The notes under the pieces were generated by a model. It saw nothing but the letters and a program-made list of their open reading frames with translations. It searched no databases and had not been told where the DNA came from. The position numbers and the translations under genes are program-made. DNA of 42,380 nucleotides from a virus, in IMG/VR virus record IMGVR_UViG_3300044946_000428, positions 68,777-111,156 of that record; one strand, given 5' to 3'. The first letter of the stretch is position 1. Each line of letters opens with the position of its first letter. Positions 1-42,380 of the stretch are shown here, one piece after another.

Positions 1-27
1 GGCGCGCGGTAGCGTGCACGTGCATTT

Positions 28-94
28 TTGAAAATCTTCAAAGAAGGGCTTGCGATCAAGCTTGGCCACTGTATAACCTGTTGAACATCTTCAA
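28..94 (+). promoter_or_regulatory. Early promoter flanked by two palindromic operators
   Basis: TTGAAAATCTTCAA (28-41) and TTGAACATCTTCAA (81-94) both fit TTGAA-N4-TTCAA. TTGCGA (50-55) and TATAACCT (72-79) lie between them in an AT-rich patch. Confidence 0.75.
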
Positions 95-124
95 AAGCGC
101 ATCTCGCGCCCCTCAGGAGAGCCC

Positions 125-439
125 ATGCCAGCCTCGAACCTTCCTTGGCGTTTCGAGCTCCGCCCCGACGCGCTCGAGCGGACCAACGAAGCCCACGGCA
201 ACACCAGTTCGGACGGTACCCCCGGCCGCAACCACTCCCTCCTGCTCGGCAGCCCCAACCGGATGACCGCCACCAACATCGCCAAGCGGCGCACACTCCC
301 GTCCAACGAAGCACTCGCGACCATCGTCGCGCGCTTCGCCGAAGCCGAGGGCATCGACTGGCCCGACGCCATACCGCGCCTGCTCCAACTCGTACCCAAC
401 ATCCGGCCCATCGAGGTGGAACTGGAGCCCGTCGCGTGA
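125..439 (+). CDS. Putative Cro-like DNA-binding protein
   Basis: AGGAG RBS; first gene after the operator-bearing promoter; HTH-like segment RMTATNIAKRRTLPSNEALATI. Confidence 0.5.
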   Translation: MPASNLPWRFELRPDALERTNEAHGNTSSDGTPGRNHSLLLGSPNRMTATNIAKRRTLPSNEALATIVARFAEAEGIDWPDAIPRLLQLVPNIRPIEVELEPVA

Positions 440-762
440 GCGCCGACGAGCCCGAGAACATGACCGTCCGGGAACTCGCCGTGTTCCTCGGGGCCCGCAC
501 TCCGGATGAGATCAAGTCCGCTGAGCGATGGATCAAGGACCGGCTCATGCCCGGACATCCGGAGCGGCTGCCGCACACGCGGCTCATGCGGAACCGGCCG
601 ACATTCACCAGGCAGCACCGCACGGAGATCCTCGCCCGCTACGACGTGGCCGGCGCCGCCGATGCCGAGCGCGGTCCGATGGCGGAGGTCATCGAGATCG
701 ACTCGAAGACCCTGGCCCGGGCCCGCGCCGCGCATGCGCGCGCCGTTCGCGCGGCCTCGTAG
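436..762 (+). CDS. Putative excisionase-like/HTH DNA-binding protein
   Basis: GTGA overlap; MTVRELAVFLG...WIK...HTRL...PTFTRQH matches the Xis/MerR-type winged HTH pattern. Confidence 0.55.
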   Translation: MSADEPENMTVRELAVFLGARTPDEIKSAERWIKDRLMPGHPERLPHTRLMRNRPTFTRQHRTEILARYDVAGAADAERGPMAEVIEIDSKTLARARAAHARAVRAAS

Positions 763-853
763 CCCCGCAAAAAACTTCGCCGCCCGACCCGGAGGCACCC
801 GGGTCAGAGCGGCTGATGAACCACCAGTTCCGTCAACAAGAGAGAGGGTGGCC

Positions 854-1246
854 GTGTCCACGGTAACTCTGCCCGGCCGTACGGGCAACTCAGAGTCCAT
901 CATCACCCGCGCCGACCTGGCCGCGATCCTCCCGTCCGCGGTCGCCGGCCGCGCGGAGTTCGAGCACTTCGGCGACCGTACCGCCGCATCGGCGCTGCGC
1001 GTCCTCGCCGAGCTCCCGGACTCGGACTGGCACGACGCGGTCCACGAGGGGCACATCGACTTCGCCGCGCTCGTCCTGCAGCGCGGCTGGGACCTCGGGC
1101 GGGCCCTGATGATCAGGGTCGCGGCGTCGTTCTACGGCAGCCCGTTCGCGGGTGCGGACGTGCGCGATCTGGCGGACCTGACGCCGGAGCGGTTCGCCGC
1201 AGTGATGGACGCGCTGCGGATCGCCCGCGAGGGGCTCGCCTCATGA
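854..1246 (+). CDS. Hypothetical phage protein
   Basis: GAGAGG RBS before GTG; GC3-biased codons; coupled to the next gene. Confidence 0.7.
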   Translation: MSTVTLPGRTGNSESIITRADLAAILPSAVAGRAEFEHFGDRTAASALRVLAELPDSDWHDAVHEGHIDFAALVLQRGWDLGRALMIRVAASFYGSPFAGADVRDLADLTPERFAAVMDALRIAREGLAS

Positions 1247-1578
1247 CCGCGTCCGAAGGCGCCGTCGAGATCCCGGTCGGCAAGTACGTGGCGCTGGTCG
1301 ACGCGGCGGACGCCGAACTGGTCCGCGGCTATAGGTGGCTTCCCTATCGCAACCCCAAGACCGGCAAGATCTACGCCCGGGCCGTGGAGGGACGCGACCG
1401 GATCATGATGCACCGCTTGATCGCCGGAACGCCGGAAGGCTTCGATACCGATCACGCCAACAACGACGGCTTGGACAACCAGCGGGCCAATCTCCGGCAC
1501 GCGACGAGGTCGCAGAACAACGGCAACGCCGCGAAGAGGTCACAGCACGCCGGCAAGCCGATCGAGGTCACCGCATGA
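1243..1578 (+). CDS. HNH endonuclease (short, lacking the usual C-terminal DNA-binding domain)
   Basis: ALVDAAD...MHRLI...TDHANNDGLDNQRANLRHATRSQNNGN HNH motif. Confidence 0.85.
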   Translation: MTASEGAVEIPVGKYVALVDAADAELVRGYRWLPYRNPKTGKIYARAVEGRDRIMMHRLIAGTPEGFDTDHANNDGLDNQRANLRHATRSQNNGNAAKRSQHAGKPIEVTA

Positions 1579-1841
1579 CTGCCCTCACCGTCGAGCGCCG
1601 CGGCGCCCGTCTCGCCATCCGCAGCCTGCTCGCGCACCCGGACGTGCTCGCCGCGCTCCTGGACGCGCGGTCCCTGGTCGACGCCGCTGCCGACGCGACC
1701 GGCGAGGTCCGTGAGGACGCGCTCGCCGACCTCGCTGACGCTCTCGCGCACACGTGGATCCTGGTCCCGGCGCGCGACCTGGCCGGCGTCGTCGAGGTCG
1801 TCGTGGGGCTCGAGGCCCGGGCCCTGGTGGGTGCCGCGTGA
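1575..1841 (+). CDS. Hypothetical protein
   Basis: Overlaps at both ends; GC3 bias. Confidence 0.7.
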   Translation: MTALTVERRGARLAIRSLLAHPDVLAALLDARSLVDAAADATGEVREDALADLADALAHTWILVPARDLAGVVEVVVGLEARALVGAA

Positions 1842-2869
1842 CCGCCATCGACGACCGCCCATCCCTGCGTCGGGTCACCCCGACCGCGCGCCTCGTCCTG
1901 CCTGCGGACGCGCCGCGCCACGAGTGGCTGGCCGCGCGGCGCAAGGGCATCGGCGCGTCGGACGTGCCCGCGATCCTTGGTGTCTCCGACTACGGCACGC
2001 CGCGCTCGGTCTACTACGACAAGCGCGGGCAGTCCGTGGACGACGGGAACGAGGCCGCGCACTGGGGCACCGTCCTCGAGGAGCCGGTCGCCCGCGAATG
2101 GGCTCGTAGGAACCGGTCCGTGGTGCGCCGCGTGGGCCTGGTCGCGCACGTCGATGACCCGGTCCTGATGTGCACGCTCGACCGGCGCGTGACCGAGTGC
2201 CCGCTGCCGGATTCGCGCCGGGAGCAGTGCGCCCTTGAGGTGAAGTGCCGTTCGGCGTTCAAGGCGAACCGGTGGCACGCCTCGCTGCCGGACGACATCA
2301 CCGGGCAGATGCTGTGGCAGATCGCGGTGACCGGCTACGACCACTTGCACTACGCGGTCCTCGTCGGTGGCAACGACTACCGGCAGGGCACCGTGCGGCG
2401 GGACGAGCACGAGGCGACGATCCGGCACATCGTCACAGCGTGCAAGCGGCTTTGGAGCGACTTCGTCGTCCCTGGCGTGCTGCCGGCCGCAGATCCGGAG
2501 CGCGGCGATCGTGAGCTTGAGATGTACAAGCGGATGCACCGCAACCGCTCCGGCATCGCCGCGGGCGACTTCGCCGAGGTGACTGAGGCGCTTCTCACTT
2601 ACGAGGAGTACCGGATCGCCGAGTCGGCTGCCGCCCGGAAGAAGAAGGTTGCGCAGGCCGAGTTGATGCGCCTGCTCGGCGACCGCGATGCGGTGCTCGT
2701 GGACGGCCATCTCGCGTTCGAGATGCGGCCGGTCAATCGGGCCTGGGCGAACCTCGAGCGCCTAGCTGAGCGCTACCCGGAGGCGTACCGCGACTGCGTC
2801 GTGGACAAGCCGGGCCGTCAACTGTCGATCGATTCCGAGTTCAAGAAGATGGCGGGGATTTTGTCATGA
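1838..2869 (+). CDS. YqaJ-family viral recombinase (exonuclease)
   Basis: WLAARRKGIGASDVPAILG, WGTVLEEPVA, TLDR, LEVK, Q..WQ..VTG motifs. Confidence 0.93.
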   Translation: MTAIDDRPSLRRVTPTARLVLPADAPRHEWLAARRKGIGASDVPAILGVSDYGTPRSVYYDKRGQSVDDGNEAAHWGTVLEEPVAREWARRNRSVVRRVGLVAHVDDPVLMCTLDRRVTECPLPDSRREQCALEVKCRSAFKANRWHASLPDDITGQMLWQIAVTGYDHLHYAVLVGGNDYRQGTVRRDEHEATIRHIVTACKRLWSDFVVPGVLPAADPERGDRELEMYKRMHRNRSGIAAGDFAEVTEALLTYEEYRIAESAAARKKKVAQAELMRLLGDRDAVLVDGHLAFEMRPVNRAWANLERLAERYPEAYRDCVVDKPGRQLSIDSEFKKMAGILS

Positions 2870-3738
2870 GCCTGATGGAGAGGGCCGCGACGCTCGCGGC
2901 TAGTGCGGACGGGTTCGGCACGGGAGCGTCCGAGGATGTTCCGGCTCTGGCGGTTTACACGCCGATGCCCGACCTGAACATCCCCGACCCGGACCCGAAC
3001 GGCTACCCGCAGATCCCGGTCCACCTCGCGTGGCTGCGTATCCGCGCGGACATCAAGTCGATCGGCAAAAACCGCGAATACAAGGAGTCGCAGCAGGGTC
3101 CGGTGAAGTTCAAGTTCCGCGGGGTCGACGACGCGCTCGAGGCATTCGCGCCGATCACACTGCTGCATGGAGTGAACATCATTCCGGAGCGGGTAGACGC
3201 CTCGTTCCGGGACGCACGCACCTCCACCGGCAAGCCGACGCGCGAATGCACGGTCACCGTTACCTGGCGCATTGTCGGTCCGATGGGTGACTCGTTCGTC
3301 GCCCAGTCAGTCGGCGAGTCGCTGGACAGTGGCGACAAAGGCTCGGGAAAGGCCCAGTCGGTCGCGCTGCGCGTGCTGCTCTTCGGTGCTGGCCTGATCC
3401 CGCCGAACGATCCGACGGTGGACATGTCCACGATCGAGCGCGGCGAGGCGCCAGTGCGCGACGCCGAGTCGTACGTGGCCGAGGTGTTCAACCCGGCGAC
3501 GACGCTCGGGCGCCTGCAGCAGATCTACCGCGAGCTCGTCTCTGCTCGGTTGCGGGATGTCCGGGTGCGTAACGAGATCGGCGAGAGCGAGTCGGTCGGC
3601 GATCTCGTTGTGCGGATCGGCAAGGAGCGCCGGGCGTCCAGCGGCCACGTCGGGCATGGGCCGGGCGGCTGGGCTCAGGACTGCGCGGCGTGCGCGTCGC
3701 AGTCGGCCGCGGACCGCGAGCTGGCGGCCACATCGTGA
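2866..3738 (+). CDS. ERF-family single-strand annealing protein
   Basis: IGKNR...FKFRGVDD...GESLDSGDKGSGKAQSVALR; adjacent to YqaJ. Confidence 0.85.
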   Translation: MSLMERAATLAASADGFGTGASEDVPALAVYTPMPDLNIPDPDPNGYPQIPVHLAWLRIRADIKSIGKNREYKESQQGPVKFKFRGVDDALEAFAPITLLHGVNIIPERVDASFRDARTSTGKPTRECTVTVTWRIVGPMGDSFVAQSVGESLDSGDKGSGKAQSVALRVLLFGAGLIPPNDPTVDMSTIERGEAPVRDAESYVAEVFNPATTLGRLQQIYRELVSARLRDVRVRNEIGESESVGDLVVRIGKERRASSGHVGHGPGGWAQDCAACASQSAADRELAATS

Positions 3739-4043
3739 GCGGCGTCCACCTGACGAGCCTGGAGATCGGCTCCCTCATCATCACCGTCGGCGTCCTGCTG
3801 GGCCTCGCGTGGATGGAGTACGAGAGGCGCCGCGATGAGCGGGAGGTCGCCGAGGCGGCGGGCTGCTTCTGTATGCAGTCCGTGCGCGAGCGCGACGCCG
3901 AGCTCGTTGCCGAACTCGCCGCCCTGCACCCGATGCCGCGGCGTCCCGCGCCGCCGGCCGCCGACCTCGGCGAGCCCTGGCGGTTGCCTGCTTCTGTGAC
4001 CGACCCGGCCCGCTTGGTGGAGCAGGCCGAGACCCATGACTGA
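3735..4043 (+). CDS. Hypothetical membrane-anchored protein
   Basis: N-terminal hydrophobic helix; overlapping start and stop. Confidence 0.6.
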   Translation: MSGVHLTSLEIGSLIITVGVLLGLAWMEYERRRDEREVAEAAGCFCMQSVRERDAELVAELAALHPMPRRPAPPAADLGEPWRLPASVTDPARLVEQAETHD

Positions 4044-5022
4044 CAAGAACGGACTGACCATGACTACGACTGACCAGCAGCGCGAGCTGGCACCCCAACA
4101 GCCCGACCCCCGCGGCGCGAACCAGGCGCACGCCGCCGAGCAGCGCCAGTCCGCGGCGCACGTCGGACACGCCGTCGCCGTCGCCCGGTCCGAGCGGATC
4201 CGCGCGCACCACCTGGGCGCGGACAGCCGCCGCCTGGAGGACGCGTTCGACATCCTCGCCCAGCAGATCAACGGCCGTGAAGACATGACGGTGCTGCGTC
4301 CGGGCAACGTGCTGCGGCACGACGCGGGCTCGCCGGAGCAGGGCACGGCGGATGTCGCGGCGGTCTGCGAATTCGTGGACCGGATCATCAAGGGCGAGTT
4401 GCCGCATGAGGCGCTCGAGGAGATGCATGCGGCGCGGCTGGATCGGCATCTGGCGCCTGCGGTGCGGTATGCGGAGTCGATGTATCAGCGTGCGCATCGG
4501 CTGGATCACGCGGCGACGGTGCAGCCGGCGCTCCCGGCGGGTGCGGTGTTGCAGCCGCCGGTCGGCGTGCCGTTGCCGCGTCGTGAGCCGATCGTCCCGC
4601 AGCCGCCGGAGTTCCCGCCCGCTCCCCCGGAGTCGCCGCTCGAGCAGACCGGCGCGATCGCGTTGAAGGCGGTGGCTTCGCTGCGGAAGGCGGGCGAGAA
4701 GACGGAGAAGTCGGAGGCGGCGCTCGCTCAGTTGAACGGTGGCAAGGGCCCGGACTTCGGGCCGCCGCCGGACCCGCGGTTCGGTGCGGCTTCGGTGCTC
4801 CCGCAGGCGCAGCACACGCAGCGGATGCCGCGCATCGAGGAGACGCAGGCGTACTCGCCGTTCTTCGACGACGAGGAGTCCGCCGAGCCGGCCGGGGACG
4901 GCACCTCGGGGCCGCGCCCTTTCAAGGTTCCGGGGTACGCCCCGGAGGCAACGGACGGGCCGGCGGCAAGCTCCGCAAGGTCGGCGGACGCGGCAAGCGG
5001 AAGCGGTGACGACGATGCCTGA
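4036..5022 (+). CDS. Hypothetical Pro-rich protein
   Basis: 328-aa ORF with GC3 bias, coupled to neighbours. Confidence 0.7.
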   Translation: MTDKNGLTMTTTDQQRELAPQQPDPRGANQAHAAEQRQSAAHVGHAVAVARSERIRAHHLGADSRRLEDAFDILAQQINGREDMTVLRPGNVLRHDAGSPEQGTADVAAVCEFVDRIIKGELPHEALEEMHAARLDRHLAPAVRYAESMYQRAHRLDHAATVQPALPAGAVLQPPVGVPLPRREPIVPQPPEFPPAPPESPLEQTGAIALKAVASLRKAGEKTEKSEAALAQLNGGKGPDFGPPPDPRFGAASVLPQAQHTQRMPRIEETQAYSPFFDDEESAEPAGDGTSGPRPFKVPGYAPEATDGPAASSARSADAASGSGDDDA

Positions 5023-5356
5023 CCCCTGCGTCCTGGCTGCCGCGGTCGCTGCGGCGCGTGATCTGGCTGCCAAATTCCCGAGTGCCGTGGCTGCGCGGAT
5101 CGTGAGCGATGCCGAGCCGTGGCCGGCGCCGCGTTCCGTGGCCGAGGTGATCGTGGACGCCGAGGGCGTGTTCGTGGTGGCGACCGGCCAGGAGCCCACG
5201 CAGCAGCTGTATCTGGTGCACGTTCCGTTGCCGCGTAGTGCGTCGCCGCTGGCCGTGAAGGGCCTGCGGGCGGTGCTGCTGTGGCACGCGGAGTACGGCA
5301 TGCATCTGGTGGCCCGGCAAATCTCGCCTGCCGCGGCCCGGCTGTTCAGACCGTAA
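5015..5356 (+). CDS. Hypothetical protein
   Basis: ATG overlapping the upstream stop; GC3 bias. Confidence 0.6.
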   Translation: MPDPCVLAAAVAAARDLAAKFPSAVAARIVSDAEPWPAPRSVAEVIVDAEGVFVVATGQEPTQQLYLVHVPLPRSASPLAVKGLRAVLLWHAEYGMHLVARQISPAAARLFRP

Positions 5357-5362
5357 CCGACT

Positions 5363-5450
5363 CCGGCCAGTGGCTCCCCTCCACTTCTGGCCGGTAGGCC
5401 GCTCCGGCGGCCACGGGTCGGCGCTGGCTTCTAGATCCAGCGCCGACCTC
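5363..5450 (+). terminator. Three consecutive intergenic hairpins (terminator or structured leader)
   Basis: CCGGCCAG...CTGGCCGG; GGCCGC-TCCG-GCGGCC; GGTCGGCGCTGG...CCAGCGCCGACC. Confidence 0.5.
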
Positions 5451-5488
5451 GGAGGGTCCTAAGTTCCGACTCTGATCTGGAGGGATCC

Positions 5489-5977
5489 ATGACCATCACC
5501 ACCGAATGCCACGAGCGCCCGGGCAGTACCGTCATCGACGGCCCCGCGCCGGACAGCCCCGCGGGCATCGTCTACCGCGCCGTCGACCTCATGCGCGAGC
5601 GCGCCCAGAACGCCACCGACGGCGACTGGTACGCCTCGGACGAGGTCGGGCACGGATTCCACGTCGACTCGCATGACGCCGCCGCCGACTGGCGGGTGGC
5701 GTGGACGGGCGACGAGGAGGCCTCGGACGGCGAGCCCACGAACGCGTACGCAGACATGGAGTTCATCGCGTCATTCGGTCCCGAGCTCGCGGTGCTGCTC
5801 GCGGACTCGTGGGGCCGCCAGGCCGACGACATGAACGACTACTACGGCCACTTCCACGTGATGGTGACCGGCCCGGTTGTCGTGGACGAGCGCGGCGACC
5901 TCCGGCACGACTGGACCGCGACCGTGCGCGCCGCCCTGAAGTACCTGCGCGAGACCACGCCGGCGGTGGCGCAATGA
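5489..5977 (+). CDS. Hypothetical phage protein
   Basis: GGAGG RBS; GC3 bias. Confidence 0.75.
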   Translation: MTITTECHERPGSTVIDGPAPDSPAGIVYRAVDLMRERAQNATDGDWYASDEVGHGFHVDSHDAAADWRVAWTGDEEASDGEPTNAYADMEFIASFGPELAVLLADSWGRQADDMNDYYGHFHVMVTGPVVVDERGDLRHDWTATVRAALKYLRETTPAVAQ

Positions 5978-6519
5978 TCCCGATGCCGTACGACGGCGAC
6001 ATCAAGCGTCTCGCTCCGCTGCCCTCGTCCTGCGAGTCCTACTGCCACCGGTGCAGTGGGACGCTCGCGCCCGAGTTCGAGTTCACGTGCGTGTGCGGCC
6101 ACCTGCCGTACAAGGAACTGCACTACCTCGCGCCGGGCGCTGACGGCGGCTGGCAGCAGATGTGCAACGTGTGCGGGTTCGACACGTCCGTCGGGCAGTG
6201 TCCGCTGCACGCCCCGCACGACATCCCGGGGCTCGATCGGGTCGAGTGCCGTACGGTCCCGCCGCACGAGCCGACCTGGACCGTGGCGTCCGAGGCCAGG
6301 TACGAGAACTGGTGCCCGTGGTGCCTGCTCGACCAGGAGCGCGAGCGGCATCCGGAACCGGACGCGCACGAGGGCCACGGCCGGTGGCGGTCGTGGCGGA
6401 TCACGATGCGGATGGTGCGTGTCCTCGAGGTCACGCGGCTCTCGACGGGCCACACGTTCCGCGTCGGTGGAGGCTGTACCGGTTGCGTGCACCGGGTGGG
6501 TTGGCGGTGGGTCCGATGA
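5974..6519 (+). CDS. Cys-rich putative zinc-binding protein
   Basis: Multiple CxxC motifs (CHRC, CNVC, CPWC, CTGC); ATGA overlap. Confidence 0.7.
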   Translation: MIPMPYDGDIKRLAPLPSSCESYCHRCSGTLAPEFEFTCVCGHLPYKELHYLAPGADGGWQQMCNVCGFDTSVGQCPLHAPHDIPGLDRVECRTVPPHEPTWTVASEARYENWCPWCLLDQERERHPEPDAHEGHGRWRSWRITMRMVRVLEVTRLSTGHTFRVGGGCTGCVHRVGWRWVR

Positions 6520-7025
6520 CGACGCTCGCCACTTTCTCGGATGAGGACCTGCTGTTGATGATCCGCGCGGACATCGAGGCGGAGGGCGCTCTTGCTGCCG
6601 GCCTGCGGGCTTTGACGGTCCGCAACCGCCCGGTCCCGTGGGCTGGGCTGATTGCCGCTCGGATCAAGCCTGTGGAGAACCGGTCCCGTCGGACGAACCA
6701 CCGCGGCCCGGTCCTGATCCACGCGTCGGCGAGCCACAAGCCGCTCGCTGCGTACACGGCTCCGGATGGTGTCGCCCACGAGATTCCGCGGCGCCTTCAG
6801 GCGTGCGGCCGGATCCTCGCGCTTGCCATGATCGAGGACTGCCACCAGGCCGACGGCTGCTGCACCCCATGGGGCGAACCGGACGGCTTCCACTGGGTTC
6901 TGAGCGGCGTGCGCGCCCTGCCGAAGCCGATCCCGGCCCGTGGCGCGCTCGGGTTCTGGCGTCCCGGCCAGGACACCGTCGCCGAGGTCCTGCGGCAGTT
7001 GCAGGCGGTGCGCAATGCCGACTGA
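6516..7025 (+). CDS. ASCH domain protein
   Basis: ALTVR..PWAGLIAARIKPVENRSRRTNHRGPVLIHAS...HWVL...LPKPIPARGALGFW signature. Confidence 0.88.
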   Translation: MTTLATFSDEDLLLMIRADIEAEGALAAGLRALTVRNRPVPWAGLIAARIKPVENRSRRTNHRGPVLIHASASHKPLAAYTAPDGVAHEIPRRLQACGRILALAMIEDCHQADGCCTPWGEPDGFHWVLSGVRALPKPIPARGALGFWRPGQDTVAEVLRQLQAVRNAD

Positions 7026-7245
7026 CGTTCGCTTCAACCCGTACGCCGGATTCGCCGCTTCCGATGAGGCGGCGCCGGACGTCGAGTACCTCGTGGCCCA
7101 GCGTGCCCTGTTCGTGGACCTGTGCGTCGTGTACGCGGCGGGCAACGCAGCGGACGGCGACTGGTACGTCGACCCATCCGTCTGCGCAAACACGTGGCTC
7201 AACGCGCTCGCCGACCACGCCTATTCGCAGGAGGCCGGCCAGTGA
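7015..7245 (+). CDS. Hypothetical protein
   Basis: Coupled small ORF with GC3 bias. Confidence 0.6.
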   Translation: MPTDVRFNPYAGFAASDEAAPDVEYLVAQRALFVDLCVVYAAGNAADGDWYVDPSVCANTWLNALADHAYSQEAGQ

Positions 7246-7559
7246 CCGCGTCCATTACGGAGAAGCAGTTCCTCCAGCAGGTGTGCGACCTGGCCCAGTA
7301 CACCGGCTGGTCGGCGTATCACACCCATGACTCGCGGCGCTCCGAACCTGGTTTCCCCGATCTCGTACTCGCCAACCCGAAGCAGCAGCGCGTCGTCTAC
7401 GCGGAGCTCAAGGCCCAGCGCGGCAGGGTGAGCGAGGATCAGCGCCGCTGGCTCGACATGCTCGAGGACTGCGGTGCCGAGGTCGCGCTGTGGCGTCCCG
7501 CGGACATGCCCGTGATCGAAGCCGTGCTCAAGGGGCAGCGGATCGGGGGTGTCGCATGA
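7242..7559 (+). CDS. VRR-NUC domain nuclease
   Basis: TEKQF...HTHDSRRSEPGFPDLVL...AELK...GRVSEDQRRWL. Confidence 0.9.
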   Translation: MTASITEKQFLQQVCDLAQYTGWSAYHTHDSRRSEPGFPDLVLANPKQQRVVYAELKAQRGRVSEDQRRWLDMLEDCGAEVALWRPADMPVIEAVLKGQRIGGVA

Positions 7560-9274
7560 CCATCACTGCCGAACTGGTGGCCTCCCTCCGCGGCGGCGAC
7601 GTCACCGTGTACGACGAGTTCTGCGGCGGCGGAGGCTCCATGAAGGGTATCCGCGCCATCCCCGGGATGCGCCCGGTGTTCGCCGCGAACCACGACCCGC
7701 ACGCCATCGCCACGCATGCCGCGAATAACCCCGGCGTAGATCATTTTCAGGGTGATGTTCAGAAGACTGATATCACCAAGTTTCCCCACGCGGCATTTTT
7801 CTGGTCAAGTCCAGCTTGCCCGAAATGGACCAACGCCCGCGGTGTCGAGCGCGACTTCGACAAGGCGAACCAGATTGCGATCCCCGGCATGGAGATCGAG
7901 GTCGACGAGAACGTGAAGCGGTCCCGTGCCCTGATGGAGGAAGTGCCACGCTACCTCGCGCACTGGGCACGCCGCGGGCGGCCGGTCCTTGCCGGGGTCG
8001 TCGAGAACGTCATCGAGTGCAGGCTGTGGTCCGACTGGGGCCGCTGGCGCCGTGAGATCGAGGACATCGGCCCGTACCGCACGCGCCTGTTCGCGTTCAA
8101 CTCCATGCACGCCGACGGGACCGTCAACGCGCGAGCGCCGCAGTCCCGCGATCGCCTGTACCTGGCCTACTGGCACGCACTGCTCGGCCGGGACCCGGAC
8201 TGGGACAAGTGGCTGCGCCCTCTCGCTCACTGCGAGCGCTGTCGCCAGGACGTTCGGGCGGTCCAGGTGTTCAAGGACCCGTCGAAGGACATGGGCCGGT
8301 ACAAGTCGCAGTACGTTTACAGGTGCCCGACTGCGGGATGCCGCGGCGTTGAGGTGCACCCGCACGTGATGCCCGCAGCCTCGGTCATCGACTGGTCCGA
8401 CCTTGGCACCCCGATCGGGGAACGCAAGGACGGCCCGCCGAAACCGAAGACGATGGCGCGTCTCGGCGTGGGAATTCTCAAGTTCGGCAAGCCGATGGTC
8501 GTCCCGGCCGGTGGCACGTGGCGCACGAACGCGACGCAGGCGGCCGAGCCGTTTCCGGCGCGCACCACCCGTGAGTCCGACGCGCTCGCCGTCCCGCCGC
8601 TGCTCGTCCCAGTCGAGGGCCGGCCGGGCAAGGACGCCGCATCGGTTCTCGCTCCGTCGCGTACGCAGACCACGCGCGCGGAGACGGCGCTGGCGATTCC
8701 GCCGTTCATCGCGACGCTGCGGGGCGGCGGCTCGGCCAAGACCCCGCACGGAATCGACGAGGCGGTCACCACCGTGAGCGCGTCCGGGAACCATCACGGC
8801 TTGGCGCTCCCGCCGGACATCGCGCTGCTCGTGCCGTACTACAGCACGGGTGTCGCGCGGCCGAGCAGCGAACCGGTGGGCGCGCTGACGACGAAGGACC
8901 GGTACGCGCTCGCCCGCACCCCGATGCACGTCGACCCCGAAGCCATCACCCGGGCGGTCGGTGAGATCGAGCGGATCGAGAAGTTGATCCTGGCGATCCC
9001 CGAGTCCCGGCGCAAGGCCGAGCGCGGCCCGTTCGACGCGGAAGCGGCCAAGCACGCGGCGGCGATGGGCCTGGACCCAGTGCGGTTCCGGATGCTGGGT
9101 GTCGCGGAGATCCGGCGGGCGATGGGCGCGGGAGACGACTACATCCTGTTGCCCGCGGCCAAGCGCGACAACATCAGGCTGCTGGGGAACATGGTGACGC
9201 CGCCGGTCGCCGAGTTGTTCGCGGGCGCGCTCATGGAGGTCATCTCCGGCGAGCCGTTGGAGCGTGCGCTGTGA
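7556..9274 (+). CDS. DNA cytosine-5 methyltransferase (phage orphan type)
   Basis: FCGGGG (motif I), SPAC (IV), ENV (VI), PQSRDR (VIII), GNMVTPP (X). Confidence 0.92.
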   Translation: MTITAELVASLRGGDVTVYDEFCGGGGSMKGIRAIPGMRPVFAANHDPHAIATHAANNPGVDHFQGDVQKTDITKFPHAAFFWSSPACPKWTNARGVERDFDKANQIAIPGMEIEVDENVKRSRALMEEVPRYLAHWARRGRPVLAGVVENVIECRLWSDWGRWRREIEDIGPYRTRLFAFNSMHADGTVNARAPQSRDRLYLAYWHALLGRDPDWDKWLRPLAHCERCRQDVRAVQVFKDPSKDMGRYKSQYVYRCPTAGCRGVEVHPHVMPAASVIDWSDLGTPIGERKDGPPKPKTMARLGVGILKFGKPMVVPAGGTWRTNATQAAEPFPARTTRESDALAVPPLLVPVEGRPGKDAASVLAPSRTQTTRAETALAIPPFIATLRGGGSAKTPHGIDEAVTTVSASGNHHGLALPPDIALLVPYYSTGVARPSSEPVGALTTKDRYALARTPMHVDPEAITRAVGEIERIEKLILAIPESRRKAERGPFDAEAAKHAAAMGLDPVRFRMLGVAEIRRAMGAGDDYILLPAAKRDNIRLLGNMVTPPVAELFAGALMEVISGEPLERAL

Positions 9275-10161
9275 GCACCGCGACCGAGACCCGTCCGAGC
9301 CGCCCGATCCAGCCCCACGGCACGACCGCACGCGCTTACGGCCGAGCCGAGTCGGGCATCCCGCCGTGTACCTGCACGCCATGCGTCGAGGAGATGCGCC
9401 GCGCACACCGGCAGCGGCAGACACTCCGCCAGTTGGGCCACCCAGGAAGGGTGCCCGCCACCGCGGCGGCGCGCCACCTGAACATCCTGGTCGAAGCGGG
9501 CATGACGTGGAACCAGATCATCGAGGCCACCGGCATCAGCCTGGGTTCGCTGGGCAGGCTGCGGAAGCCGGGCGGCGACAAGAAGGTGATCCTGACCTCG
9601 ACGCAGGCGCGGGTTCTCTCAGTCCCGATTCCTTCGGCCGGGCAGCGCTCGCGTGGCGAATCACGCGTGGACGGTACCGGCACTCGTAGGCGCCTGCAGG
9701 CGCTCGCGCGGGCCGGGTGGTCGAGCCCGTTCCTGGCCGAACACACGCCGGTGAGTCGTGATGAACTGCGCCGGCTCCTGCGGTGGGAGCGGGTGACCGT
9801 GGGCAGCCGCGCCCGGGTGGCAGCGCTGTATGGGTTGCTGGAGTTCACGCCGGGGCCTTCCGTGGAGGCGTCACGGCGTGCGGCCCGTAAGGGCTGGTGG
9901 CTGCCGTCCGCGTGGGATGGCCTGGACATGGATGACCCGGCCATCTCCCCCGCGTCCGTGTCGAGCCCGAGGGTGGCGCAGCCGCTGGTGGTCGCCGAGA
10001 ACGTCGAGTTCATCCGCCGCACGACGGGCGTGGAGGACCGGGAGTTGCTTGCCGAGCGGCTCGGGATGTCGCCCGACACGTTGAAGCGGAACCTCGACCG
10101 GGCTGCGGCAATGAGGCGGCGAGAACCCGGGGCGGACAACGCATCTCCCGAGCCACCCTGA
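9271..10161 (+). CDS. Multi-HTH DNA-binding phage protein
   Basis: HGT..Y...CxCxxC N-terminus, AGMTWNQIIEATGIS HTH, TGTRRRLQAL...GWS, C-terminal LAERLGMS HTH. Confidence 0.7.
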   Translation: MSTATETRPSRPIQPHGTTARAYGRAESGIPPCTCTPCVEEMRRAHRQRQTLRQLGHPGRVPATAAARHLNILVEAGMTWNQIIEATGISLGSLGRLRKPGGDKKVILTSTQARVLSVPIPSAGQRSRGESRVDGTGTRRRLQALARAGWSSPFLAEHTPVSRDELRRLLRWERVTVGSRARVAALYGLLEFTPGPSVEASRRAARKGWWLPSAWDGLDMDDPAISPASVSSPRVAQPLVVAENVEFIRRTTGVEDRELLAERLGMSPDTLKRNLDRAAAMRRREPGADNASPEPP

Positions 10162-10191
10162 TCCGCCCACGAGCACGGAAGCAAAACCCTG

Positions 10192-10617
10192 ATGACCAGC
10201 GCAACTCTTGACGCCCCGCCCGGCGACATCGACCGGCCCGACCCTGACGTGGCGCCTCTGCGCGACGGCATGCACGCCCTGCAGGCCGCGTCCGCACGGA
10301 TCGCCGACGACCGCGCCACCGCGCTCCTTCTCGCCGCCCACCTGGCCCGTCTTGCCCGCGCGTACCGGCGTGACCGTGACCGGCTGTGGCTCGCGAACCT
10401 GGGCCTGCAGGCGGATTTGGACAGGTCCGGGGTCCGGGAGGCGTTCACGGCGGCGCAGATCGACGGGTTCGCCGCGCACATCGTGGACCTGCAGGCCGAA
10501 CGGCGCGCACTGGCCGCACGGAACGAGGCGCTGGCGGCCGAGAACGCCCGGCTTCGCGCGAGCAGCGCGGCAGACCGGGCCGAGGCCCGGCCGGTGCGCG
10601 GGCGGTGGCGCCGGTGA
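10192..10617 (+). CDS. Hypothetical coiled-coil protein
   Basis: ORF with GC3 bias and a heptad-like C-terminus. Confidence 0.6.
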   Translation: MTSATLDAPPGDIDRPDPDVAPLRDGMHALQAASARIADDRATALLLAAHLARLARAYRRDRDRLWLANLGLQADLDRSGVREAFTAAQIDGFAAHIVDLQAERRALAARNEALAAENARLRASSAADRAEARPVRGRWRR

Positions 10618-10805
10618 CCACGCTCGCCCGTATCGCCGCCGCCGGGTCCGGGCTCGCCGCGTTCCTGACGGCGTGCGACCTCGCGACCCGCGCGCCCTGG
10701 TACGACCCGGTCTTGGCCGCCGCCACCGCGATCCTCCTGGCCGCCGTGTCCGCCTGGATCCGGCGCACCACCAACCCGAACACCGACGACAAGGACACCC
10801 CGTGA
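10614..10805 (+). CDS. Small two-TM membrane protein
   Basis: GTGA overlap; two hydrophobic segments. Confidence 0.6.
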   Translation: MTTLARIAAAGSGLAAFLTACDLATRAPWYDPVLAAATAILLAAVSAWIRRTTNPNTDDKDTP

Positions 10806-11383
10806 GCGAGATCCAGAGAACGATCCCAGCCCTAACGGACATCGAACTTGCCAGGTTCCGCGCGAAGATCGCGCCGCGCATGAGCCCCGACGGGTGCGAG
10901 GAATGGACCGGTGCACACCTGCCGGAGCCGAACCACTACGGCACCGTGCGCATCAGGCAAAGGTTGTACTACGCCCACCGGATCAGTTATGAGCTGCATC
11001 ACGGGGCGATCCCGCCAGGGCTCCGCGTCTGCCACCGCTGCGATAACCCACCGTGTACCCGCGGTTCTCACCTGTTCGCCGGGACCGCGAAGGATAACTC
11101 GGTCGATATGCGCGACAAGGGTCGTTGGCGGAACCGGCGCATGGCGGGCTCATTGAATGGCGCCGCAAAGCTCAACGAAGACCAGGTGCGCGCCATTCGG
11201 GCTGCGTACGCCGGGGGGTCCCGTCAAGTCGATCTAGCCGATGACTTTGGAGTGACTCAGGCATTGATCTCCCTGATTGTCCGCCGGGAAGCATGGCTGC
11301 ATGTCGAGCCGACTCCAGTCGAACTGCGGTGCGCGCCAGCGATTGCCGAGCAGTACGCGGACACGCGCCAGGGCGGCGAGTAG
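10802..11383 (+). CDS. HNH homing endonuclease with C-terminal HTH
   Basis: GCEEWTG...YG...AHRISYELHHGAIP...VCHRCDNPPC...HLFAGTAKDNSVDMRDKGR...AKLNEDQVRAIR...QVDLADDFGVTQALIS; lower GC than flanks. Confidence 0.92.
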   Translation: MSEIQRTIPALTDIELARFRAKIAPRMSPDGCEEWTGAHLPEPNHYGTVRIRQRLYYAHRISYELHHGAIPPGLRVCHRCDNPPCTRGSHLFAGTAKDNSVDMRDKGRWRNRRMAGSLNGAAKLNEDQVRAIRAAYAGGSRQVDLADDFGVTQALISLIVRREAWLHVEPTPVELRCAPAIAEQYADTRQGGE

Positions 11384-11386
11384 CCG

Positions 11387-11659
11387 ATGTCCGAGACCGC
11401 CGCACGCCGCTACGCCCGCCAGCCCCTCGATGTCGCCGCTCTCCAGTACACGGGCGCCAACGCCGCCGGCATGACCGCGTTCCTCGGCGCCCATTTCGAG
11501 ATGTACGGCGGTGATGACGCCGAGGTCCTGACGACGAAGCACTGGTCGTGGACGCCGATCGAACCGGGCAACTGGGCAGTCCTCGGGCCGGGCGGCTCAG
11601 TCTCCGTGATGGACGACGACGACTTCACGGCGATGTTCGCGGCGGTGGGCGATGCCTGA
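11387..11659 (+). CDS. Hypothetical phage protein
   Basis: VAALQYTGAN...PGNWAV...DDDFTAMF resembles a common small phage protein. Confidence 0.7.
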   Translation: MSETAARRYARQPLDVAALQYTGANAAGMTAFLGAHFEMYGGDDAEVLTTKHWSWTPIEPGNWAVLGPGGSVSVMDDDDFTAMFAAVGDA

Positions 11660-12095
11660 CCAGACCCGGATCGCGTCGATCAAGGGCAGGCTTCGCGAAC
11701 TCGGCCCGCGCCTCGATCTCGCCCCCGACCACGTATACGTCGGCCGCTGCTGCAAGCGTGGCGGCTGGGACCTGCCGCAGTCGCCGTACCGCAACCCGTT
11801 CACGGTCACGACGTACGGGTTCGACGGCGCGCTCGAACGCTACCGGCTCCACCTCGTGAGCCGCCCGGACCTGGTCGAGCGGGCGCGGGCGGAACTGACC
11901 GGGAGGGTCCTGTGCTGCTTCTGCACGGATCTGTCCCGCTGCCACTGCGCCGTCCTGGCCGAGGCCTGCGACACGCCCGGGGTCTGGCCCGCGCCCGTCC
12001 TGACCGACTGCGGCGACGAGTTCTGGGGCCGGTCCGTGCCGGTCCGACCGCGCGAGACCGTCCGGCTCTCCCGCGATCTCGCACATCTCCTCTGA
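11652..12095 (+). CDS. DUF4326 family protein
   Basis: VYVGR...SPYRNPF...ALERYR...ELTGRVLCCFC...CHCAVLAE. Confidence 0.85.
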   Translation: MPDQTRIASIKGRLRELGPRLDLAPDHVYVGRCCKRGGWDLPQSPYRNPFTVTTYGFDGALERYRLHLVSRPDLVERARAELTGRVLCCFCTDLSRCHCAVLAEACDTPGVWPAPVLTDCGDEFWGRSVPVRPRETVRLSRDLAHLL

Positions 12096-12106
12096 AAGGA
12101 ACTGAG

Positions 12107-12685
12107 ATGACCATTCTGGACGACCCCGACGCACCTGCCCGCGACTGCCTGAGCGAGATGAGCGCCCTGATCAACGCTGCTTTGCCCGATGGCGAGTACG
12201 TCGCGCCCCTCGTTGCGCATGACCTGGTGGAGAAGCTGCGGGTGAACGACCCGGACCTTCTCGCCGGCTGGCTGTGGGAGCGCGCCGAGGTCACGATGAC
12301 CGCGTACATCAGCGACCGGATCAAGAATCGACGTAACGCCAGCCGCGAATCCCTGTCCCGCTCCGCCTTCGCGGGCGCGGCCGAGCGGTTCGCTGCAACC
12401 GGCGACGGCGCCGCGATGCGGGAAGCCGTCGTTCAGCGCCCGTTCGACGCCGAGCATGTCGTCAACGAGGGTCTGCTTCGCCGCAAGGTCGCGGAGATGA
12501 CCGGCGAGGACCACCTGTTCGTGGCCAAGGAGTACGCGGACACGAAACAGACCGCGGCACTGCTGGAGTCCTTTCACCGCGCCGTCGCCAAGAAGGTCGG
12601 CAAGCGCAAGACGAAGGACGTGTTCACCGAGGTTCAGTACGTCGAGATGTACCAGTCGATCACCCGCCGCGAACTGGCTGCCTGA
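12107..12685 (+). CDS. Hypothetical helical protein immediately upstream of the repeat array (candidate partner of the Cas7-like protein)
   Basis: GAAAGGAACTGAG-ATG start context; GC3 bias; 192 aa. Confidence 0.8.
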   Translation: MTILDDPDAPARDCLSEMSALINAALPDGEYVAPLVAHDLVEKLRVNDPDLLAGWLWERAEVTMTAYISDRIKNRRNASRESLSRSAFAGAAERFAATGDGAAMREAVVQRPFDAEHVVNEGLLRRKVAEMTGEDHLFVAKEYADTKQTAALLESFHRAVAKKVGKRKTKDVFTEVQYVEMYQSITRRELAA

Positions 12686-12723
12686 ACGCGCATGACAACC
12701 CTCCCCGAATCACCTCAGCGCGC

Positions 12724-13476
12724 CGACTACTCGAGCTATCGCGTCACGAATCCATTCGACCCGGCCCTCTCCGACTGCCCAACCCTGGCCTCCATTGCGC
12801 TGCCCGGCACGCCCCACATCGACTTTTCACCTTCACGCTGTTCGCCCAGTCCATTTCTTATCGAGGCTGCCCGACTTCCCGAGCCGTCGCGAATCCATTC
12901 ATCCCTACTCGAACCGACTACGCGCCCCGCCTCGCAGCGGCACGCCGCGCCCGCCACTCCTCCCGCTCCGACTAGCCACCTTTCTCCAACGCAACTCCCT
13001 TCCACCCAGCACGGCCCGACTACCCGGCCTTGGCCAGGGTTCGCCCCCGTCTCGATCCGCCACGACCAGCCTGCCCCGCTCAGGGCACCACTCCCCGGCC
13101 CTGCCCGACTTCCCTACGCCAACCCCGTCCTCTCGACCCCTGTTCGACGATCCGTCCCTATTCGTTTCTTCGCAACGCGTTGCATCGCGTGCCATCCCGA
13201 ACGACTTATCTCCCCCACGCCCCCAGACCCCGCTCTCCACCACTTGCCCCGACTACGCGGGCCTTCACGCATCTACTCGGCTCGACCCGCCCTGACTACC
13301 CGGCCCGTCCCAGTCTCCATCGTCCCCGGCGCCATCACTCCGGCCCTTATCGACTACCCAGCCCACCAAGGCTCACATCACTTCTCTCCGACTACTCAAG
13401 CCGGCACGTCACCGCACCGCTCGAACCAATCCGACTACCCGACTCTCGGCGCCCCCGGCCATCGCATCCGACTGCT
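12724..13476 (+). repeat. Non-CRISPR repeat array: 17 CGACT(AC) cores separated by pentamer-periodic variable segments (putative guide-RNA array)
   Basis: Cores at 12724, 12772, 12820, 12872, 12915, 12969, 13017, 13063, 13106, 13145, 13202, 13250, 13293, 13351, 13389, 13432 and 13469; C at position 2 of nearly every intervening pentamer. Confidence 0.88.
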
Positions 13477-13491
13477 CGAAAGGAATCTGAA

Positions 13492-14169
13492 ATGACCTCC
13501 GTCTTCGCTAAGCACATCCCCCAGGCGTGGCCCCACCGGTACGCCGGAACCCTGCACATCTCGACGCTCGCTGGCGGCACCCCGTCCGATCCGAACGTCG
13601 CCGAGGGCTGGCTCAAGACGAAGCTCGCCGACAAGAACGACCTCATCCGCGACGCCGTCGCCGAGGTCATGGTCGAGCGCGGCATCACGGCCGAGGAAGC
13701 CGCGAAGGAACTCGACCGGCTCAAGCACCTCAACGGGTTCCGCAAGGACCCGGAGCGCGGCGGCGAACTCTACATCGAGGGGCGCCAGCTCAAAGCCGGC
13801 ATCAAGGAAGCAGCGTCCGTCGCCCGGGCGGTCGGGAAGCTCCCGGACCGGTGGGGCCTGACGAAGAAGGGCATCGTCAACTTCGTCGCCGAGCACATCC
13901 AGGTCGTCGAAGACCGGCTCTACCTCGGCGTCACCGAACCGAGTGACGTGCTCCAGTCGTTCCCGAAGAACGCGCGCACTGGCCAGACCGGGATCCAGTA
14001 CACGGAGATCATCCGTGACGCGAAGCTCGACTTCACCCTGATCAGTGACCACAAGTTCAGCGACGACGAGTGGGCGATGCTCTGGCTCACCGCCGAGCAG
14101 CAGGGCATCGGCGCGTCGCGGTCGCAGGGCTTCGGCCGGTACGAGGTCGTCAAGTGGGAGCGTGCGTGA
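13492..14169 (+). CDS. Solo Cas7/Csm3-like RAMP-fold protein (225 aa)
   Basis: LYIEGRQLKAGIKEAA resembles the Cas7-group PxIPGSSLKGxxR motif; C-terminal G-rich loop GIGASRSQGFGRYEV; GAAAGGAATCTGAA-ATG start context. Confidence 0.8.
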   Translation: MTSVFAKHIPQAWPHRYAGTLHISTLAGGTPSDPNVAEGWLKTKLADKNDLIRDAVAEVMVERGITAEEAAKELDRLKHLNGFRKDPERGGELYIEGRQLKAGIKEAASVARAVGKLPDRWGLTKKGIVNFVAEHIQVVEDRLYLGVTEPSDVLQSFPKNARTGQTGIQYTEIIRDAKLDFTLISDHKFSDDEWAMLWLTAEQQGIGASRSQGFGRYEVVKWERA

Positions 14170-14621
14170 CCACGCAGTTTGGCGGCGAGGGGCGCCCGGC
14201 AAGTCTGGGCGTCCCGGCCCGTGTGCGCCTGTCCCGGGCCAAGGGTTTCCGTTTGCAGGAGCATGCGCCAGGCGCGGTCGTCGTGCGGCGCCCCACCCGG
14301 TGGGGTAATCCGTTCACGGTCGCGGACGTGCTCAAGGACGACCCGACGCTCACCGAGGTGCAGGCGCGTGAGTGCTGCACCGGCCTGTTCGACCTGTGGC
14401 TCGACGGGCTGCTCGTCGGCGTGGACGACCTGGCGGAGCGGCGCGCCTGGATCCTCGGGCACATCGGCGACCTGACCGGCCGGCCGCTCGCCTGTACTTG
14501 TCCGCTGCCTGGGCCGGGCGCCCCGGACTGGTGCCACGGGGCGGTCCTGCTGCGCCACGCGAACCCTGACCTGGCCGAGCCGGTCCCGGCACTCACGACC
14601 GCCTGGGCGGGCGCCCTGTGA
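14166..14621 (+). CDS. DUF4326 family protein
   Basis: RVRLSRAKGFR...GAVVVRRPTRWGNPF...LTGRPLACTCPL...CHGAVLLRHAN. Confidence 0.85.
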   Translation: MTTQFGGEGRPASLGVPARVRLSRAKGFRLQEHAPGAVVVRRPTRWGNPFTVADVLKDDPTLTEVQARECCTGLFDLWLDGLLVGVDDLAERRAWILGHIGDLTGRPLACTCPLPGPGAPDWCHGAVLLRHANPDLAEPVPALTTAWAGAL

Positions 14622-14845
14622 CGTACGAACGCTGCCTGAACCCCGCCTGCCGCCGCGAACTGGTCGACCCGGAGTCACGCCTGCGCGGCTATGGGAGGCG
14701 CTGTTGGGAGGCGCGGCGGCCGCAGCCGATCGGCGCCGTCATCCGGCAGCTGCCGATCGCGCGGCGCGCCGCTGAGCTCGTCCCCGGACAGCTGGAACTC
14801 GACCTTGACACGCCGTGTGGCGACGACGCTGGCGGCGCGGCGTGA
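14618..14845 (+). CDS. DUF6011-like zinc-finger protein
   Basis: C..PACRRELVDPESRLRGYGRRC; GQLEL tail. Confidence 0.7.
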   Translation: MTYERCLNPACRRELVDPESRLRGYGRRCWEARRPQPIGAVIRQLPIARRAAELVPGQLELDLDTPCGDDAGGAA

Positions 14846-14916
14846 ACGGGGTCGGGGCACGCCGAAACCACCCGTGTGGCGTGGGGGACGACACGGGCGG
14901 TTGCGGGTCGGTGCGG

Positions 14917-15120
14917 CTAGTTGTCGGCGGCTTTCGCAATGGCAGCAGCCTCGCGGCGCTGGTTGCGCTTCCATTCGGCGATCCGCTCCTTGGCCCGCAT
15001 GCGCAAGTCGTCGGAGCGGCTGATGCCGAGGGCCTCGCAGGCAAGGCCGTACTCGGCCCAGGTCTCGTCGTCCATGCGGACGACGTGCTGGGGCGTCTTG
15101 CCCACGGGTCGAGGTGCCAT
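14917..15120 (-). CDS. Ribbon-helix-helix regulator
   Basis: MAPRPVGKTPQHVVRMDDETW...CEALGISRSDDLR RHH pattern; start codon uncertain. Confidence 0.7.
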   Translation of the reverse strand: MAPRPVGKTPQHVVRMDDETWAEYGLACEALGISRSDDLRMRAKERIAEWKRNQRREAAAIAKAADN

Positions 15121-15214
15121 GGCAACAGGGTAGCCAGGGCATATGCCGTCCGTCCATTGATCGAAGGGGACGATCGGCGGCATGGCGGGGTTCGCCGGGC
15201 GGATGATTCGCGTC

Positions 15215-15264
15215 TCGTGCATAGACACGAGCTTAGCCCAAGCGGTAAGGTCGTGCATAGTCAC
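15215..15264. promoter_or_regulatory. Direct-repeat operators in a divergent promoter region
   Basis: TCGTGCATAGACAC (15215-15228) and TCGTGCATAGTCAC (15251-15264) flank a -10-like TAAGGT (15246-15251). Confidence 0.6.
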
Positions 15265-15291
15265 AAGCGATGCACTAATCAAGGAGATCGC

Positions 15292-15657
15292 ATGCCTACC
15301 GCGCCCCTCGCCGAAGCCCTCACGTTCGAGCGTTCCTTCACCCTGAACGTCTACTCGCACTTCCAGAACCGCTGCTACGACGTGACGTTCGAGTCCGAGA
15401 AGGCCGCGATCGACTACATCACCCGGCAGGACGCCCAAGACAAGGCGGACAACGCCGCCGAGGGCTGCGACGGGTCCGAGTTCGCGCCCCCGCACTACCA
15501 CGTCTGGGACTTCGCGAGCCCTGAGCAGTACGACCTCGTGCCGGAGTCCGTCCTGGACCTGATGTTCCCGGGCCGCAACGAGACCTGCGAGCACGGCCTG
15601 TCGACCGACCTATGCGCCGGATATGGCCACTACCCGCCGGATCGACCCGGCTACTGA
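15292..15657 (+). CDS. Hypothetical protein
   Basis: AAGGAG RBS; C-terminal CEHGLSTDLCAGYGHYP motif. Confidence 0.75.
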   Translation: MPTAPLAEALTFERSFTLNVYSHFQNRCYDVTFESEKAAIDYITRQDAQDKADNAAEGCDGSEFAPPHYHVWDFASPEQYDLVPESVLDLMFPGRNETCEHGLSTDLCAGYGHYPPDRPGY

Positions 15658-15699
15658 GCAGCCCAGTCTTCTTCCCCCCATTTCCGAACGGAGCAGCCC

Positions 15700-16245
15700 G
15701 TGAACCGCATCACCCGCACGAAACTCGGCTCGATCGCGCTCGCGGCGTACATCGGCTCGATCGCCGCCGCGAACATCACCACCGCGCACTACGGGCTCAT
15801 CCCCGTCGGCTTCGGCCTGACCGCGACCGCCGGCACCTACTTCGCCGGGGCCGCGCTGATGCTGCGCAACCTCGTCCAGGACGCGTTCGGACGCCGCGCC
15901 GTCATCGCCGCGATCCTCATCGGCGCCCTGCTCTCGGCCCTCACCTCGCCTGCCCTCGCGCTCGCCTCCGGGTCGGCGTTCCTCATCGGCGAACTCGCCG
16001 ACATGACCCTCTACACGCCGCTCCGCAAGCGCGGCTGGGCACGAGCTGTCATCCCCGCCTCCTTCCTCGGCGCGGTCATCGACACGTTCGTATTCCTGCA
16101 CCTCGCGCACTTTCCCGTCACAGCCGCCGGGGTCTCCGGCCAGATCGTCGGCAAGACCTGGGCCGTGTGGGTGCCCGTCGCCCTCGTCGCCACCTATCGG
16201 AGCGTGCGTCGTGATCCGGTATCTCGGAACACCGTCGACGCCTGA
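15700..16245 (+). CDS. VUT/YhhQ-family (queuosine precursor) transporter
   Basis: Multi-TM; AANI...PVGFGL..TAGT...LRNLVQD.FGRR...ALASGSAFLIGELADMTLYTPLR...DTFVFL..A...GQIVGK. Confidence 0.85.
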   Translation: MNRITRTKLGSIALAAYIGSIAAANITTAHYGLIPVGFGLTATAGTYFAGAALMLRNLVQDAFGRRAVIAAILIGALLSALTSPALALASGSAFLIGELADMTLYTPLRKRGWARAVIPASFLGAVIDTFVFLHLAHFPVTAAGVSGQIVGKTWAVWVPVALVATYRSVRRDPVSRNTVDA

Positions 16246-16870
16246 GATTCGACACGCCATGGCTACCGGACTCATCGACGCGATGACGGGCCCGTATCAG
16301 GGCAACATCCTTCCGGCGTGCCCGTGGGGCGCGGACAACGGCAAGTTCACCGCGGCCGGGCCGCGCGAGCACTGGATTGGGCACGGCCGCTGGTTCGACT
16401 GGCTTGAGGGTCAGGTGGACCGCTACGGCGCGGAGGCGTGCCGGTTCGCTGTCGCCCCGGACGCCCCGTTCGATGCCGCCGCGACGCTCGATGAGTCCCT
16501 GCCGTGGATGGAGAAGATCCGCGAACTCGGGATACCTGCCGCGTTCGCCGCGCAGAACCACTGCGACCTGTACGGCCTGCCGTGGGACGAGATGGACGTC
16601 TTGTTCCTCGCGGGCGACACGGCCTGGAAGATCGGGCCGGTCGCGCACCGCCTCACGATCGAGGCGAAAGAGCGCGGCAAGTGGGTCCACATGGGCCGCG
16701 TCAACTCTCTGCGGCGCCTGCAGATCGCCGAGTGGTTCGGGTGCGACTCGGCCGACGGCACGTACCTGAAGTTCGGACCCGACATCAACCTCGGGCGCCT
16801 CGCGGGCTGGCTCAGCGAGATGAACGCTCGCCCCTCCCTCGCCACGGCCCTCCCGGTGACCACGCAATGA
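16211..16870 (+). CDS. Putative TGT/DpdA-like base-exchange enzyme
   Basis: WGADNG, VAPD, LFLAG and VHMGRVNS...DSADGT motifs resemble the TGT TIM barrel; overlaps the VUT gene. Confidence 0.55.
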   Translation: MIRYLGTPSTPEIRHAMATGLIDAMTGPYQGNILPACPWGADNGKFTAAGPREHWIGHGRWFDWLEGQVDRYGAEACRFAVAPDAPFDAAATLDESLPWMEKIRELGIPAAFAAQNHCDLYGLPWDEMDVLFLAGDTAWKIGPVAHRLTIEAKERGKWVHMGRVNSLRRLQIAEWFGCDSADGTYLKFGPDINLGRLAGWLSEMNARPSLATALPVTTQ

Positions 16871-17112
16871 CCCCGCATCCGCTCCCCACCTTGGAGAACC
16901 CCTTGAACATCACCCGACCCGTGGACATCGAGGCCTACGAGCAGCGTCGGCAGGCGATCCACGCCCGCTACACGCCGCTGCTCAAGTCCATGTCCGCCAG
17001 CGACCCCGGTTACGGGCGCCTGTGGAACGAGCGCGCCGACGCCCTGCGTTCGCTGGCCGACGAGTACACGCTGCCGACCGGCATCGAGGAGCATCCGGCG
17101 GTGGCCCGATGA
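16867..17112 (+). CDS. Hypothetical protein
   Basis: ATGA overlap; GC3 bias. Confidence 0.6.
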   Translation: MTPHPLPTLENPLNITRPVDIEAYEQRRQAIHARYTPLLKSMSASDPGYGRLWNERADALRSLADEYTLPTGIEEHPAVAR

Positions 17113-17540
17113 CCGAGCCCCGCCAACACCCCCTCGCCCAGATCGCCCGCGAGTGCGGCCTCACCGTCACCGACGTCCGCAAGGCCCTGATCGCCGAGTC
17201 CTACGAGCACTTCAACGCCGTGAAGCGCGTCATGTCGCGGGCCATCAAGACCAACAAGCTGACCGACGCCGAAGCCGACCTCTCCGACGCTCACAACACG
17301 GCAAGCGCGTACGCGTACCTGCTCGCCGCGCTACTGCGGATCATCGAGGACAGGCACGGCGAGGACGAAGCCCTCGGGATGGCGTGCATGGTCGACGCCG
17401 TTCGCGAGTCCGGGACCGACGTGCTGGAGGACGCGAACCGCGACCTGGACGGGCGGCCCACGCCGACGGCGACCGAAGCGCTCGAGGACGCGAACGACGA
17501 CCTGCCCGAGCCCGTCGCGGCCGAGGCGGTGGCCCAGTGA
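17109..17540 (+). CDS. Hypothetical protein
   Basis: ATGA overlap; GC3 bias. Confidence 0.7.
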   Translation: MTEPRQHPLAQIARECGLTVTDVRKALIAESYEHFNAVKRVMSRAIKTNKLTDAEADLSDAHNTASAYAYLLAALLRIIEDRHGEDEALGMACMVDAVRESGTDVLEDANRDLDGRPTPTATEALEDANDDLPEPVAAEAVAQ

Positions 17541-17782
17541 CCGCCCGCACTATCCCCGATGTCGAAACCTTGCACCAGGCCGCAGCCGAGATCCGCGACG
17601 ACGTGAACGTCGCCACCCGCAGCGTTCGCCCGTTCCTGATCGCCGTCGCCGACTTCCTCCAGGAGTCCGGCGATGACCTTGCCGAGGCCGCTGGGAACTA
17701 CGAGTGGTGCAACGGCAACACCATCCGCGCTGCGCTGATCATCGCGCGGGCCTACCTCGGCGAGGCGGTGTCCGGTGCCTGA
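17537..17782 (+). CDS. Hypothetical protein
   Basis: GTGA overlap; similar to 17963-18178. Confidence 0.65.
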   Translation: MTARTIPDVETLHQAAAEIRDDVNVATRSVRPFLIAVADFLQESGDDLAEAAGNYEWCNGNTIRAALIIARAYLGEAVSGA

Positions 17783-17966
17783 GTCTCCCGCCGCCCTCGA
17801 AGTCGAACTCCGTACCGCCCTGGCCGACGTGATCGGCACGGTGCCCATTGTGTTCGCCGAGACCAACGCTGGCCGGACCCGCTACATCGTCGACATGAGC
17901 GAGACGCAGACGGCCGCGCTGCTCGCGAAGCTGTACCACCGGCCGGGAAGGGCGGGTACGCGATGA
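17775..17966 (+). CDS. Hypothetical protein
   Basis: Coupled small ORF. Confidence 0.6.
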   Translation: MPESPAALEVELRTALADVIGTVPIVFAETNAGRTRYIVDMSETQTAALLAKLYHRPGRAGTR

Positions 17967-18178
17967 CCGAGTCTCCCGCCGCTCTGCTGCGCCGCGCCGC
18001 CGAGAAGATGCAGGCCGATGCCAAGCAGTACCGCCCGGGCGGCCAGGACGAACAGTTGCGGCTCACTGTCGCCGACTGGCTGAACATGGAGATCGCGATG
18101 CTGCCCTACGCCACGGGCGACACGGCCAGCGCGATCCGGATCGCAAGCGCCTACCTCGGGGCGGACGCAGATGCCTGA
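17963..18178 (+). CDS. Hypothetical protein
   Basis: ATGA overlap; SPAALLRRAAEKM...VADWL...AIRIASAYLG. Confidence 0.65.
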   Translation: MTESPAALLRRAAEKMQADAKQYRPGGQDEQLRLTVADWLNMEIAMLPYATGDTASAIRIASAYLGADADA

Positions 18179-18533
18179 GCCCACGATCGACGCTGCGGTC
18201 GAGCAGGTCGTCAAGAACAGCAGCGACCAGGACGCGCTCACCGCAGCCACGCGGGAACTCGCCGGGCTGCTCGGGTTCGACCTCGTGCCCAAGGCGCCAG
18301 CGCAGCTGAACGTCGGCGACCGCGTACGTGCCACCTCCGGCAAGTTCACAGGCGCCGTCGGGACCATCGCCGACATCGACCCCGAATACACCGCCGGGCC
18401 GGTCCTAACGCACCTCGACGCGGGCCAGTGCGGCCGTCCCTACCGGGTGGCGCACGGATTCCAGTTGGAGGAACTGGAGCACGAGAGCCACCCCGCCGAC
18501 GGGCACGACGCCGAGATCGGAGGGCCGGCGTAA
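18171..18533 (+). CDS. KOW/SH3-like motif protein
   Basis: LNVGDRVRATSGKFTGAVGTIADID KOW signature. Confidence 0.65.
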   Translation: MPEPTIDAAVEQVVKNSSDQDALTAATRELAGLLGFDLVPKAPAQLNVGDRVRATSGKFTGAVGTIADIDPEYTAGPVLTHLDAGQCGRPYRVAHGFQLEELEHESHPADGHDAEIGGPA

Positions 18534-18742
18534 TGACCCGCGCCCGGTCCGCCGCGGCGGACACCGACAGCCTCGACTGGTCCCACGCCCCAGTCCGAGA
18601 CCCGCAGCCGTGCGTCCTGTGCGGACGGCCCGCGCTGCTCCGACACCCGAAGACGCTGAGGCCGTGTCACAAGACCTGCAGTGACGCCAAGGCCGCCGCC
18701 GACATCGAGCGCGCATCAGCCGGCTACACGGGAGCCGCCTGA
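18533..18742 (+). CDS. Small zinc-finger protein
   Basis: LDWS...PCVLCGRPALLR...PCHKTC. Confidence 0.65.
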   Translation: MTRARSAAADTDSLDWSHAPVRDPQPCVLCGRPALLRHPKTLRPCHKTCSDAKAAADIERASAGYTGAA

Positions 18743-18826
18743 TGCGGAGGCCGCGAGATAGCCGACCGGCGATAGCGCCGGCACGAGACCCCACTACCCA
18801 CGCACGGCACAGACAGGAACAAGGCA

Positions 18827-19039
18827 TTGGCTATCAGCTTGGGATTGCGCTGGCAGATCCTCGAGCGCGAGGGGTTCCGCTGCTTGCTCTGCAAGGGCGC
18901 CGGCGTGCCGCTGCGCATCCGTTTCCTCAAGCCCGTCGCGTTCGGGGGCTTGGAGGAGGCTGGCAACCTCGGGGCGATCTGCGACATCTGTGGCGGCTTC
19001 GAGGCGGACGTTGTTCCGGCCGTGGGGGCGAAGTCCTGA
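18827..19039 (+). CDS. Degenerate HNH-like zinc-finger protein
   Basis: LRWQILEREGFRCLLC...P...GG...NL...CDIC scaffold; catalytic DH and terminal N/H residues replaced; TTG start with AAGG upstream. Confidence 0.55.
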   Translation: MAISLGLRWQILEREGFRCLLCKGAGVPLRIRFLKPVAFGGLEEAGNLGAICDICGGFEADVVPAVGAKS

Positions 19040-19920
19040 TGGCCGACCGCCGTACCTACGTCCGGATGCACGACGGACTGCCGGACTCGCCGAAGCTGCT
19101 CGGCATCGACGCCGACGGGATGACGATCGCCCTGTGCGGGTGGCTGTATGCATCGGGGATCTTCTATGCGTCCCGGGCGAAGTCTGACGGCCTGATCCCG
19201 GTCTCGAAGGTCTCGACCCTGACGACGATTCCCGAAGCAACCGTTGTAGCACTTGCTAAGCACTTGCTAGACGCTTGCTTGTGGCATGAGCGCGGCCATA
19301 CGTGCACAACATGCTTGCAACCTCCCGCAAGAAACTATGTTGTGCACGACTACCTGGACCACAACCGTAGTCGTATGGAAATCGATGAACTCATCTCGAA
19401 GCGCATTGCGGCCGGTCAGCGCGGTGGCCAGGCGAAGGCCGCGAACCACAATAACGTAGCAAACGGGCTAGCAAGTGCTAGCGGTTTGCTTGTAGCAAAA
19501 GGCTACCCAGATACAGATACAACTACAGATAAGAAGAAGACTTCGTCTTCTTCTGGCGGCACGCGCCGCAACAAGAACGACCGGCCCGTCGCACCCCGCT
19601 TCGACGAGTTCTGGGCCGCCTACCCCCGGCGTGACGACAAGAAGCCCGCCGGCATCGCCTGGACGAAGGCCATCGAAGACGAGGGCGCCGACCCGCAAGC
19701 CCTCATCGACGGCGCCGCCCGCTACGCGAAAGAACGCAAGGGCCAGGACCGGCAGTTCACGAAGCTCGCCGGGACCTGGCTGAACAAGCGGTCCTGGGAG
19801 AACGAGGCGGCCCCGCTGTTCAACGCCAGCGCGAACGGCCACCAGCCCTACCTCGAAGGACCCGAGGGCTACCAGTTCGGCACTGACTTCTTCGACGACG
19901 ACCCCAGGGACATGCGATGA
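19039..19920 (+). CDS. Phage replication initiator / replisome organiser
   Basis: YVRMHDGLPDSPK...SDGLIP...VVHDYLDHN; C-terminal FDEFWAAYPRR..K..A..AW.KA...TWLN..SWE; lies upstream of loader and DnaB. Confidence 0.82.
   Translation: MADRRTYVRMHDGLPDSPKLLGIDADGMTIALCGWLYASGIFYASRAKSDGLIPVSKVSTLTTIPEATVVALAKHLLDACLWHERGHTCTTCLQPPARNYVVHDYLDHNRSRMEIDELISKRIAAGQRGGQAKAANHNNVANGLASASGLLVAKGYPDTDTTTDKKKTSSSSGGTRRNKNDRPVAPRFDEFWAAYPRRDDKKPAGIAWTKAIEDEGADPQALIDGAARYAKERKGQDRQFTKLAGTWLNKRSWENEAAPLFNASANGHQPYLEGPEGYQFGTDFFDDDPRDMR
19245..19545. repeat. Putative replication origin (TAGCA/TGCTA iterons plus A-rich tract) inside the initiator gene
   Basis: GTAGCACTTGCTAAGCACTTGCTAG cluster; GTAGCAAACGGGCTAGCAAGTGCTAGCGGTTTGCTTGTAGCAAAA cluster; then CAGATA repeats; sharp GC drop. 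Confidence 0.7.
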
Positions 19921-20618
19921 CCGACACGAACACCGGGCCCGTCTCGGTCGGCGACCTGCTGGCCACCAACGGCTCCCGTCTCGCCGCCGCCCGTCAGGCG
20001 CTCGACGCCGGGCTGATCGAGATCGAGCCCGACGAGGACCGGCTCACCCCCGAACAGGCCGCAGCCGCCAACCGGGCCCGGGCCCTCGAATGGCACCAGG
20101 CGCACACTCCGCCGCTGTTCGCCAAGGCACGGGCCAGCCACCCGCACGTGATCGAGTGGGCGCGCCGGTACGTCACCAGGACGCTCGGGCCCCGCCACTC
20201 GCTGCTGCTGCTCGGCGGCGTGGGAGCGGGCAAGACCCACCAGTCGTTCGGCGCGCTGCACGCCATCGCCGACTCCGGGCACCCGCCCGTCGCCTGGTAC
20301 GCGACGACGGCCGCGGACCTGTACGCGCTGATGCGCCCGGGCGGCTCGGACGACGCCGAGGGCGAGTTCGGGCGCATGGCCGACGCGGACCTGCTGCTGC
20401 TCGACGACCTCGGCGCGAGCAAGGACACGATCTTCGTGGAGGACACGACCCTGCGGCTGATCAACCGCCGCTACGTCAACCAACTCCCCACGATCATCAC
20501 GGCGAACGTGCCGCCGAAAGACCTGCGCGCCAAGCTCGGCGACCGCACCGCGTCCCGGTTCGCCGAGATCTGCATCGCTGTCGAGATGGCCGACGCGGAC
20601 CACCGGAGGGCTCGATGA
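19917..20618 (+). CDS. DnaC/IstB-like AAA+ helicase loader
   Basis: Walker A GGVGAGKT; Walker B LLLLDDLGA; LINRRY...PTIITAN...GDRTASRF. Confidence 0.92.
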   Translation: MTDTNTGPVSVGDLLATNGSRLAAARQALDAGLIEIEPDEDRLTPEQAAAANRARALEWHQAHTPPLFAKARASHPHVIEWARRYVTRTLGPRHSLLLLGGVGAGKTHQSFGALHAIADSGHPPVAWYATTAADLYALMRPGGSDDAEGEFGRMADADLLLLDDLGASKDTIFVEDTTLRLINRRYVNQLPTIITANVPPKDLRAKLGDRTASRFAEICIAVEMADADHRRAR

Positions 20619-22039
20619 CCGCCCTCTACGACGCCCCGCCCGTCGAGGTCTACGCCGACGCGTACAGCGAGCCGCACGAGCAATCCGGCGCGCGATGGGA
20701 CCTCATGGCCGAGCGGTACACCCTCGGCGCGATGATCGTCGCCCCGGCCGACGGCCAGATCTTCGACGACATCGTCCGGGTCGTGAAGCCCGAGATGCTC
20801 TACCGCCCGGCGCACCAGGAGATCGCCCGCGAGATCATCGCGATGCGCGAGGAACGCCAGCCCGTCGACCCGGCGTCGCTCACCGCGCGGTTCATGGCGT
20901 CGCGCCGGCTGACGGCGATCGGCAACGCCGGCTACCTGATGGACCTGGTCACGGACTGCCCGGGCGCCATCCACGGCCCGCACCACGCCGAGGCCGTGCG
21001 CGACTTCTGGCTGATGCGGCTCATGGAGTCCGTCGGCGTCCGGATGGCGCAGATGGGCCGCAGCCCCGCCACCGACCGGGACCTGATCCCCGAGCTCTAC
21101 GACACCGCGATCAGGGAACTCGAGACCGCCCGCAACCAGGTCCCCGGCAACACGCGGACGTACAGCGGCGACCTGCTGGCGCACGCGATGGACCTCATCG
21201 AGAACCCCGAGCAGATCGTCGCGATCCCCACCGGCTACCGCGACCTCGACGACGGGATCTACATGGGCCACCGGCCCGGCGACCTGATCATCATCGGGGC
21301 CAGGCCGTCGACCGGGAAGACCCTCGTCGGACTCGACCTCGCCCGACACGCCGCGATCAAGCGGGGCGTCCCCACGCTGTTCGCGTCCATCGAGATGAGC
21401 ACCCAGGCCATCATGAACCGGCTCATCGCCGCCGAAGCCCGGGTCAACCTCAACCGCATCCGGACCGGCGCGTGCACCGACGAGGACTGGGCGCGCATCG
21501 CCGCCCGCGTCCAGGACATCACCGACGCGCCCCTGTGCATCGACCACACGCCCAACATGACGATCGCCGAACTCGACCAGGCCGCCCGCGACGTCCAGCG
21601 CGAGCGCGGACTCGGCCTGATCGTCATCGACTACCTGCAGAAGATGACCCCGCCCAAGGCCGACACCGAGCACGCGGCGATCGGCCGGCTCGCCGAGCGC
21701 GTCAAGGACCTCGGCGAGAAGTACGACGTGCCGGTCATCGCGCTCGCCCAGCTCAACCGGGGCCCGGAGCAGCGGCGTGACCGCAAGCCGCTGCCGTCGG
21801 ATCTGGGCGGCTCCAACAAGATCGAGGCGCACGCCGACACGATCATGCTGCTGCACCGGGAAGCGCAGTTCGACAGGGAGTCCAAGCGTGCCGGCGAGAT
21901 CGACATCCTGCTGTGCAAGCAGCGCGACGGGGCTACGGGCGAGGTGACGCTCTCGTTCCAGGGCCACTACTCCCGCTGTCAGTCCATGGCTACCGAGTGG
22001 GCGCCCGGCGGTGTGCTCGCCGACGGCGTGCGCCACTGA
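20615..22039 (+). CDS. dnaB: Replicative DNA helicase
   Basis: IPTGYRDLD, GDLIIIGARPSTGKT, SIEMS, IVIDYLQ, ALAQLNR, KQRDG. Confidence 0.95.
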   Translation: MTALYDAPPVEVYADAYSEPHEQSGARWDLMAERYTLGAMIVAPADGQIFDDIVRVVKPEMLYRPAHQEIAREIIAMREERQPVDPASLTARFMASRRLTAIGNAGYLMDLVTDCPGAIHGPHHAEAVRDFWLMRLMESVGVRMAQMGRSPATDRDLIPELYDTAIRELETARNQVPGNTRTYSGDLLAHAMDLIENPEQIVAIPTGYRDLDDGIYMGHRPGDLIIIGARPSTGKTLVGLDLARHAAIKRGVPTLFASIEMSTQAIMNRLIAAEARVNLNRIRTGACTDEDWARIAARVQDITDAPLCIDHTPNMTIAELDQAARDVQRERGLGLIVIDYLQKMTPPKADTEHAAIGRLAERVKDLGEKYDVPVIALAQLNRGPEQRRDRKPLPSDLGGSNKIEAHADTIMLLHREAQFDRESKRAGEIDILLCKQRDGATGEVTLSFQGHYSRCQSMATEWAPGGVLADGVRH

Positions 22040-22112
22040 CTCGAGCAAGTGCCCGCCGACCTCGGCAACCGCAGCATCTAATCCACAGCCTATTGATATC
22101 GAAGGAGTTCCG

Positions 22113-22574
22113 ATGCCTGGTCAGAGCAATTCGAGGCCCGGTCTGTTGCGGCGCGTGTTCAGGCGCCGCGCCGATTCGGCCGGCCTGCCGCGGGTCGAGG
22201 CGGTGCCGCTGCCGGTGCCGTGCCCGTGCGGCGAGGAGCACGAGGTGCCGCCGGTGGTCGCGGCGGTCATCGCCTCGGCGCGCAGGGCCGCGTTCCCCGG
22301 CGCGGAGGTGGCCGGCCGGGAGTGGGTGGTGGCGTTCGCGGACGCGGTGAAAACCGGCGACGTGATCAACATTCCGCGCAGCGAGGTCGCGGGGTTCGCG
22401 CTGCGGGTCCTGGAGGTGCGGGTGCACGAGGAGGCGGAGGCGGTGACGTTCCTCGCGGTGGACGTCGCGGACGCGTCGGTGCCGTTCTCGCCGTCGCTGT
22501 CGGTGCACACGGGTGTGCGGATCGCGGTGTCGGCGCCGGACTCGCTCGCGGATCTGGCCGGGGGTGCGTCGTGA
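22113..22574 (+). CDS. Hypothetical protein
   Basis: GAAGGAG RBS; GC3 bias. Confidence 0.7.
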   Translation: MPGQSNSRPGLLRRVFRRRADSAGLPRVEAVPLPVPCPCGEEHEVPPVVAAVIASARRAAFPGAEVAGREWVVAFADAVKTGDVINIPRSEVAGFALRVLEVRVHEEAEAVTFLAVDVADASVPFSPSLSVHTGVRIAVSAPDSLADLAGGAS

Positions 22575-23173
22575 CTGCCACTGGAACCCTGGAAGCCCTA
22601 CGAGCCCCGCTGAGGCCCTCGGGGGCGTTCCGCGACGCACGACCGGCAGTCAGCCCCGCGCGCCCGCTGGTGGCCCCCGCGCGCCCCGGGATGCGCCCGC
22701 CACGGCCCGAGGCCGCCACGCGGATCGCACCCGCACCGTCCCGGCCGCTTCCGTCGGCCGCCCAACTACGGGTTCTCGACCACCTCGCCGATGGCTACAC
22801 GCGGGCCCAGACGGCTGCCCGGTTGTACATCTCACCGAACACGGTCATGGCGCACCTGTCCCGGGCCGGCCGGAAGATCGGATGCCCGACGCAGTCCGGG
22901 ATGGTCGGCTACGCGTACCGCAACGGCCTGTTCCGCCGCAGCGCCGGTCCCGCCGTGAGGTTGACGGCGCGTCGCACGCAGGTCGTGTGGTTGGTTGCGA
23001 ACGGCGCGTCGAACCAGGCGATCGCCGACGAACTGGCGGTGGACATCGAGACGGTCAAGACGCATGTGCGGCTCGCGATGCGGGACCTGGGTGCGAAGTC
23101 GAGGCCGAACCTGGTGCGGCGTGCGGTGGACGCGGGTGCGCTGCCGCCGGCGTGGTGGGGCGGTGCGGCGTGA
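22571..23173 (+). CDS. LuxR-type HTH protein (two HTH domains)
   Basis: LADGYTRAQTAARLYISPNTVMAHL and VANGASNQAIADELAVDIETVKTHV. Confidence 0.88.
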   Translation: MTATGTLEALRAPLRPSGAFRDARPAVSPARPLVAPARPGMRPPRPEAATRIAPAPSRPLPSAAQLRVLDHLADGYTRAQTAARLYISPNTVMAHLSRAGRKIGCPTQSGMVGYAYRNGLFRRSAGPAVRLTARRTQVVWLVANGASNQAIADELAVDIETVKTHVRLAMRDLGAKSRPNLVRRAVDAGALPPAWWGGAA

Positions 23174-23880
23174 CCGCCCGCACGTCCACGCCGAAGCCGG
23201 ACCCGCTCGGCTCGCTCACGCCCCGCCAGCTCGAGGTGCTCGACCTGGCCGCCGACGGGCTGACGAACGCGGAGATCGGCGCGAGGCTCGGGATCTCCGC
23301 GCTGACGGTGAAGCAGACGCTCACGGGCGCCGCGAAGCGCCTGGGCACGGGCAGCCGGGCCGGGATGGTCGGGGTGGCCTACCGGTGGGGGCTGCTGGCG
23401 CCGGTACCGCTGCCCGCGGGGGTCAGGCTGCCGGATGTGCCCGTCGGGGCGTGGGCGGTACTGCCGTTGATCGCGCGGGGCCTGGAGTCCAAGGACATCG
23501 CGAAAGAACTCGGGGTCACGTCGGCCTCGGCCGAGAAGCGGGCCAAGGTGCTGATGGCCGAGTTCGGGGTGGGTTCGCGGGCGCACCTGGTGCGAGTGGC
23601 GGTGGATGCGGGCGCGTTGACGCCGTCGGGGTCGCTCGCGCCGGGTACGGCCCGGTCGCAGGACGTGCTGCCGCCGCGTAACGCGCAGGCGCTCGCGATG
23701 GTCGCGCAGGGGATGTCGGATGCGGCGGTGGGCCGGGTCCTGGGCGTTTCGGAGCAGTCTGCGGGCAATCTCGTGCGGGGCGCGGTGGTGAAGCTGCGGG
23801 CCGCGAACCGGGCCCATGCGGTGTTTATCGCGTGCGGGCTGGGGCTGCTGCGCGCGGAGCGGTCGGGGGGCCGGTCGTGA
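23170..23880 (+). CDS. LuxR-type HTH protein (three HTH domains)
   Basis: LTPRQLEVLDLAADGLTNAEIG; IARGLESKDIAKELGVT; VAQGMSDAAVGRVLGVS. Confidence 0.88.
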   Translation: MTARTSTPKPDPLGSLTPRQLEVLDLAADGLTNAEIGARLGISALTVKQTLTGAAKRLGTGSRAGMVGVAYRWGLLAPVPLPAGVRLPDVPVGAWAVLPLIARGLESKDIAKELGVTSASAEKRAKVLMAEFGVGSRAHLVRVAVDAGALTPSGSLAPGTARSQDVLPPRNAQALAMVAQGMSDAAVGRVLGVSEQSAGNLVRGAVVKLRAANRAHAVFIACGLGLLRAERSGGRS

Positions 23881-24344
23881 AGACGGCGAACCCGGAGCTG
23901 TCGGAGCGTGAGGTGGGTGTGCTGCGGCTGGTTGCGCGCGGGCTGTCGAACGGCAAGATCGGGGCGCGGCTGGGGCTGGCGGAGACCACGGTCAAGACAC
24001 ACGTGCGTCGGATCTTGAAGAAGCTCGGCGTGTCGGACCGGACGCACGCGGTGGCGCTCGGGTACGAGACGGGGCTTCTCGCGTCGCCCGCGGTGGCCGC
24101 GATCAGGGCGGCGCGTCCGCTGCTACTCGGGATCCCGCAGTGCCGGCGCCACCCGGTGGCCGCGCCGCTTCCCGTCCAGTGCCCGGAGTGCGCGCGGTGG
24201 ACGGCGGCCCGCCAGGTCGTGGCGGATCTCGACGCGGCGCTCGCCGGTGTCGCCCCGGCCGGCCGCGCGACGCCGGTTCCCGTTCGCCCGCCCGCCCCGT
24301 CGCGGGCCGCGAACCCCGATTCGAACCCGAGGAGTTCCCCTTGA
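23877..24344 (+). CDS. LuxR-type HTH protein with C-terminal Cys motif
   Basis: LSEREVGVLRLVARGLSNGKIGARLGLAETTVKTHVRRILKKLGVSDRTHAV; CRRH...CPEC. Confidence 0.88.
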   Translation: MKTANPELSEREVGVLRLVARGLSNGKIGARLGLAETTVKTHVRRILKKLGVSDRTHAVALGYETGLLASPAVAAIRAARPLLLGIPQCRRHPVAAPLPVQCPECARWTAARQVVADLDAALAGVAPAGRATPVPVRPPAPSRAANPDSNPRSSP

Positions 24345-24691
24345 GCACGACCACTGAGGCCGTCCCGCCGGCGGCGATGAATCGCAAGACCCTGGCCGAC
24401 CGCCTCGCCTACCTGCTGGCGGAGTTCAGGAAGGTCGCGGAGTCCGGCGTCGTGACGCCGCTGCTCGCGCAGGTGGCGGCGCAGCACCTGGAGCGCGCGG
24501 TGGCCGAGGCCGCCGTGCTGGTAGCCGAGGTCGAGATCCTGCGCGCGCAGGCCGCGGACCGCGAGCGGGCCCGGGGCGCGTTGCAGCAGATGGACCGGGA
24601 CCTGACCGCCATCGCCGCTGCCGCGCCGGGGCAGTCCGCGCAGTGGGCCGTCGGCCGGATGCGGGCCGCGCTGAACCGGGTCGCCGCGTGA
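24341..24691 (+). CDS. Hypothetical protein
   Basis: GAGGAG RBS; TTGA overlap. Confidence 0.65.
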   Translation: MSTTTEAVPPAAMNRKTLADRLAYLLAEFRKVAESGVVTPLLAQVAAQHLERAVAEAAVLVAEVEILRAQAADRERARGALQQMDRDLTAIAAAAPGQSAQWAVGRMRAALNRVAA

Positions 24692-24840
24692 TCCGCCGTC
24701 TGCTGGCCCGCGCCCGGTGCGCGGTGACGACGCACGTCTGGCCGGCGTGGGACCCGTGGAAGTTCACGGTCCGGGCCCGGCATGTGCATCGGCGTCGCTG
24801 TGTGCGGTGCGGCGCGCGGGGGGTGGCCGTCGATGGCTGA
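24688..24840 (+). CDS. Small Cys/His protein
   Basis: Coupled ORF; C...H.W...RRCVRCG. Confidence 0.5.
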   Translation: MIRRLLARARCAVTTHVWPAWDPWKFTVRARHVHRRRCVRCGARGVAVDG

Positions 24841-25015
24841 GCTCACCGACGCCGCGCTGGTCGCCGAATTCCCTGACGTCATCGCCGCCCTGGGTGACGC
24901 GGCTGCCGAGCTTCACGCCGCGATCGACCCGGCGGACGGCGGCCGGATCTGGTCGCTCGTCCTGGCCGGCCAATCCTCCGTCCCTCTTCGGCCCCGATCG
25001 GAGCCTTCATCGTGA
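24833..25015 (+). CDS. Hypothetical protein
   Basis: Coupled small ORF. Confidence 0.5.
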   Translation: MAELTDAALVAEFPDVIAALGDAAAELHAAIDPADGGRIWSLVLAGQSSVPLRPRSEPSS

Positions 25016-25509
25016 TCAGCCCTCAGGTTCCGGACGACCGGATCATCGCGTCGCAGATGCTCGACCGCGATCGCGTGGCCGACACGATCCAGCGCGGCGT
25101 CCGGCTCGAGATCGACCCGGTGTACGCGAAGGCCGCACTGCGCGGGATGCCCGTCGAGCTCACGACGCAGCAGGCCTTGGATGTCGCAGACGTCGCGCTC
25201 GAGGCGCTCGCCAAGACGCAGCCGGGCGCGAAGTCCTGGCTGATCGACGCGAACAAGGGACTGCGGGAGCGCGGCCATGCCGACACCCTCCACTGGAAGG
25301 CGCTGCTCGCCCGGCAGCGGCGCACGACGGACACCTGGCGCGCCGCCGCGGTCAACGGCTGGGTATGGATGATCGCGTGGGGCGGCTTGTGGCAGTGGCA
25401 CTGGTCGCGGTGGATCGTCGCGTCGGTTTTGGTGTCGGGGATGGCCGTGGGGTTCGGGCTGCGTTCGTGGCTGCTGCGCCGCGACCAGCGGAAGGCGGCC
25501 GGGCGGTGA
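25012..25509 (+). CDS. Hypothetical membrane protein
   Basis: Two C-terminal Trp-rich hydrophobic helices. Confidence 0.65.
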   Translation: MISPQVPDDRIIASQMLDRDRVADTIQRGVRLEIDPVYAKAALRGMPVELTTQQALDVADVALEALAKTQPGAKSWLIDANKGLRERGHADTLHWKALLARQRRTTDTWRAAAVNGWVWMIAWGGLWQWHWSRWIVASVLVSGMAVGFGLRSWLLRRDQRKAAGR

Positions 25510-25877
25510 CCGCCCGCATTCTCGTGACCGGCAGCCGCGCCTGGACCGACTACGACGTGATCCGGGACGCGATCGAGAAGGCCGCGGCCGATCTCGGCGG
25601 GGACGCGGTTGTCGTGCACGGCAACGCGCAGGGTGCGGACCGGCTCGCTGACCGTGCTGCCCGCGCGCTCGGTTTGCGGACGGAGCCGCGCTCTGCACGG
25701 TGGCGGACCGAGGGGCGCGCGGCCGGGCCGCTCCGCAATCAGCGGATGGTCGACCTCGGCGCGGACGTCTGCCTGGCGTTCCCGCTCGGCGAGTCCCGTG
25801 GTACCCGTGACGCGATCACGCGTGCTGAGGCCGCTGGAATCCCGGTCCGCGTGTATGGGCGGGACGGTGCCGCGTGA
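25506..25877 (+). CDS. DUF2493/YspA-like SLOG-family protein
   Basis: RILVTGSRAWTD...VVHGNAQGADRLA...W...GRAAGPLRNQRMV..GAD..LAFP...SRGT. Confidence 0.88.
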   Translation: MTARILVTGSRAWTDYDVIRDAIEKAAADLGGDAVVVHGNAQGADRLADRAARALGLRTEPRSARWRTEGRAAGPLRNQRMVDLGADVCLAFPLGESRGTRDAITRAEAAGIPVRVYGRDGAA

Positions 25878-26077
25878 GCATCCCCGATTTCTGCCTCGCG
25901 TGCGGCCGTCGCCTCGCCGGCCAGGACCCGTACGTGGCCGACCGCAACCGGGCCCGGCATGCGGCACCTGACCGGCCGCGCGTGTACCCGGCTGTCGTGG
26001 CCGGCGTCCTGTGGTGGGCCGCGGTCGTGGTCGTCGCGGCCGGGTTGGTTGCTGCTGCCGCGTGGGCGGTGGGCTGA
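25874..26077 (+). CDS. Small membrane protein
   Basis: CxxC plus C-terminal TM helix. Confidence 0.5.
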   Translation: MSIPDFCLACGRRLAGQDPYVADRNRARHAAPDRPRVYPAVVAGVLWWAAVVVVAAGLVAAAAWAVG

Positions 26078-26406
26078 TGCCGCGCCGCGCCCTGGAGCCG
26101 CCGTGCCCGAACGAGGCCTCCCATACCGACGTCCGTGGACACGACGAAGCGGCGCGCATGTGGCGAACCCACGAGCAGTCACAGTGCCCGGACTGCAAGC
26201 TGTACGTGATCTGGACGCCGCTGCCCGCCGGGTCGCCCGCAATCTGCTGGTCGTGCAACGAACGCAACGTCGACCCGGCAACGCTCGGCGAGGACGACGG
26301 CATCCCGGACGAGCCGCTGTGCACGGACTGCATCGCGAAGGAAGCGGCGTGGCTCGCGGCGCAGCGGCAGGCCCGGCTCGACGCACGCTGGAACGAGGCG
26401 ACGTGA
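26077..26406 (+). CDS. Cys-rich hypothetical protein
   Basis: CPDC, CWSC and CTDC motifs. Confidence 0.65.
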   Translation: MPRRALEPPCPNEASHTDVRGHDEAARMWRTHEQSQCPDCKLYVIWTPLPAGSPAICWSCNERNVDPATLGEDDGIPDEPLCTDCIAKEAAWLAAQRQARLDARWNEAT

Positions 26407-26535
26407 CCCGCCGCCGGAGGACGTCGTTCGGGCTGCGCTGCTGGCAGGGCATTGCCGCGCCCGCAGCGCTTGCGGCAGTCGCGATCGGGCTGCACTGGCT
26501 CGCCACGCTCGTCGTGCGGGGGTGGTGACGTGGGG

Positions 26536-26934
26536 TCAGTGCGGGATCTGCGATTCGGTCAGGTACTCCTCGTCCAGAGCAACGGCGACGAGCAGGTAAG
26601 GCCGTTCGTCGGCGGCCACCCCGGCAGCGACGCGCTGCGCCCATCCGTCCGGTGCGGCTTCCTCGGCCTTGGCGGCCAGGCGTCTGATGGTTTGGGCGTT
26701 CAGCGATCGGATGTCGGCGCGGATCTCGGCGTCAGGTTCGGACGGTTGCAGCCCGAGACCGGCAGCTTCGAGTCGTTCCGCTGCGGTCATGGCGTTGTAC
26801 CGCTCGAGGAAGCGCGTGATCACGTTGGTGATGGTGGTGCCGTCGCCCTTGGCGTGATCGAGCGCTGGCACCCATACCTCGTCCTTGACGCGCAGGTTGC
26901 GGACTGGGGTGACTCCGGTCGCGGGTCGCGGCAT
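26536..26934 (-). CDS. Ribbon-helix-helix regulator with C-terminal extension
   Basis: MPRPATGVTPVRNLRVKDEVW...A...GTTITNVITRFLERY. Confidence 0.75.
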   Translation of the reverse strand: MPRPATGVTPVRNLRVKDEVWVPALDHAKGDGTTITNVITRFLERYNAMTAAERLEAAGLGLQPSEPDAEIRADIRSLNAQTIRRLAAKAEEAAPDGWAQRVAAGVAADERPYLLVAVALDEEYLTESQIPH

Positions 26935-26951
26935 GCGATCAGTGTCGCACG

Positions 26952-27029
26952 TGTACTTACGAGTTTCCAAGATTCTTTCTCCCTTCGGCTTGAATCTGTA
27001 CTTACACTTACTCTAAGCTGTAAGTACAG
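26952..27029. promoter_or_regulatory. Divergent promoter with TGTACTTAC operators
   Basis: TGTACTTAC at 26952 and 26997, inverted copy TGTAAGTACA at 27020-27029; TTGAAT (26990-26995) then 18 nt then TAAGCT (27014-27019). Confidence 0.75.
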
Positions 27030-27057
27030 AAACGGCAACGCCGCAAGGGAGCCCGAG

Positions 27058-27444
27058 ATGACCGTCATCGCGATCCACCGTCCCGCCCGAACCACCGGCA
27101 TCCTCGAGCCCCTCACCGGCCGCGTCACCGCCTGGCGCCAGCGCCGCACCGAGGCCCGCATGGCCCGCCAGGTCGCCGCCGCGAACACCGGCATCATCAC
27201 CGTCCGCGAGTTCCTCGCCCGCCTCGGCGCCGACGACGCCACAATCCGCGCCGTCGAGTCGCAGTTCGGCAAGAAGGTCGCCAAGGCGTACCGCGAGACC
27301 ACCGGCCACGACCCGGTCAAGTCCGGCCAGGCGATCGTGCGCGGCGAGATCTACGCCGTGTACGGCTACGGCTGGAACCGCCTCGACCTGTTCACCCGCG
27401 TCGCCGCCAACACCCCCGCTGTCGCCGCCCTGATCGGAGCTTGA
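27058..27444 (+). CDS. Hypothetical protein
   Basis: AAGGGAG RBS; GC3 bias. Confidence 0.75.
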   Translation: MTVIAIHRPARTTGILEPLTGRVTAWRQRRTEARMARQVAAANTGIITVREFLARLGADDATIRAVESQFGKKVAKAYRETTGHDPVKSGQAIVRGEIYAVYGYGWNRLDLFTRVAANTPAVAALIGA

Positions 27445-27445
27445 G

Positions 27446-27655
27446 ATGGCCGCCCAATCCGCCTATCGACTCGGTCAGCACGTCCGCTGTGGCGCGCGCA
27501 TCGTCGAGGTGTGCGACTACTCGCCCCGCTACGGCGGCAGCTACACCCTCCGGGGCGTGTGGCCGCCGGATTGCGCGGGCGGCCAGCAGAGGCCGCTCCC
27601 GCCGCCACCGGCCCCGCCGCCGGCTGACCGCCACACCACACCAGGAGCGACATGA
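27446..27655 (+). CDS. Hypothetical protein
   Basis: GGAG RBS; coupled. Confidence 0.45.
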   Translation: MAAQSAYRLGQHVRCGARIVEVCDYSPRYGGSYTLRGVWPPDCAGGQQRPLPPPPAPPPADRHTTPGAT

Positions 27656-28167
27656 ACGACCCCATCCGGACCGCACGGCTCGCCGAGATCCGCGAAGCCG
27701 ACCGGCGCGACTACGCCGACGGCCAGATCATCCGCAGGCGACCACGATCCGCCATCGCACAGCGCCGCGAACTGCTCGCCGAGGTCGACCGGCTCACCGC
27801 CGAACTCGCCGATGTTGAGCTCCGTGCCATGGCAGAGCCCGATGGTCTGCTGCGCGCCATCGCTCGCAGCACCGAAGAACGCGACGAGGCACGTGCGTTC
27901 GCTCGCCGCTTCCGTGCCATGACCCTCGACGGGTTCGACAACCCCACCAGCGCCGCCCGCCAACTCGGCCTCAGGCTGGACGACCTGCCCCCGTGGTTCG
28001 CCACCCCGCCGCTGGGGGCCGCCGCGCCGACCACCGCGTCAGACGACGTCGCCTCGGTCGACGACCTCCCCGGCATGTGGGACCAGTCGGACCTCACCGG
28101 CGGCGAGACGGACGCGGTCGCACAGGACCGTGCCGCCGACCCGACCGCCGCGGGGGACCCGGCATGA
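27652..28167 (+). CDS. Hypothetical protein
   Basis: AGGAG RBS; LLAEVDRL motif common in phage early genes. Confidence 0.7.
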   Translation: MNDPIRTARLAEIREADRRDYADGQIIRRRPRSAIAQRRELLAEVDRLTAELADVELRAMAEPDGLLRAIARSTEERDEARAFARRFRAMTLDGFDNPTSAARQLGLRLDDLPPWFATPPLGAAAPTTASDDVASVDDLPGMWDQSDLTGGETDAVAQDRAADPTAAGDPA

Positions 28168-28790
28168 CACGCGACGCCAAGCTCGATCCCGTCTACGTGG
28201 CCAACCTGACCGAACTGCGCGGCGACGTGGTCCACGGGCTTAAGACCGACGGCACGTTCGCCACGGTCCGGATCCCCGCGCTCGACAACGTGCTGCGCGT
28301 CGTCGACGAACTGCTGCAAGCGCTCGCCGACACGCGCGACGAGAACCAGCGGCTGTTCGTCGACTACAGCACCGAGAAGAGCCGCCGCGAACTGATGGAG
28401 GACGCGTTCAACGAGACGCGTACCGCCCGCGACCGGCTCCGGACCGAGCTCGCCGACACGCGACAGCAGCTCGACGAGGCCACGGCGAAGCTCACCGCCG
28501 CGCTCCGCACCGTCGCCACAGCCGACCAGCTAGCCCTGACCAGCACGCACCTGCAGAACGAGCTCACCGGTGTGCGGGAGCGCTACGAGTGGATGCTCCG
28601 CGACCGCGACCGCTGGCGCGAGGAATACCTGCGTGCCGCCGGGCCGACGCGACCACGCCCCGACGCCACCCTGGCCGCCGACATGTGCCCGCGATGCAAG
28701 GGCGACAACGAGGAGGCGTGGGCGCTCTGCCAGTCGTGCGCGGAGACGAAGCAACAGGGCCACGACACCACCACCAGCGAACAGGACTGA
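28164..28790 (+). CDS. Coiled-coil protein with C-terminal zinc finger
   Basis: Heptad pattern; CPRC...CQSC. Confidence 0.7.
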   Translation: MTRDAKLDPVYVANLTELRGDVVHGLKTDGTFATVRIPALDNVLRVVDELLQALADTRDENQRLFVDYSTEKSRRELMEDAFNETRTARDRLRTELADTRQQLDEATAKLTAALRTVATADQLALTSTHLQNELTGVRERYEWMLRDRDRWREEYLRAAGPTRPRPDATLAADMCPRCKGDNEEAWALCQSCAETKQQGHDTTTSEQD

Positions 28791-28792
28791 CC

Positions 28793-29194
28793 ATGGGCGA
28801 CACCAACCGCTACTCCGGCGCCATCACCATCACGCCGCCGCTCACCGGCGCCGAGATCCGCAAGGCCCCGGACTCCGTGCTCGATGACGTCCGGCTCAAG
28901 GTGCGCGAGACCGCGACTCCGACCGACGACGGCGAGATCGTCGTGCGTACCGCCGACGCGATCGTGCCGACCTGCGATGGGCGCAGCGGGCGAAGCTTCG
29001 CCGAGGATCTGCAACTGCTCGTGGATCACCTGCTCATCGAGTCCCCGGGCCGCGTGTTCGCCGGCTACATCGAGGTGGAGTGGGATCCGGGCTATGGGCT
29101 GACCCCGCCGTCCCGGTATGTGGTGCGTGACGGGCGCGTGGTCGAGGTCAAGGCGCAGATCGTGTGGCCGGATGAGGGCGGCGATCGCGATTAA
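28793..29194 (+). CDS. Hypothetical protein (DUF6205-like)
   Basis: G.ITITPPLT.AEIR...DVRL...F.GYIE...RYVVRDGRVVEV. Confidence 0.65.
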   Translation: MGDTNRYSGAITITPPLTGAEIRKAPDSVLDDVRLKVRETATPTDDGEIVVRTADAIVPTCDGRSGRSFAEDLQLLVDHLLIESPGRVFAGYIEVEWDPGYGLTPPSRYVVRDGRVVEVKAQIVWPDEGGDRD

Positions 29195-29561
29195 CTCCTA
29201 CTTCCACGCCAAGTCGGCCACCCGAAAGTGGGGCGGCACGATCGACGATTTCCTTGCCATCGAGGAGTTCATCGACAGCTCCAAGATGGTGATCGGCGAC
29301 GTGCGGCACCGCTCGCTCTACCACCACACGCTCGGCGTGTTCCTGTGCGAACGGATCTTCGGCAAGACCATCGCCGTGGGCCGCAAGCAGATCCCGGTCC
29401 GCCTGATCGCCGAACGACACATCCTTGAAGATCTCGGCTGGCTCCCCTCGCCGGCCGACTACATCGACGGGATGCCGATCAAAACGTGGATGTCTGGCGC
29501 TCAGCGCAAGGACGTCCCGCTCTCTCACCTTCTTCTCACTGCATCGGAGACCACGCAATGA
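29172..29561 (+). CDS. DUF6915-like protein
   Basis: HAKSATRKWGG..DDFLAIEEFIDSSK...DVRHRSLYHHT.G...CERIFG...VRLIAERHILEDLG; start uncertain. Confidence 0.75.
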   Translation: MRAAIAINSYFHAKSATRKWGGTIDDFLAIEEFIDSSKMVIGDVRHRSLYHHTLGVFLCERIFGKTIAVGRKQIPVRLIAERHILEDLGWLPSPADYIDGMPIKTWMSGAQRKDVPLSHLLLTASETTQ

Positions 29562-30045
29562 CCATGACGTTCCTCGGCATTCCCGTCGAAGGCGACATCA
29601 CCCTGGCCGACAAGCGCACCCCGCAGCGTCCGCTGGAGGAACTCGCGCCGCTCATGCAGGCGGTGTTGGACGACGACGGGATCGCCGCGTTCGGCTGGCG
29701 CCAGTACACGCCGTACTTCAACGACGGCGACGCCTGCATCTTCGGCACCAGCGGCGTCTGGGTGCGCACCGTGGATGACACCTGCGAGGACGGGGACACG
29801 TACGGACTTGAGGTGTCGCGGACGCATCCGTCGCTCGGCAACGAGCGGTGGAACGGTACTGCGGGCCGCTGGGAGACGTACGTGAACGAGCGCAACGACG
29901 CGGCCCGGTACGACCGGTGCGAGGCGCTGTCCTCCGCGATCGAAGGCGGCGCGTCGACGACGTGCTCCTGGAGGCGTTCGGCGACCACGCCGAGATCACC
30001 GTCAGGCGCGACGGGATCTCGGTCGCCACGTACGAGCACGGGTGA
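29558..30045 (+). pseudogene. Conserved phage protein interrupted by a frameshift near 29953
   Basis: GWRQYTPYFNDGDAC N-terminal part; the expected C-terminus DDVLLEAFGDHAEITV is in another frame. Confidence 0.7.
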
Positions 30046-30257
30046 CATCCCGCAACGCTGCGGCGCGCCCGCTGATCAGGTGGGCGCGTTCGCTCGGCTG
30101 CGAGGTGACGCGGACGCGCAAGCAGCACTGGCAGATCGCCTATCAGGGCCGCGTCATCTGCGTGGTGTCTGGCACGCCGTCGAGGCCGAGTTCGATGAAG
30201 AACGCTAAGGCGCAGATCAGCCGAGGCGTCAACAAACTGACAGAGAAGGAGGCCTGA
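30042..30257 (+). CDS. Small basic protein (possible HicA-like fold)
   Basis: [22 protein letters not shown]...SGTPS. Confidence 0.55.
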
Positions 30258-30259
30258 CC

Positions 30260-30784
30260 ATGGCCGGAGAGACGCTCGTAACGATCATCGGGACGCTGGT
30301 GGCGGACCCGGAGTTGAGGTGGACGCAGAGCGGCGTGGCGGTCGCCAGCTTCCGGATCGCTTCGACGCCACGCAACTACAACAAGGACACCAGCAAGTTC
30401 GAGGACGGTGAAAGCCTCTTCATGTCGTGCTCGGTCTGGCGGCAGTACGCGGAGAACGTGGCCGAGTCGCTGACCAAGGGCATGCAGGTGATGGTGCAGG
30501 GCCGGCTGAAGCAGCGGTCGTACGAGAAGGACGGCCAGCAGCGCACGGTGATCGAGCTCGACGTGGAGGACGTGGGCCCGACGCTGCGGTTCGCGACGGC
30601 GAAGGTCACCAAGTCGCAGCGTGGCGGTGGGAACGGCGGCGGCTCGAGCAACTCGGCCGGTTCCGGTGGCGACTGGGGTTCGGGCTCCGGTGGCGTGCAG
30701 CGGTCCGGCGGCCAGCAGCCCCGGGCGACAGAGGCTGACCCGTGGGCGACCGGCGGCGGCTACTCGGATCAGCCTCCGTTCTGA
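30260..30784 (+). CDS. ssb: Single-stranded DNA-binding protein
   Basis: MAGET..TIIG.L.ADPELR.T.SG.AVA.F..ASTPR; Gly-rich linker; DQPPF tail. Confidence 0.97.
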
Positions 30785-30840
30785 TCAGACGTTTCCGCCC
30801 GGCCGGGGCCTGCGGGCTCCGGCCATCCCGAAGGAGATCC

Positions 30841-31044
30841 ATGGACACCGCACCAAGCCTGCCCGACGATGTCCGCGAGTTCATCGAGAAGATCCCCGGC
30901 CGATTCGGCTGGTCCTTCCCACGCGATCAGCGGACGTACGAGGTTGTCGCTGCCCAGATGCTCGAGCGCGGCGTCTCGACCGAAATGCTCTTCGCTTGGC
31001 TCGGGGCGCTCTACCTTGCCGCGACGAACGAACGCAGAGGCTGA
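30841..31044 (+). CDS. Hypothetical protein
   Basis: GAAGGAG RBS. Confidence 0.6.
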   Translation: MDTAPSLPDDVREFIEKIPGRFGWSFPRDQRTYEVVAAQMLERGVSTEMLFAWLGALYLAATNERRG

Positions 31045-31046
31045 CG

Positions 31047-31514
31047 ATGAACGACACCACTATCTACGCCGAGCGGCGCATCCGCACCCTGCTCGCCCGG
31101 CTCGACCCCGGCACGTACAACCTCGGCGATGAGATCGCGTACGACAAGGCGTTCCGGTCCGAGGAGTGGCCGCGCAACTCCTACGCCCTCAGCCGGCCCG
31201 ACATGGAGGCGGTGCTCGCGCTGCTCGACCATGCCCGGTCGCTGCGCCTGGCGTCCCCCTACATGGCCGTCGATCCGGCCGTGCACACCCCGGAGCGTGT
31301 CGCCGCGTACCTGACGGCGCGCGGCTGGCGGCAGCGGGAGGCGGAGCCGGGGTTCTGGGACCTCGGCGGCCTGGAGACCGTGCTCGTGCACCGCGTGGCC
31401 ACGGCGTCCGACTACGCGGGCCGTACGGGGCTGCTGGCGTCGGATCTCGCGTCGATCTACAAGACCGGCGAGCTGCAGATCCTCGCGGACATCGCGGAGG
31501 CTGGCAATGGCTGA
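31047..31514 (+). CDS. Hypothetical protein
   Basis: GAGG RBS; GC3 bias. Confidence 0.7.
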   Translation: MNDTTIYAERRIRTLLARLDPGTYNLGDEIAYDKAFRSEEWPRNSYALSRPDMEAVLALLDHARSLRLASPYMAVDPAVHTPERVAAYLTARGWRQREAEPGFWDLGGLETVLVHRVATASDYAGRTGLLASDLASIYKTGELQILADIAEAGNG

Positions 31515-31716
31515 CGCCGTGGATGCCGCCCTGGATCGTCTCAACCGCGGCCTGGCCGAGGCCGGGATGCCGACCGCGACACTCACCGTCACGGGCCGGG
31601 TGCTGTTCGGCCGACCTGAGGCGGTGGTGCGGCTCGTACATACAGACGACCCCGACACGGCGTACGGGGAGATCCGGATCCCGCTCTCGATCATGCAGGA
31701 GGCTGCTCATGCTTGA
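31507..31716 (+). CDS. Hypothetical protein
   Basis: GGAGG RBS; coupled. Confidence 0.6.
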   Translation: MADAVDAALDRLNRGLAEAGMPTATLTVTGRVLFGRPEAVVRLVHTDDPDTAYGEIRIPLSIMQEAAHA

Positions 31717-31969
31717 GGGCGCCCTGATCCTGCTCGTCGGCATCGTCGTCGGCCGGTTCATGCCGGGCCGGCGGCGCAAGCCGAAACCGCCCGCGCCGGT
31801 CAAGCCGATCTGCGGCTGCGGACACCATCGCAGCTTCCACGAGAACGGCGGCGCCTGCAAAGAACGGGTGTACGTCGGCTACATCGAGGGCCATAAGCCG
31901 TGCACGTGCCGTCACTACGTCGGGCCTGAGCCGATGACCGAGCTGTACGCCCCCGAGATCGCGAGCTGA
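31709..31969 (+). CDS. Membrane-anchored Cys/His protein
   Basis: AGGAGG RBS; TM helix followed by CGCGHH...C...CTCRHYVGP. Confidence 0.7.
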   Translation: MLEGALILLVGIVVGRFMPGRRRKPKPPAPVKPICGCGHHRSFHENGGACKERVYVGYIEGHKPCTCRHYVGPEPMTELYAPEIAS

Positions 31970-31978
31970 AGGAGACTC

Positions 31979-32437
31979 ATGCCGTTCATTCACAACCGCA
32001 CGCGGAAAGCCATCAAGCGCGACTACGAGGACGCCGCGCACGCGTTCGCGCTCTCCCCCATCCTGCTCGCCGCCCTGTTCCTCGTCGCGGCCCTGATCGC
32101 GGTCGGGATCTGGCTGTGGACCGCGTCGTCCGGCGCCCGCGGCAACGCGTCGGTGACCCGGCAGCACAACTCCGGGCAGAACCAGGTCGCGCAGAACACG
32201 AAGCTGCTCGGCGACCAGGCCACCGTGCTCTCCGACCAGCAGAAGATCCAGTCCCTGGCCGGGGGTGTCGTGACCGAGCAGGACCGCATGGACCTGTCCG
32301 GGCTCGAGCTCAACTGCCAGTCCGACGTCGCCGCGTACAACGCCGACGTCCGCAACATCCTCGCCTCGGGCTACCTGCCCGCCGGCCTGCCCTCGTCGTA
32401 CCCGGCGGCGGCGTGCGACGCCCCCACCTCGAAGTAG
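31979..32437 (+). CDS. Membrane-anchored exported protein
   Basis: AAGGAG RBS; single TM helix; C..DVAAYNA...LP...C. Confidence 0.75.
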   Translation: MPFIHNRTRKAIKRDYEDAAHAFALSPILLAALFLVAALIAVGIWLWTASSGARGNASVTRQHNSGQNQVAQNTKLLGDQATVLSDQQKIQSLAGGVVTEQDRMDLSGLELNCQSDVAAYNADVRNILASGYLPAGLPSSYPAAACDAPTSK

Positions 32438-32444
32438 GAGAGTC

Positions 32445-33047
32445 ATGAAGAACCTCAAGTCCAGCCACCTGCGGCGTGTCCGTGTCGGCATCTCCAGCGG
32501 CGTCCTGGTCGTCGTGGCGGGCCTCGCGCTCGCCGCGTGCACCGGGAGCAGCGGCGGCTCGCAGTCCGCGGTCAACGCGTCCGACACGACGGCGCAGCAG
32601 GAGTACAACGAGTTCACTGCGGCGGTCCCGTACCCGTACGCGAACGCGGCGCCGTCGAACCCGCTGGAGCGGGAGAACCTGGCGAAGCGGCTCAAGGCCT
32701 ATGACAGCTCCGGCGACACGAACTACATGTACATCATGACCTTCAGCGGCCAGGTGATCGGCTACTACGTCATCGACGGCAAGGTGTCGTCCACCGGCTC
32801 CGAGATGACGTCCACGCAGCAGGTCACGAACTGCGGCACCGGGAACAACGGCGGCGGCGGCGGTTGCTCCGTCACCGACGCGATCGGCGACGACGGGTCG
32901 TACGGCCCGGAGGAGGGCGGTTCGTTCGGCGTGTTCGCATTCACCTCGACTGGCGCTTTGATCGAAACCGACAGCCCGTTCCTCGTTTCCTCGCAGCCGA
33001 TTGCCCTCTACGCCAAGGTTCCCCAACTCGACGCACCGGCCAATTAG
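32445..33047 (+). CDS. Lipoprotein
   Basis: Lipobox LALAAC; YMYIMTFSG..IGYYVIDGKVSS...DDGSYG..E...F.FT. Confidence 0.8.
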   Translation: MKNLKSSHLRRVRVGISSGVLVVVAGLALAACTGSSGGSQSAVNASDTTAQQEYNEFTAAVPYPYANAAPSNPLERENLAKRLKAYDSSGDTNYMYIMTFSGQVIGYYVIDGKVSSTGSEMTSTQQVTNCGTGNNGGGGGCSVTDAIGDDGSYGPEEGGSFGVFAFTSTGALIETDSPFLVSSQPIALYAKVPQLDAPAN

Positions 33048-33066
33048 CTTCGGGATTGGATTGACG

Positions 33067-33939
33067 ATGCCAGCGCACAGAACACTCAGCGCCGAGGCCG
33101 GACAGCGGTTCGGCCGGGGCACTGTCATCGACGCCGAGGTTGGTGTCGGCCGGTTGGGCCGACACCGCGGCGCCCGCCTCCGATGCGATTGCGGGAACGA
33201 ATACACCGCAGCAATCAAGTATCTGCACAACGGCGACACCCAGTCGTGTGGTTGCCTGCGCATGGAGTTGTGCGCCGTCAAGGTCGAGGCCGGCGACGCC
33301 TACGAGCGCCTTACCTTCACGGGCAGTGCACACTACGAGAGGCGGTTCTGGGTTCTCGAGTGCACCTGCACCTGTGGGCGCAGCGTTGCCGTGCGGTCCG
33401 ACCGGTGGGGCGTCACCAGCCGATGCTTTCTCTGCCTCGTGGCCTTTCGGTCTGCAAGGAACACGACGCACGGGCTCTCTCAAACCGGGGCCTACTCGTC
33501 GTGGTGGTCGATGATCGATCGCTGCACGAACCCGCGGGCCAGTGGCTGGGAGAACTATGGCGGACGCGGGATAGCCGTGTGCGACCGCTGGTTCGACGTC
33601 CGAAACTTCGTGGCCGACATGGGGTCGCGGCCCGAAGGCACGACGATCGACCGAATCGATAACGACAAGGGCTACTTTCCGGACAACTGCCGCTGGGCCA
33701 CGCCTGCGCAGCAGGCCGCGAATCGGCGTGCGCCAAGGCGGAGCGGGATGTGTCGCAAGGGGCTGCATCCGATGATCCCAGAGAACCTCTATATCAACCC
33801 GACCTCCGGGGCAGCGACATGCAAGGCGTGCGCGAAGAAACGCGCGAGCGATCGGTACCTTCGGTTGAAGGAACGCTCGTCGGCGCCGGTCGAGCTCTAC
33901 GCGAACGTTCCCCAGCTCGACGCACCGGCTTCAAAGTAG
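33067..33939 (+). CDS. HNH-type homing endonuclease with CxCG repeats and C-terminal zinc finger
   Basis: RCDCGN...TQSCGC; THGLS.T..Y.SW.SMIDRC.NP...YGGRGIAVCDRW...F..DMG.RP.GTTIDRIDNDKGY.PDNCRWAT..QQ..N; CRKGLH...CKAC. Confidence 0.9.
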   Translation: MPAHRTLSAEAGQRFGRGTVIDAEVGVGRLGRHRGARLRCDCGNEYTAAIKYLHNGDTQSCGCLRMELCAVKVEAGDAYERLTFTGSAHYERRFWVLECTCTCGRSVAVRSDRWGVTSRCFLCLVAFRSARNTTHGLSQTGAYSSWWSMIDRCTNPRASGWENYGGRGIAVCDRWFDVRNFVADMGSRPEGTTIDRIDNDKGYFPDNCRWATPAQQAANRRAPRRSGMCRKGLHPMIPENLYINPTSGAATCKACAKKRASDRYLRLKERSSAPVELYANVPQLDAPASK

Positions 33940-34113
33940 CGGCGCCTGAAAACGGTGCCGCCCCGGGCTGTCTGCGGACCGGGGCGGCGACCCGCGAGGA
34001 GTCAGCGGGTTCGGGGTGGCGGCCCGATCGGGGGAGTCCGGGCCGCCGGTTCCAGGGTAGCGAGTTCGCAGCGATTCCGACGCGAAACCGGGGATCTGCG
34101 GTACACCTATGGC

Positions 34114-34368
34114 GTGGAGAACGAGCTGTCGCCGGACCTCGCGTGGAGCCTCGCCTCGGCCTACCTTGATCGGAAGAGTATTCACACCGACCTCTGCCGG
34201 GCGACGGACGGATGCGGCGTCCCCACGCTGCTCACGGAACTTGTCGAGTTGCTCATCCCCGGGTTCGTCGAGTACGCGGAGCGGCACGGCCTCGAGGACA
34301 AGCCGTTCTGGGCGCCGGATCACCCGGAGGCGCTGGCGGGGCGTATGAAGGCCGGGACCGCGCCGTGA
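34114..34368 (+). CDS. Hypothetical protein (start uncertain)
   Basis: The 3' part of ORF 33955-34368 has a protein-like composition. Confidence 0.4.
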   Translation: MENELSPDLAWSLASAYLDRKSIHTDLCRATDGCGVPTLLTELVELLIPGFVEYAERHGLEDKPFWAPDHPEALAGRMKAGTAP

Positions 34369-34565
34369 GCGTCTCCCCGGGCACGATCTGGCGCCCGACT
34401 GCGGGCCGGGCCGGCACGGTCGTGGTCCGCTCCGTGACGGGCACCGTGGCGACCGTGGTGCCGTGGCCTCAGCGGGGACGGCCGAAGCTGACGCCGCGCC
34501 GGGTGCCGCTCACCGCGAACGGCGCCGGGCTCGTCGGGTACACGGCGACCGGGCAGCGCGGGTAA
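34365..34565 (+). CDS. Hypothetical protein
   Basis: GTGA overlap. Confidence 0.45.
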   Translation: MSVSPGTIWRPTAGRAGTVVVRSVTGTVATVVPWPQRGRPKLTPRRVPLTANGAGLVGYTATGQRG

Positions 34566-34614
34566 CGCCCAAACGATTCGCACGTTGAGCCACGGATCGG
34601 CTACCGTGGCGTCA

Positions 34615-34688
34615 GGCCCGGGTGCGAATGGGATCGGCTACTTCTTTCTTGCAGAAATCACGCCGAACCCGACTCCGATCTCCGGGCC
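34615..34688 (+). ncRNA. Y RNA-like ncRNA 1 (short)
   Basis: Terminal stem GGCCCGGG/TCCGGGCC; GGTGCGA...TACTTC...GATCTC motifs shared with the next three units; upstream of TROVE. Confidence 0.7.
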
Positions 34689-34696
34689 GCAAGTTT

Positions 34697-34838
34697 GACC
34701 TCGCTGGGTGTGCAGGCAACGGTTCCTTCCTCCTGTTAAGAGGCTGATGTCGGTTCGAGTCCGGCCCAGACCTTCGGGTCCGGTAGCTCAATGGCAGAGC
34801 AGCTGTGCACCGTGGCCGTCTTGATCTCCGGCGGGGTC
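34697..34838 (+). ncRNA. Y RNA (YrlA-like, tRNA-like domain) 2
   Basis: Terminal stem GACCTCGCTGG/CCGGCGGGGTC; GGTGTGCAG...CTTGATCTC; T arm GTCGG-TTCGAGT-CCGGC precedes D arm TAGCTCAATGGCAGAGC. Confidence 0.88.
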
Positions 34839-34865
34839 ACTAGAGTTCGACAACTGAATACCGCA

Positions 34866-34966
34866 CCTCCCGGTGCGATGACCGCCGTTACTTCGGTTCA
34901 GAGCTCTCCCATGGAGGGCTGCGGTTTCAACACCGCTACACGGCAGTCGCCCTTGATCTCGGGAGG
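34866..34966 (+). ncRNA. Y RNA-like ncRNA 3
   Basis: Terminal stem CCTCCCG/CGGGAGG; GGTGCGA...TACTTC...CTTGATCTC; two internal hairpins. Confidence 0.75.
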
Positions 34967-34976
34967 GACTGCATCG

Positions 34977-35124
34977 GGTCGCGCCCGGTGTGCAGGTAAC
35001 GGGTACTTCCCTTTGGAGGACGTGGTCGCGGGTTCGAGTCCCGCTCGGCTGCCTACGTGCGGCCGGTAGCTCAGCGGATAGAGCGCGTATGTTCCCCGTC
35101 GCCGTCTTGATCTCGGGCGCGACC
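34977..35124 (+). ncRNA. Y RNA (YrlA-like, tRNA-like domain) 4
   Basis: Terminal stem GGTCGCGCCCG/CGGGCGCGACC; GGTGTGCAG...CTTGATCTC; T arm GCGGG-TTCGAGT-CCCGC precedes D arm TAGCTCAGCGGATAGAGC. Confidence 0.88.
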
Positions 35125-35161
35125 GCTTGCCGCTCCTCCTTCCTTCTCGTGGGAGTTGAGC

Positions 35162-36826
35162 ATGTCGAAGTTCAACCGCCCGGCCGTGAAGCCGGCCGTG
35201 CACTCGCCGATCGCCTCGCAGCGCACTCCGTCCGGTCTCACGTTCGAGGGCGCGCCGGGCTATGCGCGGGACGCCAAGTCGGAGCTGTTCCTGCTCGCGG
35301 TGTCGAACATGGTGGGCGAGAAGACGTTCTACGAGTCCGCCGACGCCCGCGACACCCGCTTCGAGAACCTCGTGCGGCAGGTCGCGGTCGAGAACCCGAA
35401 CTGGTTCGGCCGGTTCGTGCCGTGGCTGCGTTCCGAGGCGAACATGCGTACCGCGTCCCTCGTGGCTGCCGCGGAAGGCGTGAAGGCGCGTCTGGAGGCG
35501 GGCTGGGAGCCCGTGACGGACCGGCTTGTGCCGCAAGTCTTGACGAACCGGCAGACGATCGATGCCGCATGCCAGCGCCCGGACGAGCCAGGCGAGCTGC
35601 TCGCCTACTGGACGTCGCGCTACGGCCGTGCGATCCCGAAGCCCGTGAAGCGCGGCGTCGCCGACGCCGCCGCGCGCCTGTACTCGGAGCGGTCGCTCCT
35701 GAAGTACGACACGGCGTCGAAGGGCTACCGGTTCGGTGACGTCATCGACCTCGTGCACCCGACCCCGGCCGACGAGAAGGCGCGCTGGCAGGGCGACCTG
35801 TTCAAGCACGCGCTCGACCGGCGTCACAACCGCGACAACCCGATCCCCGACGCCCTCGGCATGCTCCACCGGCACGCCCAGATCATGGCGATGCCGGTCG
35901 GCGAGCGGCGCGGCTACCTGAAGGCGCTCACGGGCTCCGGGACGGACGCGCCGGGCAACGTCCTGGCGGAGACTGGGATCACATGGGAGGCGCTCGCAGG
36001 CTGGCTCCAGGGCCCGATGGACGCCGGCGCGTGGGAGGCGGTCATCCCGGCGATGGGCTACATGGCGCTGCTGCGGAACCTCCGGAACTTCGACGAGGCC
36101 GGGGTGTCCGACAAGGTCGCCGCGACCGTGGCCGCGAAGCTCGCCGACCCGGCGGAGGTGGCGCGCTCGCGGCAGTTCCCGTTCCGGTACCTCTCGGCGT
36201 ACCGGGCGGCCCCGTCGCTGCGCTGGTCCTACCCGCTGGAGCAGGCGCTCGGCCATTCGCTCGCGAACATCCCGCAGCTGCCCGGCCGGACCCTGATCCT
36301 CGTGGACACCTCCACGAGCATGCACGCGGGCTTCTCCAAGGACGGCACGCTCATGCGGTGGGACGCGGCGGCGCTGTTCGGGATCGCGCTCGGCCAGCGG
36401 TGCGCGTCGGCGGACGTGGTGTCGTTCTCCTCGGCGCAGTACTACTACCACGACGCTCCGGGCGCGAAGACGAAGGCGTACCCGCTGCGGGCCGGGGAGT
36501 CGCTCCTGAAGTCGCTGGAGCGGTGGACCGGAGACGGCTACTTCCTCGGCGGCGGCACGGACACGGCGGGCGCACTGCGGCAGGAGTTCAAGGGCCATGA
36601 CCGGGTCGTCATCGTCACCGACGAGCAGGCGGCGCAGGACGGCACTGAGGTGACGCGGTGTATCCCGGAGTCGGTGCCGATGTACACCTGGAACCTCGCG
36701 GGGTACCAGTATGGGCACGCGCCGTCGGGTGGCCGGAATCGCCATGCGTTCGGTGGGCTGACGGATCAGGCTTTCCGCATGGTGCCTCTGCTCGAGTCCG
36801 GCAAGGACGGTACCTGGCCGTTCTAG
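35162..36826 (+). CDS. TROVE-domain Ro60-related RNA-binding protein (Rsr)
   Basis: T.EG..GY.RDAKSELFLLAV, LR.EANMRT, QRPDEPGELLAY, TWEAL, MGYMALLRNLRN, SRQFPFR; vWA MIDAS motif DTSTSM; GGTD; IVTDEQ. Confidence 0.95.
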   Translation: MSKFNRPAVKPAVHSPIASQRTPSGLTFEGAPGYARDAKSELFLLAVSNMVGEKTFYESADARDTRFENLVRQVAVENPNWFGRFVPWLRSEANMRTASLVAAAEGVKARLEAGWEPVTDRLVPQVLTNRQTIDAACQRPDEPGELLAYWTSRYGRAIPKPVKRGVADAAARLYSERSLLKYDTASKGYRFGDVIDLVHPTPADEKARWQGDLFKHALDRRHNRDNPIPDALGMLHRHAQIMAMPVGERRGYLKALTGSGTDAPGNVLAETGITWEALAGWLQGPMDAGAWEAVIPAMGYMALLRNLRNFDEAGVSDKVAATVAAKLADPAEVARSRQFPFRYLSAYRAAPSLRWSYPLEQALGHSLANIPQLPGRTLILVDTSTSMHAGFSKDGTLMRWDAAALFGIALGQRCASADVVSFSSAQYYYHDAPGAKTKAYPLRAGESLLKSLERWTGDGYFLGGGTDTAGALRQEFKGHDRVVIVTDEQAAQDGTEVTRCIPESVPMYTWNLAGYQYGHAPSGGRNRHAFGGLTDQAFRMVPLLESGKDGTWPF

Positions 36827-36837
36827 GCCTCGCGCAC

Positions 36838-36873
36838 ACGGCCCCGCCAGCTTGGCGGGGCCGTTCTTCTTTG
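36838..36873 (+). terminator. Intrinsic terminator after TROVE
   Basis: ACGGCCCCGCCA-GCT-TGGCGGGGCCGT followed by TCTTCTTT; lies between convergent genes. Confidence 0.85.
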
Positions 36874-36896
36874 CGTGCTTTCCCGGCCTTCGACGC

Positions 36897-37325
36897 CTAC
36901 GACTCGCGTTCGGGCGTGTCGAGGAGCTCGCGGATCCGGGCGACCTTCTGGGCGGCGGTCATCTGCTCGGTCTGGCCTTCCAGCAGACCCTTGAGCGCTG
37001 CGGCGACGTCGTTCTTGTCGGGGTTGAGTACGGCGTCGATGACTCGGGTGAGGCTGCTGGTCGCGTTCTTGCGGTCGTAGACCCACACCTTCTGCCATTG
37101 GCGCGGTTCGGTGTTGGTGGCGGGGTCGAGGCGGTCGGCGGGGAAGAAGCCGAGCTTCTGCTTCTCGAGGTCACCCTTGATCTCTTCGAGCACCCAGCGG
37201 CCGAGTTTGGCGTAGCCGAGTTCGGTTCGGAGGTTGCCGAGGTCGACTTCGAGTAGGCCGCCGGCTTCGCGGCATTTTTCTGCGGTTGTCTTGGGCTTGG
37301 CGGGGGTGCTGCCGATGAGGGGCAT
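36897..37325 (-). CDS. Hypothetical protein
   Basis: GGAG RBS; minus-strand GC3 bias; 142 aa. Confidence 0.75.
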   Translation of the reverse strand: MPLIGSTPAKPKTTAEKCREAGGLLEVDLGNLRTELGYAKLGRWVLEEIKGDLEKQKLGFFPADRLDPATNTEPRQWQKVWVYDRKNATSSLTRVIDAVLNPDKNDVAAALKGLLEGQTEQMTAAQKVARIRELLDTPERES

Positions 37326-37439
37326 GGGCTGACTCCGGATCTGTTGGGCCGTCAGATATCAAGATGTTAGATCCGGGTTGCATAAGTTGTCCATGCCGAT
37401 CTCGATAGATCTACCGGGGGCGCACGGGACACTGGCACC

Positions 37440-37850
37440 ATGACTGATCTGCCGCTCGTCTACGTCGTCTGCCAGGCCGAGTACGAGGCCAACGGCCCCG
37501 TCGCCGTGTTCACCACGCCCGAGTTCGCCGAGCAGCATGCCGCAAACCTGCGCGGCGGCTTCAGCGACTACCTCGTGGACGCGATGCCGCTGCTCGACCA
37601 CGTGCCGGCTCGGGCGGAACTGCATCTGCGACAAGGTCTTCTGCGCCGTGACGGCACCGTCGAGGCCGAGCAGTCGTGGACCGTCGAGCAGTGGGACTAC
37701 GACCTGCCTACCGAGCCTGTGGTGACGCTCCATGCGGGCCGGGACGACGCGACCCGCATCCACGTCGCTGCGGCGTCCCCGGAGGCTGCCGTGGCGGCGT
37801 TCTGGGGCGCGGTGGAGTCGCTGCAGGCGCTGGGCGTCTCGGCCGGCTGA
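37440..37850 (+). CDS. Hypothetical protein
   Basis: GC3 bias; VYVV...PVAVFTT.E.AE pattern. Confidence 0.7.
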   Translation: MTDLPLVYVVCQAEYEANGPVAVFTTPEFAEQHAANLRGGFSDYLVDAMPLLDHVPARAELHLRQGLLRRDGTVEAEQSWTVEQWDYDLPTEPVVTLHAGRDDATRIHVAAASPEAAVAAFWGAVESLQALGVSAG

Positions 37851-37851
37851 C

Positions 37852-37893
37852 GAGGAAGGCCCCTCCCGGTTCTACCGCGGGCGGGGTCTCCTC
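37852..37893. terminator. Hairpin between convergent transcripts
   Basis: GAGGAAGGCCCCTCCCG...CGGGCGGGGTCTCCTC imperfect inverted repeat right after the stop codon. Confidence 0.55.
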
Positions 37894-37959
37894 GCGCCTC
37901 GGGTGCATGCGATCCCGACACTTCCGGTTAATAGCGCCCGCAACCGGCGGAACTAGGCG

Positions 37960-38047
37960 TAGACCCGGCGGGACTCGAACCCGCGACCTGCCACTCAATC
38001 ACGGGAGCTACTCGTGGCGGCCGCTCTGCCTGCTGAGCTACGGACCC
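37960..38047 (-). ncRNA. tRNA-like RNA with expanded 22-nt anticodon loop
   Basis: GGGTCCG-TA-GCTC AGCAGGCA GAGC-G-GCCGC[22 nt]GTGGC-AGGTC-GCGGG TTCGAGT CCCGC-CGGGTCT-A; no encoded CCA. Confidence 0.8.
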
Positions 38048-38054
38048 ACCGACG

Positions 38055-38175
38055 CGGCGACTGGGAAGGGATTCGAACCCTCGTTGCTCCGACGGGGGCC
38101 TTTGCCCGGTTGCCCGGGTCGGGGACACGATCCCCGCCGCTCGGAGTCGCCTAGGCCGCTAGCTGACCGGCCGCC
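38055..38175 (-). ncRNA. tRNA-like RNA with anticodon arm replaced by a branched domain
   Basis: GGCGGCCGG/CCAGTCGCC acceptor-like stem; CTAGCGGCCTAGG D-like arm; CTCCGA...TCGGAG encloses two hairpins; T arm GAGGG-TTCGAAT-CCCTT. Confidence 0.72.
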
Positions 38176-38193
38176 TGACGCGTCGTTACGAGT

Positions 38194-38682
38194 CTAGCGA
38201 GCCATCATGCGCGCCGCTCCGAGTGCGTCTCCGATCAGGCGCCTGATGGCCTCAGCGCGCTTCACGCCGTTGGCCGCCGCCCACTCGTCAACCTCCGGCA
38301 GTAGGGCGCCGAGCCGGACCTTCACCTCGCCGCCGATCTCGGGACGCCCGGGGCCGACCTCATCGGGCATCTCGCCGAAGTATTCGGCGTACTCCTTGTC
38401 GTAGTGGTTAGTGGCGAGCCAATTCTTGACCTGGTCGTCCGACAGGAAGTAGTAGGAGTCCTCACCGAACTCGCTTGCCCGGACGTAGGTGAACTCATTG
38501 AGGACCCAGCGGCCGTTCGCGGTGCGCATGAGGTTCTGGTGCGGTCCGTAGTCTCGGGTATGGGCGTTCTCGCTGTCGCAGCAGGATGGGTTGGAGAGGT
38601 ACACGGTGGTCTTGTCGTCGTCGAACCAGCCGATGAGCTTCTGGTGGCCGTTGTCGCTGGCGTAGACGTTGATCCGGGGCAT
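38194..38682 (-). CDS. Protein with C-terminal ribbon-helix-helix domain
   Basis: GGAGG RBS; GPGRPEIGGEVKVRLG.LL.EVDEWAAANGVKRAEAIRRLI. Confidence 0.8.
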   Translation of the reverse strand: MPRINVYASDNGHQKLIGWFDDDKTTVYLSNPSCCDSENAHTRDYGPHQNLMRTANGRWVLNEFTYVRASEFGEDSYYFLSDDQVKNWLATNHYDKEYAEYFGEMPDEVGPGRPEIGGEVKVRLGALLPEVDEWAAANGVKRAEAIRRLIGDALGAARMMAR

Positions 38683-38710
38683 GGGGGCCTCCAAGTAGAC
38701 TGGAATATCC

Positions 38711-38762
38711 GACCCCGTTAATGTAGAACTGACGGGCGGTCAGCGTCAACAAGCGACCCCGT
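38711..38762 (-). promoter_or_regulatory. Sigma70-type promoter with repeats
   Basis: Minus strand: TTGACG (38749-38744), 18 nt, TACATT (38725-38720). GACCCCGT direct repeats at 38711 and 38755; CTGAC-N5-GTCAG palindrome in the spacer. Confidence 0.75.
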
Positions 38763-39080
38763 AAATCTGAGCGGACATGGCCCCGGCGGCTCCTGCAATC
38801 GGGGCCGTTCCGCGTCTACGCGTCAGCGGCCTGTATCCTTCCCGTTAGAGCTTCGGCTCGACGGACTCCCACCACACACAGGAGGCCGGGTTCTGGATGG
38901 GAGGCGGCACCGGGACGGCTTGACTGTCCCGCTCGACCGCCGGGGTTTCGCGCACGCATCGACCTGAACGCGCGGCCAGGACCGGCCAGCAGCGGCCCCG
39001 GACTTCGGCTCGGGGCCGCTTGCTTTGCCGCGTACAAGCCGCCTACGCCCCGTCCACGGCGTCCAGCGGGGCCGTCAGTC

Positions 39081-39419
39081 CTACTTCCAGCGACCCGCCC
39101 CGTCGGGCCGGATCGTGGCGTCGTCGATCTCGTCCAGGCTCAGTGCCTTGTAATGCAGCTTTGACCGGTCGAGGTGCAGTCGGTTCCATTCCAACTGGGC
39201 AGCCCATTCCCGCTCGGGCCAGCTGGCAGCGCCCTCGATCCGGATGTCGTAGCAGAACCCGTCGGCGTGGAAGTAGGTCAGGCGCCCGGCCATGCAGTGA
39301 CTCTCGGGTAGAACCTCGGTTACACCCCAGTGTTTGATCCGCCACCCGTCCGGCCAGTGGAACGGTTCGGGGCGTGGCGCGGCATCCCGTTCGTGACGTG
39401 CGATCGTGTGCCAGTGCAT
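39081..39419 (-). CDS. Hypothetical protein
   Basis: Start overlaps the upstream stop; Trp-rich globular sequence. Confidence 0.65.
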   Translation of the reverse strand: MHWHTIARHERDAAPRPEPFHWPDGWRIKHWGVTEVLPESHCMAGRLTYFHADGFCYDIRIEGAASWPEREWAAQLEWNRLHLDRSKLHYKALSLDEIDDATIRPDGAGRWK

Positions 39420-39901
39420 CAGGCGCCCTCGACCTTCCACCCGGGTTGGTAATCAGGGTGCGTGGCGTCCAGCGCGGCGAGACGGCGCTGCACGGCCTCA
39501 AGCGCCATCTCGGCAGCCGCGCGCGTGTGGTCGTCGGACGACCAGTAGCGCACGTTGCCCTCAAGGTCGGCAAGGATCGCCCGCTTCGCCGCGACCTCGG
39601 CGAGCACGCGCGCCGGGTCGTGGCGAGCGATGTGCTTCGACACCGCAACGGCGTGACCAGCGCGACCCGTCTCGCAGACCGTCCAACCCGTAAGCGTGTC
39701 CTGCACCTCGGCGCCTACGAGTCGGAACGGCCGCTGGTCGGTGTCGTAGCGCCCTGCCCGGTGGTCGTACGCCGTCCACTGGCCATCGTCGGGGTCGCCG
39801 GGGAAAGCGTCGCCGTCGGGGTCTTTCTTCGCTTCGATCGCGTCGGCTTCATCCTCGGCGTAGCGAGCCGCCAAAAACTCGGCGATGTCCATGTCACCCA
39901 T
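39419..39901 (-). CDS. DUF6221-like phage protein
   Basis: EFLAARYAEDE...HIARHDPARVLAEVAAKRAIL...LA...HPDYQPGW. Confidence 0.8.
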   Translation of the reverse strand: MGDMDIAEFLAARYAEDEADAIEAKKDPDGDAFPGDPDDGQWTAYDHRAGRYDTDQRPFRLVGAEVQDTLTGWTVCETGRAGHAVAVSKHIARHDPARVLAEVAAKRAILADLEGNVRYWSSDDHTRAAAEMALEAVQRRLAALDATHPDYQPGWKVEGA

Positions 39902-39945
39902 TATCGCGGGCCCTTCTTGTCGCTGCGCCTTTGATTGTCGCCCCT

Positions 39946-40947
39946 CTACGCACCTTCTGCGGCGTCGAGCGGGTCCGTCAGGCACTCGTGCCACACGCCG
40001 CTCCGCGAAGTACACATGAACGCCTGCACGTACATCATGCGCGCTTTCGCGGGCGTCTCCGGTTCGTAGTAGTCAATGTCCTCGCCGTCTACCGTGCGGC
40101 CTGGCGGCTCGCCGTGGGTCTTGCGCATCTCGTTGTGTGCCCACTTCCAGACGCCCCAGCGCGGTCCGGCGAGTTTGTCGAGCACGGCTTGAACCTCATC
40201 GACGGAGAGGCGAGGGATCAGCGAGATGTACCCGTCCCGTTCGGCGCGGGTTTCTTCGGAGACGGTCGATGCCTTGCGCCGCTTCGGCATGCGATCGGTT
40301 CGGGGAGTCTCCGCCGACTCGGTGGATCCTTCATCGGTCGGCGCGTCAGCGACGATCCTTGGGCGGCCCCGCCCCGGGGCCGCGCGGAGCGCGGCAGACG
40401 AAGTGTCCTTATTACTGGATAGATGGCTGGTTGGTTGGATTCCTGAATCCAGGCTGGCAACTTCGGGAATCCACTCGACCTCTTCCGGCTCGACCTTGGT
40501 CGGCTCCGGCTCGACTGCCCACTCCGGCGGCGCTGTGGCGACCTTCGGCGGCTTCGAGGGTACGAACGTGTCCGGGATTGTCAGTTGGTAGACGTCCGCG
40601 TAGATCCGGTTTGGCCCGTTGGCGTAGTCGCTCGTCTTGCGCAGCCACCCGGCGGTCTCCAGCAGGATGAGGTTGTTCCGCACGGTCTTCTCGTCGAGGT
40701 GGAGGTTCGCGGCGAGTAGCGTCAGGCCCGGGAAGTTGCGGTCGCCGAGCCGGTTGCCGTAGGTCGAGAGTACGAACCCGAGGGCTTTCGCTGCGAGCGG
40801 CAGGTTGGCTTCGCGGAACGCGTCGTACCACTCGAACCGGCTGGCGTCGCGGCCCTTCGCCTCGGCGAGGTCGTAGACCTTCTTCGCTCGCGGCTTGCGA
40901 GTTGCTGGATCGAAGGGACGCTTGTGGGTCTGAACTGCTACCGTCAT
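39946..40947 (-). CDS. Winged-HTH protein resembling replication initiators
   Basis: AAAGGAG RBS; AKALGFVLSTYGN...FPGLTLLAANLHLDEKTVRNNL..LE.AGWL...VYQLTIP. Confidence 0.75.
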   Translation of the reverse strand: MTVAVQTHKRPFDPATRKPRAKKVYDLAEAKGRDASRFEWYDAFREANLPLAAKALGFVLSTYGNRLGDRNFPGLTLLAANLHLDEKTVRNNLILLETAGWLRKTSDYANGPNRIYADVYQLTIPDTFVPSKPPKVATAPPEWAVEPEPTKVEPEEVEWIPEVASLDSGIQPTSHLSSNKDTSSAALRAAPGRGRPRIVADAPTDEGSTESAETPRTDRMPKRRKASTVSEETRAERDGYISLIPRLSVDEVQAVLDKLAGPRWGVWKWAHNEMRKTHGEPPGRTVDGEDIDYYEPETPAKARMMYVQAFMCTSRSGVWHECLTDPLDAAEGA

Positions 40948-41138
40948 AGGTAGGTTCGCTCCTTTGTCAGGGGAGTTAGGTTGGCGAGCTGAGCACTCGC
41001 TGATCGCAGTTCGGGGCCGAGTCCTTCGCGGACTCGGCCTCGAACGCTTATGTCAATGATCCCATCCCATCGCGACATCCGGGCCACTTCAAGGCATCTG
41101 ACGACACATCCGCCAAGGCACCCGAATGCGGGACACTG

Positions 41139-41645
41139 GTGGACATGACGATCCCGCCGCCTCCTGCGGACTTCCTGAACATCACCGCCCGGCCGCTCGC
41201 GGTGCTGCGAAGTTCCGGTCCACTCCAGGTCCCGCCGAACACGTGGACGCCGATCCCGTGGACCACGGCGCCCGTGGATACCCACGGCGGGTTCGAGCCG
41301 GCTGAACCGACGGCATGGCGCGCGCCGATGACTGGCCTGTATCAGGGCGGCGTCACGGTCGAGTTCGCGTACCGCTATCGGTTTGCGGGATGGTTCGCGA
41401 TACTCGTGGACGGCGTGCCTACCGCCGAATTCGTGTCGTTGCAGCAGGGATGGCACGAGGACGACGAGTTCGACGACGAGAAGCCGCCGCCGCTGATCCA
41501 TGCGACCGCGCCCTACGCGGCCGCTTTCGGGGCCAAGGCGGGGCAGCGGGTGGAGTTGGCGGTTCGCCACATGGCACCGGACACCTTGACCTTCACGGGC
41601 GTCAACGGCGGTCCGGTCGAGGGTTCGATCCAGTGGCTCAAGTGA
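41139..41645 (+). CDS. Hypothetical beta-sandwich (C1q/TNF-like) protein
   Basis: QVPPNTWTPIPW....DTHGGF....TAWRAPMTGLY...V.F...AGQRVELAVRH pattern. Confidence 0.55.
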   Translation: MDMTIPPPPADFLNITARPLAVLRSSGPLQVPPNTWTPIPWTTAPVDTHGGFEPAEPTAWRAPMTGLYQGGVTVEFAYRYRFAGWFAILVDGVPTAEFVSLQQGWHEDDEFDDEKPPPLIHATAPYAAAFGAKAGQRVELAVRHMAPDTLTFTGVNGGPVEGSIQWLK

Positions 41646-41803
41646 CCAGCCACCACGAACCCGAACTGTTCCGTTCCCGCCGCTTCGGCTGCTGGGCGAC
41701 GTGCACCTGCGGGCGATGGAAGTCACGGGTGTGGACGAGCGTGGGCGGGGCGCACCTGGAGTACGGCGGGCACCTCCTGGACGAGAACGGCGGGAAGCGA
41801 TGA
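41642..41803 (+). CDS. Small Cys/His protein
   Basis: GTGA overlap; H...ATCTCGRW...H. Confidence 0.5.
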   Translation: MTSHHEPELFRSRRFGCWATCTCGRWKSRVWTSVGGAHLEYGGHLLDENGGKR

Positions 41804-42132
41804 AACGCAGCACCCTGACCATGGGCGACGCGGTCGCCCGCAAGTCCATCCTCCAGGTCGACACGGGCGCGAACGCGGAACTGGTGAAAGTCAAGGCTTG
41901 TGCCGGGGCCGGCCCGTACACGGTGACGGTGCGACGGGTCACATGGCTGGACCGGGCGTGGATGCGGCTCCTGGCGTACGTGCGGCGGCCGTGGCGGGCT
42001 GTCCGGCACTGGAGGCTCACGCGGTGCGATGCGCGCTTGTGCTGGCGTCAGGAGCGGTTCGTGGACGCCGACTGGAACGGGTACTGCGGGCGGCACAAGC
42101 CCGACGGGGCGCAGGAGTTGCCGTCCCGATGA
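41800..42132 (+). CDS. Hypothetical protein
   Basis: ATGA overlaps at both ends. Confidence 0.5.
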   Translation: MKRSTLTMGDAVARKSILQVDTGANAELVKVKACAGAGPYTVTVRRVTWLDRAWMRLLAYVRRPWRAVRHWRLTRCDARLCWRQERFVDADWNGYCGRHKPDGAQELPSR

Positions 42133-42380
42133 ACCCAGATGAGACCTTGATGAGCGTTCCTGATGAACCGGCCGACTTCCTGAAGGTGCCGACGGCTGAC
42201 GGCGGCAGTCGGACGCTGCTCACGCGGCTGACCGACGGCCGGGTGATGTGCTGTATCTGCTTCGAGCGGTTCCGGATGGACGAGTTGAACCCGGTCGGCG
42301 ACGGCAAGGTCGAGGACGTGTGCAAGCAGTGCGCGGCGGACGAGATGGAGATCGCGGCGCGGCGCCTGGGCGACTGTTGA
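42129..42380 (+). CDS. Small zinc-finger protein
   Basis: AGGAG RBS; CCIC...DVCKQC. Confidence 0.6.
   Translation: MNPDETLMSVPDEPADFLKVPTADGGSRTLLTRLTDGRVMCCICFERFRMDELNPVGDGKVEDVCKQCAADEMEIAARRLGDC

What the first reader, a model, noticed from the sequence alone, without database searches (positions are those of the whole stretch)
12724..13476. Array grammar: CGACTAC delimiters at 5n+3 spacing and a conserved C every fifth base
Core-to-core distances are 48,48,52,43,54,48,46,43,39,57,48,43,58,38,43,37. Ten of the 16 are exactly 5n+3 and five more are off by one. Units parse into pentamers with near-invariant C at position 2 and C-biased position 5. Examples: CGAC TTC ccgag ccgtc gcgaa tccat tcatc cctac tcgaa cCGAC (12872-12918); CGAC TAC tcaag ccggc acgtc accgc accgc tcgaa ccaat cCGAC (13389-13435); CGAC CAG cctgc cccgc tcagg gcacc actcc ccggc cctgc cCGAC (13063-13109). 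Positions 3-4 vary freely. The strand is C-rich and G-poor, so the RNA would be largely unstructured. A period of 5 does not fit codon structure, and CRISPR finders would probably miss the array.
Basis: seen in the sequence. Interest (0 to 1): 0.9.

Follow-up and report, generated by a model that had tools for sequence, protein, structure and literature searches.

The report
Phage VIPR guide array targeting CBASS
The five-base rhythm is a row of about 17 guide RNAs of a phage VIPR system, a CRISPR relative described in 2026; here the repeat is C-rich instead of the published G-rich form, and two guides decode to genes of bacterial CBASS anti-phage operons, so the phage may switch off host immunity by RNA-guided silencing.

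Summary
In detail: spacings are as listed, C autocorrelation at lag 5 has z=6.2, and the fixed position is 89% C (0/5000 permutations). The grammar needs correcting: a unit is GAC-NN-(xxC-NN)n-xxC. Only GAC is the delimiter; the 'TA' of CGACTAC is the first coding NN. The array lies in a temperate actinophage between a conserved helical gene and a lone Cas7/Csm3-fold RAMP gene weakly homologous to SUSP1 Vipr. 38 such arrays in 36 related loci are all C-rich on the RAMP gene's sense strand. The VIPR code (NN, skip one base) decodes them: guides of relatives match the ImmA/IrrE HExxH motif and other vipr genes. Window guide 13352 matches a type III CBASS cyclase family 14/14 in 5 of 8 members; guide 13390 matches 15/16 the end of PDC-S38, once directly upstream of a CBASS cyclase. 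Seven other guides tested gave no secure target. Verdict: VIPR system, new variant (C-rich scaffold, tail-less abutting guides), probably partly anti-defence. RNA strand, processing and silencing are inferred, not shown. The scan had already noted this clade on other DNA, and a CBASS target for a canonical VIPR.

The parts
12107..12685 (+). Conserved accessory gene (candidate vap), 192 aa, all-helical model, no known family or fold match
   Evidence: Homologues in 30 of 44 RAMP loci, nearly all directly upstream of the array; model pLDDT 89 but pTM 0.48; no Foldseek hit at E<=0.001; no Pfam or PADLOC family
12694..12724 (+).
   Evidence: All six NN identical in L025 while two scaffold triplets differ
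12725..13477 (+). Array of 16 guide units GAC-NN-(xxC-NN)n-xxC with 7-11 NN each; GAC starts at 12725, 12773, 12821, 12873, 12916, 12970, 13018, 13064, 13107, 13146, 13203, 13251, 13294, 13352, 13390, 13433, and a closing GAC at 13470
13352..13389 (+). Guide 14 (NN = TA AG AC GG AC AC TC): predicted to target the DVVPVLY strand of a type III CBASS cyclase family
   Evidence: NN identical in L025; 14/14 in 5 of 8 family members, 13/14 in the other 3; HORMA, TRIP13 and SAVED nuclease genes follow in the operons checked
13390..13432 (+). Guide 15 (NN = TA AA GG GT CG CG GA AA): predicted to target the last eight codons (FKGVRREK) of PDC-S38, a small defence-associated gene
   Evidence: Related guides in L028 and L013; 15/16 in 3 actinobacterial genomes; in G217 the gene lies directly upstream of cyclase, E2 and 1TM effector genes
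13478..13491 (+). Ribosome-binding site of the RAMP gene, directly after the closing GAC
   Evidence: Sequence; same arrangement in most related loci
13492..14169 (+). Vipr-like lone RAMP protein, 225 aa, RRM core with C-terminal glycine-rich loop
   Evidence: Best structural matches are Cas7/Csm3 (Foldseek E 1.5e-7; VIA Z 10.2, rmsd 4.3, 156 aligned); family profile aligns to SUSP1 Vipr over 128 columns, E 0.0015, probability 16.6%

Best explanation
This is the guide array of a phage VIPR system of a C-rich variant. The accessory gene, array and RAMP gene are co-transcribed on the + strand (inferred). The transcript is cut at or next to each xxC|GAC junction into 33-58 nt guides without a structured tail (inferred). 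One RAMP protomer binds each pentamer, buries the xxC triplet and exposes the NN (inferred from SUSP1 structures). The NN pair with double-stranded DNA two bases at a time, skipping every third base, which falls on codon wobble positions, so a guide recognises a conserved peptide motif regardless of synonymous change (code supported here by sequence matches). Binding silences transcription (inferred; no nuclease in the locus). Targets are a mix: competing mobile elements (ImmA/IrrE-type peptidase genes, other vipr genes) and, for at least two guides of this window, genes of CBASS or defence-associated operons.
For: Period-5 and 5n+3 grammar. Lone RAMP fold next door, top-ranked ORF of the SUSP1 genome against the family profile is SUSP1 Vipr. 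Same array beside homologues in 36 loci, always C-rich on the RAMP sense strand, also when downstream or distant; SUSP1's own arrays lie on its vipr sense strand. In 17 orthologous guide pairs chosen by overall identity, NN differ at 15-17% and the first two scaffold positions at 23-31%. A guide shared by four relatives, read with a one-base skip, hits over 118 viral contigs, 91 of 118 in frame on HExGH of M78/ImmA peptidases; an extra NN not used in the search predicts the preceding Ala, present in 82 of 91. An L038 guide matches 16/16 the vipr genes of 9 of 37 loci, including this window's, but not its own. Window guides 13352 and 13390 match CBASS cyclase and PDC-S38 genes; around the cyclase family only skip 1 gave perfect matches, none for skips 0, 2, 3 or 1059 shuffles. 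The guanine-reading residues of SUSP1 Vipr (R138, D177, W178) are not kept, while R179 aligns to invariant R210, as expected for a non-GGY scaffold.
Against: No RNA data: strand, processing and silencing are untested. Homology to SUSP1 Vipr is weak (probability 16.6%, single-sequence template). Seven other window guides tested gave only chance-level or ambiguous hits. In unselected DNA sets skip 1 is barely better than other skips or shuffles. The PDC-S38 discovery hit was 1 match against 1 control match. Hits within one gene family are one event, and guide 12873 shows that a multi-copy host family can give a cluster of 15/16 matches. The actual host genome is unknown, so no target was shown in the phage's own host.
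Confidence: 0.85

Rival explanations
1. Same VIPR system, but the guides are the G-rich minus strand (NN-G-g-g), i.e. one of the alternative consensus forms (NNNGG, NNNNG) already catalogued by Yoon et al., transcribed antisense to the operon.
For: The reverse complement has a near-invariant G right after NN and G-biased next positions, closer to canonical GGY/NN. The paper lists NNNGG, YNNNG and NNNNG variants and staggered arrays. DNA targets are the same whichever strand is the RNA.
Against: All 38 arrays are C-rich on the RAMP sense strand wherever they lie; SUSP1 guides are on the vipr sense strand; arrays often start at the upstream stop codon and end about 20-50 nt before the RAMP start, leaving no room for an antisense promoter outside coding DNA; guanine-reading residues are not conserved.
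Confidence: 0.15
2. The system is VIPR, but the CBASS and PDC-S38 matches reflect only competition with other mobile elements that carry these operons as cargo, or are chance; there is no anti-defence role.
For: Published VIPR targets are satellites, prophages and other VIPRs. PDC-S38 is common on viral contigs. Guides are short (14-16 informative bases).
Against: The cyclase match is exact, in frame, on a conserved catalytic-region strand, in 5 of 8 members of a family found in only 8 of 251 genomes, three of them outside the discovery set; both guides are kept between distinct phages. Silencing a cyclase would benefit the phage whichever element carries it.
Confidence: 0.25
3. The stretch is a proline-rich protein gene: ORF 12692-13495 (267 aa) spans the array and overlaps the RAMP start codon.
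For: The frame is open in the window and was called as a gene by an automatic pipeline; only 7% of shuffles keep a + frame open here.
Against: In six related loci all three + frames carry stops; unit lengths and the period are not multiples of three; orthologous units conserve NN, not codons; stops are rare on C-rich strands.
Confidence: 0.03
4. A degenerate DNA tandem repeat or protein-binding site array (iteron-like or slippage product) with no RNA-guide role.
For: Units 1 and 4 share a duplicated segment, and some relatives show internal duplications.
Against: Tight linkage to a RAMP gene across actinophages, constraint on NN rather than on the scaffold, and decoding to conserved protein motifs.
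Confidence: 0.03

Closest known systems
VIPR systems, type II of Escherichia phage SUSP1 (bioRxiv 10.64898/2026.04.26.720920 and 10.64898/2026.04.26.720927)
   Same: Phage-borne two-gene locus (accessory gene plus lone RAMP), pentamer repeats of fixed triplet and variable NN, one-base skip on wobble positions, targets on both strands, some guides against other vipr genes, no self match.
   Different: Scaffold is xxC with only the last C near-invariant, not GGY; 7-11 repeats per guide instead of 9-16; guides abut through a GAC triplet with no structured 3' tail; 16-17 guides (up to about 50 units in L048) between the two genes; guanine-reading residues not conserved; accessory gene has no recognisable fold; predicted targets include CBASS genes.
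Staggered vrRNA arrays and alternative consensus vrRNAs (NNNGG, YNNNG, NNNNG) in the same paper, figs S17-S18
   Same: Abutting guides in one array with a register shift at each boundary.
   Different: Figures are not held, so identity with this clade could not be checked; the listed motifs are G-based and would fit only the antisense strand here.
Non-canonical VIPR-like arrays found by Evo-PIN (bioRxiv 10.64898/2026.10.21.760802)
   Same: Period-5 arrays with non-GGY triplets (examples GAC/NN, CAC/NN) beside Vipr-like folds.
   Different: The text read names no C-rich degenerate scaffold with GAC only at unit starts, and reports no targets.
Class 1 CRISPR Cas7/Csm3 backbones
   Same: RAMP fold with glycine-rich loop.
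   Different: No CRISPR repeat-spacer array, no other cas genes, gapped rather than contiguous pairing.

Membership tests
VIPR | Stand-alone RAMP homologue (RRM core, G-loop, thumb) outside a CRISPR-cas operon | tested here: met
   Fold matches Cas7/Csm3; one RAMP gene in the genome; neighbours are phage early genes
VIPR | Sequence homology to described Vipr proteins | tested here: inconclusive
   SUSP1 Vipr is the top SUSP1 ORF against the family profile (E 0.03) and aligns over 128 columns at E 0.0015, probability 16.6%; the reference X1U2U4 was not available
VIPR | Minimal locus with a conserved accessory (vap) gene, in a virus or provirus | tested here: met
   Conserved upstream gene in 30 of 44 loci; genome is a provirus with integrase, tape measure and lysin
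VIPR | Tandem pentamers alternating a scaffold triplet with hypervariable NN | tested here: met
VIPR | Canonical GGY scaffold (YNNGG) on the guide strand | tested here: not met
   Sense strand is xxC, mostly CCC; antisense would be G-g-g with a purine where canonical has Y. The paper allows 'a related consensus', so this excludes the canonical form, not the family
VIPR | One-base-skip recognition with skips on codon wobble positions | tested here: met
   In silico only: HExGH, vipr, cyclase and PDC-S38 matches are all in codon phase
VIPR | No self-targeting | tested here: met
   No window guide reached the reporting threshold in its own genome; the L038 anti-vipr guide mismatches its own gene
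VIPR type II | Invariant structured 3' tail after the repeat tract | tested here: not met
   Units abut directly; no stable structure
VIPR | Discrete small RNAs that co-purify with the RAMP | not testable with these tools
   Needs experiment; no RNA run could be listed
VIPR | dsDNA binding and transcriptional repression | not testable with these tools
   Needs experiment
CRISPR-Cas class 1 | Direct repeat-spacer array and multi-gene cas operon | tested here: not met
   Only a 3-4 nt delimiter; no other cas gene beside the RAMP

The most novel reading that the evidence does not exclude
An actinophage VIPR lineage with a rewired, C-reading scaffold and tail-less guides cut from the operon mRNA at GAC junctions, used in part as a programmable anti-defence weapon: guides aimed at wobble-proof conserved motifs of CBASS cyclases and defence-operon leader genes silence host immunity at the DNA level.
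Probability: 0.5. Interest if true: 0.82.

Novelty: new variant of a known kind. Interest (0 to 1): 0.66.

Why it matters
If right, VIPR is not only a phage-versus-phage tool but also a reprogrammable counter-defence: one small protein plus a row of 38-58 nt guides could repress several immune operons by their most conserved codons. I found no such role in the parts of the three VIPR preprints I read or term-searched. The guide lists of this large family (1376 homologues) are also a decodable record of which defence and competitor genes matter to actinophages, a way to nominate new defence genes. The guides are shorter than published vrRNAs, need no tail and come naturally multiplexed, which suits gene silencing in Streptomyces. 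The kind of system is already published, which caps the surprise.

Tried and rejected
Protein-coding reading of the array: frames broken in six relatives. Rfam: nothing on the array. Promoter and terminator scan: nothing informative. RNA runs: no RNA holder was listed; no evidence either way. Sequence search of solved structures: no Vipr entry found. L056's G-rich periodic signal is a pentapeptide-repeat gene, not an array. Targets not secured: guide 13294 (one chance viral hit; control level in genomes); 13146 (two 20/20 metagenome hits in 43-45% GC contigs, out of frame, extra NN unmatched); 13064 (chance level; one 16/16 in-frame hit in a PF10910 phage gene of L353 is a candidate only); 12873 (11 hits at 15/16 in one multi-copy host family, motif FEVDHID, zero controls, ambiguous); 12970, 12773, 13251, 13203 (control level or few; 13251 has 15/16 candidates in a GLAYGDALG motif, which from my own knowledge is an ADP-ribosylglycohydrolase signature). 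Guides 12725, 12821, 12916, 13018, 13107 and 13433 were tested only against local DNA sets. Pooled tests on defence-island and control regions showed little enrichment beyond the guides already identified. G:U wobble asymmetry as a strand test: too few cases, mixed signs. Fold search for the accessory protein: no match. Host not identified beyond actinobacterial.

Full report
Observation. The 16 spacings are exact; ten are 5n+3 and five are off by one. C autocorrelation at lag 5 has z=6.2 with 0 of 1000 dinucleotide shuffles reaching it, and the region is the strongest period-5 stretch of the window. In the ten in-register units one position in five is 89% C, never reached in 5000 permutations. 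The strand folds no better than shuffles. Pooling 243 in-register units from related loci gives the grammar: GAC, NN, then repeats of xxC and NN, ending in xxC directly before the next GAC. The last scaffold C is 91-95% conserved, the first two positions are 50-75% C, and the NN carry close to 2 bits of entropy. Two triplets abut at each junction, which produces the 5n+3 rule. CGACTAC is exact in only 7 of 17 cores. One more short unit lies at 12694-12724.

Context. The window is part of a 111 kb provirus with integrase, tape measure protein and lysin; named homologues are in Streptomyces, Streptacidiphilus, Nocardiopsis, Streptosporangium and other actinobacteria. The array fills the gap between a 192 aa gene and a 225 aa gene. 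The second folds as a RAMP: best matches are Cas7 and Csm3 subunits. It is the only such gene in the genome and has 1376 homologues. The first gene has homologues in 30 of 44 RAMP loci, is all-helical and matches nothing known.

Comparison with VIPR. The defining papers describe a phage RAMP plus guides of GGY/NN pentamers that read dsDNA with a one-base skip on wobble positions and repress transcription. Against a profile of this family the top ORF of phage SUSP1 is its Vipr, though weakly (E 0.03; profile alignment E 0.0015, probability 16.6%). The residues that read guanine in SUSP1 (R138, D177, W178) are not kept; R179 aligns to the invariant R210. A later preprint reports non-GGY VIPR-like arrays such as GAC/NN and CAC/NN, so scaffold variation as such is known.

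Which strand. All 38 arrays detected on either strand in 36 loci are C-rich on the RAMP gene's sense strand, including arrays downstream of or kilobases away from it, as in phage Mae-JY09, where the array follows the gene and ends before a strong hairpin. SUSP1's arrays also lie on the vipr sense strand. Arrays often begin at the upstream stop codon and close just before the RAMP ribosome-binding site. I infer a C-rich guide cut from the operon transcript (about 85%). The antisense strand would read NN-G-g-g and could correspond to a published alternative consensus; this is the main rival.

The NN carry the information. In 17 orthologous unit pairs chosen by overall identity, NN differ at 15-17% of positions and the first two scaffold positions at 31% and 23%. 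Window guide 13352 and its partner in L025 share all 14 NN bases while five triplets differ. NN composition fits codon positions 1-2 on either strand (weak, because strong GC3 bias disfavours the other phases anyway).

The one-base skip decodes. A guide shared by L017, L038, L040 and L044 reads, on the other strand, as HELGH(L/I)V(L/M)H. Its pattern hit more than 118 viral contigs, 91 of 118 in frame on HExGH of M78/ImmA-type peptidases, and a tenth NN not used in the search predicts the preceding alanine, present in 82 of 91. By contrast 16-18 base patterns from other guides gave one hit each. An L038 guide matches 16/16 the vipr genes of nine loci, this window's among them, and misses its own gene at the first NN after GAC, which also shows that this first NN is part of the code.

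Targets of this window. Guide 13352 gave two exact hits in 61 genomes of the Streptomyces order, against five for the reversed control; both lie in frame on DVVPVLY of a CBASS cyclase. That cyclase family occurs in 8 of 251 genomes; five members match 14/14, three of them outside the discovery set, and three match 13/14. HORMA, TRIP13 and SAVED nuclease genes follow in the operons checked, i.e. type III CBASS. From my own knowledge this strand carries the third catalytic aspartate of CD-NTases. Guide 13390, with relatives in L028 and L013, matches 15/16 the last eight codons of PDC-S38 in three genomes; in G217 that gene directly precedes cyclase, E2 and 1TM effector genes. The two guides that are shared with other phages thus both point at CBASS-linked genes. 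Limits: members of one family are not independent events, the PDC-S38 discovery hit was at control count, seven other guides searched widely gave nothing secure, and pooled tests on unselected DNA show little skip-1 excess. The real host genome is not in hand.

Mechanism. Shown from sequence: grammar, linkage to a RAMP, strand polarity, constraint on NN, codon-phased one-base-skip matches. Inferred by analogy to SUSP1 structures: one protomer per pentamer, gapped pairing with dsDNA, repression. Inferred from anatomy only: cutting at xxC|GAC, by the RAMP, the accessory protein or a host RNase.

Verdict. A VIPR system (85%), new variant: C-rich degenerate scaffold, GAC-started tail-less guides, an accessory protein of unknown fold, and predicted targets that include CBASS. 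The anti-defence use is the most interesting part and was not stated in the text I read of the VIPR preprints; the scan's own earlier notes had reached the VIPR reading for this clade and a CBASS target for a canonical array, which are leads and not independent support. Interest 0.66.

Noticed in passing
window 35156-36826: TROVE (Ro60-like) gene with a tRNA-like call just upstream at about 34982-35053, consistent with a phage Ro60 and Y RNA-like locus; earlier notes of the scan report four such RNAs.
   Followed up: no
window 11652-12095 and 14166-14621: Two DUF4326 genes flank the VIPR locus on both sides; DUF4326 also lies near the Streptomyces homologue in L058.
   Followed up: no
window 13492-14169: This phage's own vipr gene is a perfect 16/16 target of a guide carried by phage L038.
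   Followed up: yes
L048:2163-3980: Very long array of about 50 units in a related viral contig.
   Followed up: no
L051: Three separate arrays, one upstream and two downstream of the RAMP gene.
   Followed up: partly
L436 (PP395641, Microcystis phage Mae-JY09): A deposited phage genome with an unannotated system of this family: accessory-sized gene, RAMP gene, then the C-rich array and a hairpin. The stated cyanobacterial host is surprising for a family otherwise seen in actinobacteria.
   Followed up: partly
L018 guide at 185 and L015 guide at 3554: Orthologous guides decode to G(E/D)(L/I)DLIV(A/E)K; 16/18 match to a GEADLIVAKHRN motif, which from my own knowledge is the DnaB helicase C-terminal motif.
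   Followed up: partly
window 12742-12785 and 12885-12928: Units 1 and 4 share a duplicated internal segment, a hint that new guides arise by in-register duplication or recombination.
   Followed up: no
L012: The 91% identical homologue sits in a genome bin labelled Burkholderiaceae, probably a mis-binned actinophage contig.
   Followed up: no
window 37960-38047: tRNA-like gene on the minus strand, the only Rfam hit of the window.
   Followed up: no
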